Of a stretch of DNA of 64,000 nt, positions 1-64,000 are shown piece after piece. Every line of letters begins with the position of its first letter. Within the stretch, counting starts at the first letter, position 1. The translations under genes and the position numbers were made by a program. Under the pieces are notes generated by a model. It ran no database searches and had not been told where the DNA came from. It saw only the letters and a list, made by a program, of their open reading frames with translations. Origin of the DNA: Gemmatimonas sp. (GTDB lineage: Bacteria; Gemmatimonadota; Gemmatimonadetes; Gemmatimonadales; Gemmatimonadaceae); assembly GCA_965279375.1 (NCBI GenBank), contig OZ257156.1, positions 2,912,001-2,976,000 on the forward strand. The letters are read 5' to 3'.

Positions 1-264
1 GACGCGCTGCTCGCCGCCGTGGATGCGGCGACGGCGGACTTCACGCCGGATCTGGTGCTCATCTCCGCCGGCTTCGACTGCCTGCAGGGGGATCCGCTGG
101 GCGCCTTCACACTCACCAACGATGACATCCGCTTGCTGACTCGTGCGCTGGTGGAGCGCGCGGAGCTCTGGTGTGGAGGCCGACTGGTGAGCGCGCTCGA
201 GGGTGGCTACGCGCCCGATAGCGTGGCGGCGGCCGTCATGGTCCACCTGCACGCGCTGCGGTAG
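1..264 (+). CDS. Histone deacetylase-family (AcuC/AphA-like) protein, C-terminal fragment; gene starts before the window
   Basis: Frame open from base 1; PDLVLISAGFD..GDPLG and LEGGY motifs typical of the HDAC-family C-terminus. Confidence 0.9.
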   Translation, partial: DALLAAVDAATADFTPDLVLISAGFDCLQGDPLGAFTLTNDDIRLLTRALVERAELWCGGRLVSALEGGYAPDSVAAAVMVHLHALR

Positions 265-293
265 CTTCCAGCCATGGTCTTCCTCCCGCACGC

Positions 294-1337
294 TTGCGCG
301 ATCCGGGGTACGCCCCGGCACTCCGCGCGCCGTTCATCGTGACTGCCGGTCCTGTCGACGCGCTCCCGCGCACGATCTATCGCGCGCTCGACGGCGGCAA
401 CGTCATCGACTGCCATCCTCGCGATATCCCGCAGCTGCTCGCCAACGGCGGACCGCTGTGGATGGACATCGACTCCTCCGTGCGCTCCCAGCACGCGCTG
501 CTGGAGAAGGTGTTCAAGTTTCATCCGCTCGCGATCGAGGATACGCTCAATCCGAGCTCGCGCGTCAAGATCGAGGAGTACGAGGGATACCTCTTCATCA
601 TCATCCGCGGCGTCGCGTTCGCGTCGGGCACCGATGATCCGTACGACCTGGAAACGAAGGATCTCTACTGCTTCCTGGGGTCGCACTTTCTGGTGACGGT
701 GCATTCGGGTCCGATGCCGTCGGTCGAACGCGTCGCTGATACGCTAAGGCGCTCGCCCGACCTGCTCACTCGCGGCGTGGACCGCGCGTTGCACGCCATC
801 CTCGACGATACGATCGACAGCTTCTTCCCCATCCTCAATCAGATCGATCAGTTCATCGATGGTCTCGAAGAGCGCGTGTTCGTGCGCTTCGATGAAACCG
901 CGCTGCGCGACCTGTTTCTGGTGAAGCGACTGGTGCTCTCGCTCAGGCGTTACCTCATGCCGTCGCGTGAGGTCATGAACGTGCTGACGAATCGGCCGAG
1001 CACGTTGTTGACGCCCGACGTGCAGATCTACTTCCGCGATATCTACGACCACGTGCTGCGCATCAACGATTCGCTGGACACGTACCGCGATCTGCTGAGC
1101 AGCACGATGGACTCGTATCTCACGCAGGTGTCCAACCGGCTGGGCGCGACCACCAAGGCGTTGTCCGTGGTGGCAACGATGTCGCTGCCGTTCGTTGTCG
1201 TGAGCGGCATGTGGGGCATGAACTTCACCAACATCCCGTTCTCCGGCTGGCCGCACGGCTTCATGACGTTGCTGTTTGTGCAGCTGGCGCTCGGTCTCGC
1301 GCTGCTGGCGTTCCTGCGTTGGCGGAAGCTGCTCTGA
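294..1337 (+). CDS. corA: CorA-family Mg2+/Co2+ transporter
   Basis: HPLAIED motif, long helical stalk, two C-terminal TM helices with the GMN signature (GMWGMNF); start codon uncertain. Confidence 0.9.
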   Translation: MRDPGYAPALRAPFIVTAGPVDALPRTIYRALDGGNVIDCHPRDIPQLLANGGPLWMDIDSSVRSQHALLEKVFKFHPLAIEDTLNPSSRVKIEEYEGYLFIIIRGVAFASGTDDPYDLETKDLYCFLGSHFLVTVHSGPMPSVERVADTLRRSPDLLTRGVDRALHAILDDTIDSFFPILNQIDQFIDGLEERVFVRFDETALRDLFLVKRLVLSLRRYLMPSREVMNVLTNRPSTLLTPDVQIYFRDIYDHVLRINDSLDTYRDLLSSTMDSYLTQVSNRLGATTKALSVVATMSLPFVVVSGMWGMNFTNIPFSGWPHGFMTLLFVQLALGLALLAFLRWRKLL

Positions 1338-1376
1338 TGCCGAAGTTCTCGCTCTCACCTTCGTCTTCGCGTCGCC

Positions 1377-2378
1377 ATGTTCTGTCCTGAGTGCGGCACC
1401 TGGAACCGCGCTGCGGCCGCACGCTGCACGCGCTGTGGGGCACTGCTTCCCGAGGTGACCGCGCCCCCGCTCGACATCCCCGATGACGAGCTGAATGCGT
1501 TGCGACAGGCCACGGGCAACCGCTACACGATCGTCAAGCGACTGGGCAGCGGAGGCATGGCACACGTGTATCTCGCTCGACACGTGGCGCTCTCGCGCTA
1601 CCTCGTGATCAAGGTGCTGCACAAGACGCTGTCCGAAGATCCCGAAATGCGCGAGCGCTTCCGACGCGAGGCGGAGTCCGCAGCGGGATTGGTGCATCCA
1701 TTTATCTGCGCCATCGTGGACATGGGCACTGCCGGCGGCGTCGAATACCTCGGCATGCCGTACTACGCCGGTGGTTCACTCGCCGATCGATTGGGGCGTC
1801 AGCGCACCATCGGACCAGCGGAGGCCGCGTCGATTGCCGTACAGGTGGCTTGCGCGCTCGACTACGCGCATCGGCACGGCATCATTCATCGCGACATCAA
1901 GCCGGACAACATCCTCTTCGACGAAGACGGCAACGTCGCGTTAACGGACTTCGGCATCGCCACCGCTCGCTTTCACGGAAGACTCACCGCGATTGGCCGG
2001 GCGATGGGAACGCCGCACTACATGTCCCCAGAGCAGGCGATGGGGAAGCTGGTGGACGGGCGGAGCGATCTCTACGCCGTGGGCTTGCTGCTCTACGAAA
2101 TGCTGCTCGGCAATCCTCCGTTCGACGGGGAAGACTCGTACGCGGTTGGCTACAAGCACGTGCACGAGATGCCGGTGCCGCCCGACCAGGTGGACAGCCG
2201 GATTCCCGCGGCGCTGAGCGCCATCGTGGTGAAGTGTCTCGCCAAGCAGGCCGTGGATCGCTACGACCGCGGTTTCGAACTGGCCGACGCGCTCATCGGC
2301 TATCTCACTGGCAGCGGTACCGCCGCAGATCTGCGCAACGCGCGAGCCGCGCGCGCCTCCGGACTCACTCCTCTCTGA
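1377..2378 (+). CDS. Hanks-type Ser/Thr protein kinase with N-terminal zinc ribbon
   Basis: CPECG..CTRCG; LGSGGMA, VIK, HRDIKPDN, DFG, GTPHYMSPE, DLYAVG; no TM helix seen. Confidence 0.95.
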   Translation: MFCPECGTWNRAAAARCTRCGALLPEVTAPPLDIPDDELNALRQATGNRYTIVKRLGSGGMAHVYLARHVALSRYLVIKVLHKTLSEDPEMRERFRREAESAAGLVHPFICAIVDMGTAGGVEYLGMPYYAGGSLADRLGRQRTIGPAEAASIAVQVACALDYAHRHGIIHRDIKPDNILFDEDGNVALTDFGIATARFHGRLTAIGRAMGTPHYMSPEQAMGKLVDGRSDLYAVGLLLYEMLLGNPPFDGEDSYAVGYKHVHEMPVPPDQVDSRIPAALSAIVVKCLAKQAVDRYDRGFELADALIGYLTGSGTAADLRNARAARASGLTPL

Positions 2379-2390
2379 TGCTTCGCTGAC

Positions 2391-3413
2391 ATGCGCCTCC
2401 TCGCTGAAATCCTGACGGTCCACACCAAGCACCCGTTCATCATCGCGCGCGGAGGCACCAGCGAGTTTCGCGTAGTGTGGGTACGTCTGCAGGACGCCGA
2501 CGGGCTGGAAGGATGGGGCGAAGCAGCGCCGAGTCGCTTCTACGGAGAAACAGCCGACACAGTGCTTGCTGCGCTCAAGTACTACGAGCCACTGCTGGCC
2601 AACGCCGATGGCTGGTCGATCGACGCGATCGAAGCTGAGCTCGCGAAGGCGATGCGCTGGAATGCTTCCGCACGCACCGCGATCAGTGCAGCACTGCACG
2701 ATTTGATGGCCAAGAGACTTGGCGTGCCGCTATACAAGCTCTTCGGGCTGTCTGGAATGAAGACACCAACATCGAGCTTCACCATCGGCATCGCGCCCGA
2801 CGACGAGACGTTGCGCGCGCGTGTACGCGAGGCAGCGGCCTATCCCATTCTCAAGATCAAGCTTGGTACCGCGCGCGACGCGGACATCGTACGCATCGTG
2901 CGTGAGGAAGCGCCCACGGCCATTCTGCGCGTGGACGCCAATGCCGCGTGGACGCCCAAGGGCGCGCTGGCGATGTTGGAACCGCTCACCAAGTACGGCG
3001 TGGACATGCTCGAGCAGCCGCTGGCGCCGCACGACATCGAAGGGCTGCGCTTCGTGCGCGAGCGTTCACCCATCCCCGTGGTCGCGGATGAGTCGTGCAT
3101 CGTCGCCACCGACATTCCCAAGCTCGTGGGCGCGGTGGACGGCATCAACATCAAGCTGGCCAAGTGCGGCTCGCTCCGCGAGGCGCGCCGTATGATCTCC
3201 GTCGCGCGCGCGCACGGCATGCGCGTGATGTGTGGCTGCATGATCGAGACGACGCTGGGCATCGCGGCGGCCGCGCACTTTTCGCAAGAACTCGACGACG
3301 CCGACTTTGATGGCGCGGCGTTGCTGGCAGACGATCCGTTCGACGGCCCCAGCATTCCCAATGGACGCGTGACGCTGAGCGAGGCGCCGGGGCTCGGCGT
3401 GACTCGTCGCTAG
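2391..3413 (+). CDS. L-Ala-D/L-Glu dipeptide epimerase (enolase superfamily)
   Basis: KIK, VDAN, EQP, ADES, NIKLAKCG, GCMIE and DFDG motifs. Confidence 0.85.
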   Translation: MRLLAEILTVHTKHPFIIARGGTSEFRVVWVRLQDADGLEGWGEAAPSRFYGETADTVLAALKYYEPLLANADGWSIDAIEAELAKAMRWNASARTAISAALHDLMAKRLGVPLYKLFGLSGMKTPTSSFTIGIAPDDETLRARVREAAAYPILKIKLGTARDADIVRIVREEAPTAILRVDANAAWTPKGALAMLEPLTKYGVDMLEQPLAPHDIEGLRFVRERSPIPVVADESCIVATDIPKLVGAVDGINIKLAKCGSLREARRMISVARAHGMRVMCGCMIETTLGIAAAAHFSQELDDADFDGAALLADDPFDGPSIPNGRVTLSEAPGLGVTRR

Positions 3414-3446
3414 CGCGCGTGCTAGCTCGCGACTGATGGTCCGCTG

Positions 3447-5708
<2,262 letters not shown>

Positions 5709-5761
5709 GACACAGCGCGTGCGGTGGTATTTTTCGACGACACCTTCGCCGAGCACATCGC

Positions 5762-6934
5762 ATGACGTCGCGCACCCTGCAGGCCATCCCGCCGTACATC
5801 TTCACTGAACTCGATGCACGCCGTGCTGCGCACCGCGCGCGCGGTCGCGCACTCGTGGATCTGGGGATCGGGAGCCCTGATCAGCCCATCCCGGCGGTCG
5901 TGATCGAGGCGATGCAGCAGTACGCGTCCGAGCGCGCGCTCAGCGGCTATCCTAATTTCAAGGGCAGTCCGGCGTATTTCACGGCGGTCGCGTCGTATCT
6001 GCATTCGCGGTTCGGCGTAGCGGTCGACCCCAGTCGCGAGCTGCTGGCGCTGGCCGGAAGCAAGGAAGGCATCGCAGAACTCGTCCTGTCGCATTGCAAC
6101 GCGGGCGATGTGGTGCTCATCCCGGAAGTCTATTATCCGGTCTACGCGCGTGCGCCGCAGCTCGCTGGTGCGCGGCCGGTGTTCGTGCCAACGCACGACG
6201 ACGGACGACTTGATCTCGACGCGATTGCCCCAGCCGATCTCGCGCTCGCGAAGATCCTGATCGTCAACTATCCCTGCAATCCGACGACGGCGAGCGTACC
6301 ACTCTCGGAGTTCGAACGACTGGTGGCATTCGCGGAAGCACACGCGCTGCTGCTCATCAGCGATCTCGCGTACAGCGAGTTGTCGTACGATGGCTTTCGC
6401 GTGCCGAGTGTGTTGCAGGTGCCCGGTGCGTCGCGGGTCGCGGTGGAGCTGCATACTTGCTCCAAGAGCTTCAACATGGCGGGAATTCGCATCGCATTCG
6501 TCGCGGGGAATGCGGAGGCGATCGCGACGCTGGATTCGTACCGCGCCAACATCGGCTACGGCGTGTCGTCGCTGGCGCAGGCCGCTGGAACGGCGGCGTT
6601 CACACACCATGCGTCTATCGTGCCGCCGGTCGTGGCGGAATACCGCCGGCGGCGCGATGCATTGGTCGCCTCGTTCAACGCGAACGGCTGGTCCGTCTCT
6701 GCGCCGAACTCCACGATGTATCTCTGGCTCGCGGTGCCGGACGGCTACGACGACTGGTCGTGGATGGAAGCGTTGATGGACGGACCTGGTATTGTGATCA
6801 CGCCCGGCGTCGCGTTTGGCGAGGCCGGGCGTGGGCACTTCCGCATTTCGTTCGTGCAGCCCGCCGATGTGCTGGCCAAGGCTGCGGTCGACATCGCGGC
6901 GCTGGCGATTACTTCGCCGGCGCGGGTTCCTTGA
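5762..6934 (+). CDS. PLP-dependent class I/II aminotransferase (LL-DAP aminotransferase/AlaC-like)
   Basis: DLGIGSPD, NYPCNPT, DLAY, SKSFNMAGIR; 3' end overlaps the convergent yceI-like gene by 26 bp. Confidence 0.9.
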   Translation: MTSRTLQAIPPYIFTELDARRAAHRARGRALVDLGIGSPDQPIPAVVIEAMQQYASERALSGYPNFKGSPAYFTAVASYLHSRFGVAVDPSRELLALAGSKEGIAELVLSHCNAGDVVLIPEVYYPVYARAPQLAGARPVFVPTHDDGRLDLDAIAPADLALAKILIVNYPCNPTTASVPLSEFERLVAFAEAHALLLISDLAYSELSYDGFRVPSVLQVPGASRVAVELHTCSKSFNMAGIRIAFVAGNAEAIATLDSYRANIGYGVSSLAQAAGTAAFTHHASIVPPVVAEYRRRRDALVASFNANGWSVSAPNSTMYLWLAVPDGYDDWSWMEALMDGPGIVITPGVAFGEAGRGHFRISFVQPADVLAKAAVDIAALAITSPARVP

Positions 6935-7475
6935 TGGACATGTCCCACTGCACCTGCACTGCGTCTTCGATCGGATTCACCGGCGGGTTGAACGACACGC
7001 CGAATTCCTTGCGGTTGATGCTGAAGGAGCCACGGAACCGACCGGCGCCCTTCTCGTAGAACACCATCGAGGCCGGCACGACGATGCGCTTGGTGACGCC
7101 ATGCAGCGTCAGGTCGCCCGTGATGTCCAGCTTGTTCTCGGCGATCTTCTTCACGCTGACCGACTTGAAGGTGATCGTCGGGTACTTGGCGACGTCGAAG
7201 AAGTCCGGGCTCTTGAGGTGGTTGTCGCGCATGGTCACGCGCGTGTCGATGCTGGAGGCATCGATCGTGATGCTGACGGTCGAGGCTTCGAGATTCTGGG
7301 CGTCGAGCTGGATGTCGGCGTCCCACTTGCTGAAGAAGCCGTGCGCGCTGAGCAGGCGGGCGTCCGCGACGAAGTTGATTTCGCTGTGGGCCTTGTCGAT
7401 GACGTGCGTCTTGGGGGCAGCGAACGGCGTGGCCGCGAGCAGTGCCGGGACGAGGGCGAGCAGGGAGATGCGCAT
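6909..7475 (-). CDS. YceI-family periplasmic lipid/polyisoprenoid-binding protein
   Basis: Signal peptide; IDKAHSEINF, RDNHLKSPDFFD, GDLTLHGVTK, INRKEFG; SD-like GAGGT 5 nt upstream of ATG 7475. Confidence 0.92.
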   Translation of the reverse strand: MRISLLALVPALLAATPFAAPKTHVIDKAHSEINFVADARLLSAHGFFSKWDADIQLDAQNLEASTVSITIDASSIDTRVTMRDNHLKSPDFFDVAKYPTITFKSVSVKKIAENKLDITGDLTLHGVTKRIVVPASMVFYEKGAGRFRGSFSINRKEFGVSFNPPVNPIEDAVQVQWDMSIKEPAPAK

Positions 7476-7538
7476 AGCAGACCTCAATTTCAGATATTGG
7501 CGGTTTGCCAGTGAGTGGGATCACACTGGTACAGAACT

Positions 7539-7567
7539 AAGATAAATAGTCTTTCATTTATCGGCAA
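7539..7567 (-). promoter_or_regulatory. Sigma70-like promoter of the yceI-like gene, overlapped by a 22-bp palindromic operator
   Basis: Minus strand TTGCCG-17nt-TATCTT; GATAAAT-N8-ATTTATC at 7541-7562 in an AT-rich patch. Confidence 0.6.
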
Positions 7568-7662
7568 GGGCAACGCCTTGAATGCCGATGGGCGCGCCAG
7601 TGATCTTGCATGACGCGACGCGGAGAGACCCGCGCTCGTTCCCCATACCTCAGGTGTCGTAC

Positions 7663-8415
7663 ATGAGTTCGCCCGTTCTCCCGGATGACCTGCAGTTGGA
7701 TGTGCCCGCCGTAATCGTCCCCGATCGAGCGGACGCCCCCATCTCGGAGATCACGGAGCGATTCTTCCGCGCGTTGCTTCTGAAGGTGCCGCTGGACCGC
7801 ATTGAAGAACTGCATCTCTTCTCGCCGTTGCGCCAAGGCGGTGTGGAGACGGGCATCGCGGTCATCGCGGCTCGCGAAGTGATAGTCCCGCCGGTCGCTG
7901 AGGCGCCGGCCGACGAAGCGCTCGCCGATCCCGAGTTGCCGCTGGAGGAGACGCCGGACGTCGACGCCGCGCTCGAAGAACTCGCCCACGACGTCGAGCA
8001 GACCGTACCCGAGGTAGTCGAGGAAGAGCCCCGCGACGCCGAAGCGATCACCGACGAATCGGACGACTCGCCGTACGCGGATGAGGCCGTGGCCGCCACG
8101 CTCGTCGAATCGAATGTCGACTCGGCGGAGCTCGAAGAAGCACAGCCGGTAGTAGAGCCAGAGGCCGTGGTCGCAGCGGCGCCCGCGCCCAAGATTCGAC
8201 ACACCGTCTTCACGGCGCGCTATCGCCTGGTGCAGAAAGGACCGGAGCGTGGAAAGTGGGAAGCCGACGTTGTCGCGGAAGCCGAGGCACCGCTCATCAC
8301 CGTCGAAACGGTTGTGCGCGGCGTGCAGCGTCGTGCGGGTGAAGAGTCCGACACGACCCGATTCACCGCGCCGCAGATCGCGCGCGCGCTGCGTCTCGAC
8401 CTCGGCGCTGCCTAG
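7663..8415 (+). CDS. Hypothetical protein with a long acidic low-complexity insertion
   Basis: Typical coding codon usage; ordered N- and C-terminal segments around an ~100-aa E/D/A/P-rich tract; stop overlaps the fur start (TAGTG); alternative start at 7582. Confidence 0.75.
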   Translation: MSSPVLPDDLQLDVPAVIVPDRADAPISEITERFFRALLLKVPLDRIEELHLFSPLRQGGVETGIAVIAAREVIVPPVAEAPADEALADPELPLEETPDVDAALEELAHDVEQTVPEVVEEEPRDAEAITDESDDSPYADEAVAATLVESNVDSAELEEAQPVVEPEAVVAAAPAPKIRHTVFTARYRLVQKGPERGKWEADVVAEAEAPLITVETVVRGVQRRAGEESDTTRFTAPQIARALRLDLGAA

Positions 8416-8888
8416 TGCTCGACCCGGCCGTGCAGGAGGCGAAGGACGAGGGTCGGCATGCGTTTGCCGCCTACCTGCGCGACCATGGTCTGCCCGTCAC
8501 GGCGCAACGTCTCGCGATAGCTGACGTAATTCTCGGAAACGATCGCCACTTCTCTGCAGAAGACGTAGCAAAGGAACTGCGGGCGCAGGGCGCCGCCGCG
8601 GGCACGGCAACAGTCTACCGCACCATCGAAGTACTCGTACGCAGCGGCCTCGTGGTGGAGCGCGATTTCGGCGAAGGCTTCAAGCGCTATGAGGCGGCGC
8701 GCGGCGTCCCGCACCACGAACATCTGCTGTGCAACAGCTGCGGCAGCGTCACGGAGTTTCGCGACGAACGGTTGGAGCGCATGACAACACTGCTCGCGGA
8801 AGCGCACGACTTCTCAAGGCAGCGGCATCGCCTCGTCATCTATGGCCTGTGCGGCAACTGCCGCCGCGGGCCCACTCGTCCTCGGTAG
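8415..8888 (+). CDS. Fur-family metal-dependent transcriptional regulator
   Basis: TAQRLAI, HFSAED, ATVYRT, HHEHLLCNSCG, YGLCGNC. Confidence 0.93.
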   Translation: MLDPAVQEAKDEGRHAFAAYLRDHGLPVTAQRLAIADVILGNDRHFSAEDVAKELRAQGAAAGTATVYRTIEVLVRSGLVVERDFGEGFKRYEAARGVPHHEHLLCNSCGSVTEFRDERLERMTTLLAEAHDFSRQRHRLVIYGLCGNCRRGPTRPR

Positions 8889-8898
8889 GTATGGCATC

Positions 8899-9624
8899 GT
8901 GGCTCCTGAGTCTCTGACCCTCTTCGTCGCGTTCAGCGCCGGCCTGCTCAGTTTTCTGAGTCCGTGCGTGCTGCCGCTCGTGCCCAGCTACGTCACGTTC
9001 ATCACGGGACTGGGGCTCGAGGATGTGTCGCGCGCGCGCAAGACGACGCTCGTGCATGCGCTGCTCTTCGTCTTCGGTTTCTCGTTCATCTTCGTCGCAC
9101 TCGGCGCGGGCGCGACGGCGTTTGGCCAGCTGATGTTCGCGTATCGCGGCTGGATTGCGAAGATCGGCGGCGCGCTGATGGTGCTCATGGGGCTGTGGAT
9201 GCTCGGCGTGCTCAACATCGGTGCGCTGCAGCAGGAGCGTCGGGTGCATCTCACCGACAAGCCGATCGGCTACCTGGGCACCGTCATCGTCGGCATCGCG
9301 TTCGGCGCGGGCTGGACGCCGTGTCTCGGTCCCACGCTCGGGGCGATTCTCGCACTCGCCGCCACGCAGAATGAACTGTCCAAGGGCATCACGCTGCTGG
9401 CGATATACTCTGCGGGACTCGCGGTGCCCTTCCTGCTGGCCGCGCTGCTGCTGGAACGCTTCCTCGCGTTCTTCAAGCAGTTCAAGTCGCACTTGGGGAC
9501 GGTCAATCGCATCGCCGGTGGGCTGTTGATCGTCGTCGGCGTGCTGATGTTCACCGGCTGGTTCGTGCGTCTCGCAGCGATGCTGCAGCCGTACACGCCG
9601 GAGTTTCTGCTGGAGCGATTGTAG
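8899..9624 (+). CDS. ccdA: CcdA / DsbD-transmembrane-domain cytochrome c biogenesis protein
   Basis: SFLSPCVLPLVP and GWTPCLGP redox Cys motifs; about 6 TM helices; GTG start at 8899. Confidence 0.92.
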   Translation: MAPESLTLFVAFSAGLLSFLSPCVLPLVPSYVTFITGLGLEDVSRARKTTLVHALLFVFGFSFIFVALGAGATAFGQLMFAYRGWIAKIGGALMVLMGLWMLGVLNIGALQQERRVHLTDKPIGYLGTVIVGIAFGAGWTPCLGPTLGAILALAATQNELSKGITLLAIYSAGLAVPFLLAALLLERFLAFFKQFKSHLGTVNRIAGGLLIVVGVLMFTGWFVRLAAMLQPYTPEFLLERL

Positions 9625-9625
9625 T

Positions 9626-11485
9626 CTACGCCGCGGCGTCGCTACCCGACTCGATGTCGTCCAGCAGCTGTTGGCGCTGGAGCAAGCGCGCGTAGCGTCC
9701 GCCGAGCGCGACCAGCTGATCGTGCCGCCCTTGCTCCACGATCGCGCCGTCATCAAGCACGATGATGTGATCCGCATCTCGCACGGTGCTGATGCGATGC
9801 GACGCAATCACCGCCGTGCGTCCGGCCAGTACGCCACGCAACCCGGCGAGGATCGCAGCCTCGGTGTGCGTGTCCACCGCAGAGAGCGCGTCGTCGAGCA
9901 ACACGACACGGGGATGGCGCGCCAGCGCACGGGCGAGTGCGGTGCGTTGCTTCTGTCCGCCAGACAGGTTGATGCCCCGCTCGCCGAGCTTGGTGTCGAA
10001 GCCATCGGGTAAGCGCGCGATCGTGTCCGTGAGCTGCGCGATCCCTGCCGCTTCCACGATGGCAGCGTGTTGTGCCGCATCGGATGTGGCGCTCGACAAA
10101 CCGTAGGCGACGTTCGTGCCGATCGTTTCGCTGAACAGCAGCGACTCCTGCGGGACGTAGCCGATTTCGTGTCGCAGCACGTCGAGTGCGAGCGACGTCA
10201 GCGGGATACCGTCCAGCAGAATTTCTCCCTGCTGTGGATCGAACAGTCGAGGCACGAGATCCATCAGCGCGCTCTTGCCTGCACCGGTGGCGCCAACGAT
10301 CGCGAGCGTACCGCCGGCGGGTACGGAAAACGAGATGTCGCGCAGCACCATGCGCGGCGTTGTGGCCTCGCCGTTCGGTTCATACACCGCCGCCTCTGCC
10401 GCCCCGTCTTCAGTTGCGGCGAGCGCCGCCGGATAGTGGAACGACACGTTGCGGAATTCGAGCGCGCGACCAGCGCCGGCCGCTGGGAGCGTCGTGCGTC
10501 CGTCGTCGCGTACGTCACGCGGGAGCGCATCGAGCAACTCCAGCACACGCGCCATCGACGCGGCGCCGCGCTGCAGCAGGTTGGTTGTCCAGCCGAGTGC
10601 GATCAAAGGCCAGGTGAGCATCGCGAGATAGATGCCGAACGCCACGTATCCGCCCACCGTGATGCGGCCTTCGATGAGCAGTCGTCCGCCAACGGCGATC
10701 GTGATCGCACCACCCAGACCTGCGAGCAGCGCAAACCCGGGGTTCATCAGTCCGTTGAGTTTGGCGAGCTGCATGTTGGCGTCGAGATAATGCTCGCCGA
10801 GCAACGCAAAGCGCTGTGCTTCCGACGCTTCCTGACGATACGCACGCACCACGCGCACGCCCGCGAGGTTTTCCTGCGCGCGCGTTGACAGCTGACTGAA
10901 CTGCGATTGCACTGCCTCGAAGCGCTGATGCACCAGTCGTCCGAGGCGAATCATGAGCACGGGCAGGCCGAGCATCGGCAACAGCGCCACCGCCGTCAGC
11001 AGTGGACTGATGCGCAGCATCATCGCCATCGCGAAGAGTCCGCCGGCGACGGTGTTGAGCAGGTACATGATCGCTGGACCGGCCGCCATGCGCACCGCGT
11101 TCAGATCGTTGGTCAGACGCGCCATGAGGTCGCCGGTGCGCCAGCGCACGTACCAGCTCGCATCGAGTGTCGTGAGCTTCGCGAGCAGGTCGCGACGCAG
11201 ATCGGTCTCGATCTTGCGACTGACGCCGTTGAGCAGGTTCCGCATCAGAAAGCGCAACACTCCGCTTGCCACAGCAGTGATGAGCATCACCGCGCCGAGG
11301 CGCAACAATCCGCTCGTCGGGCTGCCCGCGCGCATGGCGTCGATTCCGCGATTCAGCAGCGACGGGATGACACTGGCCAGCGCAGCCGCGATAATTACTG
11401 ACAACAACCCGACGGCAACTTGCAGGCGGTACGGGTGGTAGTACGGTACAAGGCGCAGCAGTGCGCGTCGGGCTGGTCCCGGCAT
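9626..11485 (-). CDS. ABC exporter, fused TMD and NBD (MdlA-like)
   Basis: N-terminal TM helices; GATGAGKS, LSGGQKQR, LLDDALSAVD, SHR. Confidence 0.95.
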   Translation of the reverse strand: MPGPARRALLRLVPYYHPYRLQVAVGLLSVIIAAALASVIPSLLNRGIDAMRAGSPTSGLLRLGAVMLITAVASGVLRFLMRNLLNGVSRKIETDLRRDLLAKLTTLDASWYVRWRTGDLMARLTNDLNAVRMAAGPAIMYLLNTVAGGLFAMAMMLRISPLLTAVALLPMLGLPVLMIRLGRLVHQRFEAVQSQFSQLSTRAQENLAGVRVVRAYRQEASEAQRFALLGEHYLDANMQLAKLNGLMNPGFALLAGLGGAITIAVGGRLLIEGRITVGGYVAFGIYLAMLTWPLIALGWTTNLLQRGAASMARVLELLDALPRDVRDDGRTTLPAAGAGRALEFRNVSFHYPAALAATEDGAAEAAVYEPNGEATTPRMVLRDISFSVPAGGTLAIVGATGAGKSALMDLVPRLFDPQQGEILLDGIPLTSLALDVLRHEIGYVPQESLLFSETIGTNVAYGLSSATSDAAQHAAIVEAAGIAQLTDTIARLPDGFDTKLGERGINLSGGQKQRTALARALARHPRVVLLDDALSAVDTHTEAAILAGLRGVLAGRTAVIASHRISTVRDADHIIVLDDGAIVEQGRHDQLVALGGRYARLLQRQQLLDDIESGSDAAA

Positions 11486-11512
11486 CTTATCCTACACTCT
11501 GGAGACGCATCA

Positions 11513-12394
11513 ATGCGTGAATATACGCCTCGTCATCACCGCACGCTCGCATACGTCGCAGCCGCCATGCTCGGCGCGATGGTGCTCGGCGCTTGCGGCG
11601 ACAAGAAGACGGACAGTGCGTTGACGACGGACTCGGCGCTGGGCCGCGATCTCGCGTTGGCCGCCAGCGACACCGCCGCAAAGCCCAAGCTCGAGGACGT
11701 TCCCGCGCCCGCGCCGGCACCCGAGCCGGCACCCACTCCCGCACCGGAGCCGGTTCGTCGTCCGACGCCCAAACCCGCACCGAAGCCCACCGCACCCAAG
11801 CCGACGCCGGCGCCGGCCGCTACGCCGGCTCCTGCGCCCGCGCCCGCTGCGCCGACCACCGGCGTCGTGCAGGCTGGCACCACGTTGAGCTTTGCCGCCA
11901 ACCAGAAGGTCTGCAGCAACACCACGCAGGTGGGTGAGAAGTTCACGGCCGATCTGACGGAGACGGTGGCCGCGTCCAACGGTCTGTCGATTCCTGCTGG
12001 CGCGACGGGCACGTTCGAAGTGGTCGAGGCGAAGACGGCGCAGAACTCCAACGACAACACGGTGCTCACCGTGAAGTTGGTGGCCGTGCAGTACGGCGGT
12101 CGTTCGTATCCAGTCGATGCCACGGTGCAGGATGCGGGCACCACCCGCGTGCGCAGCGCTTCCAAGACGACGGACGCCAAGAAGGTTGCTGGTGGCGCGG
12201 TCATCGGCGCGATCGCCGGTCAGATCCTCGGCAAGAACACGAAGGGCACCGTGATCGGTGCGGCAGCGGGCGCCGCGGCGGGTACGGCTGCTGCTGCCGC
12301 GACGGCCAACTATGACACCTGTCTCAACAACGGTGGCACGGTGACGGTGAAGCTCGACGCGCCGGCCACTATTCGCGCTGCCAGCGCGCCATAA
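11513..12394 (+). CDS. Lipoprotein with Pro/Ala-rich linker, beta domain and glycine zipper
   Basis: GGAG SD at 11501; lipobox LGAC; PAPAPE/PKP repeats; GGAVIGAIAG..GAAAGAAAG. Confidence 0.8.
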   Translation: MREYTPRHHRTLAYVAAAMLGAMVLGACGDKKTDSALTTDSALGRDLALAASDTAAKPKLEDVPAPAPAPEPAPTPAPEPVRRPTPKPAPKPTAPKPTPAPAATPAPAPAPAAPTTGVVQAGTTLSFAANQKVCSNTTQVGEKFTADLTETVAASNGLSIPAGATGTFEVVEAKTAQNSNDNTVLTVKLVAVQYGGRSYPVDATVQDAGTTRVRSASKTTDAKKVAGGAVIGAIAGQILGKNTKGTVIGAAAGAAAGTAAAAATANYDTCLNNGGTVTVKLDAPATIRAASAP

Positions 12395-12437
12395 CTCGGT
12401 CGCGCTGACATCGCAGTCGTTTCGATGTAGCCGTTGG

Positions 12438-14228
12438 TCAGTATCCGACCGCGCCGCCACTGCGGCGCGGTTCGGGTACGCCTTCCCAGCCGCCCTGCAC
12501 GCGCATGATCGCGTTGACGTTCACCAGGGCCCGCTGCATGCGCATTGCATGCCCCATGCGGCGCAAAGAGTCCAGTACGGCCGGACGAATACCGCCGTCC
12601 TCGAACGCGAGTGAATCCGGCAGCGCCTGATGATGCACACGAGGCGCGCGCATCGCGTCCGCGAGCGACATGCGATGCTCCAGCACATTCAGGATCACCT
12701 GACTCGTGCCAGTGATGATCGTCGGACCGCCCGCCGCGCCGACCACCAGCAGCACCTTGCCATCGCGATCGAGCACGATCGTTGGCGACATCGCGCTCAG
12801 CATGCGCTTGCCGGGCTGAATGGCGTTCTGTTCACCTTGCACGAGCCCGAACATGTTCGGCTTGCCCGGTTGCGCGGCGAAGTCGTCCATCTCGTCGTTG
12901 AGCATGAAGCCTGCGCCACGCACCCACACGCCCGAACCCCACGAGTTGTTGAGCGTCGTCGTGTTGGCGACCGCATTGCCGGCCTTGTCCACCACGGAGT
13001 AGTGCGTGGTGTGCGTCGGCTCGCGCGCCGCCTGCTCCATCCTGGGCTCGAGCTCCTTCGTGGGTGTCGCTCGCGCGTCTTCGATGGTGGCGCGCAACGC
13101 GCGCGCGTACGACTTGCTCGTGAGCTGCGCCAGCGGCACCTTCACGAACGCCGGATCACCTAACTTCGCGTTGCGATCGATGAAGGCGCGCTGGTACGCG
13201 CTGCCCACGAGATGAAACCACTGCGCGCTGCCGTACGCCGGCAGTGTCGGGTACTGCTCGAGAATGTTGAGCGCTTCGGCCGTGGTCACGCCGCCCGACG
13301 ACGACGGCGGCATCGAGACCAGCGCGTAGCCGCGGTATGTCGTGTTGATGGGCGTGCGCATCGCTGGCTCATAGCGCTTGAGATCCGCCCTCGTGATGAT
13401 CCCGCCGCCACGCTGCTGCTCTGCCACCAGCGAGTCGGCGATCCACCCTTCGTAGAACGCCTTGGCGCCTTGCGCCGCGATGGCTTGCAGGGTGCGCGCG
13501 AGGTCGGGCTGCGTGAGCCGGTCGCCTGCCTTGAGCGGCTGTCCGCCTGGATAGTAAGGCGTCTCCTTGCTGACATTGGTCACGTAGCTGCGCGCGCGAG
13601 AGATCGAGCCGGCAAGCGCGGTATCGATGACGAAGCCGTCGCGCGCGAGTCGAATGGCCGGTTGCATCACCTGCGAGAGCGACATCGTGCCGTACTTGGC
13701 GAGCGCCGCGGAGAGACCGGCCACGGCGCCCGGTACGCCCGACGCGAGATGCCCCACGATGCTCTTGTTGGTCAGCTTGCCGTTGGCGTCGAGATACATG
13801 TCACGCGTTGCGGCGAGCGGTGCGATCTCCCGATAGTCGATCGCTGCTTCACGTCCGTCGGCCATGTGCACGACCATGTAGCCGCCGCCGCCGATGTTTC
13901 CTGCCTCGGGCCACGCCACCGACAGCGCGAAGCCGAGTGCAACGGCCGCGTCCACGGCGTTGCCGCCCGACTTGAGAATCTCGGCTGCGGCCGCGCTGGC
14001 CTCCGGGCTGTTGCTCACCGCCATCGCGCTCGGCGCAAACGTTGCCTTGGCTCCGGCGGGCAGATGCCAGCCTGTGGGGAAGCTCGGCGCCACGCGCGCC
14101 GGCACGGCAGTGGAGGTCGTGGAAGCGTCCGATCGCGTGCTCCCGGCGGGCGCGCAGGCCAAGGCAAAACTGGCGGCGAGGCCCAGCGCGCCGATCGCCG
14201 CGCGTCGAGAGAGTGGAGAGGCGGCCAT
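12438..14228 (-). CDS. ggt: Gamma-glutamyltransferase, probably a Tat-exported lipoprotein
   Basis: GGNAVDAAV, GNIGGG, DYRE, GVPG, HTTHYS (N-terminal nucleophile Thr), NDEMDDF, KRMLSAMSP; SRR and ALAC in the signal region. Confidence 0.93.
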   Translation of the reverse strand: MAASPLSRRAAIGALGLAASFALACAPAGSTRSDASTTSTAVPARVAPSFPTGWHLPAGAKATFAPSAMAVSNSPEASAAAAEILKSGGNAVDAAVALGFALSVAWPEAGNIGGGGYMVVHMADGREAAIDYREIAPLAATRDMYLDANGKLTNKSIVGHLASGVPGAVAGLSAALAKYGTMSLSQVMQPAIRLARDGFVIDTALAGSISRARSYVTNVSKETPYYPGGQPLKAGDRLTQPDLARTLQAIAAQGAKAFYEGWIADSLVAEQQRGGGIITRADLKRYEPAMRTPINTTYRGYALVSMPPSSSGGVTTAEALNILEQYPTLPAYGSAQWFHLVGSAYQRAFIDRNAKLGDPAFVKVPLAQLTSKSYARALRATIEDARATPTKELEPRMEQAAREPTHTTHYSVVDKAGNAVANTTTLNNSWGSGVWVRGAGFMLNDEMDDFAAQPGKPNMFGLVQGEQNAIQPGKRMLSAMSPTIVLDRDGKVLLVVGAAGGPTIITGTSQVILNVLEHRMSLADAMRAPRVHHQALPDSLAFEDGGIRPAVLDSLRRMGHAMRMQRALVNVNAIMRVQGGWEGVPEPRRSGGAVGY

Positions 14229-14327
14229 GAGACGTTGTGCGGAAGAGAGGCGAGGTAGGGCGCGCGGGTCGAGTTCGCGCGATGTGAGGCGGCGATCTGG
14301 GGCGGTGCTACGAAGACCGACGCCTGA

Positions 14328-15101
14328 CTAGAACGAAAATCGCAGACTGGCGCGGGTTGTGCGACTGCGCCACGTCCGACCGGTGCCGCTGGGCAAGTCG
14401 GCCTTGCTGTGCCAGCCCATGCCGACGTCCTGCACGAACGTGATCACGAGTCCGCGGGAGAGTGGGTAGCCGAAGCCCAGCCCGATGGCGCCACTCAGGT
14501 CGGTCGCGCCGGACGGCTTGCCGATGGGTGTCGCCGTGGAATCGCGCGTACGCATGTTGCGGAAGCCGGTCACGCCGCCGGTCGCCTCGAAGAGCGTATG
14601 AAAGCCAGTGCCGCCGCCCGATCGAAACTGTCCCATCACCGACCAAAGCTGGGTTTGTGCGGCGCAGCTGGTCGCGCAGATGGTCGGCAGCGGCGTGACC
14701 CCGCCCGTCGTGCCATTCGTTGGGGCACTGGGCAGCGGTACGCCGCTCAACGGTGCCACGGTGACGTCGACGAGTCCGTACGCGACGGCGACGCCGATGC
14801 TGGTGAATTCGTCGGAGCTGCGCTCGAGCGTGCCGCGCATCTGCCAGAGCGGATCCGAGCCGAATCGCCACTGACTCGCCGTGGCGCCATCGTTGACGTT
14901 GGAGATGGACACCGCGCCAGCACCGGCTGAGAACCACCACGCACTGTTGCTGCGTGCGACGGGCGCGCGGCCGCGGATCTGGGCGGACAACGGTGTGCTG
15001 ATGACACCGACGGCGACCAGCAGGGCGGCAAGGGACGGCAGCGAAAAACCCGCGCTGCGCCAACGTGTGCCAAGTGTTGATCTGGCTTGCGGTTCGCTCA
15101 T
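14328..15101 (-). CDS. Hypothetical secreted protein, probable outer-membrane beta-barrel
   Basis: Signal peptide ending LSA-Q; amphipathic beta strands; C-terminal ...SLRFSF. Confidence 0.6.
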   Translation of the reverse strand: MSEPQARSTLGTRWRSAGFSLPSLAALLVAVGVISTPLSAQIRGRAPVARSNSAWWFSAGAGAVSISNVNDGATASQWRFGSDPLWQMRGTLERSSDEFTSIGVAVAYGLVDVTVAPLSGVPLPSAPTNGTTGGVTPLPTICATSCAAQTQLWSVMGQFRSGGGTGFHTLFEATGGVTGFRNMRTRDSTATPIGKPSGATDLSGAIGLGFGYPLSRGLVITFVQDVGMGWHSKADLPSGTGRTWRSRTTRASLRFSF

Positions 15102-15175
15102 TACGACCGGTAAGTTAGCCGGGGTGCCAATTCGGCGATAGCCGAAAGGATGCTGGCTCCCCTTTCACATCACTC

Positions 15176-16117
15176 GTGTCTGCTCCGACGCTGGATCCTC
15201 GCGTCACCGAACGCCGCAATCCGCGCACCGTCGATATCGATCTGGCGACGCCGGAACAGATCGTCGATCTGATCAACGCCGAAGATCAGGGCGTTGCCGA
15301 TGCCGTTCTGACACAGCGCGAACCGATCGCGCAGACCATACGCGCTGTCGAAGAGGCTTTCCGCGTCGGCAATCGGCTCCTGTACGTGGGCGCCGGAACG
15401 TCGGGACGCCTGGGTGTGCTCGATGCGAGCGAATGTCCGCCAACATTCGGCACCGATCCCTCGATGGTGGTCGGTATCATCGCTGGCGGTGATCACGCGC
15501 TGCGCAATCCGATCGAAGGCGCCGAAGACAGCGAGAGCGAAGGCGCGCGCGTGATGCTCGAACACGCAGTCGTCGAGGGCGATGTGGTGGTGGGCATCGC
15601 AGCGTCGGGTACGACGCCGTTCGTGCGCGGTGCGCTGGCTCAAGCGAAAAAGCTGCGCGCGGTCACTGCGCTGATTGCGTGCAGTGAGCCGCCGCCAGCG
15701 ATGCGAGACGTCGCCGACATTCTGATGCTGCCGATCGTTGGCCCCGAAGCGCTCACAGGATCGACGCGCCTCAAAGCCGGCACGGCAACGAAGCTCGTCT
15801 GCAACATGATCACCACAGGTGCGATGATCCGCATCGGCAAGAGCTTCGGCAACCTGATGGTCGATTTGCGCGCGTCGAATGTGAAGCTGATGGATCGCGC
15901 GGAACGCATGATCATGTCCGTGTGCGATGTGGAGCGTGAGGTCGCACGCGGCGTGCTCGATCGCGCGGGCGGGTCAGTCAAGGTCGCGATCGTGATGCAG
16001 TCGCTCGGCATCGAGGCCAGCGAGGCTCGTCGCATGCTCGACGATGCAGGTGGCGTGATTCGGCGCGTCGTGGCGAGTGCGCCACCGCCAGTGCCCGACA
16101 GCGGACTCCGTTCGTGA
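15176..16117 (+). CDS. murQ: N-acetylmuramic acid 6-phosphate etherase
   Basis: TERRNP, GAGTSGRLGVLDASECPPTFG, EGAED, GIAASGTTP, GPEALTGSTRLKAGTATK, GNLMVD. Confidence 0.97.
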   Translation: MSAPTLDPRVTERRNPRTVDIDLATPEQIVDLINAEDQGVADAVLTQREPIAQTIRAVEEAFRVGNRLLYVGAGTSGRLGVLDASECPPTFGTDPSMVVGIIAGGDHALRNPIEGAEDSESEGARVMLEHAVVEGDVVVGIAASGTTPFVRGALAQAKKLRAVTALIACSEPPPAMRDVADILMLPIVGPEALTGSTRLKAGTATKLVCNMITTGAMIRIGKSFGNLMVDLRASNVKLMDRAERMIMSVCDVEREVARGVLDRAGGSVKVAIVMQSLGIEASEARRMLDDAGGVIRRVVASAPPPVPDSGLRS

Positions 16118-16124
16118 GCACGAC

Positions 16125-17327
16125 GTGAGCACTGCGCCGCACGCGGTGGTCGTCGGGCTGATGTCCGGCACGTCGCTCGATGGCATTTCCGCAGCGGCCG
16201 TACAGTTCCACGACGACGACGCGGGACGCCCGCAAGCGCGGATGCTCGCGTTCGCGCAACGTTCGTACACGAGCGCGGAACGTCGCCGCCTCGAAGACAG
16301 CATGCGCAGCGCGAGCGCACAGGAGTACTGCCGACTCCACGTGGATATGGGAACGTGGCTGGCCGATGCCGCGGTGGCGGTCATGGCCGATGCGGGCGTT
16401 GCACGCGCCGACGTCGCCGCCATCGCATCGCATGGGCAAACGCTCTGGCACGAGGTTGGACATAGCACGTGGCAGATCGGTGATCCCGCGACGATCGCGG
16501 AGCGCACCGGCTGCGCCGTGGTCTCCGACTTCCGTGCGCGAGACGTCGCGGCCGGTGGGCAGGGCGCGCCGCTCGTCCCCATCGCCGACGCGTTGCTGTT
16601 TTCGCATCCCACCGAGTGGCGCGCGCTGCAGAATCTGGGAGGCATCGGCAACGTCACCGTGGTGCCGCCGCTCTCGGCGCACGCCGCCGACGGACACCGC
16701 GCCGTGCGCGCGTTCGATACGGGCCCCGGGTGTGTGCTCATCGACTCGGTCACGCGTCTGCTGCGCCCCGAGCTGCCCTACGATGTGGGAGGCGCACTGG
16801 GCGCCGCCGGACAAGCGCTGGAAGCGGTGATCCGCACGGAGATGGCGCACCCCTTCTACGACGCGGAGCCGCCCAAGAGCACGGGGCGCGAGCTGTTCAC
16901 GCGCGAGTACGTGGACGCATTCCTCGCGACGTGTCGCGCGCACGGTGCCAGCGACGAAGACGTGATTGCTACCGCCACGACTCTCACCGCGAGGACCGTC
17001 GCCGATCAGTACCGTCGTTTTCTGCCGGAGCCGATCAGCGACGTGCTCCTGTCCGGAGGCGGTGCGCACAATCCCACACTCGTATCCGCGATTCAATCCG
17101 AAATTGCAGCGTCGCTGGGAGTGCACTCCGCACGCGGTGGCGTCGCGCCACGTGTGCGGCGTTTCGACGAACTGTTCTTCGACAGCGAGGCGAAGGAAGC
17201 GGTCGCCTTTGCGCTGTTAGGCTACCTGCATCTGACGGGACGCGCCGGCAACGTGCCCAGTGCCACCGGCGCGAGCGGCCCGCGCGTGCTTGGTTCCCTC
17301 ACACCCGCGTTGTCGCGGTCGCATTGA
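16125..17327 (+). CDS. anmK: Anhydro-N-acetylmuramic acid kinase
   Basis: GLMSGTSLDG, SHGQT, DFRARDVAAGGQGAPL, NLGGIGN, FDTGPG, KSTGRELF, GGGAHN, KEAVAFA. Confidence 0.96.
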   Translation: MSTAPHAVVVGLMSGTSLDGISAAAVQFHDDDAGRPQARMLAFAQRSYTSAERRRLEDSMRSASAQEYCRLHVDMGTWLADAAVAVMADAGVARADVAAIASHGQTLWHEVGHSTWQIGDPATIAERTGCAVVSDFRARDVAAGGQGAPLVPIADALLFSHPTEWRALQNLGGIGNVTVVPPLSAHAADGHRAVRAFDTGPGCVLIDSVTRLLRPELPYDVGGALGAAGQALEAVIRTEMAHPFYDAEPPKSTGRELFTREYVDAFLATCRAHGASDEDVIATATTLTARTVADQYRRFLPEPISDVLLSGGGAHNPTLVSAIQSEIAASLGVHSARGGVAPRVRRFDELFFDSEAKEAVAFALLGYLHLTGRAGNVPSATGASGPRVLGSLTPALSRSH

Positions 17328-17396
17328 TGCGCGTTCCTTCGGATCATTCGTGGAACAGTCGAGTACCTTTCGCCGTGTGCCCTTGGAATCGATGCC

Positions 17397-18893
17397 ATGA
17401 GTGAACAGACCAGGCGCGAGCTCGCGCAGCTGCTGATCCCCACGCTGCAATGGCAGCCGGGACAGGGCTTCGCGGCCGTGCGTCCGCTCATCGAAGAGGC
17501 GCTCGCACTCGGCGTGGGTGGATTCCAGTTGGTCGGCGGTGAACAGGACACCGTGCGCGCGCTGGCGAAGGAGCTGCAGCTCAAGTCGCGGCATCCCTTG
17601 CTCATCGCAGCCGAGTTGGAACGGGGGGCAGGGCAACAGTTTGCCGGTGCGACCGGACTCCCCCCGGCTGCTGCCATCACCGCGACTGGTGATCTCGAGT
17701 CATTGCGGCGCGCGGCTCGGCTCACCGCTCGCGAAGCGCGCACGATGGGCGTGAACTGGAATTTGGCGCCGGTCTGCGATCTCGACCTGCTGGCCACCAA
17801 CCCGGTGTTGGGATCGCGTGCGATGGGTAGCGAGGCGCGCCGTGTCGCGCCGTTGGTGCAGGCGTGGATCGAGGCGTGTCAGGCAGAAGGCGTATTGGCG
17901 TGTGCCAAACGGTTCCCTGGCACAGGGCGCATGACGGACGATCCGTCGCTCAGCTCGCCGGTCATCGATACGCCGGCCGACCAGATCAAGGAGATCGATC
18001 TCCAGCCGTTTCGCTCAGCGATCGCGGCAGGTGTCGCCAGCATCATGACGTCGCATGCGGCGTACCCTTCGCTCGATTCGAGTCGCCTGCCCGCAACGCT
18101 GTCACGCGAGGTGCTGCAGTGGCTGCTGCGCCAGCAGCTCAAGTACGACAACCTCATTGTCGCCGACGCGATGACGATGGCGGCGGTGACACACGGTCGC
18201 GACGCGGCGCAAGCGGCGGTGCTCGCCCTGCGCGGTGGATGCGACGTATTGCTCTCGCCCGGCGAGTTGAGCGTGACGCTCGACGCTCTCGAAGCGGCCC
18301 TCGACGACGGCACGCTCGAGCCTGAGCGCGTGAAGCAATCAGTGCGTCGCCGGCTCAAGTGGGCGCAGTGGGCGTCCCCTCCCAACGACTGGCGTCGACC
18401 GAGCGGTGCAGATACGGCGTGGGGTGCGTTGCTCGCCGACCGCGTGCTCAAGGTGACGCACGGTCCGCTGCCGGCGATGGGCGCGATCACCGAAGTGGTC
18501 GTGGTGGACGACGATGAAGGCGTACCAGGTGCAGGTGCCATCCCCGCGAATGCAACGACCGTGCTGGTGGAGGCGCTGCGCGTTGGCGGGCACGACGCGC
18601 GACTGGCGACTGCGCCAACCGTGGCGAGCGGCGGTCCGCTGGTGATCGCGCTGTTCTCGGACTTCCTGCCGTTCAAGGCGCGCACGCAGCTTTTGTCGAG
18701 CAGTGTCGAACGTGTGCAGACGCTGATCGATCAGGCAGCGGCACTGCAACGCGGCGTCGTGCTGGTGGGACTCGGCGATCCGCGCTACGTGAGTCAGCTC
18801 GGGCTCGAAGTCCCGACGATCATGGCGTGGAGTGGCGACCGTGTGATGCAACAGGCCGCGGCTCGCGCGCTGCTGCGCCCACGGCGCGGCTGA
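17397..18893 (+). CDS. GH3 beta-N-acetylhexosaminidase (NagZ)-like protein with a degenerate catalytic loop
   Basis: APVCD, NPVLGSR, MTSH, PATLS and ADAMTM retained; KHFPGHG..DSH is replaced by KRFPGTG..DDPS. Confidence 0.8.
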   Translation: MSEQTRRELAQLLIPTLQWQPGQGFAAVRPLIEEALALGVGGFQLVGGEQDTVRALAKELQLKSRHPLLIAAELERGAGQQFAGATGLPPAAAITATGDLESLRRAARLTAREARTMGVNWNLAPVCDLDLLATNPVLGSRAMGSEARRVAPLVQAWIEACQAEGVLACAKRFPGTGRMTDDPSLSSPVIDTPADQIKEIDLQPFRSAIAAGVASIMTSHAAYPSLDSSRLPATLSREVLQWLLRQQLKYDNLIVADAMTMAAVTHGRDAAQAAVLALRGGCDVLLSPGELSVTLDALEAALDDGTLEPERVKQSVRRRLKWAQWASPPNDWRRPSGADTAWGALLADRVLKVTHGPLPAMGAITEVVVVDDDEGVPGAGAIPANATTVLVEALRVGGHDARLATAPTVASGGPLVIALFSDFLPFKARTQLLSSSVERVQTLIDQAAALQRGVVLVGLGDPRYVSQLGLEVPTIMAWSGDRVMQQAAARALLRPRRG

Positions 18894-18923
18894 TCAGCTA
18901 GCGCGCCGTCGGCAAGACGCGCG

Positions 18924-20126
18924 TCAGTTGGTTGGCGCGGGACTGAAGAACAGGCGCACGAGAAACCAGAGCGCCGCGAGTACGCCCGCCACGAGCAGAA
19001 ACAGGAACACCGGTTCCGCGCGACGGCGCCGTTCTTCCACGACCTCGGGCTCCGGCGCCGCTGCCTCAGCTTCCGCTTCGAGCGCACGCAGCCGCGCGAC
19101 TTCGGCTTCGATGGCGGCGGGGCTGGGGCGTGGAGTGCCAAAGCGCGGCGTGGGGTCGCTGCGAATGCGCGACTGCGGAATGCGCGCTTCGACGGTTTCC
19201 GCGGTGGTGATGTCGCCGAGCGGGAAGGTCGTGTAGCCGTGCTGATCGCCCGCGATCTGCGTGGCCAGTGCGTCGCCGTCGAAGCGGGCGGCGATGACCG
19301 TGATGTTGTCGGGGCCCCCGCGGTCGTTGGCCTGATCGACGAGGCGCTTGCAGAGCGTTTCGACGTTGTCGATTTCGCTGGCCAATCGCGCGATTTCGTC
19401 GGTGCGCACGAGGCCCGAGAGTCCGTCGCTGCAGAGAATCAGGGTATCGCCGCGGCGCACCTGTTGGTGCGTGAGATCCACCGTGATGTTGGCATCTGGT
19501 CCGAGCGCCTGCAGGATGATGTTGCGCCGATCGCTGGCGTCGGCCTCTTCCTGCGTGAGCTCGCCCGCTTCGACGAGTCGCTGCATGAGCGACTGATCCT
19601 TGGTGAGCTGCCGGGCATCGCCGCCGCGCACCAGATAGGCACGGCTATCGCCCACCTGCGCCACGAAGAGACGGTCGCCGAACAGGCCGGCCAGTGTGGC
19701 CGTGGTGCCCATGCCACGGTGCTCGGGATTGTCTTTGGCGAACTGGTGAATCGTGCGGTTGGCGATCTCGGTCGCATCCCGCAGAGCCGTGGCGAAGGCG
19801 TCTGGCGTGAGCTCAGCGCCCGATCGCCACGTCTCCTGCATCGCGTTGAGCACCACGTCGCCAGCCATGCCGCTGGCCAGCTCTCCTGACGCTGCGCCCC
19901 CCATGCCGTCGGCCACCAGGAACATCAGCCCGTGCGCACGCACCTGGACCTCTCGTGGCGCGTGGTCGAACTCGATGGGCGCACCCTGCTCGAGATCCGC
20001 AACGAGGAACGTGTCCTCGTTGTGCTCACGCGTGTGTCCGACATCGGTCAACGCATACACGTGAACGAGGACCCGGGGGTCGGCGTTCGCGGCTGGGCTA
20101 GGTGGTTGCGTGTCGGAAACGGTCAC
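18924..20126 (-). CDS. PP2C-type (Stp1/PrpC) Ser/Thr phosphatase with C-terminal TM anchor
   Basis: REHNED, VADGMGG, GMGTT, VGDSRAY, LCSDGL, GGPDNIT; hydrophobic C-terminal helix. Confidence 0.93.
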   Translation of the reverse strand: MTVSDTQPPSPAANADPRVLVHVYALTDVGHTREHNEDTFLVADLEQGAPIEFDHAPREVQVRAHGLMFLVADGMGGAASGELASGMAGDVVLNAMQETWRSGAELTPDAFATALRDATEIANRTIHQFAKDNPEHRGMGTTATLAGLFGDRLFVAQVGDSRAYLVRGGDARQLTKDQSLMQRLVEAGELTQEEADASDRRNIILQALGPDANITVDLTHQQVRRGDTLILCSDGLSGLVRTDEIARLASEIDNVETLCKRLVDQANDRGGPDNITVIAARFDGDALATQIAGDQHGYTTFPLGDITTAETVEARIPQSRIRSDPTPRFGTPRPSPAAIEAEVARLRALEAEAEAAAPEPEVVEERRRRAEPVFLFLLVAGVLAALWFLVRLFFSPAPTN

Positions 20127-20323
20127 AGCGTCATATGGCGAGCCGGTGCAAACGGAAGACGTGTAAAAACCCTACGGCCGGGGGCGCCATAGGTTTTGCC
20201 GAGTTTTCGGAAGACTTCCTGGCACGGCGGCGTCGGATGTGCTGGCTAAAGATGGTCCATGGCCGTCCATTCGGTCAAATCCCGTGCTGGACGACTTGAG
20301 ATACCACGGCCAGCTTGCTCCCC

Positions 20324-22330
20324 ATGCGAACCGCCCCCCGTCGCCCGCTCACGCCGCGCGAACGTCTCCGCTCTCCACGCGCCGCGCTCCCGCTGGCCGT
20401 GCTCGCTCTCGTATTGGCCGGATGCGCCGGCGCTTCCACTGGCACGGCTACTACGCCCGCGCCTGGTTCCGATCCGCGGCCGGCAGAGCGCGGCACCACC
20501 ACGACCGTCGCATCGATCAGTGCGGGACTGCCCCCGGTTCCCGTCGTGCGAGGCGCTCCACTGGATCTCCGCGTCCGCTATCCGAACGACAACCAGGTGC
20601 TCGCCACACGGGACTCCAACTTCCTGCTCGGCAGTGTCGGCTCTGGCGATGCGACGTTGAGTATCAACGGTGTCGCGGTGTCCGTCGCGCCCAACGGTGC
20701 CTTTCTCGCGTGGGTAGCCAATCCGCCTGCGGCCGCTCCGCGCTACGAAATGGTGCTCACGCGTGGCGCCGATACCGTACGACGCACGCTCAAGGTGCGC
20801 TACACCACCCGGTCACCGCTGCTCGCGACCGGCAAGCTGTCGATCGACACGGGTTCGTTGCAGCCGGTTGCACGCACGCTGGTGGGCGCCGAGGAGTTGG
20901 TTCGCGTGAGCGTGCGTGCACCGTCGAACGCCGAGCTGTGGGTGGTGGGCGCCGACAGCGCGCGGCGGCCGATGGTGCCGCTGGTGCGGCTACAAGGGAC
21001 CGCGTTGCGCGCAGCGGCCGGTCAGCGCGATCCGATCGTGGCAGCAGCGTCCGCTGCGCCCTCGAGCCCCGCCGCCGATGTTGGCGTGACGTTCGCGACC
21101 GATATCGTAGCACGTCGGTTAGCGGGCGGTGCACGCCTGCTTGCCGTGCGTGGCTCCGACACCGTGAAGTTGGCGCTTCCTGTGCAGCAGATCGTCGAGC
21201 CCGATGCGCGCCCGCTCGCGGTGCTGCGCAGCACGTCGATGGTCGGTGGCGATACGGATCGCGTCGTGAACGCGCGCACCATTCCCGATGGTACGTACAA
21301 GTGGCTGCTGCTCCCTGGCACCATTCTGGAAGTGACTGGACGACAGAATGGTTATACGCGCGTGCGACTCGACGGCGCGCTCGATGTGTGGGTGGCCAAC
21401 GAAGATCTGGTGATGCTGCCCGACGGCAGCGCCGCGCCGCGTCGCGTGACTGGGGGCATGCGTGTAACGCCGTCTGCCGACTGGGTGGACCTGACCATTG
21501 GATTGGGTGAGCGTCCGGCGTTTCTCGTGGAGCCTGACGGCAAGTCGCTCGTGCTTACGCTCTACGGCGTGCAGGCCAATCCGGAGATCTCGCCGATCAT
21601 CGGCAACGATACGCTCATTCGGCGCATCAGCTGGGATCAGGTAGGCAGCGATCGGGTGCGCGTAACGCTGACGCTTTCGCGCCCTGTGTATGGTTGGCTG
21701 TCCTTGTGGGATGAATCACGACGCGCGTTCGTGCTGCGTGTGCGTCGAATCCCCAAGATCGATCCCACGCATCCGCTGGCAGCGTTGACGATCGCGGTCG
21801 ATCCGGGTCATCCGCCCGCAGGCGCCACGGGGCCGACGGGCCTCTACGAAGGCGACGCGGTCTTTCCCGTGGGAAATCTCGTGGCCGATCTGCTGCGTGC
21901 GCGCGGTGCGAATCCGGTCATGACGCGCACGAGTCTCGCTCCCGTTGGACTTACTGAGCGCGGCGTGACGTCGCGTCGTGTGGATGCGCATGCATTCGTC
22001 TCGATTCATCTCAACGCGCTCCCGGACGGAGTGAATCCATTCACGGCCAACGGCACGAGCACGTTGTTCTATCATCAGCACAGCGAGCCTTTGGCGCGCG
22101 TGGTCGAGCGCGCACTCGTGGCCCGATTCGGTTTGCGCGATCTCGGCGTGCACTATCAGAACCTCGCCGTCGCTCGGCCGTCGTGGTATCCCGCCGTGTT
22201 GACGGAGGGGTTGTTCCTCATGTTGCCGGAACAGGAAGCGGCGATGCGTGACGTCGGTTTTCAGCGCAAGTACGCCGAAGCAATTGTGGTGGGTCTCGAA
22301 GCGTACTTCCGGGAGCTGGCGAAACAGTGA
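20324..22330 (+). CDS. N-acetylmuramoyl-L-alanine amidase (Amidase_3), lipoprotein with accessory N-terminal domains
   Basis: Lipobox LAGC; VDPGH..E, SIHLNA and AVLTEG Zn motifs; SH3/AMIN-like region upstream. Confidence 0.9.
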   Translation: MRTAPRRPLTPRERLRSPRAALPLAVLALVLAGCAGASTGTATTPAPGSDPRPAERGTTTTVASISAGLPPVPVVRGAPLDLRVRYPNDNQVLATRDSNFLLGSVGSGDATLSINGVAVSVAPNGAFLAWVANPPAAAPRYEMVLTRGADTVRRTLKVRYTTRSPLLATGKLSIDTGSLQPVARTLVGAEELVRVSVRAPSNAELWVVGADSARRPMVPLVRLQGTALRAAAGQRDPIVAAASAAPSSPAADVGVTFATDIVARRLAGGARLLAVRGSDTVKLALPVQQIVEPDARPLAVLRSTSMVGGDTDRVVNARTIPDGTYKWLLLPGTILEVTGRQNGYTRVRLDGALDVWVANEDLVMLPDGSAAPRRVTGGMRVTPSADWVDLTIGLGERPAFLVEPDGKSLVLTLYGVQANPEISPIIGNDTLIRRISWDQVGSDRVRVTLTLSRPVYGWLSLWDESRRAFVLRVRRIPKIDPTHPLAALTIAVDPGHPPAGATGPTGLYEGDAVFPVGNLVADLLRARGANPVMTRTSLAPVGLTERGVTSRRVDAHAFVSIHLNALPDGVNPFTANGTSTLFYHQHSEPLARVVERALVARFGLRDLGVHYQNLAVARPSWYPAVLTEGLFLMLPEQEAAMRDVGFQRKYAEAIVVGLEAYFRELAKQ

Positions 22331-25300
22331 GACTGTCGGCGATGCGAAGCTGTCTCTCGCGTTGTGCACTCGTCGCGTCGGGTCTGCTCGCGTGGCCGTT
22401 CGCGCTTCGCGCGCAGGTGGATCCGCGCGGAGACGTGCGTACCATCGCCACGCCACACTTTCGCGTGCACTTTCGCGCGCAGTCGAAGTCGCAGTCGAAC
22501 TCGCAGTCGAACTCTCAGTCGCCCTCGAATGGGGAGGGCGTTGCCGAGTCGCTGGCACAGCATGCAGCTGTGCTGGCGGAGCACGCCTACGCGCAGATGG
22601 CCAACGAGCTCGTTGCGCCGCGCGGCGTGATCGATCTGCTGCTGGCGGACAACGTCGATTTCAGCAACGGCTTTGCGCAGGTCTTTCCGACCAACCGCAT
22701 CGTGGTCTATGCCACACCACCGATCGCGACGCCTGAGCTTCGCTTCCACGACGACTGGTTGCGCCTCGTCATCACGCACGAACTCGCACACATCTTTCAT
22801 CTCGATCGCGCACGGGGCTTGTGGGCAGTGGGACGACATGTGTTTGGACGTATGCCGCTATTCTTTCCCAACGCGCTCACGCCAAGCTGGGTGAAGGAAG
22901 GACTGGCGGTGCACTACGAGTCGAAGCTGACCGGCAGCGGACGCGTAGTGAGCACTGAGTCGCCGTTGGTGGCGCGAGTGGCCGCACAGGAACAGGTACT
23001 GCCTACGGTCGATCGATGGAGTCTGGCGTCGTCCCGCTATCCGCGAGGGCAGACCGCATACGCGTACGGCGCCTTGTTGATGGAGCGCGCGGCGATTGCC
23101 GGCGGTGACTCCGGGATGCGGCGCTACGTGGAGACGACCGCGCGCTTTCCCGTTCCATTTCTGCTCGGTCGGGCGTCGCGCGCAGGGTTCGGCCAGTCGT
23201 TCGGCACGCTCTTCAACGCGATGCGCGATTCGCTGAGCGCTGCAGTGCGCGCGACGACGGCGTCGGCGGACCGCAGTGCTGACGCTGCGTGGCGTGTGCT
23301 CTCCACGACAGGCTTCTACGCTGAATCGCCGCGATGGATCAACGCCGACAGCGTGCTCTGGTCGGCGAGCAACGGGCGTGAGGTGACGGGGCTTTATGTC
23401 GCGGACGCATCGCGCGCAGAGGTCGGTGCCCCACAGCGCGTGGCGCGGCGCAACGCCATCGATGTCAACGTGCCCATCGCCGGCGGACGCGTGCTCTTCG
23501 CGCAGTGGGATCTGACGGATCCCTACTCGGTGCGCTCCGATCTCTATGTCGGCGAAGGTGACGCCGAGCGTCGTCTCACGCATTCGGCTCGCCTGACCCA
23601 GCCGGATGTCCGCCGTGATGGCGCCATCATCGCGGTGCAGTTGCAGGCATCCGCGTCGCGGCTCGTGCGCGTTGCGGAGAATGGCGCGATCTCGCCGTTG
23701 GTTCGCGATACGCCGCGCACCGGGACTTGGGCCGATCCGCGATGGTCACCGGATGGTGCGCGTATCGCCGCGGTGCAGCTGCTCCCCTCGGGCGAGCAGC
23801 GTATCGTCGTGTTGGACACACTGGGCGCGTTGTTGCAGGCGGTGGCTGGTGGGCGCGCCGTGTTTGCGAGTCCCTCGTTCACGCCGGATGGAGCACGGCT
23901 TGTCTGGGCGAGCGATCGCAGCGGGCGCATGCAGCTGGAGACGGCGCCGATTGCTGCGCGGGGCACTGCGGTGGACACGTCACGCTGGCGTGAGCCGCGT
24001 TCCGACGTACGGGTGGCGAGCGAGGTGAGCTCGGCGCTGTATCAGCCGAGCGTGTCGCCGGACGGCAGGCGCGTGGTGGCGATGCTCTATCGCGCGGACG
24101 GGATGCACGTGGCCGTGGCGCCGTTGGACACGTCGGGGCCTGTAGCGCAGAACAGTTGGTACGCACCGGTCAGCGCGCGCGAGGTCGCGCCACAGGCGGC
24201 CGCGTCGGGCACCGTTGCGCCGTATGGTGCGCTTCGCCAGCTGCTGCCACGGTACTGGTTGCCGTTGATCGGCGAGGGGAGGTTGGGCCAGGCGACGTAC
24301 GGCGTCTCGACGAGCAGCGTGGACATCCTTGGACGGCACGCGTGGGTGGCCGACTTGTCCGTGAATCCGACGTTGCGCGAATACGACGGCTCGGCGGCGT
24401 ACCGTTATGCGGGGCTCGGTGTGCCGGTATTCGACGCGTCGGTGTCGCAGGAATGGGATGCCACGTTCCGGATTGTGGATACCACGCGCCGAGAGTTGGG
24501 GAGCATTGCGCGTCGTCGGCGGTTTGCGACGCTGTCGAGCACGTGGTCGCGGCCGAGGGTGCGTTCGTCGGTGTCGGGGACCGTGGGTGCGCAGTTCGAG
24601 CTGCGGGATTTCACGGCGACCGTGGACTCGTTGCTGGGGGCGCCGAACGCGTTGCTGCGTCGAGGAACGCGCTATCCGCAGCTGTTCGCCAGCGGCAACT
24701 GGAGCACGCTCCGGCGCGGGGCGCTGGCCATTGCCTACGAGGAAGGCGTGGCCTTCTCGACGAGTACGTCGTATCGGTGGCGCACGGATGATCCCTCGTT
24801 GGGGTCCTGGCGATCGGTGGCGACGGGTCGCGCGTATGTGCCGCTCGACCTTCCCGGCTTCACTCGCCATGTGCTGTCTGTGCGAGGGGCGGTGGGGGTG
24901 GCAGACCGCAAGACCGCGACGGAGTTCAGCGTGGGCGGGGTGAGCGGAGTGGCGGCGGAGTTGGCGCCCGGGGTCGTGGTAGGCGATCCCGCGCGGACGT
25001 TTCCAGTTCGCGGAGTGGTTTCAGGGGTGCAGCGAGGGATCCGTGCGGTGGGCGGAAGCGTGGAGTATCGGGTGCCGGCGGTGCAGCTCCGACGAGCGCC
25101 ATCGCCGTTGACGCTGTTCGTGGACCGGCTGTCGCTATCGGTGTTTTCCGATGCCGCGCGGGCGTGGTGTCCGGCGGCGTTGGCGGCGGAGAGTGCGAGT
25201 GCGGCGGTGTGCGAGCGGCCGGGGGTTCGTGATGGGTGGATTGCGTCGGCGGGTGCGGAGCTGGTGTTCGATGTGGCGCTGCAGTACGACCTGCCGTATC

Positions 25301-25392
25301 GCTTTCGCGTTGGTGGGGCGGCGCCGTACGCCGCGCCTCGCGGGGTATCGCGTGGCGGGTCGGTGTACGTGAGTTTGGGATCATATTTCTGA
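22327..25392 (+). CDS. Outer-membrane protein: gluzincin-like peptidase domain + TolB/PD40 beta-propeller + C-terminal beta-barrel
   Basis: Signal peptide; HELAH..WVKEGLA; PRWSPDG, PSFTPDG and PSVSPDG repeats; C-terminal ..SLGSYF; GTGA overlap with the amidase. Confidence 0.8.
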   Translation: MRLSAMRSCLSRCALVASGLLAWPFALRAQVDPRGDVRTIATPHFRVHFRAQSKSQSNSQSNSQSPSNGEGVAESLAQHAAVLAEHAYAQMANELVAPRGVIDLLLADNVDFSNGFAQVFPTNRIVVYATPPIATPELRFHDDWLRLVITHELAHIFHLDRARGLWAVGRHVFGRMPLFFPNALTPSWVKEGLAVHYESKLTGSGRVVSTESPLVARVAAQEQVLPTVDRWSLASSRYPRGQTAYAYGALLMERAAIAGGDSGMRRYVETTARFPVPFLLGRASRAGFGQSFGTLFNAMRDSLSAAVRATTASADRSADAAWRVLSTTGFYAESPRWINADSVLWSASNGREVTGLYVADASRAEVGAPQRVARRNAIDVNVPIAGGRVLFAQWDLTDPYSVRSDLYVGEGDAERRLTHSARLTQPDVRRDGAIIAVQLQASASRLVRVAENGAISPLVRDTPRTGTWADPRWSPDGARIAAVQLLPSGEQRIVVLDTLGALLQAVAGGRAVFASPSFTPDGARLVWASDRSGRMQLETAPIAARGTAVDTSRWREPRSDVRVASEVSSALYQPSVSPDGRRVVAMLYRADGMHVAVAPLDTSGPVAQNSWYAPVSAREVAPQAAASGTVAPYGALRQLLPRYWLPLIGEGRLGQATYGVSTSSVDILGRHAWVADLSVNPTLREYDGSAAYRYAGLGVPVFDASVSQEWDATFRIVDTTRRELGSIARRRRFATLSSTWSRPRVRSSVSGTVGAQFELRDFTATVDSLLGAPNALLRRGTRYPQLFASGNWSTLRRGALAIAYEEGVAFSTSTSYRWRTDDPSLGSWRSVATGRAYVPLDLPGFTRHVLSVRGAVGVADRKTATEFSVGGVSGVAAELAPGVVVGDPARTFPVRGVVSGVQRGIRAVGGSVEYRVPAVQLRRAPSPLTLFVDRLSLSVFSDAARAWCPAALAAESASAAVCERPGVRDGWIASAGAELVFDVALQYDLPYRFRVGGAAPYAAPRGVSRGGSVYVSLGSYF
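22479..22521 (+). repeat. In-frame 12-bp tandem repeat (GCAGTCGAAC/GTC x ~3.5) encoding QSKSQSNSQSNSQS
   Basis: Read directly from the sequence. Confidence 0.9.
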
Positions 25393-25554
25393 CGCGTGGC
25401 GTCCGATTGGACGTGTCAGCGAGCAAATCGGTGCCGAGGATGTGATAGCAGGCAAGCGAACATTGGTGTTCCGTCATTGCGCCACTGTCACGCCGCTGAC
25501 ACTCTGTCGGATTGCTGCGCCGATAGTGCGCTAATCTGCTCTGCGATGTGCTTG

Positions 25555-25782
25555 TAAGCCGTTGTTTTACAGTGAGTTGAGTCACTGCTTCATAAGTTGC
25601 GTGAGGTGCAACGGAGTGGTGATGGAGGCAACGGCGATGTCACGGATTTATTTCCACGGCGGCACGCTGCATCACGGTGGATAACGGACCCGCGTACGCA
25701 TTTCCGTGATCTCCCTCGCGCAACCGATTGTTTTTCATTGGCTTACGAACTGACTTGCGCGGCTTCACGAACTAGGTAACCT
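25555..25782. promoter_or_regulatory. Regulatory region upstream of nrdJ: two IHF-like dyads flanking DnaA-box-like sites, plus a putative promoter
   Basis: TAAGCCGTTG-TTTTA-CAGTGAGTTG (25555-25579); CAACCGATTG-TTTTT-CATTGGCTTA (25721-25745); TTATCCACC on minus strand (25676-25684); TTGCGC-16-TAACCT (25755-25782). Confidence 0.5.
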
Positions 25783-25885
25783 ACGCGGCCCGTCGGAGTC
25801 GCATCGACGAATCGGGGACGCGCCCGATTGCCCGCCGCCGCACATTGCCCAGCCCGCCCCACGCCAACACGCAGGAGCTTCACGA

Positions 25886-28420
25886 ATGCCCTTCTCTGTC
25901 ACACCCCCGGAAGGACCAGTCACTCTTTCGAGCAATGCCCGCACGGTGCTCGAGAAGCGCTATTTGGTGAAGAACAAGGCGGGGAAACCCGTTGAGCGAC
26001 CGGAGGACATGTTCTGGCGCGTGGCGACCGTGGTGGCGGAGGCAGATCGTCGGTATGGCGCGAGCGATGGGGCGGTGCAGGCGTTGGCGGAGGAGTTCTA
26101 CTTCCTGATGACGCAGCGTCGGTTCGAGCCGAACTCACCGACGTTGATGAATGCGGGGCGTCCGTTGGGCCAGTTGAGCGCGTGCTTCGTGCTCCCGGTC
26201 GAGGATGCGTTGTCGAATGGGCAGGCGGGCATTTACGACACGTTGCGCAGCATGGCGCTCATTCATCAGTCGGGCGGCGGTACCGGCTTCTCCTTTTCGC
26301 GCTTGCGGAGCAAGGGCTCCATGGTGCGCTCGACCACTGGCGTGGCGTCGGGCCCCGTTTCGTTCATGAAGTTGTATGACGCGAGCACGGACGCGGTGAA
26401 GCAGGGCGGCACGCGTCGTGGCGCGAACATGGGCATTCTGCGGGTCGACCATCCGGATGTGATGGAGTTCATCGCGTGCAAGGAAGACCTCACGCAGATC
26501 ACGAACTTCAACATCTCGGTCGGCATCACGACCAAGTTCATGACCGCGCTCAAGGCGGACGCCACGTACGAGCTGGTGGATCCGGTGAGCAAGGAAGTGA
26601 CGGGTTCGCTCAAGGCGCGCGAAGTGTGGGACAAGATGATCCTGGGCGCGTGGCGCACGGGTGAGCCGGGCGTGTTCTTCATCGACGAAGCGAACCGCTA
26701 CAACCCGGTGCCGCATCTCGGTGCGTACGAGGCCACGAACCCGTGCGGTGAGCAGCCGTTGCTGCCGTACGACGTGTGCAACCTGGGCTCGGTGAACTGC
26801 GGTCATTATGTGGGCGCGAATGGCGTCATGGATTGGGACGCGTTCAAGCGCGACATCGCGATCAGCACGCATTTCCTCGACAACATCATCGACGTCAACA
26901 AGTACCCGCTGCCGGAGATCGATGCGCTCTCCAAGCGTATTCGTCGCATCGGCCTCGGCGTGATGGGCTTTGCGGACATGCTCGTGCGTATGGGCATTCC
27001 GTACGACAGCCTGGAAGGCGTGGAGATGGGTCGCAAGGTGATGGAGTTCGTCGACGTCGAAGGGAAGAAGGAGAGCGAGCGGCTGGCGCGTGAGCGTGGC
27101 CCGTTCCCGGAGTGGGCGCAGTCGATCTTCGGCCCGGACGAGACGTGCGCGCGCGACGAGAACGGCGAGCGCATCCGTCCGATGCAGCTGCTGCGCAATT
27201 GCAACGTGACCACCGTTGCGCCCACCGGCACCATTTCCATCATCGCCGGTTGCTCCTCTGGACTCGAGCCGCTGTTCGCGGTCGCGTTCATGCGCAATCA
27301 GGCCGGCGTGATGATGCCGGACGTGAACGAAGACTTCGTCAGCATCGCCAAGAAGGAAGGCTGGTACTCTGACGAGCTGATGGAGCGCATCGCGAAGACG
27401 GGCTCGGTCAAGCATTCGGAAGTGCCGGGCAAGTGGCAGGCGGTGTTCAACACGGCGAACAACATCTCGCCGGAATACCACATCCGCATGCAGGCGGCCT
27501 TCCAGCAGCATTGCGATTCCGCGATCTCCAAGACGACCAACTTCTCGCAGGCCGCGACGGTCGATGACGTGCGCGCGATCTACGAGATGGCGTACGATGC
27601 CAAGTGCAAGGGCGTCACCGTGTATCGCGACGGCTCGCGCGACAATCAGGTGCTGAGCACCGGTGCCACCACCGACGCAGCGGCCAAGCGCGATGGCGCG
27701 CCGGCTGATGCCAAGGCTGAAGCGGCGCTCAAGCGTGAGTTGGGCGAGCTGCAGGGCACGATCGCGGAACTGCAGAACGAACTCGACCGTGCACAGAAGG
27801 CGCTGTTCAGCGCCGAAGCGGAAAACGCATCGCGTCGCGGCAAGCGCTCGCGTCCGGACGTCCTGCGCGGCACGACGATTCGCAAGGACACACCGCTCGG
27901 TGTGATGTTCGTCAACATCACCGAAGACGAGAAGGGCCAGCCGTTCGAGCTCTTCCTCAACCTCGGCAAGGCCGGCGGCAGCGCGATGGCCGACGCCGAA
28001 GCGATCGGGCGTCTCGTGTCGCTCGCGCTGCGCAGTGGCATTCCGCTCATGGAAGTGCACCGCCAGCTCCGCGGCATCTCGTCCGACCGTGCGGTGGGCT
28101 TGGGTCCCAACAAGGTGCTCTCCATGCCCGACGCCGTCGGCATCGCCCTGGAACAGTGGTGGCGGGAGAAGCAGGGCGTCCAGCAGGACCTCCTGTCGGC
28201 AAATCAGCAGAGTCCTGTGAGCTCGCTCACGGCGCCCCAGCCGGCGGCGGCTATCGTTCCAACGTCGCGCCCGCCGCAGGGCGCGGAGCAGATGCTGTCC
28301 GAAAGCTTCAGCGCTCACGGTGAGGTGTTCATGGGAACATGCCCAGATTGCGGCAGCCAGCTCGAGTTCGCCGAAGGGTGCGTCAAGTGCCACGTGTGCG
28401 GCTTCAGCGAGTGCGGGTGA
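25886..28420 (+). CDS. nrdJ: Class II (adenosylcobalamin-dependent) ribonucleotide reductase with TSCPD-like domain and C-terminal Zn ribbon
   Basis: [86 protein letters not shown]; no beta-subunit gene adjacent. Confidence 0.95.
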
Positions 28421-28424
28421 TCGG

Positions 28425-28523
28425 ATGACCGACCAATTCGAGGCGACGTGGCCGAGAGTGATCGAGCGGTTCTTCGCGGTGCTCCTCGCAGGAACCCTCG
28501 GCGGTGTGAGACTGTGGGGATGA
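28425..28523 (+). CDS. Possible 32-aa small membrane peptide (MTDQFEATWPRVIERFFAVLLAGTLGGVRLWG)
   Basis: ATG 4 nt after the nrdJ stop, hydrophobic C-terminal half, ends just before the terminator. Confidence 0.3.
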   Translation: MTDQFEATWPRVIERFFAVLLAGTLGGVRLWG

Positions 28524-28536
28524 ATCAGGCATAACG

Positions 28537-28577
28537 AAACGGGGCGGCTTCTCTCACGAGAGGCCGCCCCGTTTTTG
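28537..28577 (+). terminator. Rho-independent terminator of the nrdJ transcript
   Basis: AAACGGGGCGGCTTCTC-TCAC-GAGAGGCCGCCCCGTTTTT: GC-rich stem followed by a U tract. Confidence 0.9.
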
Positions 28578-28707
28578 CTTTCGGACGAGGCCTCCGACGA
28601 ATTCGCTTGCGGTCGCTCGCGGCGAACGGCAGACTCTCGACGTACCGACGAGGCCGTCGCGGAGTGCGACGGACCTTGATTCGACCCTGCACGCCCCCGG
28701 AGCACAC

Positions 28708-31700
28708 GTGTCCATGCGCCCCTCCTGGCGATTCGTCTTCGCCGCTGCTCTGACCGCCGCGTCGTCCATTTCCGCTCAGCAGCCTGCACCACGCGCCGGT
28801 GCACGGCCCGCGCCCAAGCCGCTCCCGCTCGAGGTCGGACGCACCTTCACGCTGGATTCGCGCGAGGCCACCTGGATGTCGGTGGACGTGAGTCCCGATG
28901 GACAACGTATCGCCTTCGACATGCTCGGCGATCTGTACGTGATTCCGTTCGCGGGCGGCGAAGCGACACGATTGACCAGCGGCATGGCCTACGACGCGCA
29001 GCCGCGCTTCAGTCCGGACGGCAAGAAGATCGTCTTCATCTCCGATCGCGACGGCGCCGACAACGTGCACGTGCTGGATGTGGCGAGCAAAGAAGTCACA
29101 GCGATCACGCGTGGACGCACGAGCGTGTACTTGTCCCCCGAGTGGTCACCCGATGGGCAGTACATCGTGGCGAGCAAGGGCGGTTTTCGCGGTGGGCTGC
29201 CCAAGCTGTGGATGTACCACGCCGACGGTGGCAATGGCATGGCGCTGTACAGCGATCCGCCCAACGCGGCGCCTGGTACGGCGGTGCAGCAGGCGGGCGC
29301 GGCGTTCAGTGCGGATGGCAAGGCGATCTACTACACGCAGCGCACCGGAGCGTGGCACTACAACGCGCAGTTTCCGCAGTACCAGATCTGGGCATACAAT
29401 CGCGACAACGGCGATCGTGAGGTGCAGTCGTCGCGCTATGGATCGGCGGTGCGGCCGACGCTGAGCCCCGATGGCAAGTGGTTGGTGTACGGCTCGCGCT
29501 ACGAGGAAAAGACCGGCCTTCGCATTCGCGAATTGGCCACGGGCGACGAGCGCTGGTTGGCGTATCCGACGCAGCGCGACGAGATGGAATCGCGCGCGCC
29601 GATGGATGCACTGCCGGGCATGAGCTTCACGCCAGACTCCAAGGAGCTCATCGCGAGCTACGACAATCGGCTGTGGCGCGTGGCGGTGGACGGCAGCGGC
29701 CAGACGGAGATTCCGTTCCATGTGCAGGCGACGGTCGATGCGGGTCCCGAACTGGCGTTCACGTATCCGATCTCCGACAGCGCGCAGTTCACAGTGCGAC
29801 AGATTCGCGATGGCGTGCCGAGCCCCGATGGCAAGCAGCTCGCGTTCGTGGCGATGGAACGGCTGTACGTGATGGACTGGCCGAGTGGCACGCCGCGTCG
29901 GGTGTCATCGCTGAACGTGATCGAGGCGGAGCCAGCGTGGTCGCCCGACTCCAAGAGTTTGGCCTGGGTGACGTGGTCGGTGGATGGCGGCAAGCTGTAC
30001 AAGGCATCGTTCGCCGCGAACGGTCGAACCACGGTTGCCGCGTTGAGCAGAGGACTCGCCACGATGCGCACACCGGTATTCTCGCCGACAGGGACGCGCA
30101 TCGTGTTGACGCAGTCGCCGTCTCAGGGACGTCGTGATCAGACGGGCGTGACGGGACCCAATGAACTGGTGTGGTACCCTGCTTCGGCGACGACGGCAGA
30201 GGGGAACGCAGCAACCGTGATCGCACGCGCAGCTGGTCGCAGCAAGCCGCACTTCACTCGTGACACGTCGCGGATCTATCTGTCGTCGAATGCGAACGGC
30301 TTGGTATCGATTCGCTGGGATGGCACCGACGAGCAGCGGCACCTGCGCGTGGTGGGAGCAGCCGCGCCGTCGGGTGGCGACGATCATGATCTCTCGGAGC
30401 TGGAGTCGCCGCGTGCGCCGGAGGAGCCGGGCTCGCCGGGACCGCCAGCGACGCTGACGCTGATGTCGCCCAACGGCGACCTCGCTTTGGCGCAGCTCAA
30501 TCAAGATTTCTACACGGTGGTGGTGCCGCCGCGCGGGACGCAGGCGACGGTAAACGTGTCTGATCCGACGAATGCGCTGGTGCCGGTGCGCAAGCTGACG
30601 GACATCGGCGGACAGTTCCCGGCGTGGTCCGCGAATGGCCGTCGCGTGCACTGGTCGATCGGTAACGCGCACGTCGTGTACGATCTCGATTCGGCCGTGG
30701 CGCGTGAGGCGGCGATTGCGGCGTCGCGTCGTGACTCCACGCTGGCCGACAGTCTCCGTCCCAAGCCCTACCTGCCGACGGAACGCCGAGTGCTGGTGCA
30801 GGCGGCGCGCGACATTCCGCGGGGCACGGTGGCGCTGCGCAACGCACGGTTAATCACGATGAAGGGTGATGAGATCATCGCGCGTGGGGACATCGTGGTG
30901 AAGGACAACCGTATCGTGGCCATCGGTGCGGCAGGCAGCGTTTCGATTCCTGCTGGCGCGAAGGAGATGGACATGAACGGCATGACGGTCATGCCTGGGT
31001 TCGTGGATACGCATGCGCATCTCCGCGCGGAACGCGGCACCATTCACGAGACGCAGCCGTGGGCGTATTTGGCCAATCTCGCGTACGGCGTGACGACCAC
31101 GCGCGATCCGCAGACCGCGACAACCGATGTGTTGACCTATCAGGACATGGTGGACGCGGGGCAAATCATGGGACCGCGTGTGTACTCCACCGGCCCGGGC
31201 ATCTTCGATCAGGATCAGATCCGCGACCAGGAGCATGCGCGCAGCATGCTCAAGCGCTACAGCCAGTACTACGACACCAAGACGATCAAGATGTATGTCG
31301 CGGGCGTGCGGCAGACGCGTCAGTGGATCATCAAGGCGGCGGCGGAGCAGAAGCTCATGCCAACCACCGAAGGCTCACTCGACGTGAAGCTCAATCTCAC
31401 CGAGACGCTGGATGGCTATCCGGGACTCGAGCACTCGATGGGCATCGTGCCGTTGGGGAAAGATGTCACGAGCTTCATGGCGTGGTCGCGTCGGACGTAC
31501 ACGCCGACGTTGCTGGTGAACTACGGCGGACCGTGGGGCGAAAACTGGTTCTACACCAAGGAGAACCCGTACGCCGATCCCAAGCTGCAGCGCTTCACGG
31601 CATATGAAGAACTCGCACTCAAGACGCGTCGCCGCATGGCGACCATGCCCGGCGGTGGTACCGCGGGTGGTTGGTTCCGCGATGAGGAGTACGTGTTTCC

Positions 31701-32103
31701 CAAGCTTGCGACCGAGGCGACCAAGATTCTTCGCGCCGGTGGTCGTCTGGGCATCGGCAGCCATGGGCAGCTGCAGGGATTGGGCTACCACTGGGAGCTG
31801 TGGCTCATGGCATCCGGCGGCATGACGAATCATGAAGCGCTCAAGGTGGCGACGTCGTACGGCGCGCAGGCGATCGGCCTGCAAGGCGACGTCGGCTCGC
31901 TGGAGGTCGGCAAGCTGGCCGATCTCGTGGTGTTGAGCGCCGATCCGTTGGCGAACCTGCGCAACACCAACACGATTCGCTACGTCATGAAGAACGGGCG
32001 CTTGTACGACGGCGCTACATTGACGGAAGAGTATCCCACCAAGCGGCCGGGACCTGATGTCCCCAATCGGCCGATCGCGCCGAATGCGAAAGCGGGCCGA
32101 TGA
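28708..32103 (+). CDS. Secreted amidohydrolase with N-terminal TolB-like (PD40) beta-propellers
   Basis: Signal peptide; many P.[FW]SPDG repeats; PGFVDTHAH, GVTTTRDP, GSLEVGKLADLVVL. Confidence 0.9.
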   Translation: MSMRPSWRFVFAAALTAASSISAQQPAPRAGARPAPKPLPLEVGRTFTLDSREATWMSVDVSPDGQRIAFDMLGDLYVIPFAGGEATRLTSGMAYDAQPRFSPDGKKIVFISDRDGADNVHVLDVASKEVTAITRGRTSVYLSPEWSPDGQYIVASKGGFRGGLPKLWMYHADGGNGMALYSDPPNAAPGTAVQQAGAAFSADGKAIYYTQRTGAWHYNAQFPQYQIWAYNRDNGDREVQSSRYGSAVRPTLSPDGKWLVYGSRYEEKTGLRIRELATGDERWLAYPTQRDEMESRAPMDALPGMSFTPDSKELIASYDNRLWRVAVDGSGQTEIPFHVQATVDAGPELAFTYPISDSAQFTVRQIRDGVPSPDGKQLAFVAMERLYVMDWPSGTPRRVSSLNVIEAEPAWSPDSKSLAWVTWSVDGGKLYKASFAANGRTTVAALSRGLATMRTPVFSPTGTRIVLTQSPSQGRRDQTGVTGPNELVWYPASATTAEGNAATVIARAAGRSKPHFTRDTSRIYLSSNANGLVSIRWDGTDEQRHLRVVGAAAPSGGDDHDLSELESPRAPEEPGSPGPPATLTLMSPNGDLALAQLNQDFYTVVVPPRGTQATVNVSDPTNALVPVRKLTDIGGQFPAWSANGRRVHWSIGNAHVVYDLDSAVAREAAIAASRRDSTLADSLRPKPYLPTERRVLVQAARDIPRGTVALRNARLITMKGDEIIARGDIVVKDNRIVAIGAAGSVSIPAGAKEMDMNGMTVMPGFVDTHAHLRAERGTIHETQPWAYLANLAYGVTTTRDPQTATTDVLTYQDMVDAGQIMGPRVYSTGPGIFDQDQIRDQEHARSMLKRYSQYYDTKTIKMYVAGVRQTRQWIIKAAAEQKLMPTTEGSLDVKLNLTETLDGYPGLEHSMGIVPLGKDVTSFMAWSRRTYTPTLLVNYGGPWGENWFYTKENPYADPKLQRFTAYEELALKTRRRMATMPGGGTAGGWFRDEEYVFPKLATEATKILRAGGRLGIGSHGQLQGLGYHWELWLMASGGMTNHEALKVATSYGAQAIGLQGDVGSLEVGKLADLVVLSADPLANLRNTNTIRYVMKNGRLYDGATLTEEYPTKRPGPDVPNRPIAPNAKAGR

Positions 32104-35100
32104 TGCGTCACGCCATACCTAACCACTCCATGCACCCTTCCCGCGAATCGTCGCGATCGGTCACGCCACAGCGCCTCGCGCTGCGTTCGCTCGCGTCCAT
32201 GTTCGTCCTCGCGACGGCGGCGGTGCCTGCAGCCGCACAGTCGCCATCGGGTACGCGCCTGTTGCGCACGCCAAGCGTGAGCGCGTCGCACATCGCCTTC
32301 GCGTACGCCAACAACATCTGGGTGGCCGAACGTTCGGGCGGTGCAGCGCGACGTCTGACGAGCTTCCAGGGGCAGACGCAGTTCCCCAAGCTGTCGCCCG
32401 ACGGCCAGACGATCGCGTTCAGCGCGGAATACGGCGGCAATACCGACGTCTACACCGTACCAGTCGAGGGCGGTCAGCCGAAGCGGGTTACGTGGCATCC
32501 TTCCGCAGACTTGGTGCAGGGATGGACGCCCGACGGCAAGTCGATCGTCTTCGCGAGCACACGTGCGACGTGGGCGCCGAGTGCGGCGCCACGCTTCTGG
32601 ATGATTCCGGCAGTCGGCGGCGTGGAGGAGGCGATGCCGATGCCGCGCGCATATCAGGGCAAGCTGTCGCCGGACGGCAAGCGCATCGCGTATCGGATGC
32701 CCAGCTCGTGGGATGAAGAGCGCCGCAACTATCGCGGCGGGCAGAACCGTCCGATCTGGATTCTGGATCTGCAGACATTCGCGCTGGATACGACGCCCTT
32801 TGCCGGATCGAAGGAGATGGACCCGGCGTGGGTGGGCGACCTCGTGTACTTCCTTTCCGATCGCGATGGGGTGTCGAATGTGTGGAGCTACGACACCAAG
32901 TCGAAGAAGCTCACGCAGGCGACATCGTTCAGCGATTTCGATGTGAAGTCGCTCGACGCGGGTGCGGGCGTGGTGGTGTTCGAGCAGGCGGGATACATCC
33001 ACGAGCTCGATCCCAAGACGAACAAGTCGAAGATCGTCAGCATCACGACGGCCGGCGACTTCCCGTGGATGATGGCGCAGTGGAAGGACGTCTCGTCACG
33101 CATCAGCAACCTCTCGCTGTCGAGCACGGGCAAGCGTGCGGCGGTGGAAGCGCGCGGCGAGATCTTCACGATCCCGGCGGAGAAGGGTGACGTTCGCAAT
33201 CTCACGAACGCGGGTGGCAGTGCGGAGATTCTTCCCACGTGGTCGCCTGATGGCAGCCGCGTGGCGTACTTCAGCGACAAGAGCGGTGAGTACAAGCTGG
33301 TGATTGCGAATCAGGACGGTCTGGGCACGCCCCGTGAGATCGTGCTGCCGGAACCCAGTCGTCCGTATGCGCCCGCATGGTCGCCGAACGGCCGGAAGAT
33401 CACCTTTCAGGATTCCCACTTCCGCATCTGGCTGGTGGATGTGGCGACGGGTACGGCGAAGGTGGCGGACAACGATCCGTACTTCGCAGCGGATCGTTCG
33501 ATAGTGGCGACGTGGAGCCCGGACTCGCGTTGGCTGGCGTATCCCAAGCGGCTCAAGTCGCTCTATCGCGCGATCTTCGTCTACGATGTCGAGACCGGTA
33601 CGAAGAAGCAGATCACCGACGCGATGGCCGATGCCACCGAGCCCACGTGGGACGCGAGCGGCAAGTATCTGTGGTTTTTCGCGAGCACCAACTTCGGCCT
33701 GCACTCGTCGCTGCTGGACATGTCGGCTTACGACAAGCCGGAGACCAAGGCGCTGTACCTGACGGTGCTGAGCAACACCGAGGCGAGTCCGTTGCTTCCG
33801 GAGAGCGATGACGAACGCGCACGGAGCGACAGTGCGCGCACGACGCCGCCGGCGGCGGGCGGAGCTGTGGCGAGCGATTCATCGCGGACCGCGGCGCCGG
33901 CACTCGCGGCGGGACGTACGGTGCGCATTGATTTCGATGGTATTCAGCAGCGCGTGATGGCGGTGCCGGGTATCGCCGAGCGTGACTACTCGCTGTTGCG
34001 CGCAGGGCCGTCGGGCTCGGTGTTCTTCTGGGAGCCGATTCCGGCCACGGGCACGAACGCAGGCGGTCCCGGTGGCGCGGGCGGCACCATTCATCGCTTT
34101 CAGCTGAGTGCACGTCGCGCGCAGCCGTTCGTGATGGGCGCCGCGCAGTACGTCGTGAGCGGCGACGGGAAGAAGCTGCTCTATCGCACCGGCGGCGCGC
34201 AGGGCGGGCTCTATCTGGTGGATGCGGACAAGGCGGCGCCTGCGGCCGGCACCGGACGGTTAAACGCCACGCTTCGCGCGTACATCGATCCGCGCGACGA
34301 GTTCCGGCAGATCTTCAACGAAGGGTGGCGCAACGAGCGCAACAATCTCTACGTGCAGAACATGCACGGCAGCGATTGGCCCGCGATGAAGCAGATGTAT
34401 GAGCCGTTGCTGGCGCACGTGATGCATCGCGCGGACCTCAACTACCTGATGGACATGATGGGCGCGGAGATCGCGATCGGGCATTCGTACGTGCGCGGCG
34501 GCGATATCCCCGAGGTGCCGAACGCCAACGGCGGCCTGCTCGGTGCGGATTTCACGATCGATCAGGGGCGCTATCGTATCGCCAAGATCTATGATACCGA
34601 GACGTGGAACCCCGAACTGCGTGCGCCGCTCTCGATGCCCGGCGTTGCGGTGCGCGCGGGCGACTACGTGCTCGCGATCAACGGTGTGGAGTTGCGCGCG
34701 CCGGAGAACATGTATCGTCTGCTGGATGGAACGGCGAACCGCCAAACGGTTCTGACGATCAACTCGCGTCCTGTGATGGACGGTGCGCGTCAGATCACGG
34801 TGGTTCCCGTCGCGAACGAGCAGGGGCTGCGTACGCGGGCGTGGGTGGAGCGCAATCGTCGCATCGTGGACTCGTTGTCCGGCGGCAAGTTGGCGTATGT
34901 CTATCTGCCGAACACGGGACAGCCGGGCTACACGAGCTTCAACCGCTACTACTTCGCGCAGCAGGATCGCATTGGCGTGGTCGTCGACGAGCGCTACAAC
35001 GGCGGCGGCTCCGCGGCGGACTACATCGTCGATTTGTTGGGTCGTGACTTCGACGGCTACTTCAACAACCCCGTTGGTGAGCGCTACCCGTACACCAGCC

Positions 35101-35510
35101 CCGCGAACGGCATCTGGGGCCCGAAGGTGATGATCATCAACGAGATGGCGGGCAGCGGTGGCGACCTCATGCCGTTCATGTTCAAGCGGCGGAAGTTGGG
35201 GACGCTGGTGGGCAAGCGGACGTGGGGCGGACTCGTCGCCACGACTGACACGCCGCCGTTCGTTGACGGGGGTTCGATGATTGCGCCGCGCTTTGGCTTC
35301 TTCGATCGCAACGACAAGTTTGCGGTGGAGAACGAAGGCGTCGCACCGGACATCGACGTCGAGAACTGGCCCAAGGATGTGATCGCTGGACACGATCCGC
35401 AGCTCGAGCGTGCGGTGCAGGAAGGGCTGCGGCTGATCAACGCGAAGGCGAGCGATCGTGCAGCCAAGGAGCCGGTGGCGCCGGTGTGGGGGAAGCGGAT
35501 CAAGAAGTGA
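32100..35510 (+). CDS. Tricorn-like protease (peptidase S41: propellers, PDZ, catalytic domain)
   Basis: Signal peptide; NYRGG, EARGEI, GHSY, GLLGADF (PDZ), DERYNGGG, AGSGGD (catalytic Ser), GKRTWGG, ENEGVAPDI, DPQLE. Confidence 0.93.
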   Translation: MMRHAIPNHSMHPSRESSRSVTPQRLALRSLASMFVLATAAVPAAAQSPSGTRLLRTPSVSASHIAFAYANNIWVAERSGGAARRLTSFQGQTQFPKLSPDGQTIAFSAEYGGNTDVYTVPVEGGQPKRVTWHPSADLVQGWTPDGKSIVFASTRATWAPSAAPRFWMIPAVGGVEEAMPMPRAYQGKLSPDGKRIAYRMPSSWDEERRNYRGGQNRPIWILDLQTFALDTTPFAGSKEMDPAWVGDLVYFLSDRDGVSNVWSYDTKSKKLTQATSFSDFDVKSLDAGAGVVVFEQAGYIHELDPKTNKSKIVSITTAGDFPWMMAQWKDVSSRISNLSLSSTGKRAAVEARGEIFTIPAEKGDVRNLTNAGGSAEILPTWSPDGSRVAYFSDKSGEYKLVIANQDGLGTPREIVLPEPSRPYAPAWSPNGRKITFQDSHFRIWLVDVATGTAKVADNDPYFAADRSIVATWSPDSRWLAYPKRLKSLYRAIFVYDVETGTKKQITDAMADATEPTWDASGKYLWFFASTNFGLHSSLLDMSAYDKPETKALYLTVLSNTEASPLLPESDDERARSDSARTTPPAAGGAVASDSSRTAAPALAAGRTVRIDFDGIQQRVMAVPGIAERDYSLLRAGPSGSVFFWEPIPATGTNAGGPGGAGGTIHRFQLSARRAQPFVMGAAQYVVSGDGKKLLYRTGGAQGGLYLVDADKAAPAAGTGRLNATLRAYIDPRDEFRQIFNEGWRNERNNLYVQNMHGSDWPAMKQMYEPLLAHVMHRADLNYLMDMMGAEIAIGHSYVRGGDIPEVPNANGGLLGADFTIDQGRYRIAKIYDTETWNPELRAPLSMPGVAVRAGDYVLAINGVELRAPENMYRLLDGTANRQTVLTINSRPVMDGARQITVVPVANEQGLRTRAWVERNRRIVDSLSGGKLAYVYLPNTGQPGYTSFNRYYFAQQDRIGVVVDERYNGGGSAADYIVDLLGRDFDGYFNNPVGERYPYTSPANGIWGPKVMIINEMAGSGGDLMPFMFKRRKLGTLVGKRTWGGLVATTDTPPFVDGGSMIAPRFGFFDRNDKFAVENEGVAPDIDVENWPKDVIAGHDPQLERAVQEGLRLINAKASDRAAKEPVAPVWGKRIKK

Positions 35511-35545
35511 TGCAGCCCGCGGCGTGGCTCGTGACGCGGATGTGG

Positions 35546-35574
35546 TTGGCACTCTGACGCGTGGGCGGTAGCTT
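35546..35574 (+). promoter_or_regulatory. Putative sigma70 promoter of the CHAT operon
   Basis: TTGGCA-17nt-TAGCTT, ending 59 nt upstream of ATG 35634. Confidence 0.45.
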
Positions 35575-35633
35575 CGGCAGTTCTCCCGCCACACTGGTTT
35601 CGCTGGACTCGTCCTTCGATCCGACGTCTTCCC

Positions 35634-37847
35634 ATGCCGGCTGCTCCGCACGATCTAGACGCGTTCCGCACGCAATACCGCGCATTCATTAGCGACCTGA
35701 TGCGTGCGGTCGGGGGCGACGGCTCGTCGCCCCCGCAGTGGCTGCGCCTTCTCGAGGCGCAGCCATTTGAGTTTCCCAATGGGATTCCCGTCAATGCGGA
35801 CACCATCGCACTGCGAGGCCGTCTGCTTGCGCTGGTAGTGATGGCGGCTGATGACGATGCGTACGCGCGCGCTGCGTCGGCGGAGGTACGCCGCATGCTC
35901 TCCGTCGATGCAGATGAGGATGCGCAGTCGGAGGAAATCACCCGGGGCCCCACGCGCGGCTCTACGCGTGGGCCGACACGAGGCCCGAAGCGGAGTCGAC
36001 CGACGGCGATGGCAGAGCCACCGGACCGGCTCGACTTCGGCGCAGACGATGGCGGCGGCGGCGTGTCGAGCAAGCCTCCCACGGGTGCGTCTGCTGGCTC
36101 GGCGCCCGACGATGGACTGCTCAGCGCGGACCCGCTGGTGACGCGCAGCGTGGACTCCGACGAGGCGGCGCCTGCTGCAGCGGCGGCGCCAGCGACGCCG
36201 GCAGCACCACCCGTCGCTGCGCCGCCGCGCTACATGAATGCGGGGATCAAGGGGCAGGACCGCGACGATCCGCTGGTGGTGGGCGAGATGTACGTGCTGC
36301 AGTTCGGCGTCGATATGAAAAAGGGTGGCGAGACGGGCACCGACTTCGCCGCACGCATCCCTGACGTGAGTGTGCTGCTTCGCCCGGAGGAGGACTCGGG
36401 GGAACTCACCATTCAACTCGATGGCGACGCGTTCGACATTCCGACGCGAACGCAGGTGCTGCAAGTGCCGCGCACCGGGCCATCAGCTCGCAAGGTGAGC
36501 TTCGCGATCACGCCGACGCGTGAAGGGCGCGCGACACTGACGGCAACCGTGCACAAGGCGGGCAACTTTCTGTTCGAAATGGAGCTGTCGTACTCCGTTG
36601 GCGTGGTCGACGCGCGGCCGGCGACGACGGAGGTGCATGGACGCGCCCTCAGTGCGGCGAGCGCGATCATGCCGCGCGAGTTGGGACTTCGTATCAAGCC
36701 GGTGGAGAGCGGCTACGAATGCACCGTGTGGGGGGAGGTCAACAATCAGGTCACGTTGCCCATCACGACGGTCGAGCTCAAGGAGATGGTCGCGCGCGCG
36801 CGTGACGCGATGATGGATGTGGTGCTGCATGCGAACAGCGCGAACATCAAGATCTTCCAGCAGTCGGTGGACATCGACGATGCTTCGCGTGAGTACGCAT
36901 TGAAGACGCTCGCCTTCGCCGGTGCGGAGCTGTTTCAGCGCTTGTTCTACGGGCCTTCGGCTGGACCAGAGGTGAATCTCGTGGGCGACTGGCTGCGCGC
37001 ACGCGCCTCAAAGCCCGGACGCGTGCTCAAACTGCAGATCGTCGCGGAGCGATTCCCGATTCCGTGGGGACTGCTCTACATGGGCGAGACGGCGGACGGT
37101 GCCGCGCTCGACTGGCAGCACTTTCTTGGGATGCGGCACATCATCGAGCAGATCCCGCGTCAGGCGAACATGCTCGTCGATGACTTCGTGATTCCGAGCG
37201 ACGCCCCGTCGCTGGCGGTGAGCGTCACCGTGAATACCGGCATCGACGTGCAGATGAAGCGCGAGCTGGTCGCCCCTCAGGTGAAGTACTGGACGGATCG
37301 CGGTGCGTCACCCAAGAACGACGTGCAGCTGCAACAGCGGACCACCAAAGCCGACTTGATCAAGGCGTTGCGTTCGCAAAGCGCCGAGCAAGTGATGTAC
37401 CTGTACTGTCATGCCATCACGAGTGGCGTGAACGATCCGGGGGGCATCATGGCATCGTGTCTGGTGCTCTCCGGCGACGAACGCGTGACGCTGGGTGAAC
37501 TCAACCGCGAAGCGCCGATGCGCCAGGCGCTCCCGGGAAATCCGCTGGTGTTTCTCAATGCCTGCGAGTCTGCAGAGCTTACGCCGGAATTCTACGACGG
37601 CTTTGTGCCGTACTTCATGGCGAAGGGCGCGCGCGGCGTCGTCGGTACGGAGTGCAAGACACCGGCGCTGTTCGCCACGGCGTGGGCACAGGAGTTCTTC
37701 CCGCGCTTTCTCGCCGGTCAGCCGCTTGGCGAACTGTTTCGCGATTTGCGCAGTGAGTTTTGTCTCAAGCACGGCAATCCGCTCGGTCTTCTCTATGCCG
37801 TGTACTGTGATGGCGACACGCAGATTCAACCTGGCCTTCCTTCCTGA
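35634..37847 (+). CDS. CHAT (caspase-like) protease with disordered N-terminal region and Ig-like/TCAD7-like middle domain
   Basis: IPWGLLY, YLYCHA (His593), VFLNACES (Cys644), GARGVVGTEC, NPLGLLY. Confidence 0.85.
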   Translation: MPAAPHDLDAFRTQYRAFISDLMRAVGGDGSSPPQWLRLLEAQPFEFPNGIPVNADTIALRGRLLALVVMAADDDAYARAASAEVRRMLSVDADEDAQSEEITRGPTRGSTRGPTRGPKRSRPTAMAEPPDRLDFGADDGGGGVSSKPPTGASAGSAPDDGLLSADPLVTRSVDSDEAAPAAAAAPATPAAPPVAAPPRYMNAGIKGQDRDDPLVVGEMYVLQFGVDMKKGGETGTDFAARIPDVSVLLRPEEDSGELTIQLDGDAFDIPTRTQVLQVPRTGPSARKVSFAITPTREGRATLTATVHKAGNFLFEMELSYSVGVVDARPATTEVHGRALSAASAIMPRELGLRIKPVESGYECTVWGEVNNQVTLPITTVELKEMVARARDAMMDVVLHANSANIKIFQQSVDIDDASREYALKTLAFAGAELFQRLFYGPSAGPEVNLVGDWLRARASKPGRVLKLQIVAERFPIPWGLLYMGETADGAALDWQHFLGMRHIIEQIPRQANMLVDDFVIPSDAPSLAVSVTVNTGIDVQMKRELVAPQVKYWTDRGASPKNDVQLQQRTTKADLIKALRSQSAEQVMYLYCHAITSGVNDPGGIMASCLVLSGDERVTLGELNREAPMRQALPGNPLVFLNACESAELTPEFYDGFVPYFMAKGARGVVGTECKTPALFATAWAQEFFPRFLAGQPLGELFRDLRSEFCLKHGNPLGLLYAVYCDGDTQIQPGLPS
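35940..35987 (+). repeat. Four in-frame TRG[P/S] repeats
   Basis: ACCCGGGGCCCC ACGCGCGGCTCT ACGCGTGGGCCG ACACGAGGCCCG. Confidence 0.85.
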
Positions 37848-37857
37848 GGAATTCTGA

Positions 37858-39237
37858 ATGCCTGTACGCACTATTCCGGGCACGAATGTGCAGTACCATC
37901 TGATTAATTTCGACGCCGACGGCGTCGAGCGGGCGGAGAGCGATGGCACCATGCTGAGCGCCGAAGTTCGGGCACGCATTGCGTCGTCCACCGATCCAAT
38001 CAGCGACGTGTTCTTCTGCAGCCATGGGTGGCAGGGTGACATACCCGCCGCCATCGCGCAGTACGACAAATGGGTGGCCGCGATGGCTGCCTCGCCAGAC
38101 TTCGCGGTCGCGAAGGCCAAGCGCCCCGGCTTTTCACCGATCGTTGTCGGGGTGCACTGGCCCAGCCTGCCGTATGGCGATGAGAACCTGCCCGAAGCCG
38201 GCGTGCTCGGCGTGGATGATGGCACGCAGATCGAGGCACAGATCGATGCGTTCGCCGCGACGATTTCCAACACGAAAGCGGCACGTGATGCAATTCGCGT
38301 GATTCTGACTGCCGCGCAGCAGGATGACGGCGAGCGCGAGACGTTGCCCGAGCACGTGCGCAATGCGTACGAGCTGCTCGCGTTGGAGGCTGCACTGCCG
38401 GACGGTGGCAGCAATCCGGGTGGACCACCGGGAGAGGAGTTGGGCGCGTGGGATGCGGACGCGCTCTACGCTGATGCCCGAGAGATTGCGAAGACAGATG
38501 GCGCTTCGGATGGCGAAGGAGCGCCGGGTTTGCTGAGCGGAGGATTCTTCGGCAAGCTCAAGGGGCTGGTCGTCGCGCCGCTGCAGCAGATGTCGTTCTG
38601 GAAGATGAAGGATCGTGCGCGATCCATCGGTGAAGGCGGCGTGCACTCATTGCTCATCTCGCTGCAGGAAGCCTCCGAGCCCAGCACGCAGTTCCATCTC
38701 ATGGGGCACAGCTTTGGCTGCATCGTGATGTCGGCGACCGTCGCAGGCGCTGCGAACGGCGCGCCGCTCAAGCGGCCGGTCGATTCGCTTTTTCTGGTAC
38801 AGGGCGCGGTATCGCTGTGGTCGTACTCGCCCAACATTCCCGTCGAGCCCGGAAAGGTGGGCTACTTCAATCGCATTCTTGCGCAGAAGCTGGTGCGCGG
38901 GCCCATCGTGACGACGCAGTCGTCGCACGACACAGCCGTGGGCAAGCTCTATCCCGCAGCGGTACGCGTGAAGTCGCAGTTCCTGCTCGGCGACGAATAC
39001 CCGAAGTACGGCGGCATCGGGACGTTCGGCATTCAAGGTGTCGGCGACATCGGACAGAACCTCGAGATGTCTGACGCCACGCACCAGTATGCGTTCAAGC
39101 CGGGGCGTGTCTACAATCTCGAGTCGAGTGGGATCATCAAGGTGAGCAGCGGCCTGGCTTCCGGTGCGCACAGCGACATCGCCCATCCGGAAGTGGCGCA
39201 CGCCTTCTGGCAGGCTGTTCTCCACTCGGCCGCGTGA
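37858..39237 (+). CDS. Alpha/beta-hydrolase (lipase/esterase-like) with a large acidic insertion
   Basis: SHGW (oxyanion), VHWPS, HLMGHSFG (Ser285), SSHDTA (Asp358), GAHSDI (His438); no signal peptide; SD GAGGA. Confidence 0.85.
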   Translation: MPVRTIPGTNVQYHLINFDADGVERAESDGTMLSAEVRARIASSTDPISDVFFCSHGWQGDIPAAIAQYDKWVAAMAASPDFAVAKAKRPGFSPIVVGVHWPSLPYGDENLPEAGVLGVDDGTQIEAQIDAFAATISNTKAARDAIRVILTAAQQDDGERETLPEHVRNAYELLALEAALPDGGSNPGGPPGEELGAWDADALYADAREIAKTDGASDGEGAPGLLSGGFFGKLKGLVVAPLQQMSFWKMKDRARSIGEGGVHSLLISLQEASEPSTQFHLMGHSFGCIVMSATVAGAANGAPLKRPVDSLFLVQGAVSLWSYSPNIPVEPGKVGYFNRILAQKLVRGPIVTTQSSHDTAVGKLYPAAVRVKSQFLLGDEYPKYGGIGTFGIQGVGDIGQNLEMSDATHQYAFKPGRVYNLESSGIIKVSSGLASGAHSDIAHPEVAHAFWQAVLHSAA

Positions 39238-39238
39238 C

Positions 39239-42100
39239 ATGAGCCACACCGGTACGCTTCCGGCGCCGCTTCGCGTCACGGTGACGAACGCGAACCTCAA
39301 GTTCATTCGCCATCCGATGATGGTTGGGCACTATCGCTCGATGGTGCTTACCGGCACCGAGTTGGCGATGGACATGCTGCTCGGCGGTACGATGACCACG
39401 TCGCTGCGCATGGGGCTGTATCCGGATCAACCTGGTTCGCAGCAGATCTTCCTGAATACGCATGCCAATCACGACAATCCCATGCAACCGCCGCGACCAG
39501 ACGCGGTGATTGTCGTGGGATTGGGTGAGGAAGGAAAGCTGCGCGCGCCTGCGCTGGCCAGCACGGTTCGCCAAGGCGTAATGGCGTGGGCGCAGCGACT
39601 GCAGGGCAGTTCGGCCAAGAAGGTACCGTCGTTCGAACTGGCCGCATCGCTGATCGGCAGTAGCGGCTCCGGAAACAACGCTGGACAGGCGGCGCGATTG
39701 GTCGCTCAGGGCGTACGTGACGCCAACATACGCCTGCTCGAAGCGGGATGGCCCATCGTGCAGCACCTGCATCTCGTCGAGTTGTTTCTCGATCGTGCGA
39801 CGGAAGCGTGGCGCTCGCTGCAGATACTCGCCACGGCGTCGCCGGGCGAGTTCGTGATCTCGCCGTTCTTGCAGACGGGGCTGGGTGGCTTGCAGCGTCC
39901 ACTCAACCCGAGCTATCGCGGGTCGGAGTTCGACCTGATCACTGCGGTCACGCAGCAGGACAGTCACGGCGACTCGCTGATTGCATATACGGTCGATACG
40001 CGACGTGCTCGCACCGAAGTGCGCGCGCAGACAACGCAGATCAAACTGCTGCGCGAGCTCACCACGAGCGCCGCCGACAACGAGAGCACGGACAAGCAAA
40101 TCGGCCGCTCGCTCTTTCGCCTGCTCGTTCCGTTGGAGATGCAGCCGTTTCTCGGTGGCTCCGATGCGATGGTCATCGAATTGGACAGCGGCACGGCGGG
40201 AATTCCGTGGGAACTGCTCGACGCGTCTACCGGAACAGAACAGGGGCGCGCCGCGATGCCGTGGGCGCTGCGCACGAAATTGCTTCGCAAGCTTCGCACG
40301 GTGGACTTCCGCATGCAGGTGCAGGATTCCACAGCCGACGCGCACGTGTTGATCATCGGCGAGCCGCGGTGCGATGATCCCGCGTTTCCGCGACTTCCCG
40401 CCGCGCGCGAGGAAGCGCGCGACATCGCGCGACTGTTCAGCAGTCAGGGAAACTTGCCGTCGGCATCGGTCAAGGAGCTGATCTGCGGCCCCGGCCCGCG
40501 TGATGTCGGCCCCGATGCGCGCACGGTCATCAACGCACTGCTCGAGCGAGACTGGCGCATCATTCACATCGCTGGCCATGGTGAGCCGCCGGACGCCGCG
40601 ACGAGTGCGTCCGCTGCCGATGGCGTGCTACGTGCCGCATCGGATCCGCGCGGGGTCGTGCTTTCCAACGGCACCTACCTTGGCCCGCGTGAGATCGCGA
40701 CGATGTCCGTCGTGCCGGAGCTGGTGTTCGTGAATTGCTGCTACACCGCGGTCAGCAATGCGGAGGACATTCTCGACGCCAGCCCCGCCGACCGCCGCGA
40801 TCGCGCGCGCTTTGCCGCGGGCGTCGCAGAAGAGCTGATCCGCATTGGGGTGCGTTGTGTGATCGCCTCTGGCTGGGCCGTGGAAGACGAGCCCGCGATG
40901 GAGTTCGCGCGCACGTTTTACCGCGAGTTGCTACAGGGCAATCGATTCATCGATGCAGTCGCTGAAGCGCGGACGGCATCGTGGAGGAAGGGCGGCAACA
41001 CGTGGGCCGCATATCAGTGCTACGGCGATCCTGACTGGCGTTTTGTGCCGGCATCGGTGGAGGTGCAGCAGTCGTCCCGAAATCCGGAAGACAAGTACGC
41101 CGGTGTGGCATCGTGGCGCGTGCTGTTGCTGGCGCTCGAGGCGCTCGCTGTCGAGAGTCGCTACAAGGGATACGATCACGACAAGGGGCGCGCGAGTCTG
41201 CTGTTGCTGGAGCAACGCTTCGCCGCCGTGTGGGGAAACATCGGTGCGGTCGCGGAGGCGTTTGGGTTGGCCTGGTCGCAGCTTGGCGACCGCAACAAGG
41301 CGATCGAGTGGTACACACGTTCGGTTGCCACCAATGACAGCAGCGCTTCAATCAAGTCGGTTCAGGAGCTGGGTAACCTGCGCGCACGCGTCGCGTTGGA
41401 GAACGCCGATGCCGTCAAGGCGATGTGCGACTCCACCGGGGACACGACAGCGCTCACGACCGCCATCAACGCGGCCCGTGAGGAGATTCGGACCGCGCTG
41501 GCGATGCTGGAGCAGGTGGCGGGACTGCAGCCGACGATCGATCGAGAGAGTCGATGCGGCTCCGCGTGGAAGCGGTTGTCCATGTTGGAGGCGATGGCTG
41601 GTGATGCCAAGGCCGAGCAGGAGGCGATCGCGCGGATGAAGGAGCGCTATGACAACGCCGAAGAGTTGGCGCGTCGGACGCAGCATCCTGAGTTGTTCTA
41701 TCCGGCATTGAACCGCATGGCGGCGGAGCTGATCGTGGCGGGCCAAGCCGAGTCGTGGCGCGGGTTCGATCCCACTCATGTAGCAGAGATTCGCGAAAGT
41801 CTGCTGGCCAAGACGCGCGACGATCCTGATTTCTGGAGCGTGTCCGGTGTGACGCAGCTACGCATGTACGAAGCGATGGCGCATCGCGCGATGGCCGCCA
41901 ACCTCGATGCGATTCTGGATGAGTATGCCTCGCTCAACGAGCGGGTCAGCGCGACGTGGCTATGGGCGTCGGTGTACGATCAGGCGCGTTGGGTGGTGCC
42001 CAAGTACATGGAACGCGTGGATGAGGTCGAAGACGAAGCGGCGCGGCGCCTACTCGAACGGCTGGCGACGTACGCGGGAGTGCGCTCAGTCACAATTTGA
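39239..42100 (+). CDS. CHAT (caspase-like) protease with N-terminal alpha/beta domain and C-terminal TPR-like helical region
   Basis: IPWELL, LPAAREEA, IHIAGHG (His447), VFVNCC (Cys501), GWAVED, TWAAYQCYGDP; helical repeats ending in DFWS. Confidence 0.87.
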   Translation: MSHTGTLPAPLRVTVTNANLKFIRHPMMVGHYRSMVLTGTELAMDMLLGGTMTTSLRMGLYPDQPGSQQIFLNTHANHDNPMQPPRPDAVIVVGLGEEGKLRAPALASTVRQGVMAWAQRLQGSSAKKVPSFELAASLIGSSGSGNNAGQAARLVAQGVRDANIRLLEAGWPIVQHLHLVELFLDRATEAWRSLQILATASPGEFVISPFLQTGLGGLQRPLNPSYRGSEFDLITAVTQQDSHGDSLIAYTVDTRRARTEVRAQTTQIKLLRELTTSAADNESTDKQIGRSLFRLLVPLEMQPFLGGSDAMVIELDSGTAGIPWELLDASTGTEQGRAAMPWALRTKLLRKLRTVDFRMQVQDSTADAHVLIIGEPRCDDPAFPRLPAAREEARDIARLFSSQGNLPSASVKELICGPGPRDVGPDARTVINALLERDWRIIHIAGHGEPPDAATSASAADGVLRAASDPRGVVLSNGTYLGPREIATMSVVPELVFVNCCYTAVSNAEDILDASPADRRDRARFAAGVAEELIRIGVRCVIASGWAVEDEPAMEFARTFYRELLQGNRFIDAVAEARTASWRKGGNTWAAYQCYGDPDWRFVPASVEVQQSSRNPEDKYAGVASWRVLLLALEALAVESRYKGYDHDKGRASLLLLEQRFAAVWGNIGAVAEAFGLAWSQLGDRNKAIEWYTRSVATNDSSASIKSVQELGNLRARVALENADAVKAMCDSTGDTTALTTAINAAREEIRTALAMLEQVAGLQPTIDRESRCGSAWKRLSMLEAMAGDAKAEQEAIARMKERYDNAEELARRTQHPELFYPALNRMAAELIVAGQAESWRGFDPTHVAEIRESLLAKTRDDPDFWSVSGVTQLRMYEAMAHRAMAANLDAILDEYASLNERVSATWLWASVYDQARWVVPKYMERVDEVEDEAARRLLERLATYAGVRSVTI

Positions 42101-42245
42101 GACGGTTCGGTCCGCCTCAGTATCTGTTGCGGATCACAGGTTTGGCGCGAGTATACAGGGACGGGCGCCGTGCTCATCACAGGCAGACGGCCCCGACCCA
42201 TTGGCGCCAGCGTTTGACGCTGGCCAGTCCGCCACTTGCGACCGC

Positions 42246-45200
42246 ATGCGACTCGATACGCGCACGATCCTGTTCGTGATCTCGCTGGTGAGTTTCACGA
42301 ATGCGATGGCGATGTTCATTGGCTGGCGCACGTATCTGCGCCAGCGACAAATGGCGTGGTGGCTGGCGTCGAGCTTCAGTTTGACGCTGGGCATCTGCTT
42401 GCTGACGCTGCGCGGCTTGGTACCCGACGTTGTGCCGGTGGTTTTCGGCAATTTTGCCGTTCTGATCAGCATGGGGACGCTGCTGATCGGCTGCGAGCTG
42501 TCCGTAGATGCACGGCCGTCGTGGCGCGGGGCCGGTTCGCTGCTCGGCGTGCTCGCTGCGGTGCATCTCTACTTCTTCTTTGGTTTCGATTCCTTCCTGG
42601 CGCGCACGGTGGTGATGTCTATTGCCTCGGCCGCCTTTCCCCTCGCGTCGGCGCGCGTGCTCTTCCGTGCGCAACGGCAGCCGTCTACGTCCACGCGATT
42701 CATTGCGGCGGGGCTGTTGTTCTTGATTGGCGGGGCGCAGGCACTTCGCGGCATCCTGGCGCTGCGCGGCGCGACGCCGACGGACCTGGTGGGTGACAAC
42801 GTCGCGGTTACGGTCAATCTGACGTTGGCACTCATGCTGTGGCTGCTGTTGTCGTTCGTGTCGATGGTGATGACGGGTGAGCGACTGCAGGAAGAGACGC
42901 GCGTGGCGCGGGCCGCGCTCGATGCGTCCACGCAGGCGGGTCTGCAGGCATTGCGCCGCAGCGAGGAGCGCTTCTCGCTCGCCGTGGAAGGATCGAATGC
43001 GGGCATCTGGGATTGGGACGTGGCGTCGAACACGTTCTTCCTGTCGGCGCTCGGCAAGTCGCTGCTTGGCTACGCCGACGACGAAGCCGAAGGGAGCTAC
43101 GAACGGTGGTTTCAGTTGCTGCACCCAGATGATTCCCCGCGTGCGGTGCAGACGATTCGTCAGTACCTGCGCAGTGGGCAATCGGAGCTGGTGCTGGAGC
43201 ATCGGTTGCGTCACCGTGACGGAACCTATCGTTGGATGCTCGGTCGCGGTGCGGCGCGACGCGATGCGGCGCTGCGTGTGTATCGCATCGCCGGCTCGAT
43301 CGAGGACATTACGGAACGTCGAACGACGGAGGATGCGCAGGAATTTCTTGCGCGCCACGCACATCTCGGGCTCGGCGAAGACTTCTTCGACTCCCTCTGT
43401 CGCTATCTCCTGCAGGCGCTCAGCGCCGATGCTGTCTTCTTCGATCGTCTCTCGGCAGATGGATCGAGCGCGGTGGTCGAAGCGTCGTGTACGATTGGAG
43501 TCATCGGCGTGCCTGCGGTGCGCGAGTTGGAGGGGAGTGCAGTTGGCGAGTGCGTGAAGGAGGGCAACTGGTCGATGCTCCGCGGCGTTCGGGAGCGCTT
43601 TCCCACCGATGCGAGGCTGCGCGCCGTTGGCGCCGAGGCGTGTGTGGGAACGACATTGCGCATGACCAATGGTCAGCCGATCGGTGTGATCACGGTCGTG
43701 ACTCGAACTCCGCTCGCGGATTCCCGGACCGCGGAGTTGCTGCTGTCGCTCTTTGCCGTGCCGGCGTCCGGTGAACTCATTCGCAAGCAGGCGGACGAGG
43801 CATTGCGGCGTCGCGAGGAGTATTCGCGGCACCTGCTGACGAGCCTCCCTGCCGGCGTGGTCGTGCATTCGCCAGACACAGCGGTGCTCGACTGTAACGC
43901 GATGGCGAGTGCGATGATGGGGCTGACGCTCGACCAGATGCGTGGCCGCACGGCCGTCGATCCATCGTGGAGTTTTGTGCGCGAGGATCGCACGACGATG
44001 ACGCTGGATGAGTATCCGGTTCGGCGTGTCGCTGCGACCGGAGCGCCCGTGAGTGGGTTGGTGGTGGGCATGCAGGTGCCTGGACGCGGTGATGTCACGT
44101 GGGCGGTGTGCAACGCCTATCCGATCGACGACGATGACGGTGCACTCTCGCAGATCGTGGTGACGTTCGTGGACGTCACGGAGCGCATCCGATCGGAGGA
44201 GGCACGCGCGCAGCTGGAGTCGCAGTTGCGACAGTCGCAGAAGATGGAGGCGGTTGGGCAGCTGGCCGGTGGAATCGCGCACGATTTCAATAACCTGCTC
44301 ACCGTGATCACCGGCATTGCGGATGTCGCCGCGCGCAGTTTGTCGCCAGAGGATCCGTTTCGTCGCGATCTCACCGACATCCAACGCGCAGGGCAGCGCG
44401 CCGCGGTGCTCACTCGTCAGCTACTCGCGTTCGGCCGCAAGCAGACCATTGCACCGGAGATTTTGAACCTTGGCGTGTTGATCGACGACTTGCAGCCACT
44501 GCTGACGCGCGTCATTCGCGAGAATATCCGCCTTGAGCTGCGGGCCTGCCGCGGCCCGTGTGAGGTGCTCGCCGATCCCGGACAGATCGAGCAGGTGCTG
44601 CTCAACCTTGCGTTGAACGCGCGGGATGCGATGCCGCACGGCGGCACGCTCACCTTCGAGCTGAGCGAGACTACGCTCGACCCGGCGTTCGTGCGCTCGC
44701 ATCCGGGCGTGCGTCCGGGGCCGCATGTGCGAATGAATGTGCGCGACACCGGCGTCGGGATGGACGAGTCCACGCGTGCGCGCGTTTTCGAACCGTTCTA
44801 TACCACCAAGGCGCCGGGGCAGGGGACTGGGCTTGGCCTGGCGACGGTGTATGGGATCGTCTCGCAGTCGCGTGGAGCCATCGAGGTGGTCAGCGCGCCG
44901 GGACAAGGCACGACGTTCTCCGTCTACCTGCCGTTGGTGCGCGGTGCGTCACACGCGGGCGAAGGATCCGCGCTCCGGGTACGCACGCCGAGGGATACGC
45001 CGTCCGTACCGATGTACGAGGTATCCGAGGAAGCATTCTCGGGGACGGGGAGCATTCTCGTGGTGGAAGACGAGGGAGCGATCCGTCGCCTCGCGCAGCG
45101 CATTCTCCAGAGTGCGGGGTACACGGTTCTGACGGCGTGCGACGGTGTGGATGCCTTGCGCGTACTCGAAGAGCGTGGCTCGGCGGTGGACCTGTTGCTG

Positions 45201-45419
45201 ACCGACGTGATCATGCCCAACATGGGCGGACCGGAGCTCGCCAAACGGCTGTCAGAGTTGCACCCGTCCACGAAGGTGCTGTACGCTTCGGGTTACGCGG
45301 GCGACGCGGAGTTGCGCCTCAACGCGATTGGCGAGTCCAGCAATTTTCTGGGCAAGCCGTATCAAGTAGTGGAGCTGACACGGAAAGTGCGAGAGATCAT
45401 GGCCACAGGCAAAGCGTGA
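42246..45419 (+). CDS. Membrane hybrid sensor histidine kinase (TM sensor-PAS-GAF-PAS-HisKA-HATPase-REC)
   Basis: About 7 TM helices; GIWDWD/HPDD PAS; AHDFNNLL, NARDAM, DTGVG, FEPFYTTK, GTGLGL; REC LLTDVIMP..KP. Confidence 0.93.
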   Translation: MRLDTRTILFVISLVSFTNAMAMFIGWRTYLRQRQMAWWLASSFSLTLGICLLTLRGLVPDVVPVVFGNFAVLISMGTLLIGCELSVDARPSWRGAGSLLGVLAAVHLYFFFGFDSFLARTVVMSIASAAFPLASARVLFRAQRQPSTSTRFIAAGLLFLIGGAQALRGILALRGATPTDLVGDNVAVTVNLTLALMLWLLLSFVSMVMTGERLQEETRVARAALDASTQAGLQALRRSEERFSLAVEGSNAGIWDWDVASNTFFLSALGKSLLGYADDEAEGSYERWFQLLHPDDSPRAVQTIRQYLRSGQSELVLEHRLRHRDGTYRWMLGRGAARRDAALRVYRIAGSIEDITERRTTEDAQEFLARHAHLGLGEDFFDSLCRYLLQALSADAVFFDRLSADGSSAVVEASCTIGVIGVPAVRELEGSAVGECVKEGNWSMLRGVRERFPTDARLRAVGAEACVGTTLRMTNGQPIGVITVVTRTPLADSRTAELLLSLFAVPASGELIRKQADEALRRREEYSRHLLTSLPAGVVVHSPDTAVLDCNAMASAMMGLTLDQMRGRTAVDPSWSFVREDRTTMTLDEYPVRRVAATGAPVSGLVVGMQVPGRGDVTWAVCNAYPIDDDDGALSQIVVTFVDVTERIRSEEARAQLESQLRQSQKMEAVGQLAGGIAHDFNNLLTVITGIADVAARSLSPEDPFRRDLTDIQRAGQRAAVLTRQLLAFGRKQTIAPEILNLGVLIDDLQPLLTRVIRENIRLELRACRGPCEVLADPGQIEQVLLNLALNARDAMPHGGTLTFELSETTLDPAFVRSHPGVRPGPHVRMNVRDTGVGMDESTRARVFEPFYTTKAPGQGTGLGLATVYGIVSQSRGAIEVVSAPGQGTTFSVYLPLVRGASHAGEGSALRVRTPRDTPSVPMYEVSEEAFSGTGSILVVEDEGAIRRLAQRILQSAGYTVLTACDGVDALRVLEERGSAVDLLLTDVIMPNMGGPELAKRLSELHPSTKVLYASGYAGDAELRLNAIGESSNFLGKPYQVVELTRKVREIMATGKA

Positions 45420-46159
45420 GCACGCAGGATCACAACGACGGGACGGATCGACGCGGCTTCCTTGCGCGCGTCGGCGTCGCGGCGGCGTCGCTGATGGTCT
45501 CCGCGCGCACGTCGGCGGCATTGACGCCACGCAGTCGAGCGCTTCCCTCGGAGTTCGCGTTCGCTCGGCTGCGCTACGATTCGGGCGATTGGGACTACAA
45601 CCCCAAGGTGTGCGCCAACGTGCTCGACGCGATCGTGCAATACACCGGCATTCCGATCCAGCAGCGCGAAGTGGTCATCACGGCGGATTCGGCGGAACTG
45701 CAGTCGTTCCCGTTTCTCTTCATGACCGGACACAAGCTGGTGCGCTTCAATGAGAAGGAACGTCGCGGGCTCGTGCGCTTTGTCGAGAATGGCGGGCTGC
45801 TCTTCTCGGACGACTGCAATCACGACGTGAACGGCCTGTACGCCAAGTCATTCGAGGCGGAGATGAAGAAGGCGTTCACCGGCAGCGGTGTGCTCGACAA
45901 GATCCCCAATTCGCACGCGCTCTATCGCAGCTTCTTCCAGTTTGACGGACCGCCGCAGACCAGCCACGAACTCAATGGCTGGGGCGACAACGTGCTGCAC
46001 AACTACCTGCGCGGCGTGGAGCGCAACGGCCGGCTAGGCGTCGTGTACGCCAACCAGGACTACGGCTGCGAGTGGGACTACAGCTGGAAGAACAAGAAGT
46101 ACCGTACAAAAGACAACACCAGGTTCGTGGTGAACCTGGTGGTCTATGCGATGACGTAG
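45416..46159 (+). CDS. DUF4159-domain protein with twin-arginine signal
   Basis: DRRGFL; FARLRYDSGDWD, PFLFMTGH, GGLLFSDDC, DYGCEW; GTGA overlap with the kinase stop. Confidence 0.8.
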   Translation: MSTQDHNDGTDRRGFLARVGVAAASLMVSARTSAALTPRSRALPSEFAFARLRYDSGDWDYNPKVCANVLDAIVQYTGIPIQQREVVITADSAELQSFPFLFMTGHKLVRFNEKERRGLVRFVENGGLLFSDDCNHDVNGLYAKSFEAEMKKAFTGSGVLDKIPNSHALYRSFFQFDGPPQTSHELNGWGDNVLHNYLRGVERNGRLGVVYANQDYGCEWDYSWKNKKYRTKDNTRFVVNLVVYAMT

Positions 46160-46177
46160 CAGGACGAAGGCGCGCGC

Positions 46178-47878
46178 TCAGTCGAACGCGGCGCCCACCA
46201 TCATCTTGCGGATGAGCAGCCACGGTGAGCCGTGCGAGATGGAATTAGTCTGCGTCGGCTGTCCCTTGGCGTCGCCACCTGTTCCGTGCTTCTGATACTC
46301 GCTCGGGCCGGTGATGCCGTCGAGATTGCCCCAGAAGTCGGTCGTGATCGCGTTGTACGTCACGTCGGTCACCTGACGCGTGATCTTGCCGTTCTTGATT
46401 TCCCAGAAGATGTGGCCGCCGAACTGGCCGTTGTAGCGCTGCTGGTCGATGGAGTAGCTGCCACGTCCGTCGATCATGACGCCGTTCTTCACGTCGCCGA
46501 TGAGTGCTTCGAGCTTGGGTGAGTTGTCCGGTCCCGGCTCCACGTGCACGTTGGGCATACGCAGGAACGGATAGTCGCGCCACGAGTTACCGAAGGTGCA
46601 GCCGCGGCTGAAGTCCTCGCCGATCAGGTGCGCCGTCTCGCGATTGGTCTGCAGGCCAACGAGTGTGCCTTCGCGAATGAGCGGCCACTTCATCGACTTC
46701 ACGCCGTCATCGTCGTAGCCGACCGAGCCGATGCCATCATCCGTCTTGTCGCAGGTGACGTTCATCAGCTTGGAGCCGTACTTGAGCTTGCCCACATCGG
46801 AGAGCTTCACGAAGCTCGTGCCGGCGTAGTTGGCTTCGTAGCCCATGATGCGATCGAGTTCCGTGGCATGCGCGACGATCTCGTGGATCGTGAGCATCGC
46901 GTGCGACGGAGAGAGAATGAGGTCGCGCAGGCCGCTCGAACCCAGCGGCTTGGCGGTGCACATCTCAACGGCATCGTTGGCCACGCGTTCGGCCGACGCC
47001 AGCAGATCGGAACGCTCGGCGACTTCCCAACCACCGGCTGATGCAACGCCGGGATAGTTGCGCGTCTTGGTCACGTCGCCGACCTTCGCCGTGACGCTGA
47101 GCGTGGGCGAGGTGGTGAAGAGCTCCTGCTCGATATACGAGCCTTCGCTCGACGCGAAGTAACGCCACTCGTAGCTGTGCGTGGCGGCGACGTTCACCGC
47201 CGTCACGCCCTTCACCGCGCTCGCCTTGTCGACGATCGATTGCGCCCAGGCCTGCTTGTCCGTCTGCGATACCGACGTGGGATGCTTGACCATCGGCGTG
47301 ACGTAGTTGGTCACGTAGGCCGGCACCGGCGCGAGCTTGAGGTTCGCCTTTTTGGCGATCGCGCTGGCTTTGGCAACTTCCGTCGCGACGCGCGTGATGC
47401 GCTTGATCTCATCTTCGGTCACGATCGGGCTTGAAGCGAAGCCCCAGACGCCGCTGTGCACGACGCGCACACCGAAACCTGCGGCCTGACGGTCCGCTTC
47501 CGTGGGGATTCCGCGCGCTGCCGCACCGCCTCCACGTCCACCACCACCTCCTCCTCCGCCGCGTCCCGCTCCGCCACCGCCACCGCCACCCGGGAATCCG
47601 CCGCCACCGCCGCCGCCCGGACCACCGGTGCCGGCCGTGCGGAAGAAGGCATTTCCGCCGGGTACGTTGGCAGTCATGGTGAAGCGCACGTCGGCGTAGG
47701 TGCATCCTGCCGTCTTCGCTTCCTTGAGCACGATGTCTGCCATGCCCTTGAACTTCGAGTCGGTCACGCGCCCCTTGGGCGACGTGGCGACGATTTCGGC
47801 CATCAGATCATGCGAGTACAACGAGAGGGCGGCGGTTGCGCCGAGTCCCTTCAGAAAATCGCGACGAGTTGGGCTCAT
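46178..47878 (-). CDS. tldD: TldD-family metalloprotease with Tat signal and Gly-rich insertion
   Basis: TRRDFLK; GFGVRV..WGFASS, HEIVAHATELD, YDDDGV, RMPN, SIDQQRYN, GQP. Confidence 0.9.
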   Translation of the reverse strand: MSPTRRDFLKGLGATAALSLYSHDLMAEIVATSPKGRVTDSKFKGMADIVLKEAKTAGCTYADVRFTMTANVPGGNAFFRTAGTGGPGGGGGGGFPGGGGGGGAGRGGGGGGGGRGGGAAARGIPTEADRQAAGFGVRVVHSGVWGFASSPIVTEDEIKRITRVATEVAKASAIAKKANLKLAPVPAYVTNYVTPMVKHPTSVSQTDKQAWAQSIVDKASAVKGVTAVNVAATHSYEWRYFASSEGSYIEQELFTTSPTLSVTAKVGDVTKTRNYPGVASAGGWEVAERSDLLASAERVANDAVEMCTAKPLGSSGLRDLILSPSHAMLTIHEIVAHATELDRIMGYEANYAGTSFVKLSDVGKLKYGSKLMNVTCDKTDDGIGSVGYDDDGVKSMKWPLIREGTLVGLQTNRETAHLIGEDFSRGCTFGNSWRDYPFLRMPNVHVEPGPDNSPKLEALIGDVKNGVMIDGRGSYSIDQQRYNGQFGGHIFWEIKNGKITRQVTDVTYNAITTDFWGNLDGITGPSEYQKHGTGGDAKGQPTQTNSISHGSPWLLIRKMMVGAAFD

Positions 47879-47890
47879 GTCGGTTCGTGC

Positions 47891-49351
47891 TCAGACGGCG
47901 GGTGAGACAGAAGTCATGTAGAACTCTTCGATCCGCACCGGCGGAATCAGAGCGGCTTGTCCAAGGTCGAACGACTCGCCGAGTCCCATTGGGACTGGCT
48001 TGCCCACGAGCGTGAGATTGTTGTAAGCGACGAGTGGGGACATGTTCCAGCGGAAATTCTGCACCGGGCCCACGATCTCGCCGTTCTCGATCAGGAACAG
48101 ACCGTCGCGCGTCATGCCGGTGTTGAGCAAGGGCTGACCGTCGGCCGGCACACCGCGAATGTACCAGAAGCTCGTAACCAGCAGCCCGCGACGCGTCTGC
48201 TTGATCATGTCTTCGATGGACAGGTTGGAGCCTTCCTGCACGAGGCTGAGATTGGGCGTCGCCGGCTGTCCGCTGGTGAAGTTGCGCAGCACGCCCTTGT
48301 CCACCCACGTGACCGGCGCGGCCGGCTTGTAGTCGCCCAAGATCGTGTTCTGACGCAGCATGTCGTTACCGACATCGCTGCGCAACGTGAACAGATCGCT
48401 GAACAGCTTGTCGCCGGGCTTCTTGCCGTTCATGAAGGCGCCGGCACCGCCGAACGCGCCACCACCAAAGATGCCGCCACCACCGCCGCCGCCCGGAGGG
48501 CCACCGCCCGGGGGACCTCCACCCGGAGGACCGCCTGCGGCCGGATCAGCGCCCGGAGGAGGGCCGCCTGCACCGGGGAATCCACCGCCGCCGCCTCGTC
48601 CGCCGGCACCGCCGTTGTTGAAGATGCCCGTCATCAACGACAGAAACCGCGCGTTAGCACGCGGCTCCAGGATCACCGTGTAGCGCCCCGGCTCGATGGC
48701 CTTCGCATTGCGGCTCTTGAGCGCCTTGTTCGCGGCGACTTCCGTGAGTGCCTTGGCGTCGACGCCGCGGATGTCCTTGATGCCCATCGTACCAGACCAA
48801 CCTGACCCACTGCCATCCGGCATGCGACACGTCAGCACGAATCCCATCTCGGCGTTGCGATAGTAGGCGAAGAGCCCATTCGAATTCGCCGTGCAGGTCG
48901 TCTGGTCGACCTTGGGGATGTACCCCGCGCCAAGCACGCCTTTCTTCTCGGCCAGGTCGATGCTGTCACGCACCATGCGCGCACGCTCGGCCGGCCCGTA
49001 GTTCACCAAGTTCGGGATCGCCGAGTCGACGGGCAGATAGGTCTGTGCCCCGAGGAGTGGCGGCAGGTTGGGATTGTCGATGCCCGCCTGCGCGTTGGCG
49101 AGCGCTTCCTTCACCATTGCCTGCAGGCCAGCGTCGCTGAAGTCGCGTGTGTTCGCGCTCCCCGATTTCTGGCCGACGCGGACCGTGGCGGTGAGCTGGC
49201 GATCGTACTGCACCAGGTTGGTCGTGATCGACGAATTGGCCCAGCGGGTGCCGGAGCGTTCGCCGCCCGTGAGGTTTACCTCGACGGCGTCGGCTTTGGC
49301 CATGTTGATGACCTTGTCGACGATGGCTTTGACTTCTTCGCGGGTATACAT
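47891..49351 (-). CDS. TldE/PmbA-family partner with Gly/Pro-rich insertion
   Basis: [48 protein letters not shown]; no HExxH, no signal peptide. Confidence 0.85.
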
Positions 49352-49359
49352 GGCGGCAG

Positions 49360-49388
49360 AGCGTAGGGAATGCAGCGGGGGCTGTCAA
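49360..49388 (-). promoter_or_regulatory. Sigma70 promoter of tldE-tldD, probably producing a leaderless mRNA
   Basis: TTGACA-17nt-TACGCT, then 8 nt to the ATG; no SD. Confidence 0.6.
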
Positions 49389-49509
49389 GCACGCCGTTGA
49401 GGGCGAACCGGAGACGTCGCAACGGCTCTCCAGAGAATGCGCGCAACGCGCCGATTTCGTTGACAGCTCGGCGCACGAGATTCGACCACGTGCGCGGACG
49501 CAGGCGCGA

Positions 49510-51471
49510 TCAGGCGAGGCCGCGTCGGCGACGCAGCCACCATTCGAGGCTCAACGCCAGTGCGAAGGGGACCAGCCACCATGGCGATCGCATCGGATGC
49601 CACTGTTCGCGCCGTGGCGCGGCCCGCAGCGTGCGCGCCAACTCCCGGCCGAAGGCGTCGACGTCGGACGCTTGCACCACGCGCCCTCCGTGCGCGGCGA
49701 CCCACGCGGCGAGCAGCGTACCGTCGTCGGCGGCAGGGGAGGTTCGGCTCGAATCGACGATGATCGGCAACGAGGCACGCGCATCTCCGGCGGTCACCAC
49801 CAAGTGCGCGGTCCCCGACAACTCCGGCGCACGGATGGTCCCTCGAAACCACCCCGGCGTACCAGTCGGCCACAGTCGAATGCCAATTCGCTGAGTCGTT
49901 TTTCCCTCTGCCACATCGAGCAAAGCGGAGACGGCCGCCTCTGTGGAGATGGGCGAGGTGGGATCCGATACGCTTCGGGCGGCGCTTCGCACGGCCACTG
50001 TGAAATCCAGCAGCTCCCCGGGCGCGATGACATTGCGCGGCAGGGAGACGTCAACCGACGGGAGCGCGGCGGAGGCGGCGCTGGCGACGGCGTTTTGCCA
50101 GAAGGGGTCAAAGACCGAGGTGGTGATATCGCGAAATCGCCACGCGTCGATGGCACCGCCGATGAGCAGCTGTCCTCGACCGACCGTGGTTTGCCAGACG
50201 ACGGGGAGCGAGCGGCGAGTGCTGTTCTGCGCTCCGGACGCTGACGCAGAGCGGTCCGAGGTGGTCTCGATCGTCGTGGAGAGCACGGTGGCGGCGGCTG
50301 GCAGCGACGATGGCCAGGCGATCTGTGTGGCGCGCCACGCGGTAAGGGCCGACCGTCTCGGCTCGCGAGGTGGCTCGCTGGTTCGTGCGGCCGTGGCGGG
50401 CGATCCTGCGGGAGTCGATGCGGCGCCGTGTGCATTGCCGACGCCGAGTGGGATGCCCGTCGCCTCGCTGCGGAACTGCCAGCCGCCAATGCCGGAGAGC
50501 TGTTCGACGGCGCTGGTCGCGCGCTGGTCGAGCAGCAGCACGACGCTGCCACCACGCTGACGCAGGAATGTCTCGAGTCCTCGCACGTCACTCGCGCTCA
50601 GCGCGTCCGGTGCGCCAACCACGATCGCGTCGAATAGGGAGAGAGCGCTCGCGTCGTCGAGACGGAGCGGCGGTGCGCCGGTTGCCGTGCTCAGATTGCG
50701 CGATGTGACGATGCGACTCGTCACCGCAAAGCGCGGGTCGCGCTCGAGCGCGCGGCGCACGAAGGTCGAGCTCCAGGTTGGGCGCGGGTCGAACACCAGA
50801 ACCGTATGGGTTGCGGCTTTCACGTCGATCGCGAGATCTGCGGCGGCGAGCGGCATCTGGCCATTGCTGCTGTTCAACGACCCCTCGATGCGCAGCGGTA
50901 CCAGCGCGGTGTCGGCCGGCACGAAAGCGAGTTCGGTGAGCACCGTCGTGTCGACACTCGAGACAACGATCGACGTGCTGTCTACCACCACGCCCGCAGC
51001 ACGCAGCGTGAGCCTTACCGATGAACCACGCGCTTCGCGCACGCGCAGCACGATGCGCACGGGTACGCGTTCATGCACGGTGGCGCGCGAAGGAGCGTCC
51101 GCTTGCGTGAAGACAACGCGCGCAGCGGTCGTGTCCGGAGAGACGGCATACGTTGGCGAGGTGGCAGCGGCGAGCGCGGGACGCGAGCGATGGGGCCGTC
51201 CGCGACCGACGAGCACTGTAGCATCGGCCGTCTGCAGTGGTCCATCGATCACGCGCAGCCGACGACGCAACGCCTCGGCGACATCTGCCGCCATCGCGCG
51301 ATCGTCGATCGGACTAAGCGGCACCACCGCGACCATCGGCCGCCGCGTGCGCGCGGTAGTGATCGCCGGATCGATCGCGGCGAGCATCGCGATCGTCACC
51401 GCAAGCAGTCGCAGCGCTGCTCGCACCGACGGCTCCCACGAGGCGGCGGAACGCGGCTCGTCAGTCATCAT
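49510..51471 (-). CDS. Membrane protein of the MoxR cluster (Ig-like + glutamine-amidotransferase-like domain, C-terminal TM)
   Basis: N-terminal TM; PTWSSTFVRRALERDPRF, GGSVVLL, WRFR; C-terminal LSLEWWLRRRRGL. Confidence 0.7.
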   Translation of the reverse strand: MMTDEPRSAASWEPSVRAALRLLAVTIAMLAAIDPAITTARTRRPMVAVVPLSPIDDRAMAADVAEALRRRLRVIDGPLQTADATVLVGRGRPHRSRPALAAATSPTYAVSPDTTAARVVFTQADAPSRATVHERVPVRIVLRVREARGSSVRLTLRAAGVVVDSTSIVVSSVDTTVLTELAFVPADTALVPLRIEGSLNSSNGQMPLAAADLAIDVKAATHTVLVFDPRPTWSSTFVRRALERDPRFAVTSRIVTSRNLSTATGAPPLRLDDASALSLFDAIVVGAPDALSASDVRGLETFLRQRGGSVVLLLDQRATSAVEQLSGIGGWQFRSEATGIPLGVGNAHGAASTPAGSPATAARTSEPPREPRRSALTAWRATQIAWPSSLPAAATVLSTTIETTSDRSASASGAQNSTRRSLPVVWQTTVGRGQLLIGGAIDAWRFRDITTSVFDPFWQNAVASAASAALPSVDVSLPRNVIAPGELLDFTVAVRSAARSVSDPTSPISTEAAVSALLDVAEGKTTQRIGIRLWPTGTPGWFRGTIRAPELSGTAHLVVTAGDARASLPIIVDSSRTSPAADDGTLLAAWVAAHGGRVVQASDVDAFGRELARTLRAAPRREQWHPMRSPWWLVPFALALSLEWWLRRRRGLA

Positions 51472-53765
51472 CGGCGAACACCAGCGCCCGCCGAATCCGC
51501 GCTCGATCGCGCGCGCTGTCTGGCCGTCGGCTTCGCGTCGCCCTTCGCGTCGCGCTTCGCACCGCGACTCGCACGACGTTCGGCCTCGCCAAGCGCCGCA
51601 CGCAGCTCCCGTTCGGCCCCGGGCGTCGCAGGCGCTGCACGCCGCGTCACGGCATTGCGCAAGAGCGCCGAGATGGTTGACGACGCGGCGTCGAGGAGCG
51701 GCCCTACCTCGGCCCCTCTATTGCGCGCCAACGCCGCCGACGCGTCGGAGAGGCGCGCCGCTGCGTCCTGCAGCGCACGGTTGGCCGGGTCGATGCGCAA
51801 CGTCTGCTGAGCCACCTGCGCAAGGCGCGCGGACTGTCTCGCAACGACGTCGTCACCGGCGGACGGCAGCTCGCGAGACGTACCCACCTCGCGCAGCACC
51901 TGCGCCACATCCGCGAGCGCGCGCCGCAACGCGACGCGCGCTGGATCGGCAAGCGGCGTGAGAATTGCGCGCGACGCCGAGCGCGCCTCCGTAAGCGTGC
52001 CCGAGAGGCGACGTGACAGATCGAGCGCCTCACGTTCGCTGAGCGCGCGCAAAATGATTCGTGTACGCGAGAACGCCAGCTCGATCTGCGCCAAAGCCGA
52101 CTTCTCCGCGGCGAGCGCCGGGGCCAAATCCGCCACCGTGAGCAGCGTCTGTGCGCGACTCATCAATCGGATTGCGCGGGCCAACGACACGCGACCTTGA
52201 TTGGCAAGGCGACCAGCAAGAATGTCGTCTTCCGCCTCCGCCTCGGCCACTTCGTTCAGCTCTGTCATGCTCGCGTCGGGCGACGGTGCGTCCTCGAGTT
52301 CGCCGCCCATCATGAACACGAACTCCGAGCGAACCTTGCGCTGTTCCGCAGCTATCTCCTGCGATGCCACGGTTGCGGAGTCGTCCGACATCGACGCGCG
52401 CCGTGCGATCAGTCGCTCCGTCTTGAGGATGACCATCTGCTGCGATACGGCATATCGCTCCTGATCGGGATCGATCGCGAAGCCGGCCGCCGCATCGCTG
52501 CCGGGCGCGATCACCTCCGCGATGCGCGCATCTGATTCCTGGGGCGCAGAGCCCGGGCGGGTATCCTTCGTGATGGCGCGGTAGACGACCATGTCACCGG
52601 GCGTGAGTGCCAGCGTGTCGAGCGGCCAGCGCACGGACGCGCTCCAGTGTCGCGCGTCGCGGCGCACGACCGTGAGTGGCACGTCGCCATCGGTGAACGT
52701 GAATCGCTCGCCCGATCCTGAGACACGCGTGAAGCGCAGTCGCAGCGAGGCCACACCGATGTCGTCTTCTGCCTCGATGCCCACGCTGAGAGTCTGCTTT
52801 CCGTCGCGCAGTCGCACGTCCCCGCTTGGCGTCACGATGCGCACGCGTGGCACTGCGTCCGGGAGCACCGTCACGCCGATCCATCGCGCGGCGCCATCGC
52901 GGCCGTCCCGCAGACGCGGCGCGAGCGAGACGAAGCCGTCCACGTCGACGGTACGATCCACGATGAACAGCCCGGCAGAGGACGGCCCGACGCGGGCGAC
53001 ACCGCTCAATGTCTGTACGTCGAGCGAGTCCGCCGTGGACCGTATGCTGAGCCGAATGGTACTGCCCGCGAGTGCCTCCACGCGCGCCGGATTGCGCAAA
53101 CGCTCGGGAGAACGTGCCGCGTACGCAGGCGCCGTCACGACCAGCGCGATGTCATCGATGGAGGCAGTCGATGCCGGGGCCACGGAAGCGATCGCGCGTT
53201 CGGCCACCCGCAACGGCAGCGTGTCGCGCGCGGCAACCAGCACGAAAGCCAGCGCGACCATCGCCAAATATGTCGCATCGCGCGTACGCGGAAAGAGTCG
53301 TCGAAGGTCCAGACGACGTGCGACGTTCGCGGCATCGTGCGCGACCATCGCCAGCGCGTACGGCGCGACCGCAGCAGCGCCGCGCTCCCCATTCGCGCGC
53401 GCTGTATCAAGCAGCTCGGCGGCGGTGATGAGCACGTTCCGACACTCGGGCGCGCGTGCTTCGATGGCGTAGGCGGCGCGCGTTCTCCGAGCAGCGATGA
53501 ATCCAAGCGCGCCGCCCGCGAGTACGCCGAAGACGCCCGCGATTGCGAGCGCGAACGTCGCGCCACGCGCAGGCACGCCCGCAAGCGCAGCAAGGAGCAT
53601 GATGGCGATGCCAATCGCCGATCCGCGTAGCGCGCCATTAATGGCGACGCGCTGCTCCGCGCGTCGCAGCAGCGTGCGAATAGTCGTCGCATCGCCGGCG
53701 TGCGGCGCGGCAGCTTCGTCGTGAGGAGTACGGCCTGACTGCCGGACGTTTGGAGTCGTCAGCAT
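51468..53765 (-). CDS. DUF4175-like membrane protein with coiled-coil C-terminus
   Basis: TM helices; NVLITAAEL, APAYA, DAVPRV, AEDDIGV, PGDMVVY, SQQMVI; overlaps both neighbours. Confidence 0.7.
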   Translation of the reverse strand: MLTTPNVRQSGRTPHDEAAAPHAGDATTIRTLLRRAEQRVAINGALRGSAIGIAIMLLAALAGVPARGATFALAIAGVFGVLAGGALGFIAARRTRAAYAIEARAPECRNVLITAAELLDTARANGERGAAAVAPYALAMVAHDAANVARRLDLRRLFPRTRDATYLAMVALAFVLVAARDTLPLRVAERAIASVAPASTASIDDIALVVTAPAYAARSPERLRNPARVEALAGSTIRLSIRSTADSLDVQTLSGVARVGPSSAGLFIVDRTVDVDGFVSLAPRLRDGRDGAARWIGVTVLPDAVPRVRIVTPSGDVRLRDGKQTLSVGIEAEDDIGVASLRLRFTRVSGSGERFTFTDGDVPLTVVRRDARHWSASVRWPLDTLALTPGDMVVYRAITKDTRPGSAPQESDARIAEVIAPGSDAAAGFAIDPDQERYAVSQQMVILKTERLIARRASMSDDSATVASQEIAAEQRKVRSEFVFMMGGELEDAPSPDASMTELNEVAEAEAEDDILAGRLANQGRVSLARAIRLMSRAQTLLTVADLAPALAAEKSALAQIELAFSRTRIILRALSEREALDLSRRLSGTLTEARSASRAILTPLADPARVALRRALADVAQVLREVGTSRELPSAGDDVVARQSARLAQVAQQTLRIDPANRALQDAAARLSDASAALARNRGAEVGPLLDAASSTISALLRNAVTRRAAPATPGAERELRAALGEAERRASRGAKRDAKGDAKPTARQRARSSADSAGAGVRR

Positions 53766-55216
53766 CAGCTCGACTCGACCGCGCTGCGGGCGCTGCGCCG
53801 AAGCAGTTGCTCTGCACCGATGAGCACGAGCACGGCAAACCAGAACCATCGCGCGTCCGACGGCCCTTGGTCCGAATCGAGCTGTGCGCTGCTCATGGAC
53901 GCGCGCTCGTCCGTCGCCGGCGGCCGTTCCCACGAAATCAGCACGCTATCCGACAACACACTCGGCTCACGCTCCGCGCGATCGCGGTCTGCTTGTAGCT
54001 CGCGCACGGCAACGGTCAACGCTGCGACCGAGAAGTCTCGGGCGCTGGTCTGCACGAGCAGCAGCAGTCGATGACTTCCGTCGATGATCCCCTCACGCGC
54101 AACAACCACTGCCGCGCCGTGCCGGTCGGTGACCACCGGAATGCCCTTCGTGCTGTCGGTGCTCGTGAGCGGCGAAGCGTTCAGCGCGGCATCGCGCAGG
54201 AGCTCGCTCTCGTGCAACTGCGCAACTGCATGCAGCATCCACGTCGAGCGAACCGCGATGGACGACTGGAGCAACGCGGTACGGTCAGGGGCGTGCGGTG
54301 TTACGATCGTCACGCCCTGCGGATCGTCGGAGGGCACGCGCGCAGAGTCGGCGCGCAAGGCGATGCTATGCCGCGCAGCGTCGAGAGCCAACGCGAGCGC
54401 GGCTCTCTCCTCAGCGCCTCCCACCAGCGTGAGTGCAAGCGTGTCTTCGCGGCGGACGCTCCGTCGCGAGGTCCAACTCGCGCTTGTGCCAGGCGGCAAC
54501 GCGTTCGACGACGATGCGCCAGGCGCGCCGCTGAGCGAAGTCCGTAGGTCGAACGTTGCGTCGCCCAACGTCACAGCGCTCGCTGGTGGGCCGGAGTCGC
54601 GGGCCGCAGCCAGTGCGCCCTCTGGGGTAGCGCCAGCAGCGTCACGTTCGATCGTTGCGCGTCCGCCCCGCGCACGCACGAGCCGCACCCCGATGTCGCG
54701 CGGGACGCGACGCAATTGCTCAGACGAGAGCTCTCCCGACGGAAAGTCGCTGACGATGACGAGTTCCGCACGAGTCGGTTGCTGCCTCAGCCAAGACACG
54801 GCCCCGTCGATCGATCGCTCGAGGGACGAGGTGGCGATGAGCACGTGCACTGCGGCCGAGTCCGCGAGGCGTCGTGCGGCCGCAAGTTTGCGCGCGCCGG
54901 CCGAGGCGTCTTCTGCGCTCGTGTCCACCACGACCGCGCGCGATAGCGTGCTGGCGAATGCGCGTGTGCGTTCCGGTGTAGACCAGAGCGGCTGCGCCAG
55001 CGCGGCGACGGCTACAGCCAGTGTCAGCACGCGCAACGCAAGCAGCAGGAGGTCGCGCAGTCGGGTGCGGCGTGTGGGCAGCAGTCGCGTACGTCGGACG
55101 AAGCGAAGCGATGGAAACGGCACTGTGCGCGCGTCGCCGCGGCCGAGCAGGTGGATGATCACCGGCAACGCCAAGGCTACGAGTCCTGCCCACGCGATCG
55201 GCTGCTGCCAGATCAC
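53765..55216 (-). CDS. BatA-type N-terminal double-TM domain + vWA-like protein
   Basis: LPVIIHLL..VPFPSLRF..LLLLALR..LAQP; VVDTS; C-terminal TM. Confidence 0.8.
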   Translation of the reverse strand: MIWQQPIAWAGLVALALPVIIHLLGRGDARTVPFPSLRFVRRTRLLPTRRTRLRDLLLLALRVLTLAVAVAALAQPLWSTPERTRAFASTLSRAVVVDTSAEDASAGARKLAAARRLADSAAVHVLIATSSLERSIDGAVSWLRQQPTRAELVIVSDFPSGELSSEQLRRVPRDIGVRLVRARGGRATIERDAAGATPEGALAAARDSGPPASAVTLGDATFDLRTSLSGAPGASSSNALPPGTSASWTSRRSVRREDTLALTLVGGAEERAALALALDAARHSIALRADSARVPSDDPQGVTIVTPHAPDRTALLQSSIAVRSTWMLHAVAQLHESELLRDAALNASPLTSTDSTKGIPVVTDRHGAAVVVAREGIIDGSHRLLLLVQTSARDFSVAALTVAVRELQADRDRAEREPSVLSDSVLISWERPPATDERASMSSAQLDSDQGPSDARWFWFAVLVLIGAEQLLRRSARSAVESS

Positions 55217-56127
55217 GGCGGTGGCGCCCCGCGCGTGTGACCAGCGGCGCCTCGTCGACCGCGGCGCAGGAGATAGTCGCGCAGCGCGTCTTCTGGAGGC
55301 GTATCCGTCTTGAGCAACGCGTAGTCGATGCCATCTCGCAGCGCATGTACACGGCACCGCGTGAGGAATTCGTTGACGGCGCTGCGGTACGTGTCGGCGA
55401 TCGCTGCGGCATCGATGCGCTCGCGCGCGTCAGACTCGAGGTCCTCGAGCTCAACCTGCCCGCGGAACGGCAACGAGAGTTCGTCGGGAGACAGAATCTG
55501 CAGCATGGCGACGTCATGTCCGCGCTGCACGACACGGCGCAGTTCGCGACGCGTTTCGTCTTCGCCATCGTAGAAATCCGAGATGACGATCACCACGCCA
55601 CGTCGCTGCAGCAGCTGCGATCCCCGCGCGATCGTGCGCGCCGGGTCCCACGCACCGGTCGGCGTGGCGCGGTCGAGTCGCGCCAGCAGCGAACGCAGAT
55701 GCGGACGCCCGCCGCGCGCAGGCAGATACGACAGACTGTCGTGCGTCATCGTCATCATGCCGACGGCATGGCCCTGCTCGGACACGAGATACGCCAGCGC
55801 CGCCGCAACGATCGCCGCGTAGCGCGCTTTGGACAGCCCCATGGCGGGATAGGCCATCGAGGCGCTCGTGTCCAGCACGAGCATGACGGACAGATTGGTC
55901 GTTTCGCGAAACTGTCGCGTGTACAGCCGATCGCTGCGCGCGAACAGCTTCCAGTCGAGATACTTGAGATCATCGCCGGCGCGATACGGACGATGCTGGC
56001 GGAACTCGGTGCTGTAGCCGTGAAACGGACTGCGATGTCCGCCCGTGCGAAGTCCTTCCACCACGAGACGTGCAGCGAGTTCGAGATCGTCGATCGCTGC
56101 GACAACGGCCGGGGACAGCGCGGTCAT
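55213..56127 (-). CDS. DUF58 (vWA-like) protein
   Basis: HRSPFHG.STEF..HRPY..GDD...LDWK..ARSD, LDTSASM, ISDF. Confidence 0.92.
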   Translation of the reverse strand: MTALSPAVVAAIDDLELAARLVVEGLRTGGHRSPFHGYSTEFRQHRPYRAGDDLKYLDWKLFARSDRLYTRQFRETTNLSVMLVLDTSASMAYPAMGLSKARYAAIVAAALAYLVSEQGHAVGMMTMTHDSLSYLPARGGRPHLRSLLARLDRATPTGAWDPARTIARGSQLLQRRGVVIVISDFYDGEDETRRELRRVVQRGHDVAMLQILSPDELSLPFRGQVELEDLESDARERIDAAAIADTYRSAVNEFLTRCRVHALRDGIDYALLKTDTPPEDALRDYLLRRGRRGAAGHTRGAPPP

Positions 56128-56154
56128 CAGTCCTGCTCGCGGACGCGCATCACC

Positions 56155-57168
56155 TCAGGGCCTCACGACCTCGAGCAGTTTGCCGATCACGGCATCGGGC
56201 GAGATACCGTCTGCTTCCGCCTGAAAGTTCACCAGCACGCGATGACGCAGTACAGGGAGCGCCACACGCGTGACGTCGTCTGGCGCGGGCACCGAGCGAC
56301 CATCGAGGAGCGCGGCCGCCTTTGCACCCAGCAGGAGCGCCTGCCCAGCGCGCGGTCCCACGCCCCAGCGCACCCATTCCTTGATCGGCTTGGGCGCGGT
56401 CGGATCGGCCGGGCGCGTCGCGCGGATGAGGCGCAGCGCATAGTCCACCACGTTGTCTGCCGCTGGCAGATCGCGCACGAGCTTCCGCACCATCTCGAGC
56501 TCTTCGCCCGATGCCACCGGCTTCGCCGCGCGATCACCGCCGCTGGTCGTCTCCGAGAGAATGCGACGTTCGTCCGTGGCATCGGGGTAGTCGATGACCA
56601 CGTTGAACATGAAGCGATCCAACTGGGCCTCGGGGAGCGGATAGGTGCCTTCCTGCTCGATCGGATTCTCCGTGGCCAGCACGAAGAGTGGCCGTTCGAG
56701 CGGATAACGCACGCCACCGACGGTCACCTGATACTCCTGCATCGCTTCCAGCAGCGCGGCCTGCGTGCGCGGTGGCGTGCGATTGATTTCGTCGGCCAGA
56801 ATGATGTTGGCGAACACCGGCCCGGGGATGAACCGCACGTGCCGCTTGCCACCGGTGGCGTCGTCCTCGATGACTTCTGTGCCGAGGATATCCGAGGGCA
56901 TCAGGTCCGGCGTGAACTGGATGCGGCTGAACTTGAGCCGCACCGTGTCCGCGAGGGTCTTGATGAGCAGCGTCTTGGCGAGTCCGGGCACACCTCGCAG
57001 CAGACAGTGTCCGCCGGCAAAGAGGCAGGTCAGAATCTCGCGGCGCACCTGTTGCTGCCCGATGATCACCCGCCCGATCTCCTGATCGAGCGACTTCACC
57101 AACGCCCCAACGGCATCGACGGAGGGCCGTGCGGTACGCGCGGCGTCTGGCTGCGAAGAAGTAGTCAC
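56155..57168 (-). CDS. MoxR-family AAA+ ATPase
   Basis: GVPGLAKT, RIQFTPDLMPSDI, ADEINRTPPRTQAALLEAMQE, NPIEQEGTYPLPEAQLDRF; GTG start at 57168 inferred. Confidence 0.95.
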   Translation of the reverse strand: MTTSSQPDAARTARPSVDAVGALVKSLDQEIGRVIIGQQQVRREILTCLFAGGHCLLRGVPGLAKTLLIKTLADTVRLKFSRIQFTPDLMPSDILGTEVIEDDATGGKRHVRFIPGPVFANIILADEINRTPPRTQAALLEAMQEYQVTVGGVRYPLERPLFVLATENPIEQEGTYPLPEAQLDRFMFNVVIDYPDATDERRILSETTSGGDRAAKPVASGEELEMVRKLVRDLPAADNVVDYALRLIRATRPADPTAPKPIKEWVRWGVGPRAGQALLLGAKAAALLDGRSVPAPDDVTRVALPVLRHRVLVNFQAEADGISPDAVIGKLLEVVRP

Positions 57169-57295
57169 GATCGCGGATAGTAGTGCAGGGCGTTCGGGCT
57201 GGCCAGTTCGCACCGATGTCGCAACGACACCACCCGTGCATGACATACGCGACAGAGCAGTCAACCGTTGCCGCGACTACCGGATGAACGCGGCG

Positions 57296-58741
57296 CTAGC
57301 CGGTGCCGTGCAGACGCCGTCGTTCCTGCTCTCGAGCCGAGACGGAGTTCGCGTTGCAGCCGACGATTCGCCCGCGACAACCAGTGCTGCCGCAGCGGCA
57401 GTCGAAGGGAGCGCTCACCTCGGACATCGAGTGTCCGTAGTCGAGGGTCAGCTCTTCGCCCGCGGCAATGGCGCGCAGGGCGACCACATTCAGACCATCA
57501 AAGGCAGTGTTGGGCGAGCACGAGTGATTCTGCGGCGCCCACGCTGACGGATTGGCGTCCCACAGCGCAAACACTTCGTCACTCAGCGGGTAGGCGTACT
57601 GCGCGAACACGTGCCGATCCTCTTCGCTCCAAGTGGACTCGACATGACGCCGCGTGACGATGCGATGCGGTGCCGCTTCGCTCCGGAAGACGACCTCGCC
57701 GCTGGCCAGCGCCTGCGCTGCAAAGATCCCGTACCCGGCGACAGCGCTTCCCTGCATGACATACCGCGGGCGGCGCCGTGCGTGGCGAGCGATCCCCTCG
57801 GCGACAATGCGTCGCGCAAAGCCGCGTTGTCCCATACCGTCGTGAATCAGGATGTAGTCGGCGGAGCCTTCGAAGCCGTTCGCGTAGAAGACCGAGCAGG
57901 TGAAGTTCACTTCGAGAAAATAGAGCTCGCCGTGAGCATCCATGCGGAAATCCATGCGCGCGTAGCCCACTCCGTCAAACGCACGAAAGAGCCGCGTGGC
58001 CAGCGACTGGAGTCGCCCGGCTAGGGCAGCGTCCCGCACCGGCACGTTTGCGCTCGGATGCAACTCGCTTGTCTTGAGCGCATACGTCTTGAAGTGCGAA
58101 CCGGCAGGGAATTCGAACTCGACGGGAGCGAGCGCCCTCGACGCGCCATCCCCATCGGGATCGGCCACCACCAGTACGGTGAACTCGCGCCCATCCACGT
58201 ACTCTTCCACGAGCAACTCCGGGTACTCCGGCAGCAACGTCGCCACCTGCGCCGCGAGTGCGTTCGCGTCATCCACGCGTGAATGTTCGTCCACACCAAG
58301 GCTATCCCCGGCGTGCGACGGTTTGACGAACAGCGGGTAGCGCAGCGTCGGGCCGATCTCCCGCAGGTCGTCGAGCGATTGCACCAGGCGATGCGCCGGC
58401 GTACGCAGTCCTGCTGTGTGGGCGACGTATTTCATCAGCACTTTCGACGGATCGTACAGCGTCGCGCTGGGTCCGGTGTACGGCAGTCCCAACTGGTCCA
58501 GTGCGTGGATCACGTCGATCGAGGGGACATCCCAGTCGAGGTAGCCTTCGCACAAGTTGACGTAAATGTCGAAGCCCATCGGCACCGTCGCCTTGAGCTG
58601 CCGATAGGTGGTCCGCTTGTCGAGGTAGACGTGGTGTACCTCGTCGTCCGGGAAGACGCTCGAGAGATCACGTCTGGGATCGTAGTGCCGATAGTCCACC
58701 GACGACGCCGTGTAGTCGGGCTGCAGCACACACACCTTCAT
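57296..58741 (-). CDS. D-Ala-D-Ala-ligase-like ATP-grasp domain fused to a SET + post-SET methyltransferase domain
   Basis: NLCEG, LPYTG, FVKP, GDSLG, EEYVDGREF, RMDFR, LEVN; then GYGIFA, NHSCSPN, GEELTLDY, CRCGSTGCRG. Confidence 0.9.
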   Translation of the reverse strand: MKVCVLQPDYTASSVDYRHYDPRRDLSSVFPDDEVHHVYLDKRTTYRQLKATVPMGFDIYVNLCEGYLDWDVPSIDVIHALDQLGLPYTGPSATLYDPSKVLMKYVAHTAGLRTPAHRLVQSLDDLREIGPTLRYPLFVKPSHAGDSLGVDEHSRVDDANALAAQVATLLPEYPELLVEEYVDGREFTVLVVADPDGDGASRALAPVEFEFPAGSHFKTYALKTSELHPSANVPVRDAALAGRLQSLATRLFRAFDGVGYARMDFRMDAHGELYFLEVNFTCSVFYANGFEGSADYILIHDGMGQRGFARRIVAEGIARHARRRPRYVMQGSAVAGYGIFAAQALASGEVVFRSEAAPHRIVTRRHVESTWSEEDRHVFAQYAYPLSDEVFALWDANPSAWAPQNHSCSPNTAFDGLNVVALRAIAAGEELTLDYGHSMSEVSAPFDCRCGSTGCRGRIVGCNANSVSAREQERRRLHGTG

Positions 58742-59943
58742 TCGACGCCCATGCCTGAGTCCTGCCGGCGCATCGCGTCGTCGAGAATGGCGCGCACCGC
58801 TCGAGAAAACGGCACGCCGGCAAAGCGAAGGATTGCTCCGATCGACGTGTAGTTCTCGTCCTCGGAGAGTCCGCACTGCGAGTTCACTTCCAGCACGAAC
58901 AGTTCGCCCGTGTCGGCGTCCATGCGCAGATCCACGCGTCCGTAGCCGCGTCCGTCCACTGCGGCGTACGCAGCCCAACTCACGTCCATGATGCGCTGCG
59001 CCAGCGGCTGCAGCACGGGACCGTACTCCCAGAGATACTCGGAGTCGCCGAGCGACGATTCGCGCTCGTAGATCTCCCAGAGCCGATCGAACGAAAGAAA
59101 CTGCTCGGTGGGCGGAAGCCGTCGGTTAAAGACTCGTTCGACGGGCGGATACACGACGCACTGGTCAGCGGCGTCCGCCGACCCGACGATGAATGTCGTG
59201 TACTCCGCTCCCACAATGAACCGCTCCACAAGCACGCCGCCGCCTGTCAGATCCCAGCCGCGGTAGCCATCGCGCAGCAACGCCCGCTGCGTCTCCAGCG
59301 CCTCGCGCGCGTGCACGACGGAGTCGATTGTGATTCCCATGCTCCCCGCCGAGATCGCGGGCTTGATGATCAGCGGCGAGCCGCAGCGTGCAAAGAGGTC
59401 GTCGGCAGTCGCGTCGTCGTGAAGGATCGCCCAGGGTGACGTTGGAACGCTGGCGAGATCGAAGCGCTCCTTCATCGTGATCTTGGAGGTGGTCACGTCG
59501 TAGAACGCGCTGTCCGCGCCGGTGAAGCAGAGCCCCTTCGCTTCGAGATACCGGACCACGGACAATCCCGGCACACCGTTCGTTTCGTCGCCGTCGCACA
59601 GATTGAGCACCACCGCGTGCGAACGGTCGTCCGCGTTGATGATTTTGTCGATGACGCGCTCGTAGTCGCTGAGCAGTACCGGCGTCCAGTTCCACGCGTG
59701 TCCGAGGGCAGCGAACACCCGCGCATACTCGGCGCGGCTCTGACTGTAGTCGTTGTAGTAGGCGAGGTTCGGATCACTCGTCTCGACGAACGGCACCAGC
59801 ACCCAGATCGTGAGCGGTCGAGTTGTTCCCGCAACAGGCGAGCGGACCGTCGAGGCTACAGAGGAGTCGCTGGTCGCGTCGCGCTCCGCATCGAACGCTG
59901 CAACCGCCGCCGGCTCGGCGGGGGAAATGGTTCCTGAGTCCAT
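58738..59943 (-). CDS. D-Ala-D-Ala-ligase-like ATP-grasp protein (non-canonical Ddl)
   Basis: NLCDG, FTGAD, IIKP, GSMG, ERFIVGAEY, GRVDLR, LEVN; lacks the Ddl GGxSxE/LHG motifs; ATGA overlap with the next gene. Confidence 0.88.
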   Translation of the reverse strand: MDSGTISPAEPAAVAAFDAERDATSDSSVASTVRSPVAGTTRPLTIWVLVPFVETSDPNLAYYNDYSQSRAEYARVFAALGHAWNWTPVLLSDYERVIDKIINADDRSHAVVLNLCDGDETNGVPGLSVVRYLEAKGLCFTGADSAFYDVTTSKITMKERFDLASVPTSPWAILHDDATADDLFARCGSPLIIKPAISAGSMGITIDSVVHAREALETQRALLRDGYRGWDLTGGGVLVERFIVGAEYTTFIVGSADAADQCVVYPPVERVFNRRLPPTEQFLSFDRLWEIYERESSLGDSEYLWEYGPVLQPLAQRIMDVSWAAYAAVDGRGYGRVDLRMDADTGELFVLEVNSQCGLSEDENYTSIGAILRFAGVPFSRAVRAILDDAMRRQDSGMGVE

Positions 59944-60145
59944 GACGTCCGGATGAGGGCGAGGCACCACGGGAGGGCGCACAGGGATCGCGAAGGAGCG
60001 ACCAGCGACCAAGAAGCGAACACGAGCTTGGCCGATTGTAAAGACGAGCCTGCAGGCCGACTTGCGTCACGCGGCGCTGGACACAGGGGTCGATTCGGTG
60101 CACGGTTACGCCGCGACCACTCCGCCTCCCCACACAGACGTCCTC

Positions 60146-61942
60146 ATGCACCTCGTTATGCACCTCGTCTCACGTTCAGTCATTCGCACGCTCTCCCTCT
60201 CGTTGCTGGCGGCAGGCGTTGCCTGCGGACGGACCACCAGCACCTCGAGTTCGTCCATCGGCGTCGGATCGGCGGGCGCCGGGCAGACCGCCGCGCCATC
60301 GTCGGCCACGCAAGGCGGCAACGCGCAGGGAGTCGGTGCGCCGCGCGGGATGGTCGTGTCAGCGAGCGCGATTGCCAGTCAGGCTGGCCGGGATGCGTTG
60401 GCCGCCGGTGGAAACGCGGTAGACGCGGCGATCGCGACGGGCTTCGCACTGGCAGTCACGTATCCGGCGGCCGGTAACATCGGCGGTGGCGGATTCATGG
60501 TCATTCGTCAGCCTGACGGCCGCGCGACGACGATCGACTTCCGCGAGAAGGCGCCGGCCGCCGCCACGCCGGAGATGTTCACCGACTCTACCGGCAACTA
60601 CTCGGCGCGTATTCATCATCGCAGTCATCTCGCAGTTGGCGTGCCGGGCACCGTCGCCGGCTTCGCCTTGGCACATGAGAAGTATGGGAAGCGCGCGTGG
60701 AAGTCGCTGGTCGATCCAGCGGTACGTCTCGCACGCGACGGATTCGACGTGCCGACTGGCCTGGCGGCGTCGCTCAGTGGCTCGTTGACACGCTTCAAGA
60801 CGTATCCGGCCACGGAAGCCGCGTATTCGAAGAGCGGTGTTGCCTACGCGGCCGGTGAGCGCATGCGACTACCCGATCTTGGACGCACGCTCACGCGCAT
60901 TCGCGATGACGGGCGCGATGGCTTCTACCGTGGTGAGACGGCGCGTCTGATTGCGGAGGAGATGAAGCGGGGCGGCGGTGTGATCACGGAGGCGGACCTC
61001 GCGGCGTATCAAGCGAAGGAGCGCGCACCGATCCGCGGCACGTATCGCGGCTACGACATCATCTCCATGGCGCCGCCGAGTTCCGGCGGCGTGGCGATGG
61101 TGGAGATGCTGAACATTCTCGAGGGCTTCGATCTCAAGGCCGCGGGGCACAACTCACCGCAGTATGTGCACCTGGTGGTGGAGTCGATGCGTCGCGCGTT
61201 TCTCGACCGTGCGCGTTTTCTTGGTGATGCGGACTTCGTGCCGGCACCCCTCGACCGTCTGACGAGTAAGCAATACGCGGCAGAGTTGCGGAAGTCGATC
61301 ACGCTCGATCGCGCCACTCCGTCTGCGCCGTCGCAGGTGGTGCAGGGCTACGAAAGCCCGGAGACGACGCACTTCAGCGTCGTGGACGCGAATGGCATGG
61401 CGGTGTCGGTGACGTACACGCTCGAAGCTGGCTATGGGCTTGGCGCTGTCGTGGCGGGCGCTGGATTCCTGCTCAACAACGAGATGGGCGATTTCAACGG
61501 CAAGCCGGGGCTCACCGACAGCACCGGTTTGATCGGCACGCCTGCCAACGTCGCGCGACCGGGGAAACGCATGCTGTCGAGCATGACGCCGTCGATCATT
61601 GCCAAGGACGGCAAGCTCGTGGCAGTGGTGGGCAGCCCGGGCGGTCGCACGATCATCAATACCGTGCTGCAGGTGATCCTCAACGTGATCGACTTCGGCA
61701 TGCCGATGCAGGATGCGGTGAATGCAACGCGCTTTCATCACCAGTGGCTTCCGAACGTGATCTCGGTGGAGCGGAACGGACTGCCGGCGACCACGGTGAG
61801 TGCGTTGCAAGCGCTGGGGCACGAAGTGCGCTTGGGCGGCACACAGGGCACCGCGCACTCAATCATGCTCGATGCGAAGACAGGTCGTCGCATTGGCGCA
61901 GCCGACCCGCGCGACAAGGACGCGGGCGCCGTCGGCTACTGA
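60146..61942 (+). CDS. ggt: Gamma-glutamyltransferase (second paralogue), lipoprotein
   Basis: Lipobox GVAC; GGNAVDAA, DFRE, ETTHFS, NNEMGDF, KRMLSSMTP, GSPGG, ADPR; start 60146 or 60158. Confidence 0.93.
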   Translation: MHLVMHLVSRSVIRTLSLSLLAAGVACGRTTSTSSSSIGVGSAGAGQTAAPSSATQGGNAQGVGAPRGMVVSASAIASQAGRDALAAGGNAVDAAIATGFALAVTYPAAGNIGGGGFMVIRQPDGRATTIDFREKAPAAATPEMFTDSTGNYSARIHHRSHLAVGVPGTVAGFALAHEKYGKRAWKSLVDPAVRLARDGFDVPTGLAASLSGSLTRFKTYPATEAAYSKSGVAYAAGERMRLPDLGRTLTRIRDDGRDGFYRGETARLIAEEMKRGGGVITEADLAAYQAKERAPIRGTYRGYDIISMAPPSSGGVAMVEMLNILEGFDLKAAGHNSPQYVHLVVESMRRAFLDRARFLGDADFVPAPLDRLTSKQYAAELRKSITLDRATPSAPSQVVQGYESPETTHFSVVDANGMAVSVTYTLEAGYGLGAVVAGAGFLLNNEMGDFNGKPGLTDSTGLIGTPANVARPGKRMLSSMTPSIIAKDGKLVAVVGSPGGRTIINTVLQVILNVIDFGMPMQDAVNATRFHHQWLPNVISVERNGLPATTVSALQALGHEVRLGGTQGTAHSIMLDAKTGRRIGAADPRDKDAGAVGY

Positions 61943-61969
61943 GGCACCGAAGCTGTGGGTGAAATGCAC

Positions 61970-62002
61970 ACGGGGCGCCGACCGCAGTGGTCGGCGCCCC
62001 GT
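61970..62002. terminator. Perfect 14-bp GC hairpin between convergent genes (bidirectional terminator-like, no U tract)
   Basis: ACGGGGCGCCGACC-GCAGT-GGTCGGCGCCCCGT. Confidence 0.7.
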
Positions 62003-62027
62003 CGTGCGATGGAACGAGCGCGAACGC

Positions 62028-62603
62028 TTACTTGACCGTGAAAGCCGCGTGTGCCTTGGTCTTGTCCCACATGATCGCGAAGTTGCCGCCCTTGCCGGCG
62101 GGGGTCACTTCGATCGTCATCTTCTCGACGACGGCCGGCGTCGCCTCGACCGTCAGCGGAATGCGCACCAGATCCTGCTTGGCGTCGTACTCCGTTCCCC
62201 ACTGTTCGGTCTGCTTGTTCACGATCAGCATCCACTTACCGCCCTGATCCAGCAGGGTGAAGAGCGTGTACGTGCCGGCCGGCACGGCCAGCGCGCCGAA
62301 CTGCAGTGCCTTGCTGGTGGTGAAGTGCGTGGCCTTGTTCGCACCCGTGCGCCACACCATGCCCCACTTCATGTCATTGAGGCCACCAAAGATTTCGCGG
62401 CCGCGCTTGGACGGACGACCGTAGTCCACGAAGATGTTCGCGCCGGCAATCGTCGCCTTGACGGAGTCGCGAGGAGAGGCAGGCGCCTGTCCGGCCTTGG
62501 GGGCCATTCCGGCCATGCTGCCCTGCGCAGCGGCTGGCATGGCGAGGAGTGAAAGCGCCGCAAGCGTGGCGGCGGTGCGGATCATCGGAGTACGAAGGGA
62601 CAT
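62028..62603 (-). CDS. DUF2911-family secreted protein
   Basis: Signal peptide; ASP, VDYGRPSKRGREIFG, VWRTGANKAT, AGTYTLF, QWGT.Y; start 62603 or 62585. Confidence 0.88.
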   Translation of the reverse strand: MSLRTPMIRTAATLAALSLLAMPAAAQGSMAGMAPKAGQAPASPRDSVKATIAGANIFVDYGRPSKRGREIFGGLNDMKWGMVWRTGANKATHFTTSKALQFGALAVPAGTYTLFTLLDQGGKWMLIVNKQTEQWGTEYDAKQDLVRIPLTVEATPAVVEKMTIEVTPAGKGGNFAIMWDKTKAHAAFTVK

Positions 62604-62745
62604 GTGCAGTAGGATGGTCGGAGGGGCGGGATAAACAGGCTGCGGACGGCAGCTGGAATTATACCGCGTCTGGTGCGACTGAGGTTCCAATCGCGTCACC
62701 CGTGGCACGTTCGTCGCCGCCCGGACCTGCGGTTACGTTCTTCCG

Positions 62746-63933
62746 ATGTTCGCTTCTCGCATGTTCTCACACTCCGCGCCCTCTTCCCCCACGGAACGGC
62801 GTGGGACGTCGCTGCTGACGCTGGCGCTGGCGATGCTCCTGGTCGCGGCGCCCTCTCTCGCGCAGCAACCCGCAGCCGCGCCGGCCCGCACCCGGTCGGA
62901 CAGTGCGCGCGCATTTGGGGCACTCGTCGCGTCGCTCTCCGAGGCGGGTGGCTACTTCGACACCGACAACCTGATCTCGAACGAGCGCAGCTATCTGCAC
63001 GTGATGAGTGGGCTCGACCGGCTGGGTGTACGAGGTGGCGGTTACATCGGTGTTGGCCCTGATCAGAACTTCTCGTACATCGCGCGCATCAAGCCGAGCA
63101 TCGCCTTCATCGTCGATGTGCGCCGCGACAATCTGCTGCAGCAGCTGATGTTCAAGGCGCTGTTCGCGCGTGCGCGCAATCGTGCGGAGTATCTGGCGCT
63201 TTGGCTGGGGAAACCGCTTCCGGATGACGTCGCAGCGCTCTCCAATGCGAACATCGATGCCATCGTGGCGCGGCTCGACGCGCTGACCTCAACGCCGATC
63301 AGCGCTCGCGCCGCACACGCCGCGGTGCAGGACGAGGTGCAGCGATTCGGCATTCCGCTTTCGACGCAGGATCTCGCCACGATCGAACGCTTCCATGCGG
63401 CCTTCATCGCCTCAGGGCTCTCTCTGCAGTTCACGTCCACCGGTCGTCGTCCGCGCGAGTACTACCCGACGCTGCGCCAGCTCATTCTCGAACGAGATCT
63501 GAACGGTGTACAAGCCAGCTACCTTGCCCGCGAGACGGACTTTCAGTTCGTGAAGTCGCTCGAAGCGCGCGATCTCGTGGTGCCCGTGGTGGGTGACCTG
63601 GGCGGAACCAAAGCGATGCGTGCAATTGGCGCGTTGCTCACGCAACGTGGCGAACGGCTTTCTGCACTCTATGCGTCGAACGCCGAAGACTACGTGATGC
63701 GAGGCGGCGGCTTCGCGCGCTATGCGAAGAGCGTGCTGGCGATGCCGCGCGACGCGAAGAGTGTCTTCATTCGGAGTTGGTTTGGCGGAGAGGGGAGTCA
63801 TCCCCAGAACGTGCGTGGCTACTACAGCACGCAGCTCTTGCAGACCATCGATGATTTCGCAGGCGACTTCCCCTCAGGTGCGTTCCCCTCCTACTACGAC
63901 CTGACACACCGCCGTACCGTACCGCTGCGCTAG
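62746..63933 (+). CDS. Conserved-looking hypothetical secreted protein
   Basis: Signal peptide (SLA-Q); SE.GGYFDTDNLISNE, YIGVGPDQNFSYI, VDVRRDN, PVVGDL, YASNAEDY. Confidence 0.75.
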   Translation: MFASRMFSHSAPSSPTERRGTSLLTLALAMLLVAAPSLAQQPAAAPARTRSDSARAFGALVASLSEAGGYFDTDNLISNERSYLHVMSGLDRLGVRGGGYIGVGPDQNFSYIARIKPSIAFIVDVRRDNLLQQLMFKALFARARNRAEYLALWLGKPLPDDVAALSNANIDAIVARLDALTSTPISARAAHAAVQDEVQRFGIPLSTQDLATIERFHAAFIASGLSLQFTSTGRRPREYYPTLRQLILERDLNGVQASYLARETDFQFVKSLEARDLVVPVVGDLGGTKAMRAIGALLTQRGERLSALYASNAEDYVMRGGGFARYAKSVLAMPRDAKSVFIRSWFGGEGSHPQNVRGYYSTQLLQTIDDFAGDFPSGAFPSYYDLTHRRTVPLR

Positions 63934-64000
63934 CAGGCGGCCGACCTCGCGGTTCGGAGGCGGTGCCGGTATGTTCGGCCAATGAAGCCTCTTCTTCTGC

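Follow-up and report, generated by a model that had tools for sequence, protein, structure and literature searches.

The window analysed here is the whole stretch of 64,000 nucleotides from a Gemmatimonas sp. genome (contig OZ257156.1), and the operon studied in it consists of three ORFs, all on the + strand and co-oriented, with spacings of 10 bp (gene 1/gene 2) and 1 bp (gene 2/gene 3). The products of both outer genes pass the Pfam cut-off for CHAT protease domains (24 bits), with 44.9 and 99.4 bits, and the middle gene encodes an alpha/beta-hydrolase. The main features are the following:

35546..35574, + strand: probable promoter, TTGGCA-17 nt-TAGCTT, put forward on its kept hexamers and 17-nt spacing
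35634..37847, + strand: gene 1 (CHAT-1), 737 aa, with a small N-terminal region of no known family, a low-complexity linker, an Ig-like beta-sandwich and a CHAT protease; predicted executioner
37858..39237, + strand: gene 2, alpha/beta-hydrolase, 459 aa; predicted zymogen and effector
39239..42100, + strand: gene 3 (CHAT-2), 953 aa if counted from its ATG at position 39239, with an M17_N-like domain, a CHAT protease and a TPR-like helical tail; predicted initiator

A sequence-only reading of this DNA had described an operon with these gaps, unrelated flanking genes, proteins without signal peptides and intact catalytic residues, and all four statements were borne out. The ORFs were confirmed, the flanking genes are, by Pfam, one for a tricorn protease and one for a hybrid kinase with PAS and GAF domains, and the dyads H593/C644 (CHAT-1) and H447/C501 (CHAT-2) and the hydrolase triad S285/D358/H438 lie at the positions given and are conserved in homologues. 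None of the three proteins has a hydrophobic N-terminus, the top 19-residue windows being internal and scoring no higher than 1.54 (hydropathy windows rather than a dedicated signal-peptide predictor). The same reading gave the operon a sigma70-like promoter of its own, and this held in part: the putative promoter is supported by conservation rather than by its consensus score, with a similar hexamer pair at 17-base spacing upstream of the gene-1 orthologue in all four loci inspected (L001, L003, L004 and L106), whereas its score of 8/12 is below the scanner threshold. The scan returned no + strand promoter over threshold, and its terminators were no better than chance. A recent duplication as the origin of the two CHAT genes was ruled out, their profiles aligning weakly (probability 70.8, 22% over 154 columns).

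Gene 1 has a Pfam CHAT match at E 1.3e-11, against E 0.13 for DUF7363, and contains four features of interest:

35940..35984, + strand: four Thr-Arg-Gly repeats in the linker (R104, R108, R112, R116), candidate Arg/Gly sites for gene 3
36114..36125, + strand: Gly-Leu-Leu-Ser in the linker (L163), candidate self-processing site
36228..36599, + strand: Ig-like domain, residues ~199-322, all-beta in the predicted model
36669..37844, + strand: CHAT-1 protease core, with H593 (37410-37412), C644 (37563-37565) and A678 (37665-37667)

The dyad is intact in all 43 gene-1 homologue domains, Pro-Ala is found at positions 677-678 in 41 of 44 homologues, and the Ig-like domain accompanies the protease core across related loci. 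The solved folds nearest to the model (residues 195-737, pLDDT 86.9) are those of Csx29/TPR-CHAT (E 1.4e-10, TMq 0.44; PDB 8eex) and separase, at 9-13% identity, and an Atlas search with residues 1-100 gave no usable match. The motif [LV]L[GSD] is present in 37 of 40 CHAT-1 linkers, free or fused (L002, L012, L015 and L033, cut or out of frame, being excluded from the linker counts), and a Leu motif is absent from the linker of two same-genus orthologues, L106 and L145.

The triad of gene 2 is conserved in all 87 partner-labelled hydrolases, and the protein has 2683 relatives among 50%-identity representatives. Its model (pLDDT 83) folds as an alpha/beta-hydrolase (best Z 13.6, 228 residues aligned, rmsd 4.6), with many hydrolases tied; a Foldseek search of the model against the PDB gave no match at E <=0.001, and no substrate was assigned because the wider structure alignment returned the generic hydrolase fold alone. 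The name lipase, first given to this protein, was an overstatement and stays unproven, since many esterases match the fold equally well. The protein has just three [LV]L[GS] motifs, and these coincide with its only three segments of pLDDT<50:

38200..38211, + strand: loop 1, GVL/G (L117), candidate cut inside the low-confidence segment 107-121
38527..38538, + strand: loop 2, GLL/S (L226), candidate cut inside segment 217-228
38980..38991, + strand: loop 3, FLL/G (L377), candidate cut inside segment 367-381

Loop 3 lies between the catalytic residues D358 and H438, and L377 is invariant across 56 close homologues. The single RG of the protein (R347) is in the conserved core, outside the loops. 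The [LV]-L-[GS] motifs of the loops are probably cut sites, and the view of gene 2 as a pro-enzyme effector was supported, the hydrolase looking like a protease-gated zymogen. A complex prediction for the CHAT-1 core and the hydrolase scored 0.00 against a mark of 0.32 and was counted neither for nor against.

Gene 3 has a much stronger CHAT match (E 3.3e-28), with TPR-S (E 5.3e-05, under the cut-off) and M17_N (E 0.054) as further matches, and is divided as follows:

39263..39868, + strand: Peptidase_M17_N-like domain, possibly of macro fold; a lead as candidate ligand sensor
40100..41029, + strand: CHAT-2 protease domain, with H447 (40577-40579), C501 (40739-40741) and D550 (40886-40888)
41096..42073, + strand: TPR-like helical tail, candidate sensor, carrying the TPR-S match

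The dyad is invariant in an alignment of ten gene-3 sequences, and a profile of the tail hits TPR proteins of designed origin (E 5.2e-05). M17_N is matched in five of the ten aligned members (best E 0.0026, under the cut-off), and the N-terminal domain falls in an Atlas cluster with M17_N at 70% and a score of 0.90; it has no significant match among PDB sequences. The fold of M17_N is macro-like, and macro-domain nucleotide sensors have a Gly-Asp-hydrophobic adenine motif and a Gly-rich loop; of the 96 long relatives that were matched, 70 have G-D at the putative motif position, whereas gene 3 has A-N. Residues 1-610 are 53-61% identical to longer proteins (120 listed of 1242). These are uncharacterised proteins of ~1,700-2,000 aa, with DUF7379 (PF24096), an LCAT-like lipase (PF02450), CHAT and TPR-S, and on these matches gene 3 is their C-terminal half (M17_N-like, CHAT and TPR-S) minus the lipases: the N-terminal lipase half of ~900 residues is missing, DUF7379 and PF02450 are absent from genes 1, 2 and 3, and where that half would be, this locus has two genes of their own, for CHAT-1 and for a hydrolase of unrelated type. 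A conserved RG occurs in loops of the lipase half in 53-80% of 40 rows of the long relatives. Asp is found at the position of CHAT-2 residue 550 in 114 of the 120 long relatives listed, the pattern being unmatched in the other six, and the presumed equivalent in CHAT-1 is Ala678; from the motif, we take this position to be that of separase D2151, which binds P1 Arg.

The overall best explanation of the operon, to which we give a probability of about 0.6, is a module of the cytoplasm whose effector is gated by a protease and whose role would most likely be abortive defence or cell suicide. The core step, in which a Leu/Gly-Ser-specific CHAT-1 arms the hydrolase by cleavage, appears quite likely from the motifs: this caspase-like protease would cut after L117, L226 and L377, in three exposed loops, leaving fragments of 12.5, 11.2, 16.1 and 8.6 kDa, and the helical insert 118-226 would be the probable inhibitory piece. 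CHAT-1 is also likely to process itself by a cut after L163, and in fusions this would release the hydrolase. By analogy, and on balance, the armed hydrolase would be toxic through attack on an ester or amide, with a membrane lipid as the leading guess. More tentatively, and at somewhat short of even odds, CHAT-2 may be an Arg/Gly-specific initiator that cuts CHAT-1, sensing a trigger via its TPR tail or its M17_N/macro-like domain and cleaving the Thr-Arg-Gly repeats, so that CHAT-1 would be freed of its N-terminal region. The order in which gene 3 cuts gene 1 and gene 1 then cuts gene 2 is suggested because of these linker repeats and the Arg-Gly in loops of the lipases to which gene 3 is usually fused, and the roles proposed earlier, a TPR-CHAT initiator and a second CHAT as executioner, fit such motifs. 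The reverse order, with CHAT-1 cutting CHAT-2, was disfavoured, as the LL/G at L48 of gene 3 is not conserved in orthologues.

Genes 1 and 2 are the core of the system: they occur together in 41 of 80 related loci and fused in 26 of them (25 whole, one ended by the contig), and gene 3 accompanies the pair in 8 of the 41, being missing in 33 (some of which are short contigs). The identical three-gene order is seen in L001-L004, L106 and L145, and four Burkholderiaceae have gene 3 behind a fused hydrolase-CHAT gene. The genes do co-occur elsewhere, but the trio is not the unit that is conserved. In favour of the cascade, a second CHAT lies near 17 of the 41 CHAT-1 loci and 30 of 31 C25 loci. It is absent in 13 of 26 CHAT-1 loci with full flanks; CHAT-1 can therefore apparently function without an adjacent initiator. 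Action of gene 3 from another genomic site was considered for the pair-only genomes and rejected, its profile finding no match in ten of ten such genomes (a search run with no positive control). The rarity of gene 3 and the empty second-CHAT slots suit a one-step module with a passenger, in which gene 3 would be a remnant, a scaffold or a parallel branch of the DUF7379-LCAT-CHAT proteins with other targets, and the Thr-Arg-Gly repeats low-complexity noise. In its favour too, L104 has a full-length gene-3 relative without an adjoining hydrolase or CHAT-1, and RG is 1.8-fold enriched even in linkers of loci without gene 3 (44 against 24.6 expected, 31 linkers). However, where gene 3 is at the locus the enrichment is 4.3-fold (23 against 5.4 expected in nine linkers, all of them carrying at least one RG, from nine loci that make up just two kin groups). 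Moreover, gene 3 starts 1 bp after gene 2, all ten truncated forms stand directly downstream of the hydrolase/CHAT-1 module, and in two phyla the truncated form has kept its dyad and stayed conserved overall. A passenger is, on balance, somewhat unlikely.

In a role outside defence, the protease would arm a non-lethal esterase that is needed under stress, in development or for the turnover of lipids. In favour of this, neighbours in the window are housekeeping-like (ribonucleotide reductase, tricorn, TldD), the fold of gene 2 resembles general esterases, and in Rhizobium the subtilase version of the system adjoins thiamine and ABC genes. In a neighbourhood survey of the kind proposed earlier, the gene 1/gene 2 pair was recurrent, but no defence-island signal was seen around 20 loci of the CHAT-1-type clade, whose 117 neighbouring proteins gave a small number of PADLOC matches, for the most part to generic domains (counted with no background set); defence is an inference. 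In PADLOC 2.0 and NCBIfam 20, genes 1 and 2 were unmatched and gene 3 gave partial, sub-cut-off CHAT/caspase matches, with no whole-protein match to a system. A search of 50,697 phage records returned no match. Against a maturation role, the occurrence of CHAT-1 is patchy (8 of 87 same-genus genomes, one bearing a stop), the block is absent at 11 of 13 informative orthologous sites (L115, one of 14 regions, being omitted because its region lay on the wrong side of the tricorn gene), and the hydrolase family occurs in at least eight phyla with a distribution at odds with the host tree. Its sister clade is associated with CHAT-nSTAND1-WD40/FGE/HEAT sensors and shows fusions to NucA, trypsin and PLD domains, and in L054 a TIR-NACHT is fused to CHAT-1. 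A non-defence function is, on this evidence, unlikely.

The proposed gating of the hydrolase by its neighbouring protease is supported by loops that vary with that partner. CHAT-1 or a C25-like (gingipain-like) peptidase is present in 72 of the 80 loci, the remaining eight being four with another CHAT and four short contigs. With motif patterns that were defined after the alignment had been inspected, and with L023 (broken frame) excluded, the Leu motif is found at loops 1, 2 and 3 in 39, 37 and 37 of 42 CHAT-1-partnered hydrolases, the background in the remaining 20-residue windows being 5.6%. Among 33 C25-partnered hydrolases it is found in 0, 0 and 2. These have a Phe/Tyr motif instead (28, 30 and 14 of 33; background 23%), which is found in 1, 0 and 0 of the 42. 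An Ala motif occurs at the three loops in 6, 10 and 3 of 12 subtilase-partnered relatives, the motif not being uniform in a subclade of five of these (L128-L132). In a forward test on fusions from a separate library, scored by eye, all nine readable CHAT-1 fusions were of the Leu type and all 11 C25 fusions were of the Phe type at one loop or more. Phe motifs also occur in most printed inter-domain linkers of C25-NucA-trypsin-PLD polyproteins. In the tree, C25-partnered hydrolases form a nested clade (SH-aLRT 100) for which one switch from CHAT-1 to C25 suffices, with the subtilase group as outgroup; there are therefore two independent contrasts rather than 87. That the motifs serve instead as lid, membrane-contact or docking elements, with a hydrolase activated by binding or constitutively active, is very unlikely: the cut-site reading is drawn from sequence, hydrophobic-Gly motifs are frequent in lipase lids and a clade-wide change could be co-inherited with the partner, but the motif also occurs in unstructured linkers outside the hydrolase, three separate loops shift jointly with the protease class, and Leu-Gly and Arg-Gly are demonstrated cut sites of related proteases.

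The pairing of a caspase with an alpha/beta-hydrolase was first noted in VMAP ternary systems (Kaur 2020; PMC7159879), and one such hydrolase, from Lysobacter capsici, is a cleavage-activated death effector (LcCaspase/LcHydrolase), armed by two cuts with loss of the middle piece (Evans 2025; bioRxiv 10.1101/2025.11.14.688446). The layout, at first thought possibly unnamed, is thus of a kind already described, and the locus is a different version of this known switch. It shares with LcCaspase/LcHydrolase a caspase-superfamily protease with an intact dyad next to a cytoplasmic alpha/beta-hydrolase with an intact triad, and short loop motifs with Gly following the cut, which for this locus is predicted; the two LcHydrolase sites are, by eye only, at like places, one after a Tyr-Gly-Asp stretch and the other ahead of the helices that run up to the nucleophile strand. 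It differs in size (459 aa for gene 2, 296 for LcHydrolase), in sites (three predicted Leu/Gly-Ser loops, against two Arg/Gly sites), in the insert (109 residues against 44) and in the partner, here a CHAT (PF12770) that carries an Ig-like domain and in many loci is fused; a second protease is present as well. Unlike VMAP ternary systems, which combine a VMAP fused or next to a caspase with MoxR and vWA genes, the locus gave no Pfam match to VMAP, vWA or MoxR in the three genes, their two direct neighbours and 17 further window proteins. The type III-B CRISPR SAVED-CHAT/PCaspase system of Haliangium ochraceum (bioRxiv 10.1101/2023.06.23.546230) also has two caspase-like proteases in one locus, of which the sensor-fused CHAT acts first. 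The RG enrichment and the Asp/Ala difference point to a like order here, with weak replication, and the CHAT part of gene 3, and that part alone, matches the PADLOC SAVED_CHAT model (E 1.9e-06). Here, however, there is no SAVED or C14 PCaspase match and no cas gene was seen in the window, and for the second protease, itself a CHAT, a single dedicated substrate is predicted rather than broad activity. In Runella the target of a CHAT protease is a gasdermin, which it cleaves between Leu and Gly of an exposed loop (bioRxiv 10.1101/2021.06.07.447441), which resembles the P1 Leu and P1' Gly predicted here; there the effector is a pore protein cut once, whereas here it would be an enzyme cut three times, and gasdermin is absent among the three genes, which are two CHATs and a hydrolase. 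Craspase cleaves Csx30 after Leu407 (PMC9729208), and differs in its companions: scans of genes surrounding the operon found no gRAMP/Cas7-11, Csx30 or sigma factor.

What is new in this version is that the sequence of the hydrolase reveals likely cut sites, which vary with the partner protease, and that a second protease may serve as the trigger. If so, the locus would offer precise, testable predictions on a question open since the 2025 preprint, namely the way in which hydrolases gated by a protease become armed, and their targets. The widest form of the proposal, held with rather more doubt than confidence, is a three-tier initiator-executioner-effector cascade with two orthogonal codes, in which a TPR/macro-like CHAT (Arg/Gly) would act on a CHAT (Leu/Gly) and this on a hydrolase with three cuts, within a widespread, undescribed hydrolase family that would have exchanged its activating protease between the CHAT, C25 (gingipain-like) and subtilase families and rewritten three loops each time. 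If true, this would be a second CHAT-initiated two-protease cascade in bacteria, and one independent of CRISPR, and cytoplasmic C25 peptidases and subtilases would join such switches. The specificities of several uncharacterised proteases would then be readable from their substrates, and the predicted P1 preferences of four unstudied protease groups (Leu, Phe, Ala and Arg) would provide orthogonal parts for synthetic circuits.

The operon comprises three co-oriented open reading frames separated by 10 bp and 1 bp, as described in an earlier, sequence-only reading, and is followed by a kinase gene:

35634-37847, + strand: gene 1 (CHAT-1), 737 aa, Ig-like domain and CHAT protease
37858-39237, + strand: gene 2, 459 aa, alpha/beta-hydrolase
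39239-42100, + strand: gene 3 (CHAT-2), 953 aa, M17_N-like domain, CHAT protease and TPR tail
42246-45419, + strand: PAS/GAF hybrid histidine kinase, downstream of the operon

The catalytic residues named in that reading are in place in all three proteins, and its assignment of genes 1 and 3 to the CHAT proteases was borne out, both scoring above the Pfam CHAT cut-off; the two are distant from each other, and the closest solved folds to CHAT-1 are Csx29/TPR-CHAT and separase. Gene 2 gives a weak Pfam match to Abhydrolase_8, and its model (pLDDT 83) adopts the fold of an alpha/beta-hydrolase (best Z 13.6, 228 aligned, rmsd 4.6), the top match being closely followed by many esterases and lipases. 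PADLOC and NCBIfam scans of the three proteins named no system, and the GC content of the operon resembles that of the rest of the window. The proposed sigma70-like promoter falls below the scanner threshold, although like hexamers with a 17-base spacing lie upstream of all four orthologues inspected.

A scan of GTDB species genomes for relatives of gene 2 returned 259 stretches, the best 80 of which, from at least eight phyla, were analysed. The hydrolase is partnered by a gene 1 homologue (Ig-like and CHAT) at 41 of these 80 loci, 26 of which encode hydrolase and CHAT-1 as a single polypeptide, and by a Peptidase_C25-like protein (470-570 residues, His-Cys pair intact) at 31; the two partners occur together at none of the 80. 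A CHAT gene lies near 30 of the 31 C25 loci (mostly CHAT-nSTAND1-WD40/FGE or CHAT-HEAT in the scanned examples), and the remaining eight loci comprise four with another CHAT nearby and four short contigs. Among 400 other genomes of the phylum, 15 carry a more distant relative of gene 2; an S8 subtilase precedes it in 13 of these cases, and C25/CHAT genes are nearby in the other two. The three genes had been presented as one system, and their order does recur, including at the same-genus loci L106 and L145, but gene 3 follows the module at only eight of the 41 CHAT-1 loci (four in the order of the query, four in Burkholderiaceae with a fused hydrolase-CHAT-1); the conserved unit is therefore the hydrolase and its protease, gene 3 being optional.

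Alignment of 56 close homologues revealed a short motif at three places in the hydrolase. In gene 2, these are candidate cut sites (↓) from sequence and model:

Loop 1: GVL↓G, after L117
Loop 2: GLL↓S, after L226
Loop 3: FLL↓G, after L377

They are the only occurrences of [LV]L[GS] in gene 2, and the three model segments that contain them are the only ones with a pLDDT <50. With patterns devised after the data were viewed, the Leu motif was counted at loops 1, 2 and 3 in 39, 37 and 37 of 42 CHAT-1-partnered hydrolases and in 0, 0 and 2 of 33 C25-partnered ones (background: 5.6% of 755 other 20-residue windows). At the same three loops, 28, 30 and 14 of the C25-partnered hydrolases show a Phe/Tyr motif, usually S-F-G or S-F-A, against a background of 23%, with V-x-F variants at loop 3 escaping the pattern; among the CHAT-1-partnered ones, it occurs in 1, 0 and 0. 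An Ala motif marks 6, 10 and 3 of 12 subtilase-partnered hydrolases, among which one subclade of five is non-uniform. A single switch from CHAT-1 to C25, plus a subtilase outgroup, suffices for the hydrolase tree, so these counts are not independent events. In a forward test on fusions from another library, taken from the best 150 of 2,683 relatives and judged by eye, all nine readable CHAT-1 fusions were Leu-type (two unreadable ones were left out) and all 11 C25 fusions Phe-type at one loop or more; one of the latter has Leu at loop 1, and at least one fusion duplicates a locus already counted. Outside the hydrolase, [LV]L[GSD] is present in 37 of 40 linkers preceding CHAT-1, and in eight polyproteins built of C25, trypsin, NucA, PLD and hydrolase domains, most of the interdomain linkers listed carry Phe motifs. 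Because the motif marks both loops and linkers and tracks protease class, it would most simply be a protease cut site.

Processing of gene 2 by gene 1, the core of the proposed mechanism, has, judged from sequence, a probability of about 0.7. Cuts after L117, L226 and L377 would yield pieces of 12.5, 11.2, 16.1 and 8.6 kDa. In Lysobacter capsici, cleavage has been shown for a 296-residue hydrolase (LcHydrolase) at Arg↓Gly sites; two cuts drop the middle piece, leaving N- and C-terminal pieces that are jointly toxic (10.1101/2025.11.14.688446). By analogy with this middle piece, residues 118-226 would be an inhibitory cap; the third site, L377, between D358 and H438, is without counterpart in the text on LcHydrolase (10.1101/2025.11.14.688446). 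The operon would work like the Lysobacter module, yet it lies outside it in the narrow sense, because the two conserved Arg↓Gly sites of that module were looked for in the hydrolase and not found. A toxic or defensive output of the armed hydrolase is slightly favoured, given this analogy, the patchy distribution and the STAND, TIR and NucA company of relatives, and not the operon's own neighbours.

C25 loci of a sister system (L031, L034, L035, L043, L046-L050, L055, L057, L059, L062, L064-L069, L071-L080; plasmid L134), from cyanobacteria, acidobacteria, planctomycetes and others, combine a hydrolase with Phe-type loop motifs, a C25-like peptidase with intact His-Cys, and CHAT-nSTAND1-WD40/FGE/HEAT or CHAT-SIR2-like genes, in what looks like an NLR-type cascade. 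In polyproteins P0252, P0265, P0268, P0269, P0279 and P0328, a C25-like peptidase, trypsin, NucA endonuclease, PLD and hydrolase are joined by linkers with Phe-Gly/Ala motifs; these are candidate self-processing effectors. S8 subtilase and hydrolase form two-gene operons at L119-L124, L126-L132 and on plasmid L135; of these, seven carry Ala-type motifs in the corresponding loops, five (L128-L132) show another pattern, and the L124 copy appears broken.

Residues 1-610 of gene 3 gave 1,242 matches among longer proteins. The best 120 of these 1,242 (1,678-2,035 aa, 53-61% identity) contain DUF7379 and CHAT, mostly with an LCAT-like lipase and mostly with TPR-S. Since gene 3 starts where the M17_N-like domain starts in these long relatives, it is the sensor-protease half of the DUF7379-LCAT-CHAT-TPR-S family without the lipases. 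A very short branch (0.033, FastTree 97) separates the ten short gene 3 forms from the rest, so they may have one origin or two. Arg-Gly is found in several lipase-half loops and just before the M17_N-like domain in 53-80% of 40 long-relative rows. The conserved Arg-Gly in the lipase-half loops of family members (L104:6041-12154, P0123-P0242), and that ahead of their M17_N-like domain, suggests that these proteins self-process at Arg↓Gly. Most long relatives keep Gly-Asp in their M17_N-like domain, a motif that recalls macro domains. As a lead, this domain of gene 3 may have a macro fold.

The CHAT-1 linker contains four Thr-Arg-Gly repeats (R104-R116), and RG in CHAT-1 linkers reaches 4.3 times expectation at nine gene 3 loci and 1.8 times at 31 without gene 3. 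Asp550 of CHAT-2 is kept in 114 of the 120 best long forms (of 1,242), and the matching CHAT-1 position is Ala678 (41 of 44). We tentatively take Asp550 to match D2151 of separase, from the W-x-V-x-D motif; D2151 binds the P1 Arg, and its equivalent in Craspase is Lys670, 43 residues past the catalytic Cys. The S1 residues of clan CD are covered in PMC4626109. The linker RG, the RG in the loops of long relatives and the Asp550/Ala678 difference suggest that CHAT-2 acts as an initiator with Arg↓Gly specificity, one that has parted from its former fused substrate and adopted CHAT-1 as its target, the TPR tail or M17_N-like domain being candidate trigger sensors. The SAVED-CHAT to PCaspase cascade is a precedent for two proteases in series (10.1101/2023.06.23.546230). 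A cascade from gene 3 to gene 1 is nevertheless tentative, at a little under even odds: gene 3-bearing loci form just two kin groups, RG enrichment extends to linkers of loci that lack gene 3, and a second CHAT is missing from half of the CHAT-1 loci with full flanks.

CHAT-1 is present in eight of 87 same-genus genomes, including the source genome, and gene 3 in two of 401 genomes of the phylum. One same-genus CHAT-1 copy (L144, G465:C263; 42% identity) has an internal TAA stop and is possibly decaying. The tricorn gene upstream of the operon is kept in 39 of 40 same-genus genomes; behind it, two of 13 informative regions hold the trio and kinase and 11 hold other genes. The PAS/GAF kinase, found at both same-genus trio sites (L105, L106) and at none of the 11 trio-less ones, may belong to the same accessory block as the operon. 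Gene 2 has 28 plasmid matches, three near full length, and no match in a search of phage records. PADLOC gave a few matches (CHAT, TIR, cyclase, helicase and ABC-type) among 117 proteins neighbouring 20 CHAT-1 loci, and no defence-island pattern emerged from these neighbours, taken with no background set. At other loci, CHAT-1 is fused to SEFIR/TIR-NACHT-type domains (L054:6087-10004), adjoins a TIR-FGE gene (L006:6697-7899) or has a second Ig-like-CHAT upstream (L010:5569-7968), arrangements that are candidate sensor inputs for the core. In seven Burkholderiaceae loci (L022, L030, L032, L037, L052, L053, L058), the fused hydrolase-CHAT-1 has a conserved gene of 250-320 aa ahead of it, for which a Pfam scan of the L022 copy gave no match; at six of these loci, an opposite-strand 270-310-aa gene without a match follows the fusion. 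The source genome has seven CHAT domains altogether; a further DUF7379 and CHAT protein (1,218 aa; G000:C1:907334-910990, - strand; L149) is followed after 51 bp by a 516-aa gene without clear family.

The pairing of a caspase with an alpha/beta-hydrolase is stated for VMAP systems in PMC7159879, and such hydrolases are listed as predicted membrane-lipid effectors in PMC8195603. The trio, the DUF7379/DUF7363 proteins and the three-loop motif have no description in the full-text literature searched, mostly outside subscription journals, nor does the pairing of such a hydrolase with a C25 peptidase or a subtilase; passages of 10.64898/2025.12.03.692087 and 10.64898/2026.10.19.760177 contain nothing on these topics. 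The supplements or figures of the Lysobacter preprint and eLife source data may already include this hydrolase family. On novelty, which the sequence-only reading had left to a search, the principle of a caspase-armed hydrolase is already published, and no description of this trio was found in the full-text literature searched. To this known principle, the locus adds exact cut-site predictions and a substrate-readable specificity code over three protease families.

Follow-up and report, generated by a model that had tools for sequence, protein, structure and literature searches.

LcHydrolase is an alpha/beta hydrolase that LcCaspase cuts after Arg73 and Arg117, and its N- and C-terminal fragments alone kill, as given in the accessible part of the report (Evans et al. 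2025, 10.1101/2025.11.14.688446). The same text describes MBL effectors whose clades are paired with different protease classes, namely trypsin-like, caspase-like and S8 (10.1101/2025.11.14.688446). In Runella, a Roc-COR-CHAT protease frees a pore-forming gasdermin by one cut, at V246-L247|G248 in an exposed loop, and Leu-Gly is required, according to the accessible text of two sources (10.1101/2021.06.07.447441; PMC13475620). In the MoxR-vWA (VMAP) ternary systems an alpha/beta hydrolase is stated to lie next to the caspase-superfamily domain in every case (Kaur et al. 2020, PMC7159879); the part of that article available to us gives neither cleavage sites nor a mechanism.

We analyzed a 64,000-nucleotide stretch of Gemmatimonas sp. 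DNA (the window), in which CHAT1, a hydrolase and CHAT2 form a three-gene unit on the plus strand with gaps of 10 and 1 bases (Table 1). The unit resembles the LcHydrolase module in that a lipase-like alpha/beta hydrolase with a Ser-Asp-His triad adjoins a caspase-fold cysteine protease with an intact dyad, here CHAT1 of the CHAT family, and in that two conserved sites enclose a middle fragment placed directly behind the Y/W-G-D strand and ahead of the lid helix; these positions were compared by eye with the printed sequence only. The two differ in size, LcHydrolase having 296 aa with a 44-residue middle piece and the window's hydrolase 459 aa with a 109-residue four-helix insert, and in the cut residue, since LcHydrolase is cut after Arg (Arg-Gly) whereas no Arg-Gly was found at the predicted Leu-(Gly/Ser) sites of the window's protein. 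The latter also has a third predicted site, between the catalytic Asp and His, and its family is paired with a CHAT, C25-like or S8 protease, often fused, and often with a second, sensor-type CHAT. Neither a cut between Asp and His nor a four-helix inhibitory insert, both predicted here, is described for the LcHydrolase module in the accessible report.

As in Runella, the predicted cut is by a CHAT-family protease after Leu in an exposed loop, and the Runella V-L-G is the same as that of site 1. The first-pass annotation of this DNA had described the Runella protease as cutting after Leu, before a small residue; the Leu holds, but the accessible text calls for Gly and not for any small residue, whereas Ser, Asp and Ala also follow the Leu in the hydrolase family. 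No gasdermin effector is present in the operon, whose three genes encode a CHAT, a hydrolase and a CHAT-TPR protein. The MBL nucleases are likewise one effector family with clades divided by protease class and with several cuts, but their fold and activity are different and all fragments are needed; the accessible part of Evans et al. (2025) does not report a partner-matched change of the cut residue for them. The likeness to the VMAP systems is one of pairing: in locus L007 a MoxR-like AAA gene lies downstream of this hydrolase and a C25-like gene. The window's operon has no MoxR or vWA gene. The accessible portions of Kaur 2021 (PMC8195603), Dyrka 2020 (10.1101/2020.01.06.895854) and 10.64898/2026.10.19.760177 contain nothing specific. 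A hydrolase cut after Leu or Phe, a third site or a C25 partner was not described in the literature searched, as far as the texts were accessible; the supplementary figures of Evans et al., which lie outside that literature, may show CHAT-linked neighbourhoods.

Table 1. Features of the three-gene unit in the window (nucleotide positions; residue numbers are those of the protein concerned)
Feature	Position	Strand	Remark
CHAT1, upstream CHAT protease, 737 aa	35634..37847	+	likely cognate protease
GLLS in CHAT1 linker (Leu163), candidate self- or trans-cleavage site	36114..36125	+	motif match
Alpha/beta hydrolase, 459 aa, predicted zymogen	37858..39237	+	middle gene
Site 1, G-V-L117|G118 (GVLG, residues 115-118)	38200..38211	+	predicted cut; loop 106-120 pLDDT<50
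Acidic four-helix insert, residues 118-226, 11.2 kDa, net -15, predicted released fragment	38209..38535	+	
Site 2, G-L-L226|S227 (GLLS, residues 224-227)	38527..38538	+	predicted cut; loop 219-228 pLDDT<50
Helix 237-248, candidate lid	38566..38601	+	suggested by low-depth couplings to insert, HGW and WPS loops and site-3 loop
Nucleophile elbow GHSFG with Ser285	38704..38718	+	invariant columns in 108 sequences
Asp358, catalytic triad	38929-38931	+	invariant in 108 sequences
Site 3, F-L-L377|G378 (FLLG)	38980..38991	+	predicted cut; loop 368-379 pLDDT<50
His438, catalytic triad	39169-39171	+	invariant in 108 sequences
CHAT2, downstream CHAT protease, 953 aa	39239..42100	+	candidate sensor/initiator

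The hydrolase and its three loop motifs

The AlphaFold model of the hydrolase (pLDDT 85.6, pTM 0.89, from 108 sequences) has an alpha/beta-hydrolase fold. Several fold matches share the top score (Z 12-13), among them a DDHD domain, RavL, Tle3, Tle4, lipases and esterases, which gives a hint, no more, that the substrates could be lipids. A Foldseek comparison with the PDB gave no match at E<=0.001, and a PDB sequence search was empty, with no solved relative by sequence. Look-alike clusters in the Atlas carry the name 'serine/threonine kinase', which is automatic and which the fold does not support. We found 2349 homologues among 8000 candidates scored, and the family comprises 2679 representatives at 50% clustering; no characterised member of this large family was found, and neither the hydrolase nor CHAT1 is covered by a PADLOC model.

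The first-pass annotation had pointed to similar motifs at the two edges of an acidic insertion and to the same motif in the upstream CHAT, and every motif, including GLLS in that CHAT, lay where it had been placed. The single sequence holds two G-x-L-[GS] matches against 0.71 expected, which is within chance, and the case for the motifs therefore comes from the homologues. Counted without alignment in the best 120 of 2349 homologues, [VLIFM]-L-[GSA] occurred at the N edge of the insert in 100 proteins (shuffle mean 10.5, maximum 20) and at the C edge in 102 (shuffle mean 18.8, maximum 28), while two control windows inside the insert gave 21/120 and 3/120. Conservation of L-G/S at both edges, which the earlier annotation had named as a check, was thus found. 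In the alignment of these homologues Leu117 was present in all 109 rows ungapped there, Leu226 in 109 of 120 and Leu377 in 120 of 120, making site 3 the most conserved of the three. The residue after the site-2 Leu is Gly in 106 of 120 homologues and Ser in the window's protein.

The model contains four stretches with pLDDT<50 (106-120, 219-228, 368-379 and 431-435), the first three of which hold Leu117, Leu226 and Leu377; the motifs are thus predicted to lie in flexible, exposed loops. The first-pass observation was thus partly confirmed, being real and stronger than its reader could see: both edge sites were borne out, but FLLG, which had been mentioned in passing, was missed as a third site. 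Taken together, these comparisons suggest that the three motifs are very probably protease sites.

Both edge motifs were absent together from 11 of 120 homologues. Insert and triad are kept without sites 1 and 2 in P0077, P0086, P0095, P0099, P0102 and P0108, and likewise in P0110, P0113, P0114, P0118 and P0119. Among the loci, L066 (3822-5270), L068 and L069 encode hydrolases in which sites 1 and 2 are missing but insert, triad and Leu377 remain, the last being followed there by Val; those of L066 and L069 adjoin a CHAT1 with intact His/Cys. The L066 hydrolase is followed by a gene for a 1877-aa protein with a Macro domain.

Partner proteases and the residue at the three sites

Loci were drawn from genomes (7), from metagenomes (the best 80 of 495) and from 401 phylum genomes (15 besides the window), fusion proteins were taken from the best 150 of 2679 representatives, and dereplication at 70% left 84 hydrolases. 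The partner, beside or fused, was of the CHAT1 type in 33, C25-like in 23 and an S8 subtilase in 6; the remaining 22 hydrolases were unassigned, most of them lying on short contigs or having a partner more than 400 bases away. The C25-like class was assigned from weak to passing Pfam C25 matches, and in two plasmids the gene is annotated as C25.

When the partner was CHAT1, the Leu motif was found at site 1 in 31 of 32 parsed rows (6.4 in shuffles) and at site 2 in 30 of 32 (7.6 in shuffles), and Leu occupied the fixed column of site 3 in 31 of 31. When the partner was C25-like, site 1 carried a Phe/Tyr motif in 20 of 23 rows (Leu motif in 2/23), site 2 in 22 of 22 (Leu motif in 0/22) and site 3 a Phe or Tyr in 17 of 19 (Phe 15, Tyr 2, Leu 1, Gln 1); the patterns used at sites 1 and 2 are post hoc, and the Phe pattern is loose, with shuffle means of 9.6/23 at site 1 and 12.1/22 at site 2. 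Two plasmid loci with an annotated C25 neighbour, fetched afterwards, had Phe at all three sites. One locus (L006) has Tyr, Tyr and Leu at sites 1-3 and, next to them, a C25-like gene that is split in two. The S8-paired relatives have A-A-[SG]-[LI]-G motifs and loops ending in Leu/Ile-Gly, in which the scissile bond cannot be placed; because these loops also end in Leu/Ile-Gly, Leu is not specific to CHAT. A distant S8-subtilase-paired clade (L031-L043, L129) has its own motif at the three loops and occurs commonly on Rhizobium plasmids as well as in the genus of the window.

In a tree built without the loop columns, from which three short or redundant rows were left out, the C25 group was a single clade (SH-aLRT 95) nested within the CHAT1 group. 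The single clade indicates that the Leu-to-Phe switch was one event, with three sites changing together, so that on these sequences the partner-matched switch is one replacement event and not many. A single event, together with the hydrophobic-Gly ends in S8-paired relatives, would also suit a reading in which the Leu and Phe residues are never cut and act as hydrophobic plugs or docking motifs for a pocket on the hydrolase or its partner. We consider this highly improbable: the same motif occurs in unrelated, disordered protease-side linkers (below), the next residue is almost always small, as at a scissile bond, each of the three partner families consists of proteases (the His/Cys dyad was checked in CHAT1), and both precedents, LcHydrolase and Runella, are cut according to their accessible reports.

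CHAT1 consists of an N-terminal region with a low-complexity linker, a beta-sandwich (residues 199-322) and a caspase/separase-fold domain (Pfam CHAT, E 1.3e-11). Its model (pLDDT 87.5) matches the Csx29 and separase folds, and the dyad His593/Cys644 is invariant in 28 aligned relatives. The residue two before the Cys, a position that may line the specificity pocket, is Asn in CHAT1 (20/20) and Phe in the C25-like proteases (9/9). The accessible report gives Asp at this position in the Arg-cutting LcCaspase (10.1101/2025.11.14.688446).

In 20 of 87 loci the hydrolase and CHAT1 form one protein, and 11 of 148 new representatives are fusions with a C25-like protease. All 14 parsed linkers of hydrolase-CHAT1 fusions contained the Leu motif, 11 of them in the strict G-x-L form (0.3 in shuffles); the other 8 of the 22 fusion rows in the dereplicated set were left unparsed. 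In separate CHAT1 proteins the strict motif was found in 3 of 9 linkers and the loose one in 7 of 9, which equals the shuffle maximum of 7. The first-pass suggestion that the same specificity could process the upstream CHAT is thus supported by the fusion linkers, whereas the separate linkers have kept the motif only in part. The N-terminal regions of the C25-like proteases were not enriched in their own motif (1/10). The CHAT1 linker of the window has a short RG-x-T unit three times at 35940-35990, and comparable RG units and stretches of poly-Gln are present in the linkers of relatives.

That every parsed fusion linker (14 of 14) bears the Leu motif suggests the upstream CHAT as the cutter, and from these sequences CHAT1 probably cuts the hydrolase. 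The cutter might instead be CHAT2 or another sensor-linked CHAT, CHAT1 and the C25-like protease then sharing the motif as substrates themselves or as effectors acting in parallel. CHAT2 retains both dyad residues and carries sensor-like domains, the motifs of the CHAT1 linkers are compatible with a cut in trans, and in two loci (L091, L125) a Phe-type hydrolase has a sensor CHAT alone in view, with no C25 gene in the fetched stretch; L125 also contains a transposase and has no Phe at site 2. Nevertheless, the sensor CHATs differ between loci, the residue at the sites goes with the constant partner (CHAT1 or C25), the fusions involve CHAT1 or C25, and L127 has Phe sites and a C25 protease with no CHAT annotated in the fetched stretch. 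Of the 22 CHAT1-class loci whose downstream flank reaches at least about 1.5 kb, only 5 are adjoined by CHAT2, and in L094 a CHAT2-like gene follows a hydrolase with Phe sites, from which CHAT2 is not tied to Leu sites. We therefore regard a cut by CHAT2 as improbable and retain CHAT1 as the candidate protease. In genome G000, five more CHAT-domain genes lie elsewhere (L130, L131, L133, L134, L135), and any of them could act on the operon in trans.

The acidic insert and the proposed switch

The insert had been described in the first-pass annotation as acidic and Gly-rich. The first was correct, D+E amounting to 20% (net -15) against 8% (net -2) in the rest of the hydrolase; the second failed, Gly being 11.9% against 10.6%. 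The model places four confident helices in the insert (123-135, 140-154, 165-177 and 200-217). A Gly-rich, unstructured coil or loose spacer is rejected on the Gly content and these modelled helices.

Covariation was shallow (346 sequences, effective 255, 455 columns), and ranks beyond about 50 are noise. The pair Y171-P241, which joins the insert to helix 237-248, ranked fourth. The top 50 also contained Q59-Q244, P105-S246 and Y106-Q243, joining this helix to the HGW and WPS loops, and F247-V369, joining it to the site-3 loop. L117-L226 and L226-L377 ranked 273 and 400, within noise, and carry no evidential weight. From the couplings and the model loops, we infer that the insert probably clamps the lid helix and that the three sites would ring the active-site mouth. 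The annotation had regarded the insert as an autoinhibitory lid removed by double cleavage; the edge motifs support the excision, but the insert is a folded helical subdomain that appears packed on the lid helix.

After the predicted excision the central fragment would be basic (net +8). Release of an amphipathic helix by cut 2 was considered and found weak (mean z 1.2 with CHAT1, 0.25 with C25 and 1.9 with S8 partners), the amphipathicity after site 2 being low in the window's own protein; the net charge after site 2 is about +4 in all three partner groups. A 322-aa natural homologue (P0158) lacks the whole insert and has an intact triad and a non-standard site 3; it is a singleton. Among short proteins, a search for naturally split hydrolase genes gave 311 matches, and the 11 with ends inspected were fragments, none tied to a split gene.

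Because the three motifs turn from Leu to Phe with a different protease, the hydrolase is likely inactive until its neighbouring protease cuts it, and by analogy with the described systems cutting would probably activate it. The conservation and good folding of the insert are not what a disposable spacer would show, which counts against the reading we prefer (below). The nick at Leu377 could instead be the decisive switch, the cuts at 117 and 226 just loosening a helical cap that remains in place and may be required. Leu377 is invariant, and the clade lacking sites 1 and 2 keeps it beside an intact CHAT1; the insert shows residue conservation and confidently modelled helices, and all three fragments of the MBL nucleases are required according to the accessible report. 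We find this switch rather doubtful, given that sites 1 and 2 change with the partner as tightly as site 3, that the Val after site 3 in that clade is a poor match to the small residue elsewhere, that P0158 exists without an insert, and that the middle fragment of LcHydrolase is dispensable in the accessible account. Departure of the insert after cutting is moderately probable. The first-pass interpretation is thus partly supported, by conserved and exposed motifs, by the precedent for double cleavage and by the motif in CHAT-side linkers.

Candidate sensor genes, possible defence context and the meaning of the proposed switch

CHAT2 consists of a weakly Peptidase_M17_N-like N-terminus, a CHAT domain with intact His447/Cys501 and a TPR-S-like C-terminus. 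Its Pfam CHAT match is strong (E 3.3e-28), while TPR-S (5.3e-05) and M17_N (0.054) are both below cut-off; an Atlas lead adds to the evidence on this protein. The N-terminal domain (39239-39960) is a possible ligand-binding sensor. In other loci, CHATs fused to nSTAND1-WD40, SIR2, TPR, HEAT or CHASE2 stand in place of CHAT2, and the pattern read from these sequences is a variable sensor CHAT with a constant protease and hydrolase. In the SAVED-CHAT to PCaspase cascade of type III CRISPR, a sensor CHAT acts upstream of a second caspase-fold protease. The window's operon differs from it, having no Pfam match to SAVED (a PADLOC match is limited to CHAT2 residues 428-635, its CHAT part) and a second protease that is CHAT/separase-like with a predicted dedicated hydrolase substrate.

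Related loci have immune-type neighbours, namely nSTAND1-WD40, SIR2, TPR, MoxR-like AAA and NucA/trypsin fusions. In the window's genus, CHAT1 occurs in 4 of 60 genomes, many of them incomplete, and the flanking tricorn gene in 54 of 60; no clean empty site was found, the 5 genus genomes without operon or kinase genes behind tricorn having an altogether different neighbourhood. Because of the relatives' neighbours and this patchy spread, we favour, with moderate confidence, a role in defence or cell death.

A PAS hybrid histidine kinase gene lies directly after CHAT2 (41907-45419 in the window), and such a kinase is kept with the operon in L001, L002 (on the same contig as L145), L046 and L146. 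PAS/GAF kinases and a CHAT gene precede the fusions in L076 and L106. The proteolytic switch might be real yet act in signalling or in development, such as lipid remodelling controlled by a two-component system, and not in phage defence, as the PAS kinase in the window and the four related loci checked, the PAS/GAF kinases and CHASE2-CHAT near other copies, the S8-type copies among housekeeping genes and the lack of a PADLOC model would allow. The STAND-WD40, SIR2, MoxR-like and NucA contexts, the patchy distribution and the lethality of the LcHydrolase fragments, as given in the accessible report, speak against such a use, which we consider unlikely.

Polyproteins (P0131, P0143, P0146, P0147, P0153, P0157, P0208, P0226, P0247) combine the hydrolase with C25-like and trypsin-like proteases, a NucA-type nuclease or phospholipase D, and are likely self-processing multi-effector chains. 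Two loci (L042:6058-11931 and L044:2331-8021) have a further, distant hydrolase type followed by a gene of unknown function, a CHAT and a weakly C25-like gene; the L044 CHAT has a weak Tad2-like match.

The reading we prefer, with a probability of about 0.55, is that the hydrolase is a death effector, probably lipase-like, which stays latent until residues 118-226 are excised and the chain is nicked at 377. A trigger would be sensed by CHAT2, or in other loci by the STAND-WD40, SIR2, TPR, HEAT or CHASE2 CHATs, and CHAT1, switched on by CHAT2 or another cue, would cut the hydrolase after Leu117, Leu226 and Leu377. The 11.2-kDa acidic insert would then leave the basic central fragment and free the lid helix, while fragments 1-117, 227-377 and 378-459 would stay together and hold the Ser-Asp-His triad. 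The active hydrolase would probably degrade lipids and kill the cell, the outcome being abortive infection. CHAT1 would probably also be cut at Leu163 in its own linker, a cut that in fused relatives would part the two halves.

More broadly, and tentatively, at less than even odds, these loci may represent a widespread family of lipase-like death effectors that are locked at three loops surrounding the mouth of the active site and re-keyed as a unit when the protease is replaced, with Leu for CHAT, Phe for C25/gingipain-like proteases and a third key for subtilases. The hydrolase would be the end point of a two-tier cascade, in which a variable sensor CHAT acts on a constant executioner protease; the latter would also cleave within its own linker or release itself from a fusion. 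Exact cut sites, and the specificity of two protease families that are so far uncharacterised, are predicted here from sequence alone, and cognate versus swapped protease-hydrolase pairs would therefore be a clean test. If true, this would define the specificity of such C25-like proteases for the first time and reveal a caspase chain from initiator to executioner that ends in a membrane-destroying enzyme, and would extend proteolytically gated immunity to a large hydrolase family in which we found no characterised member.
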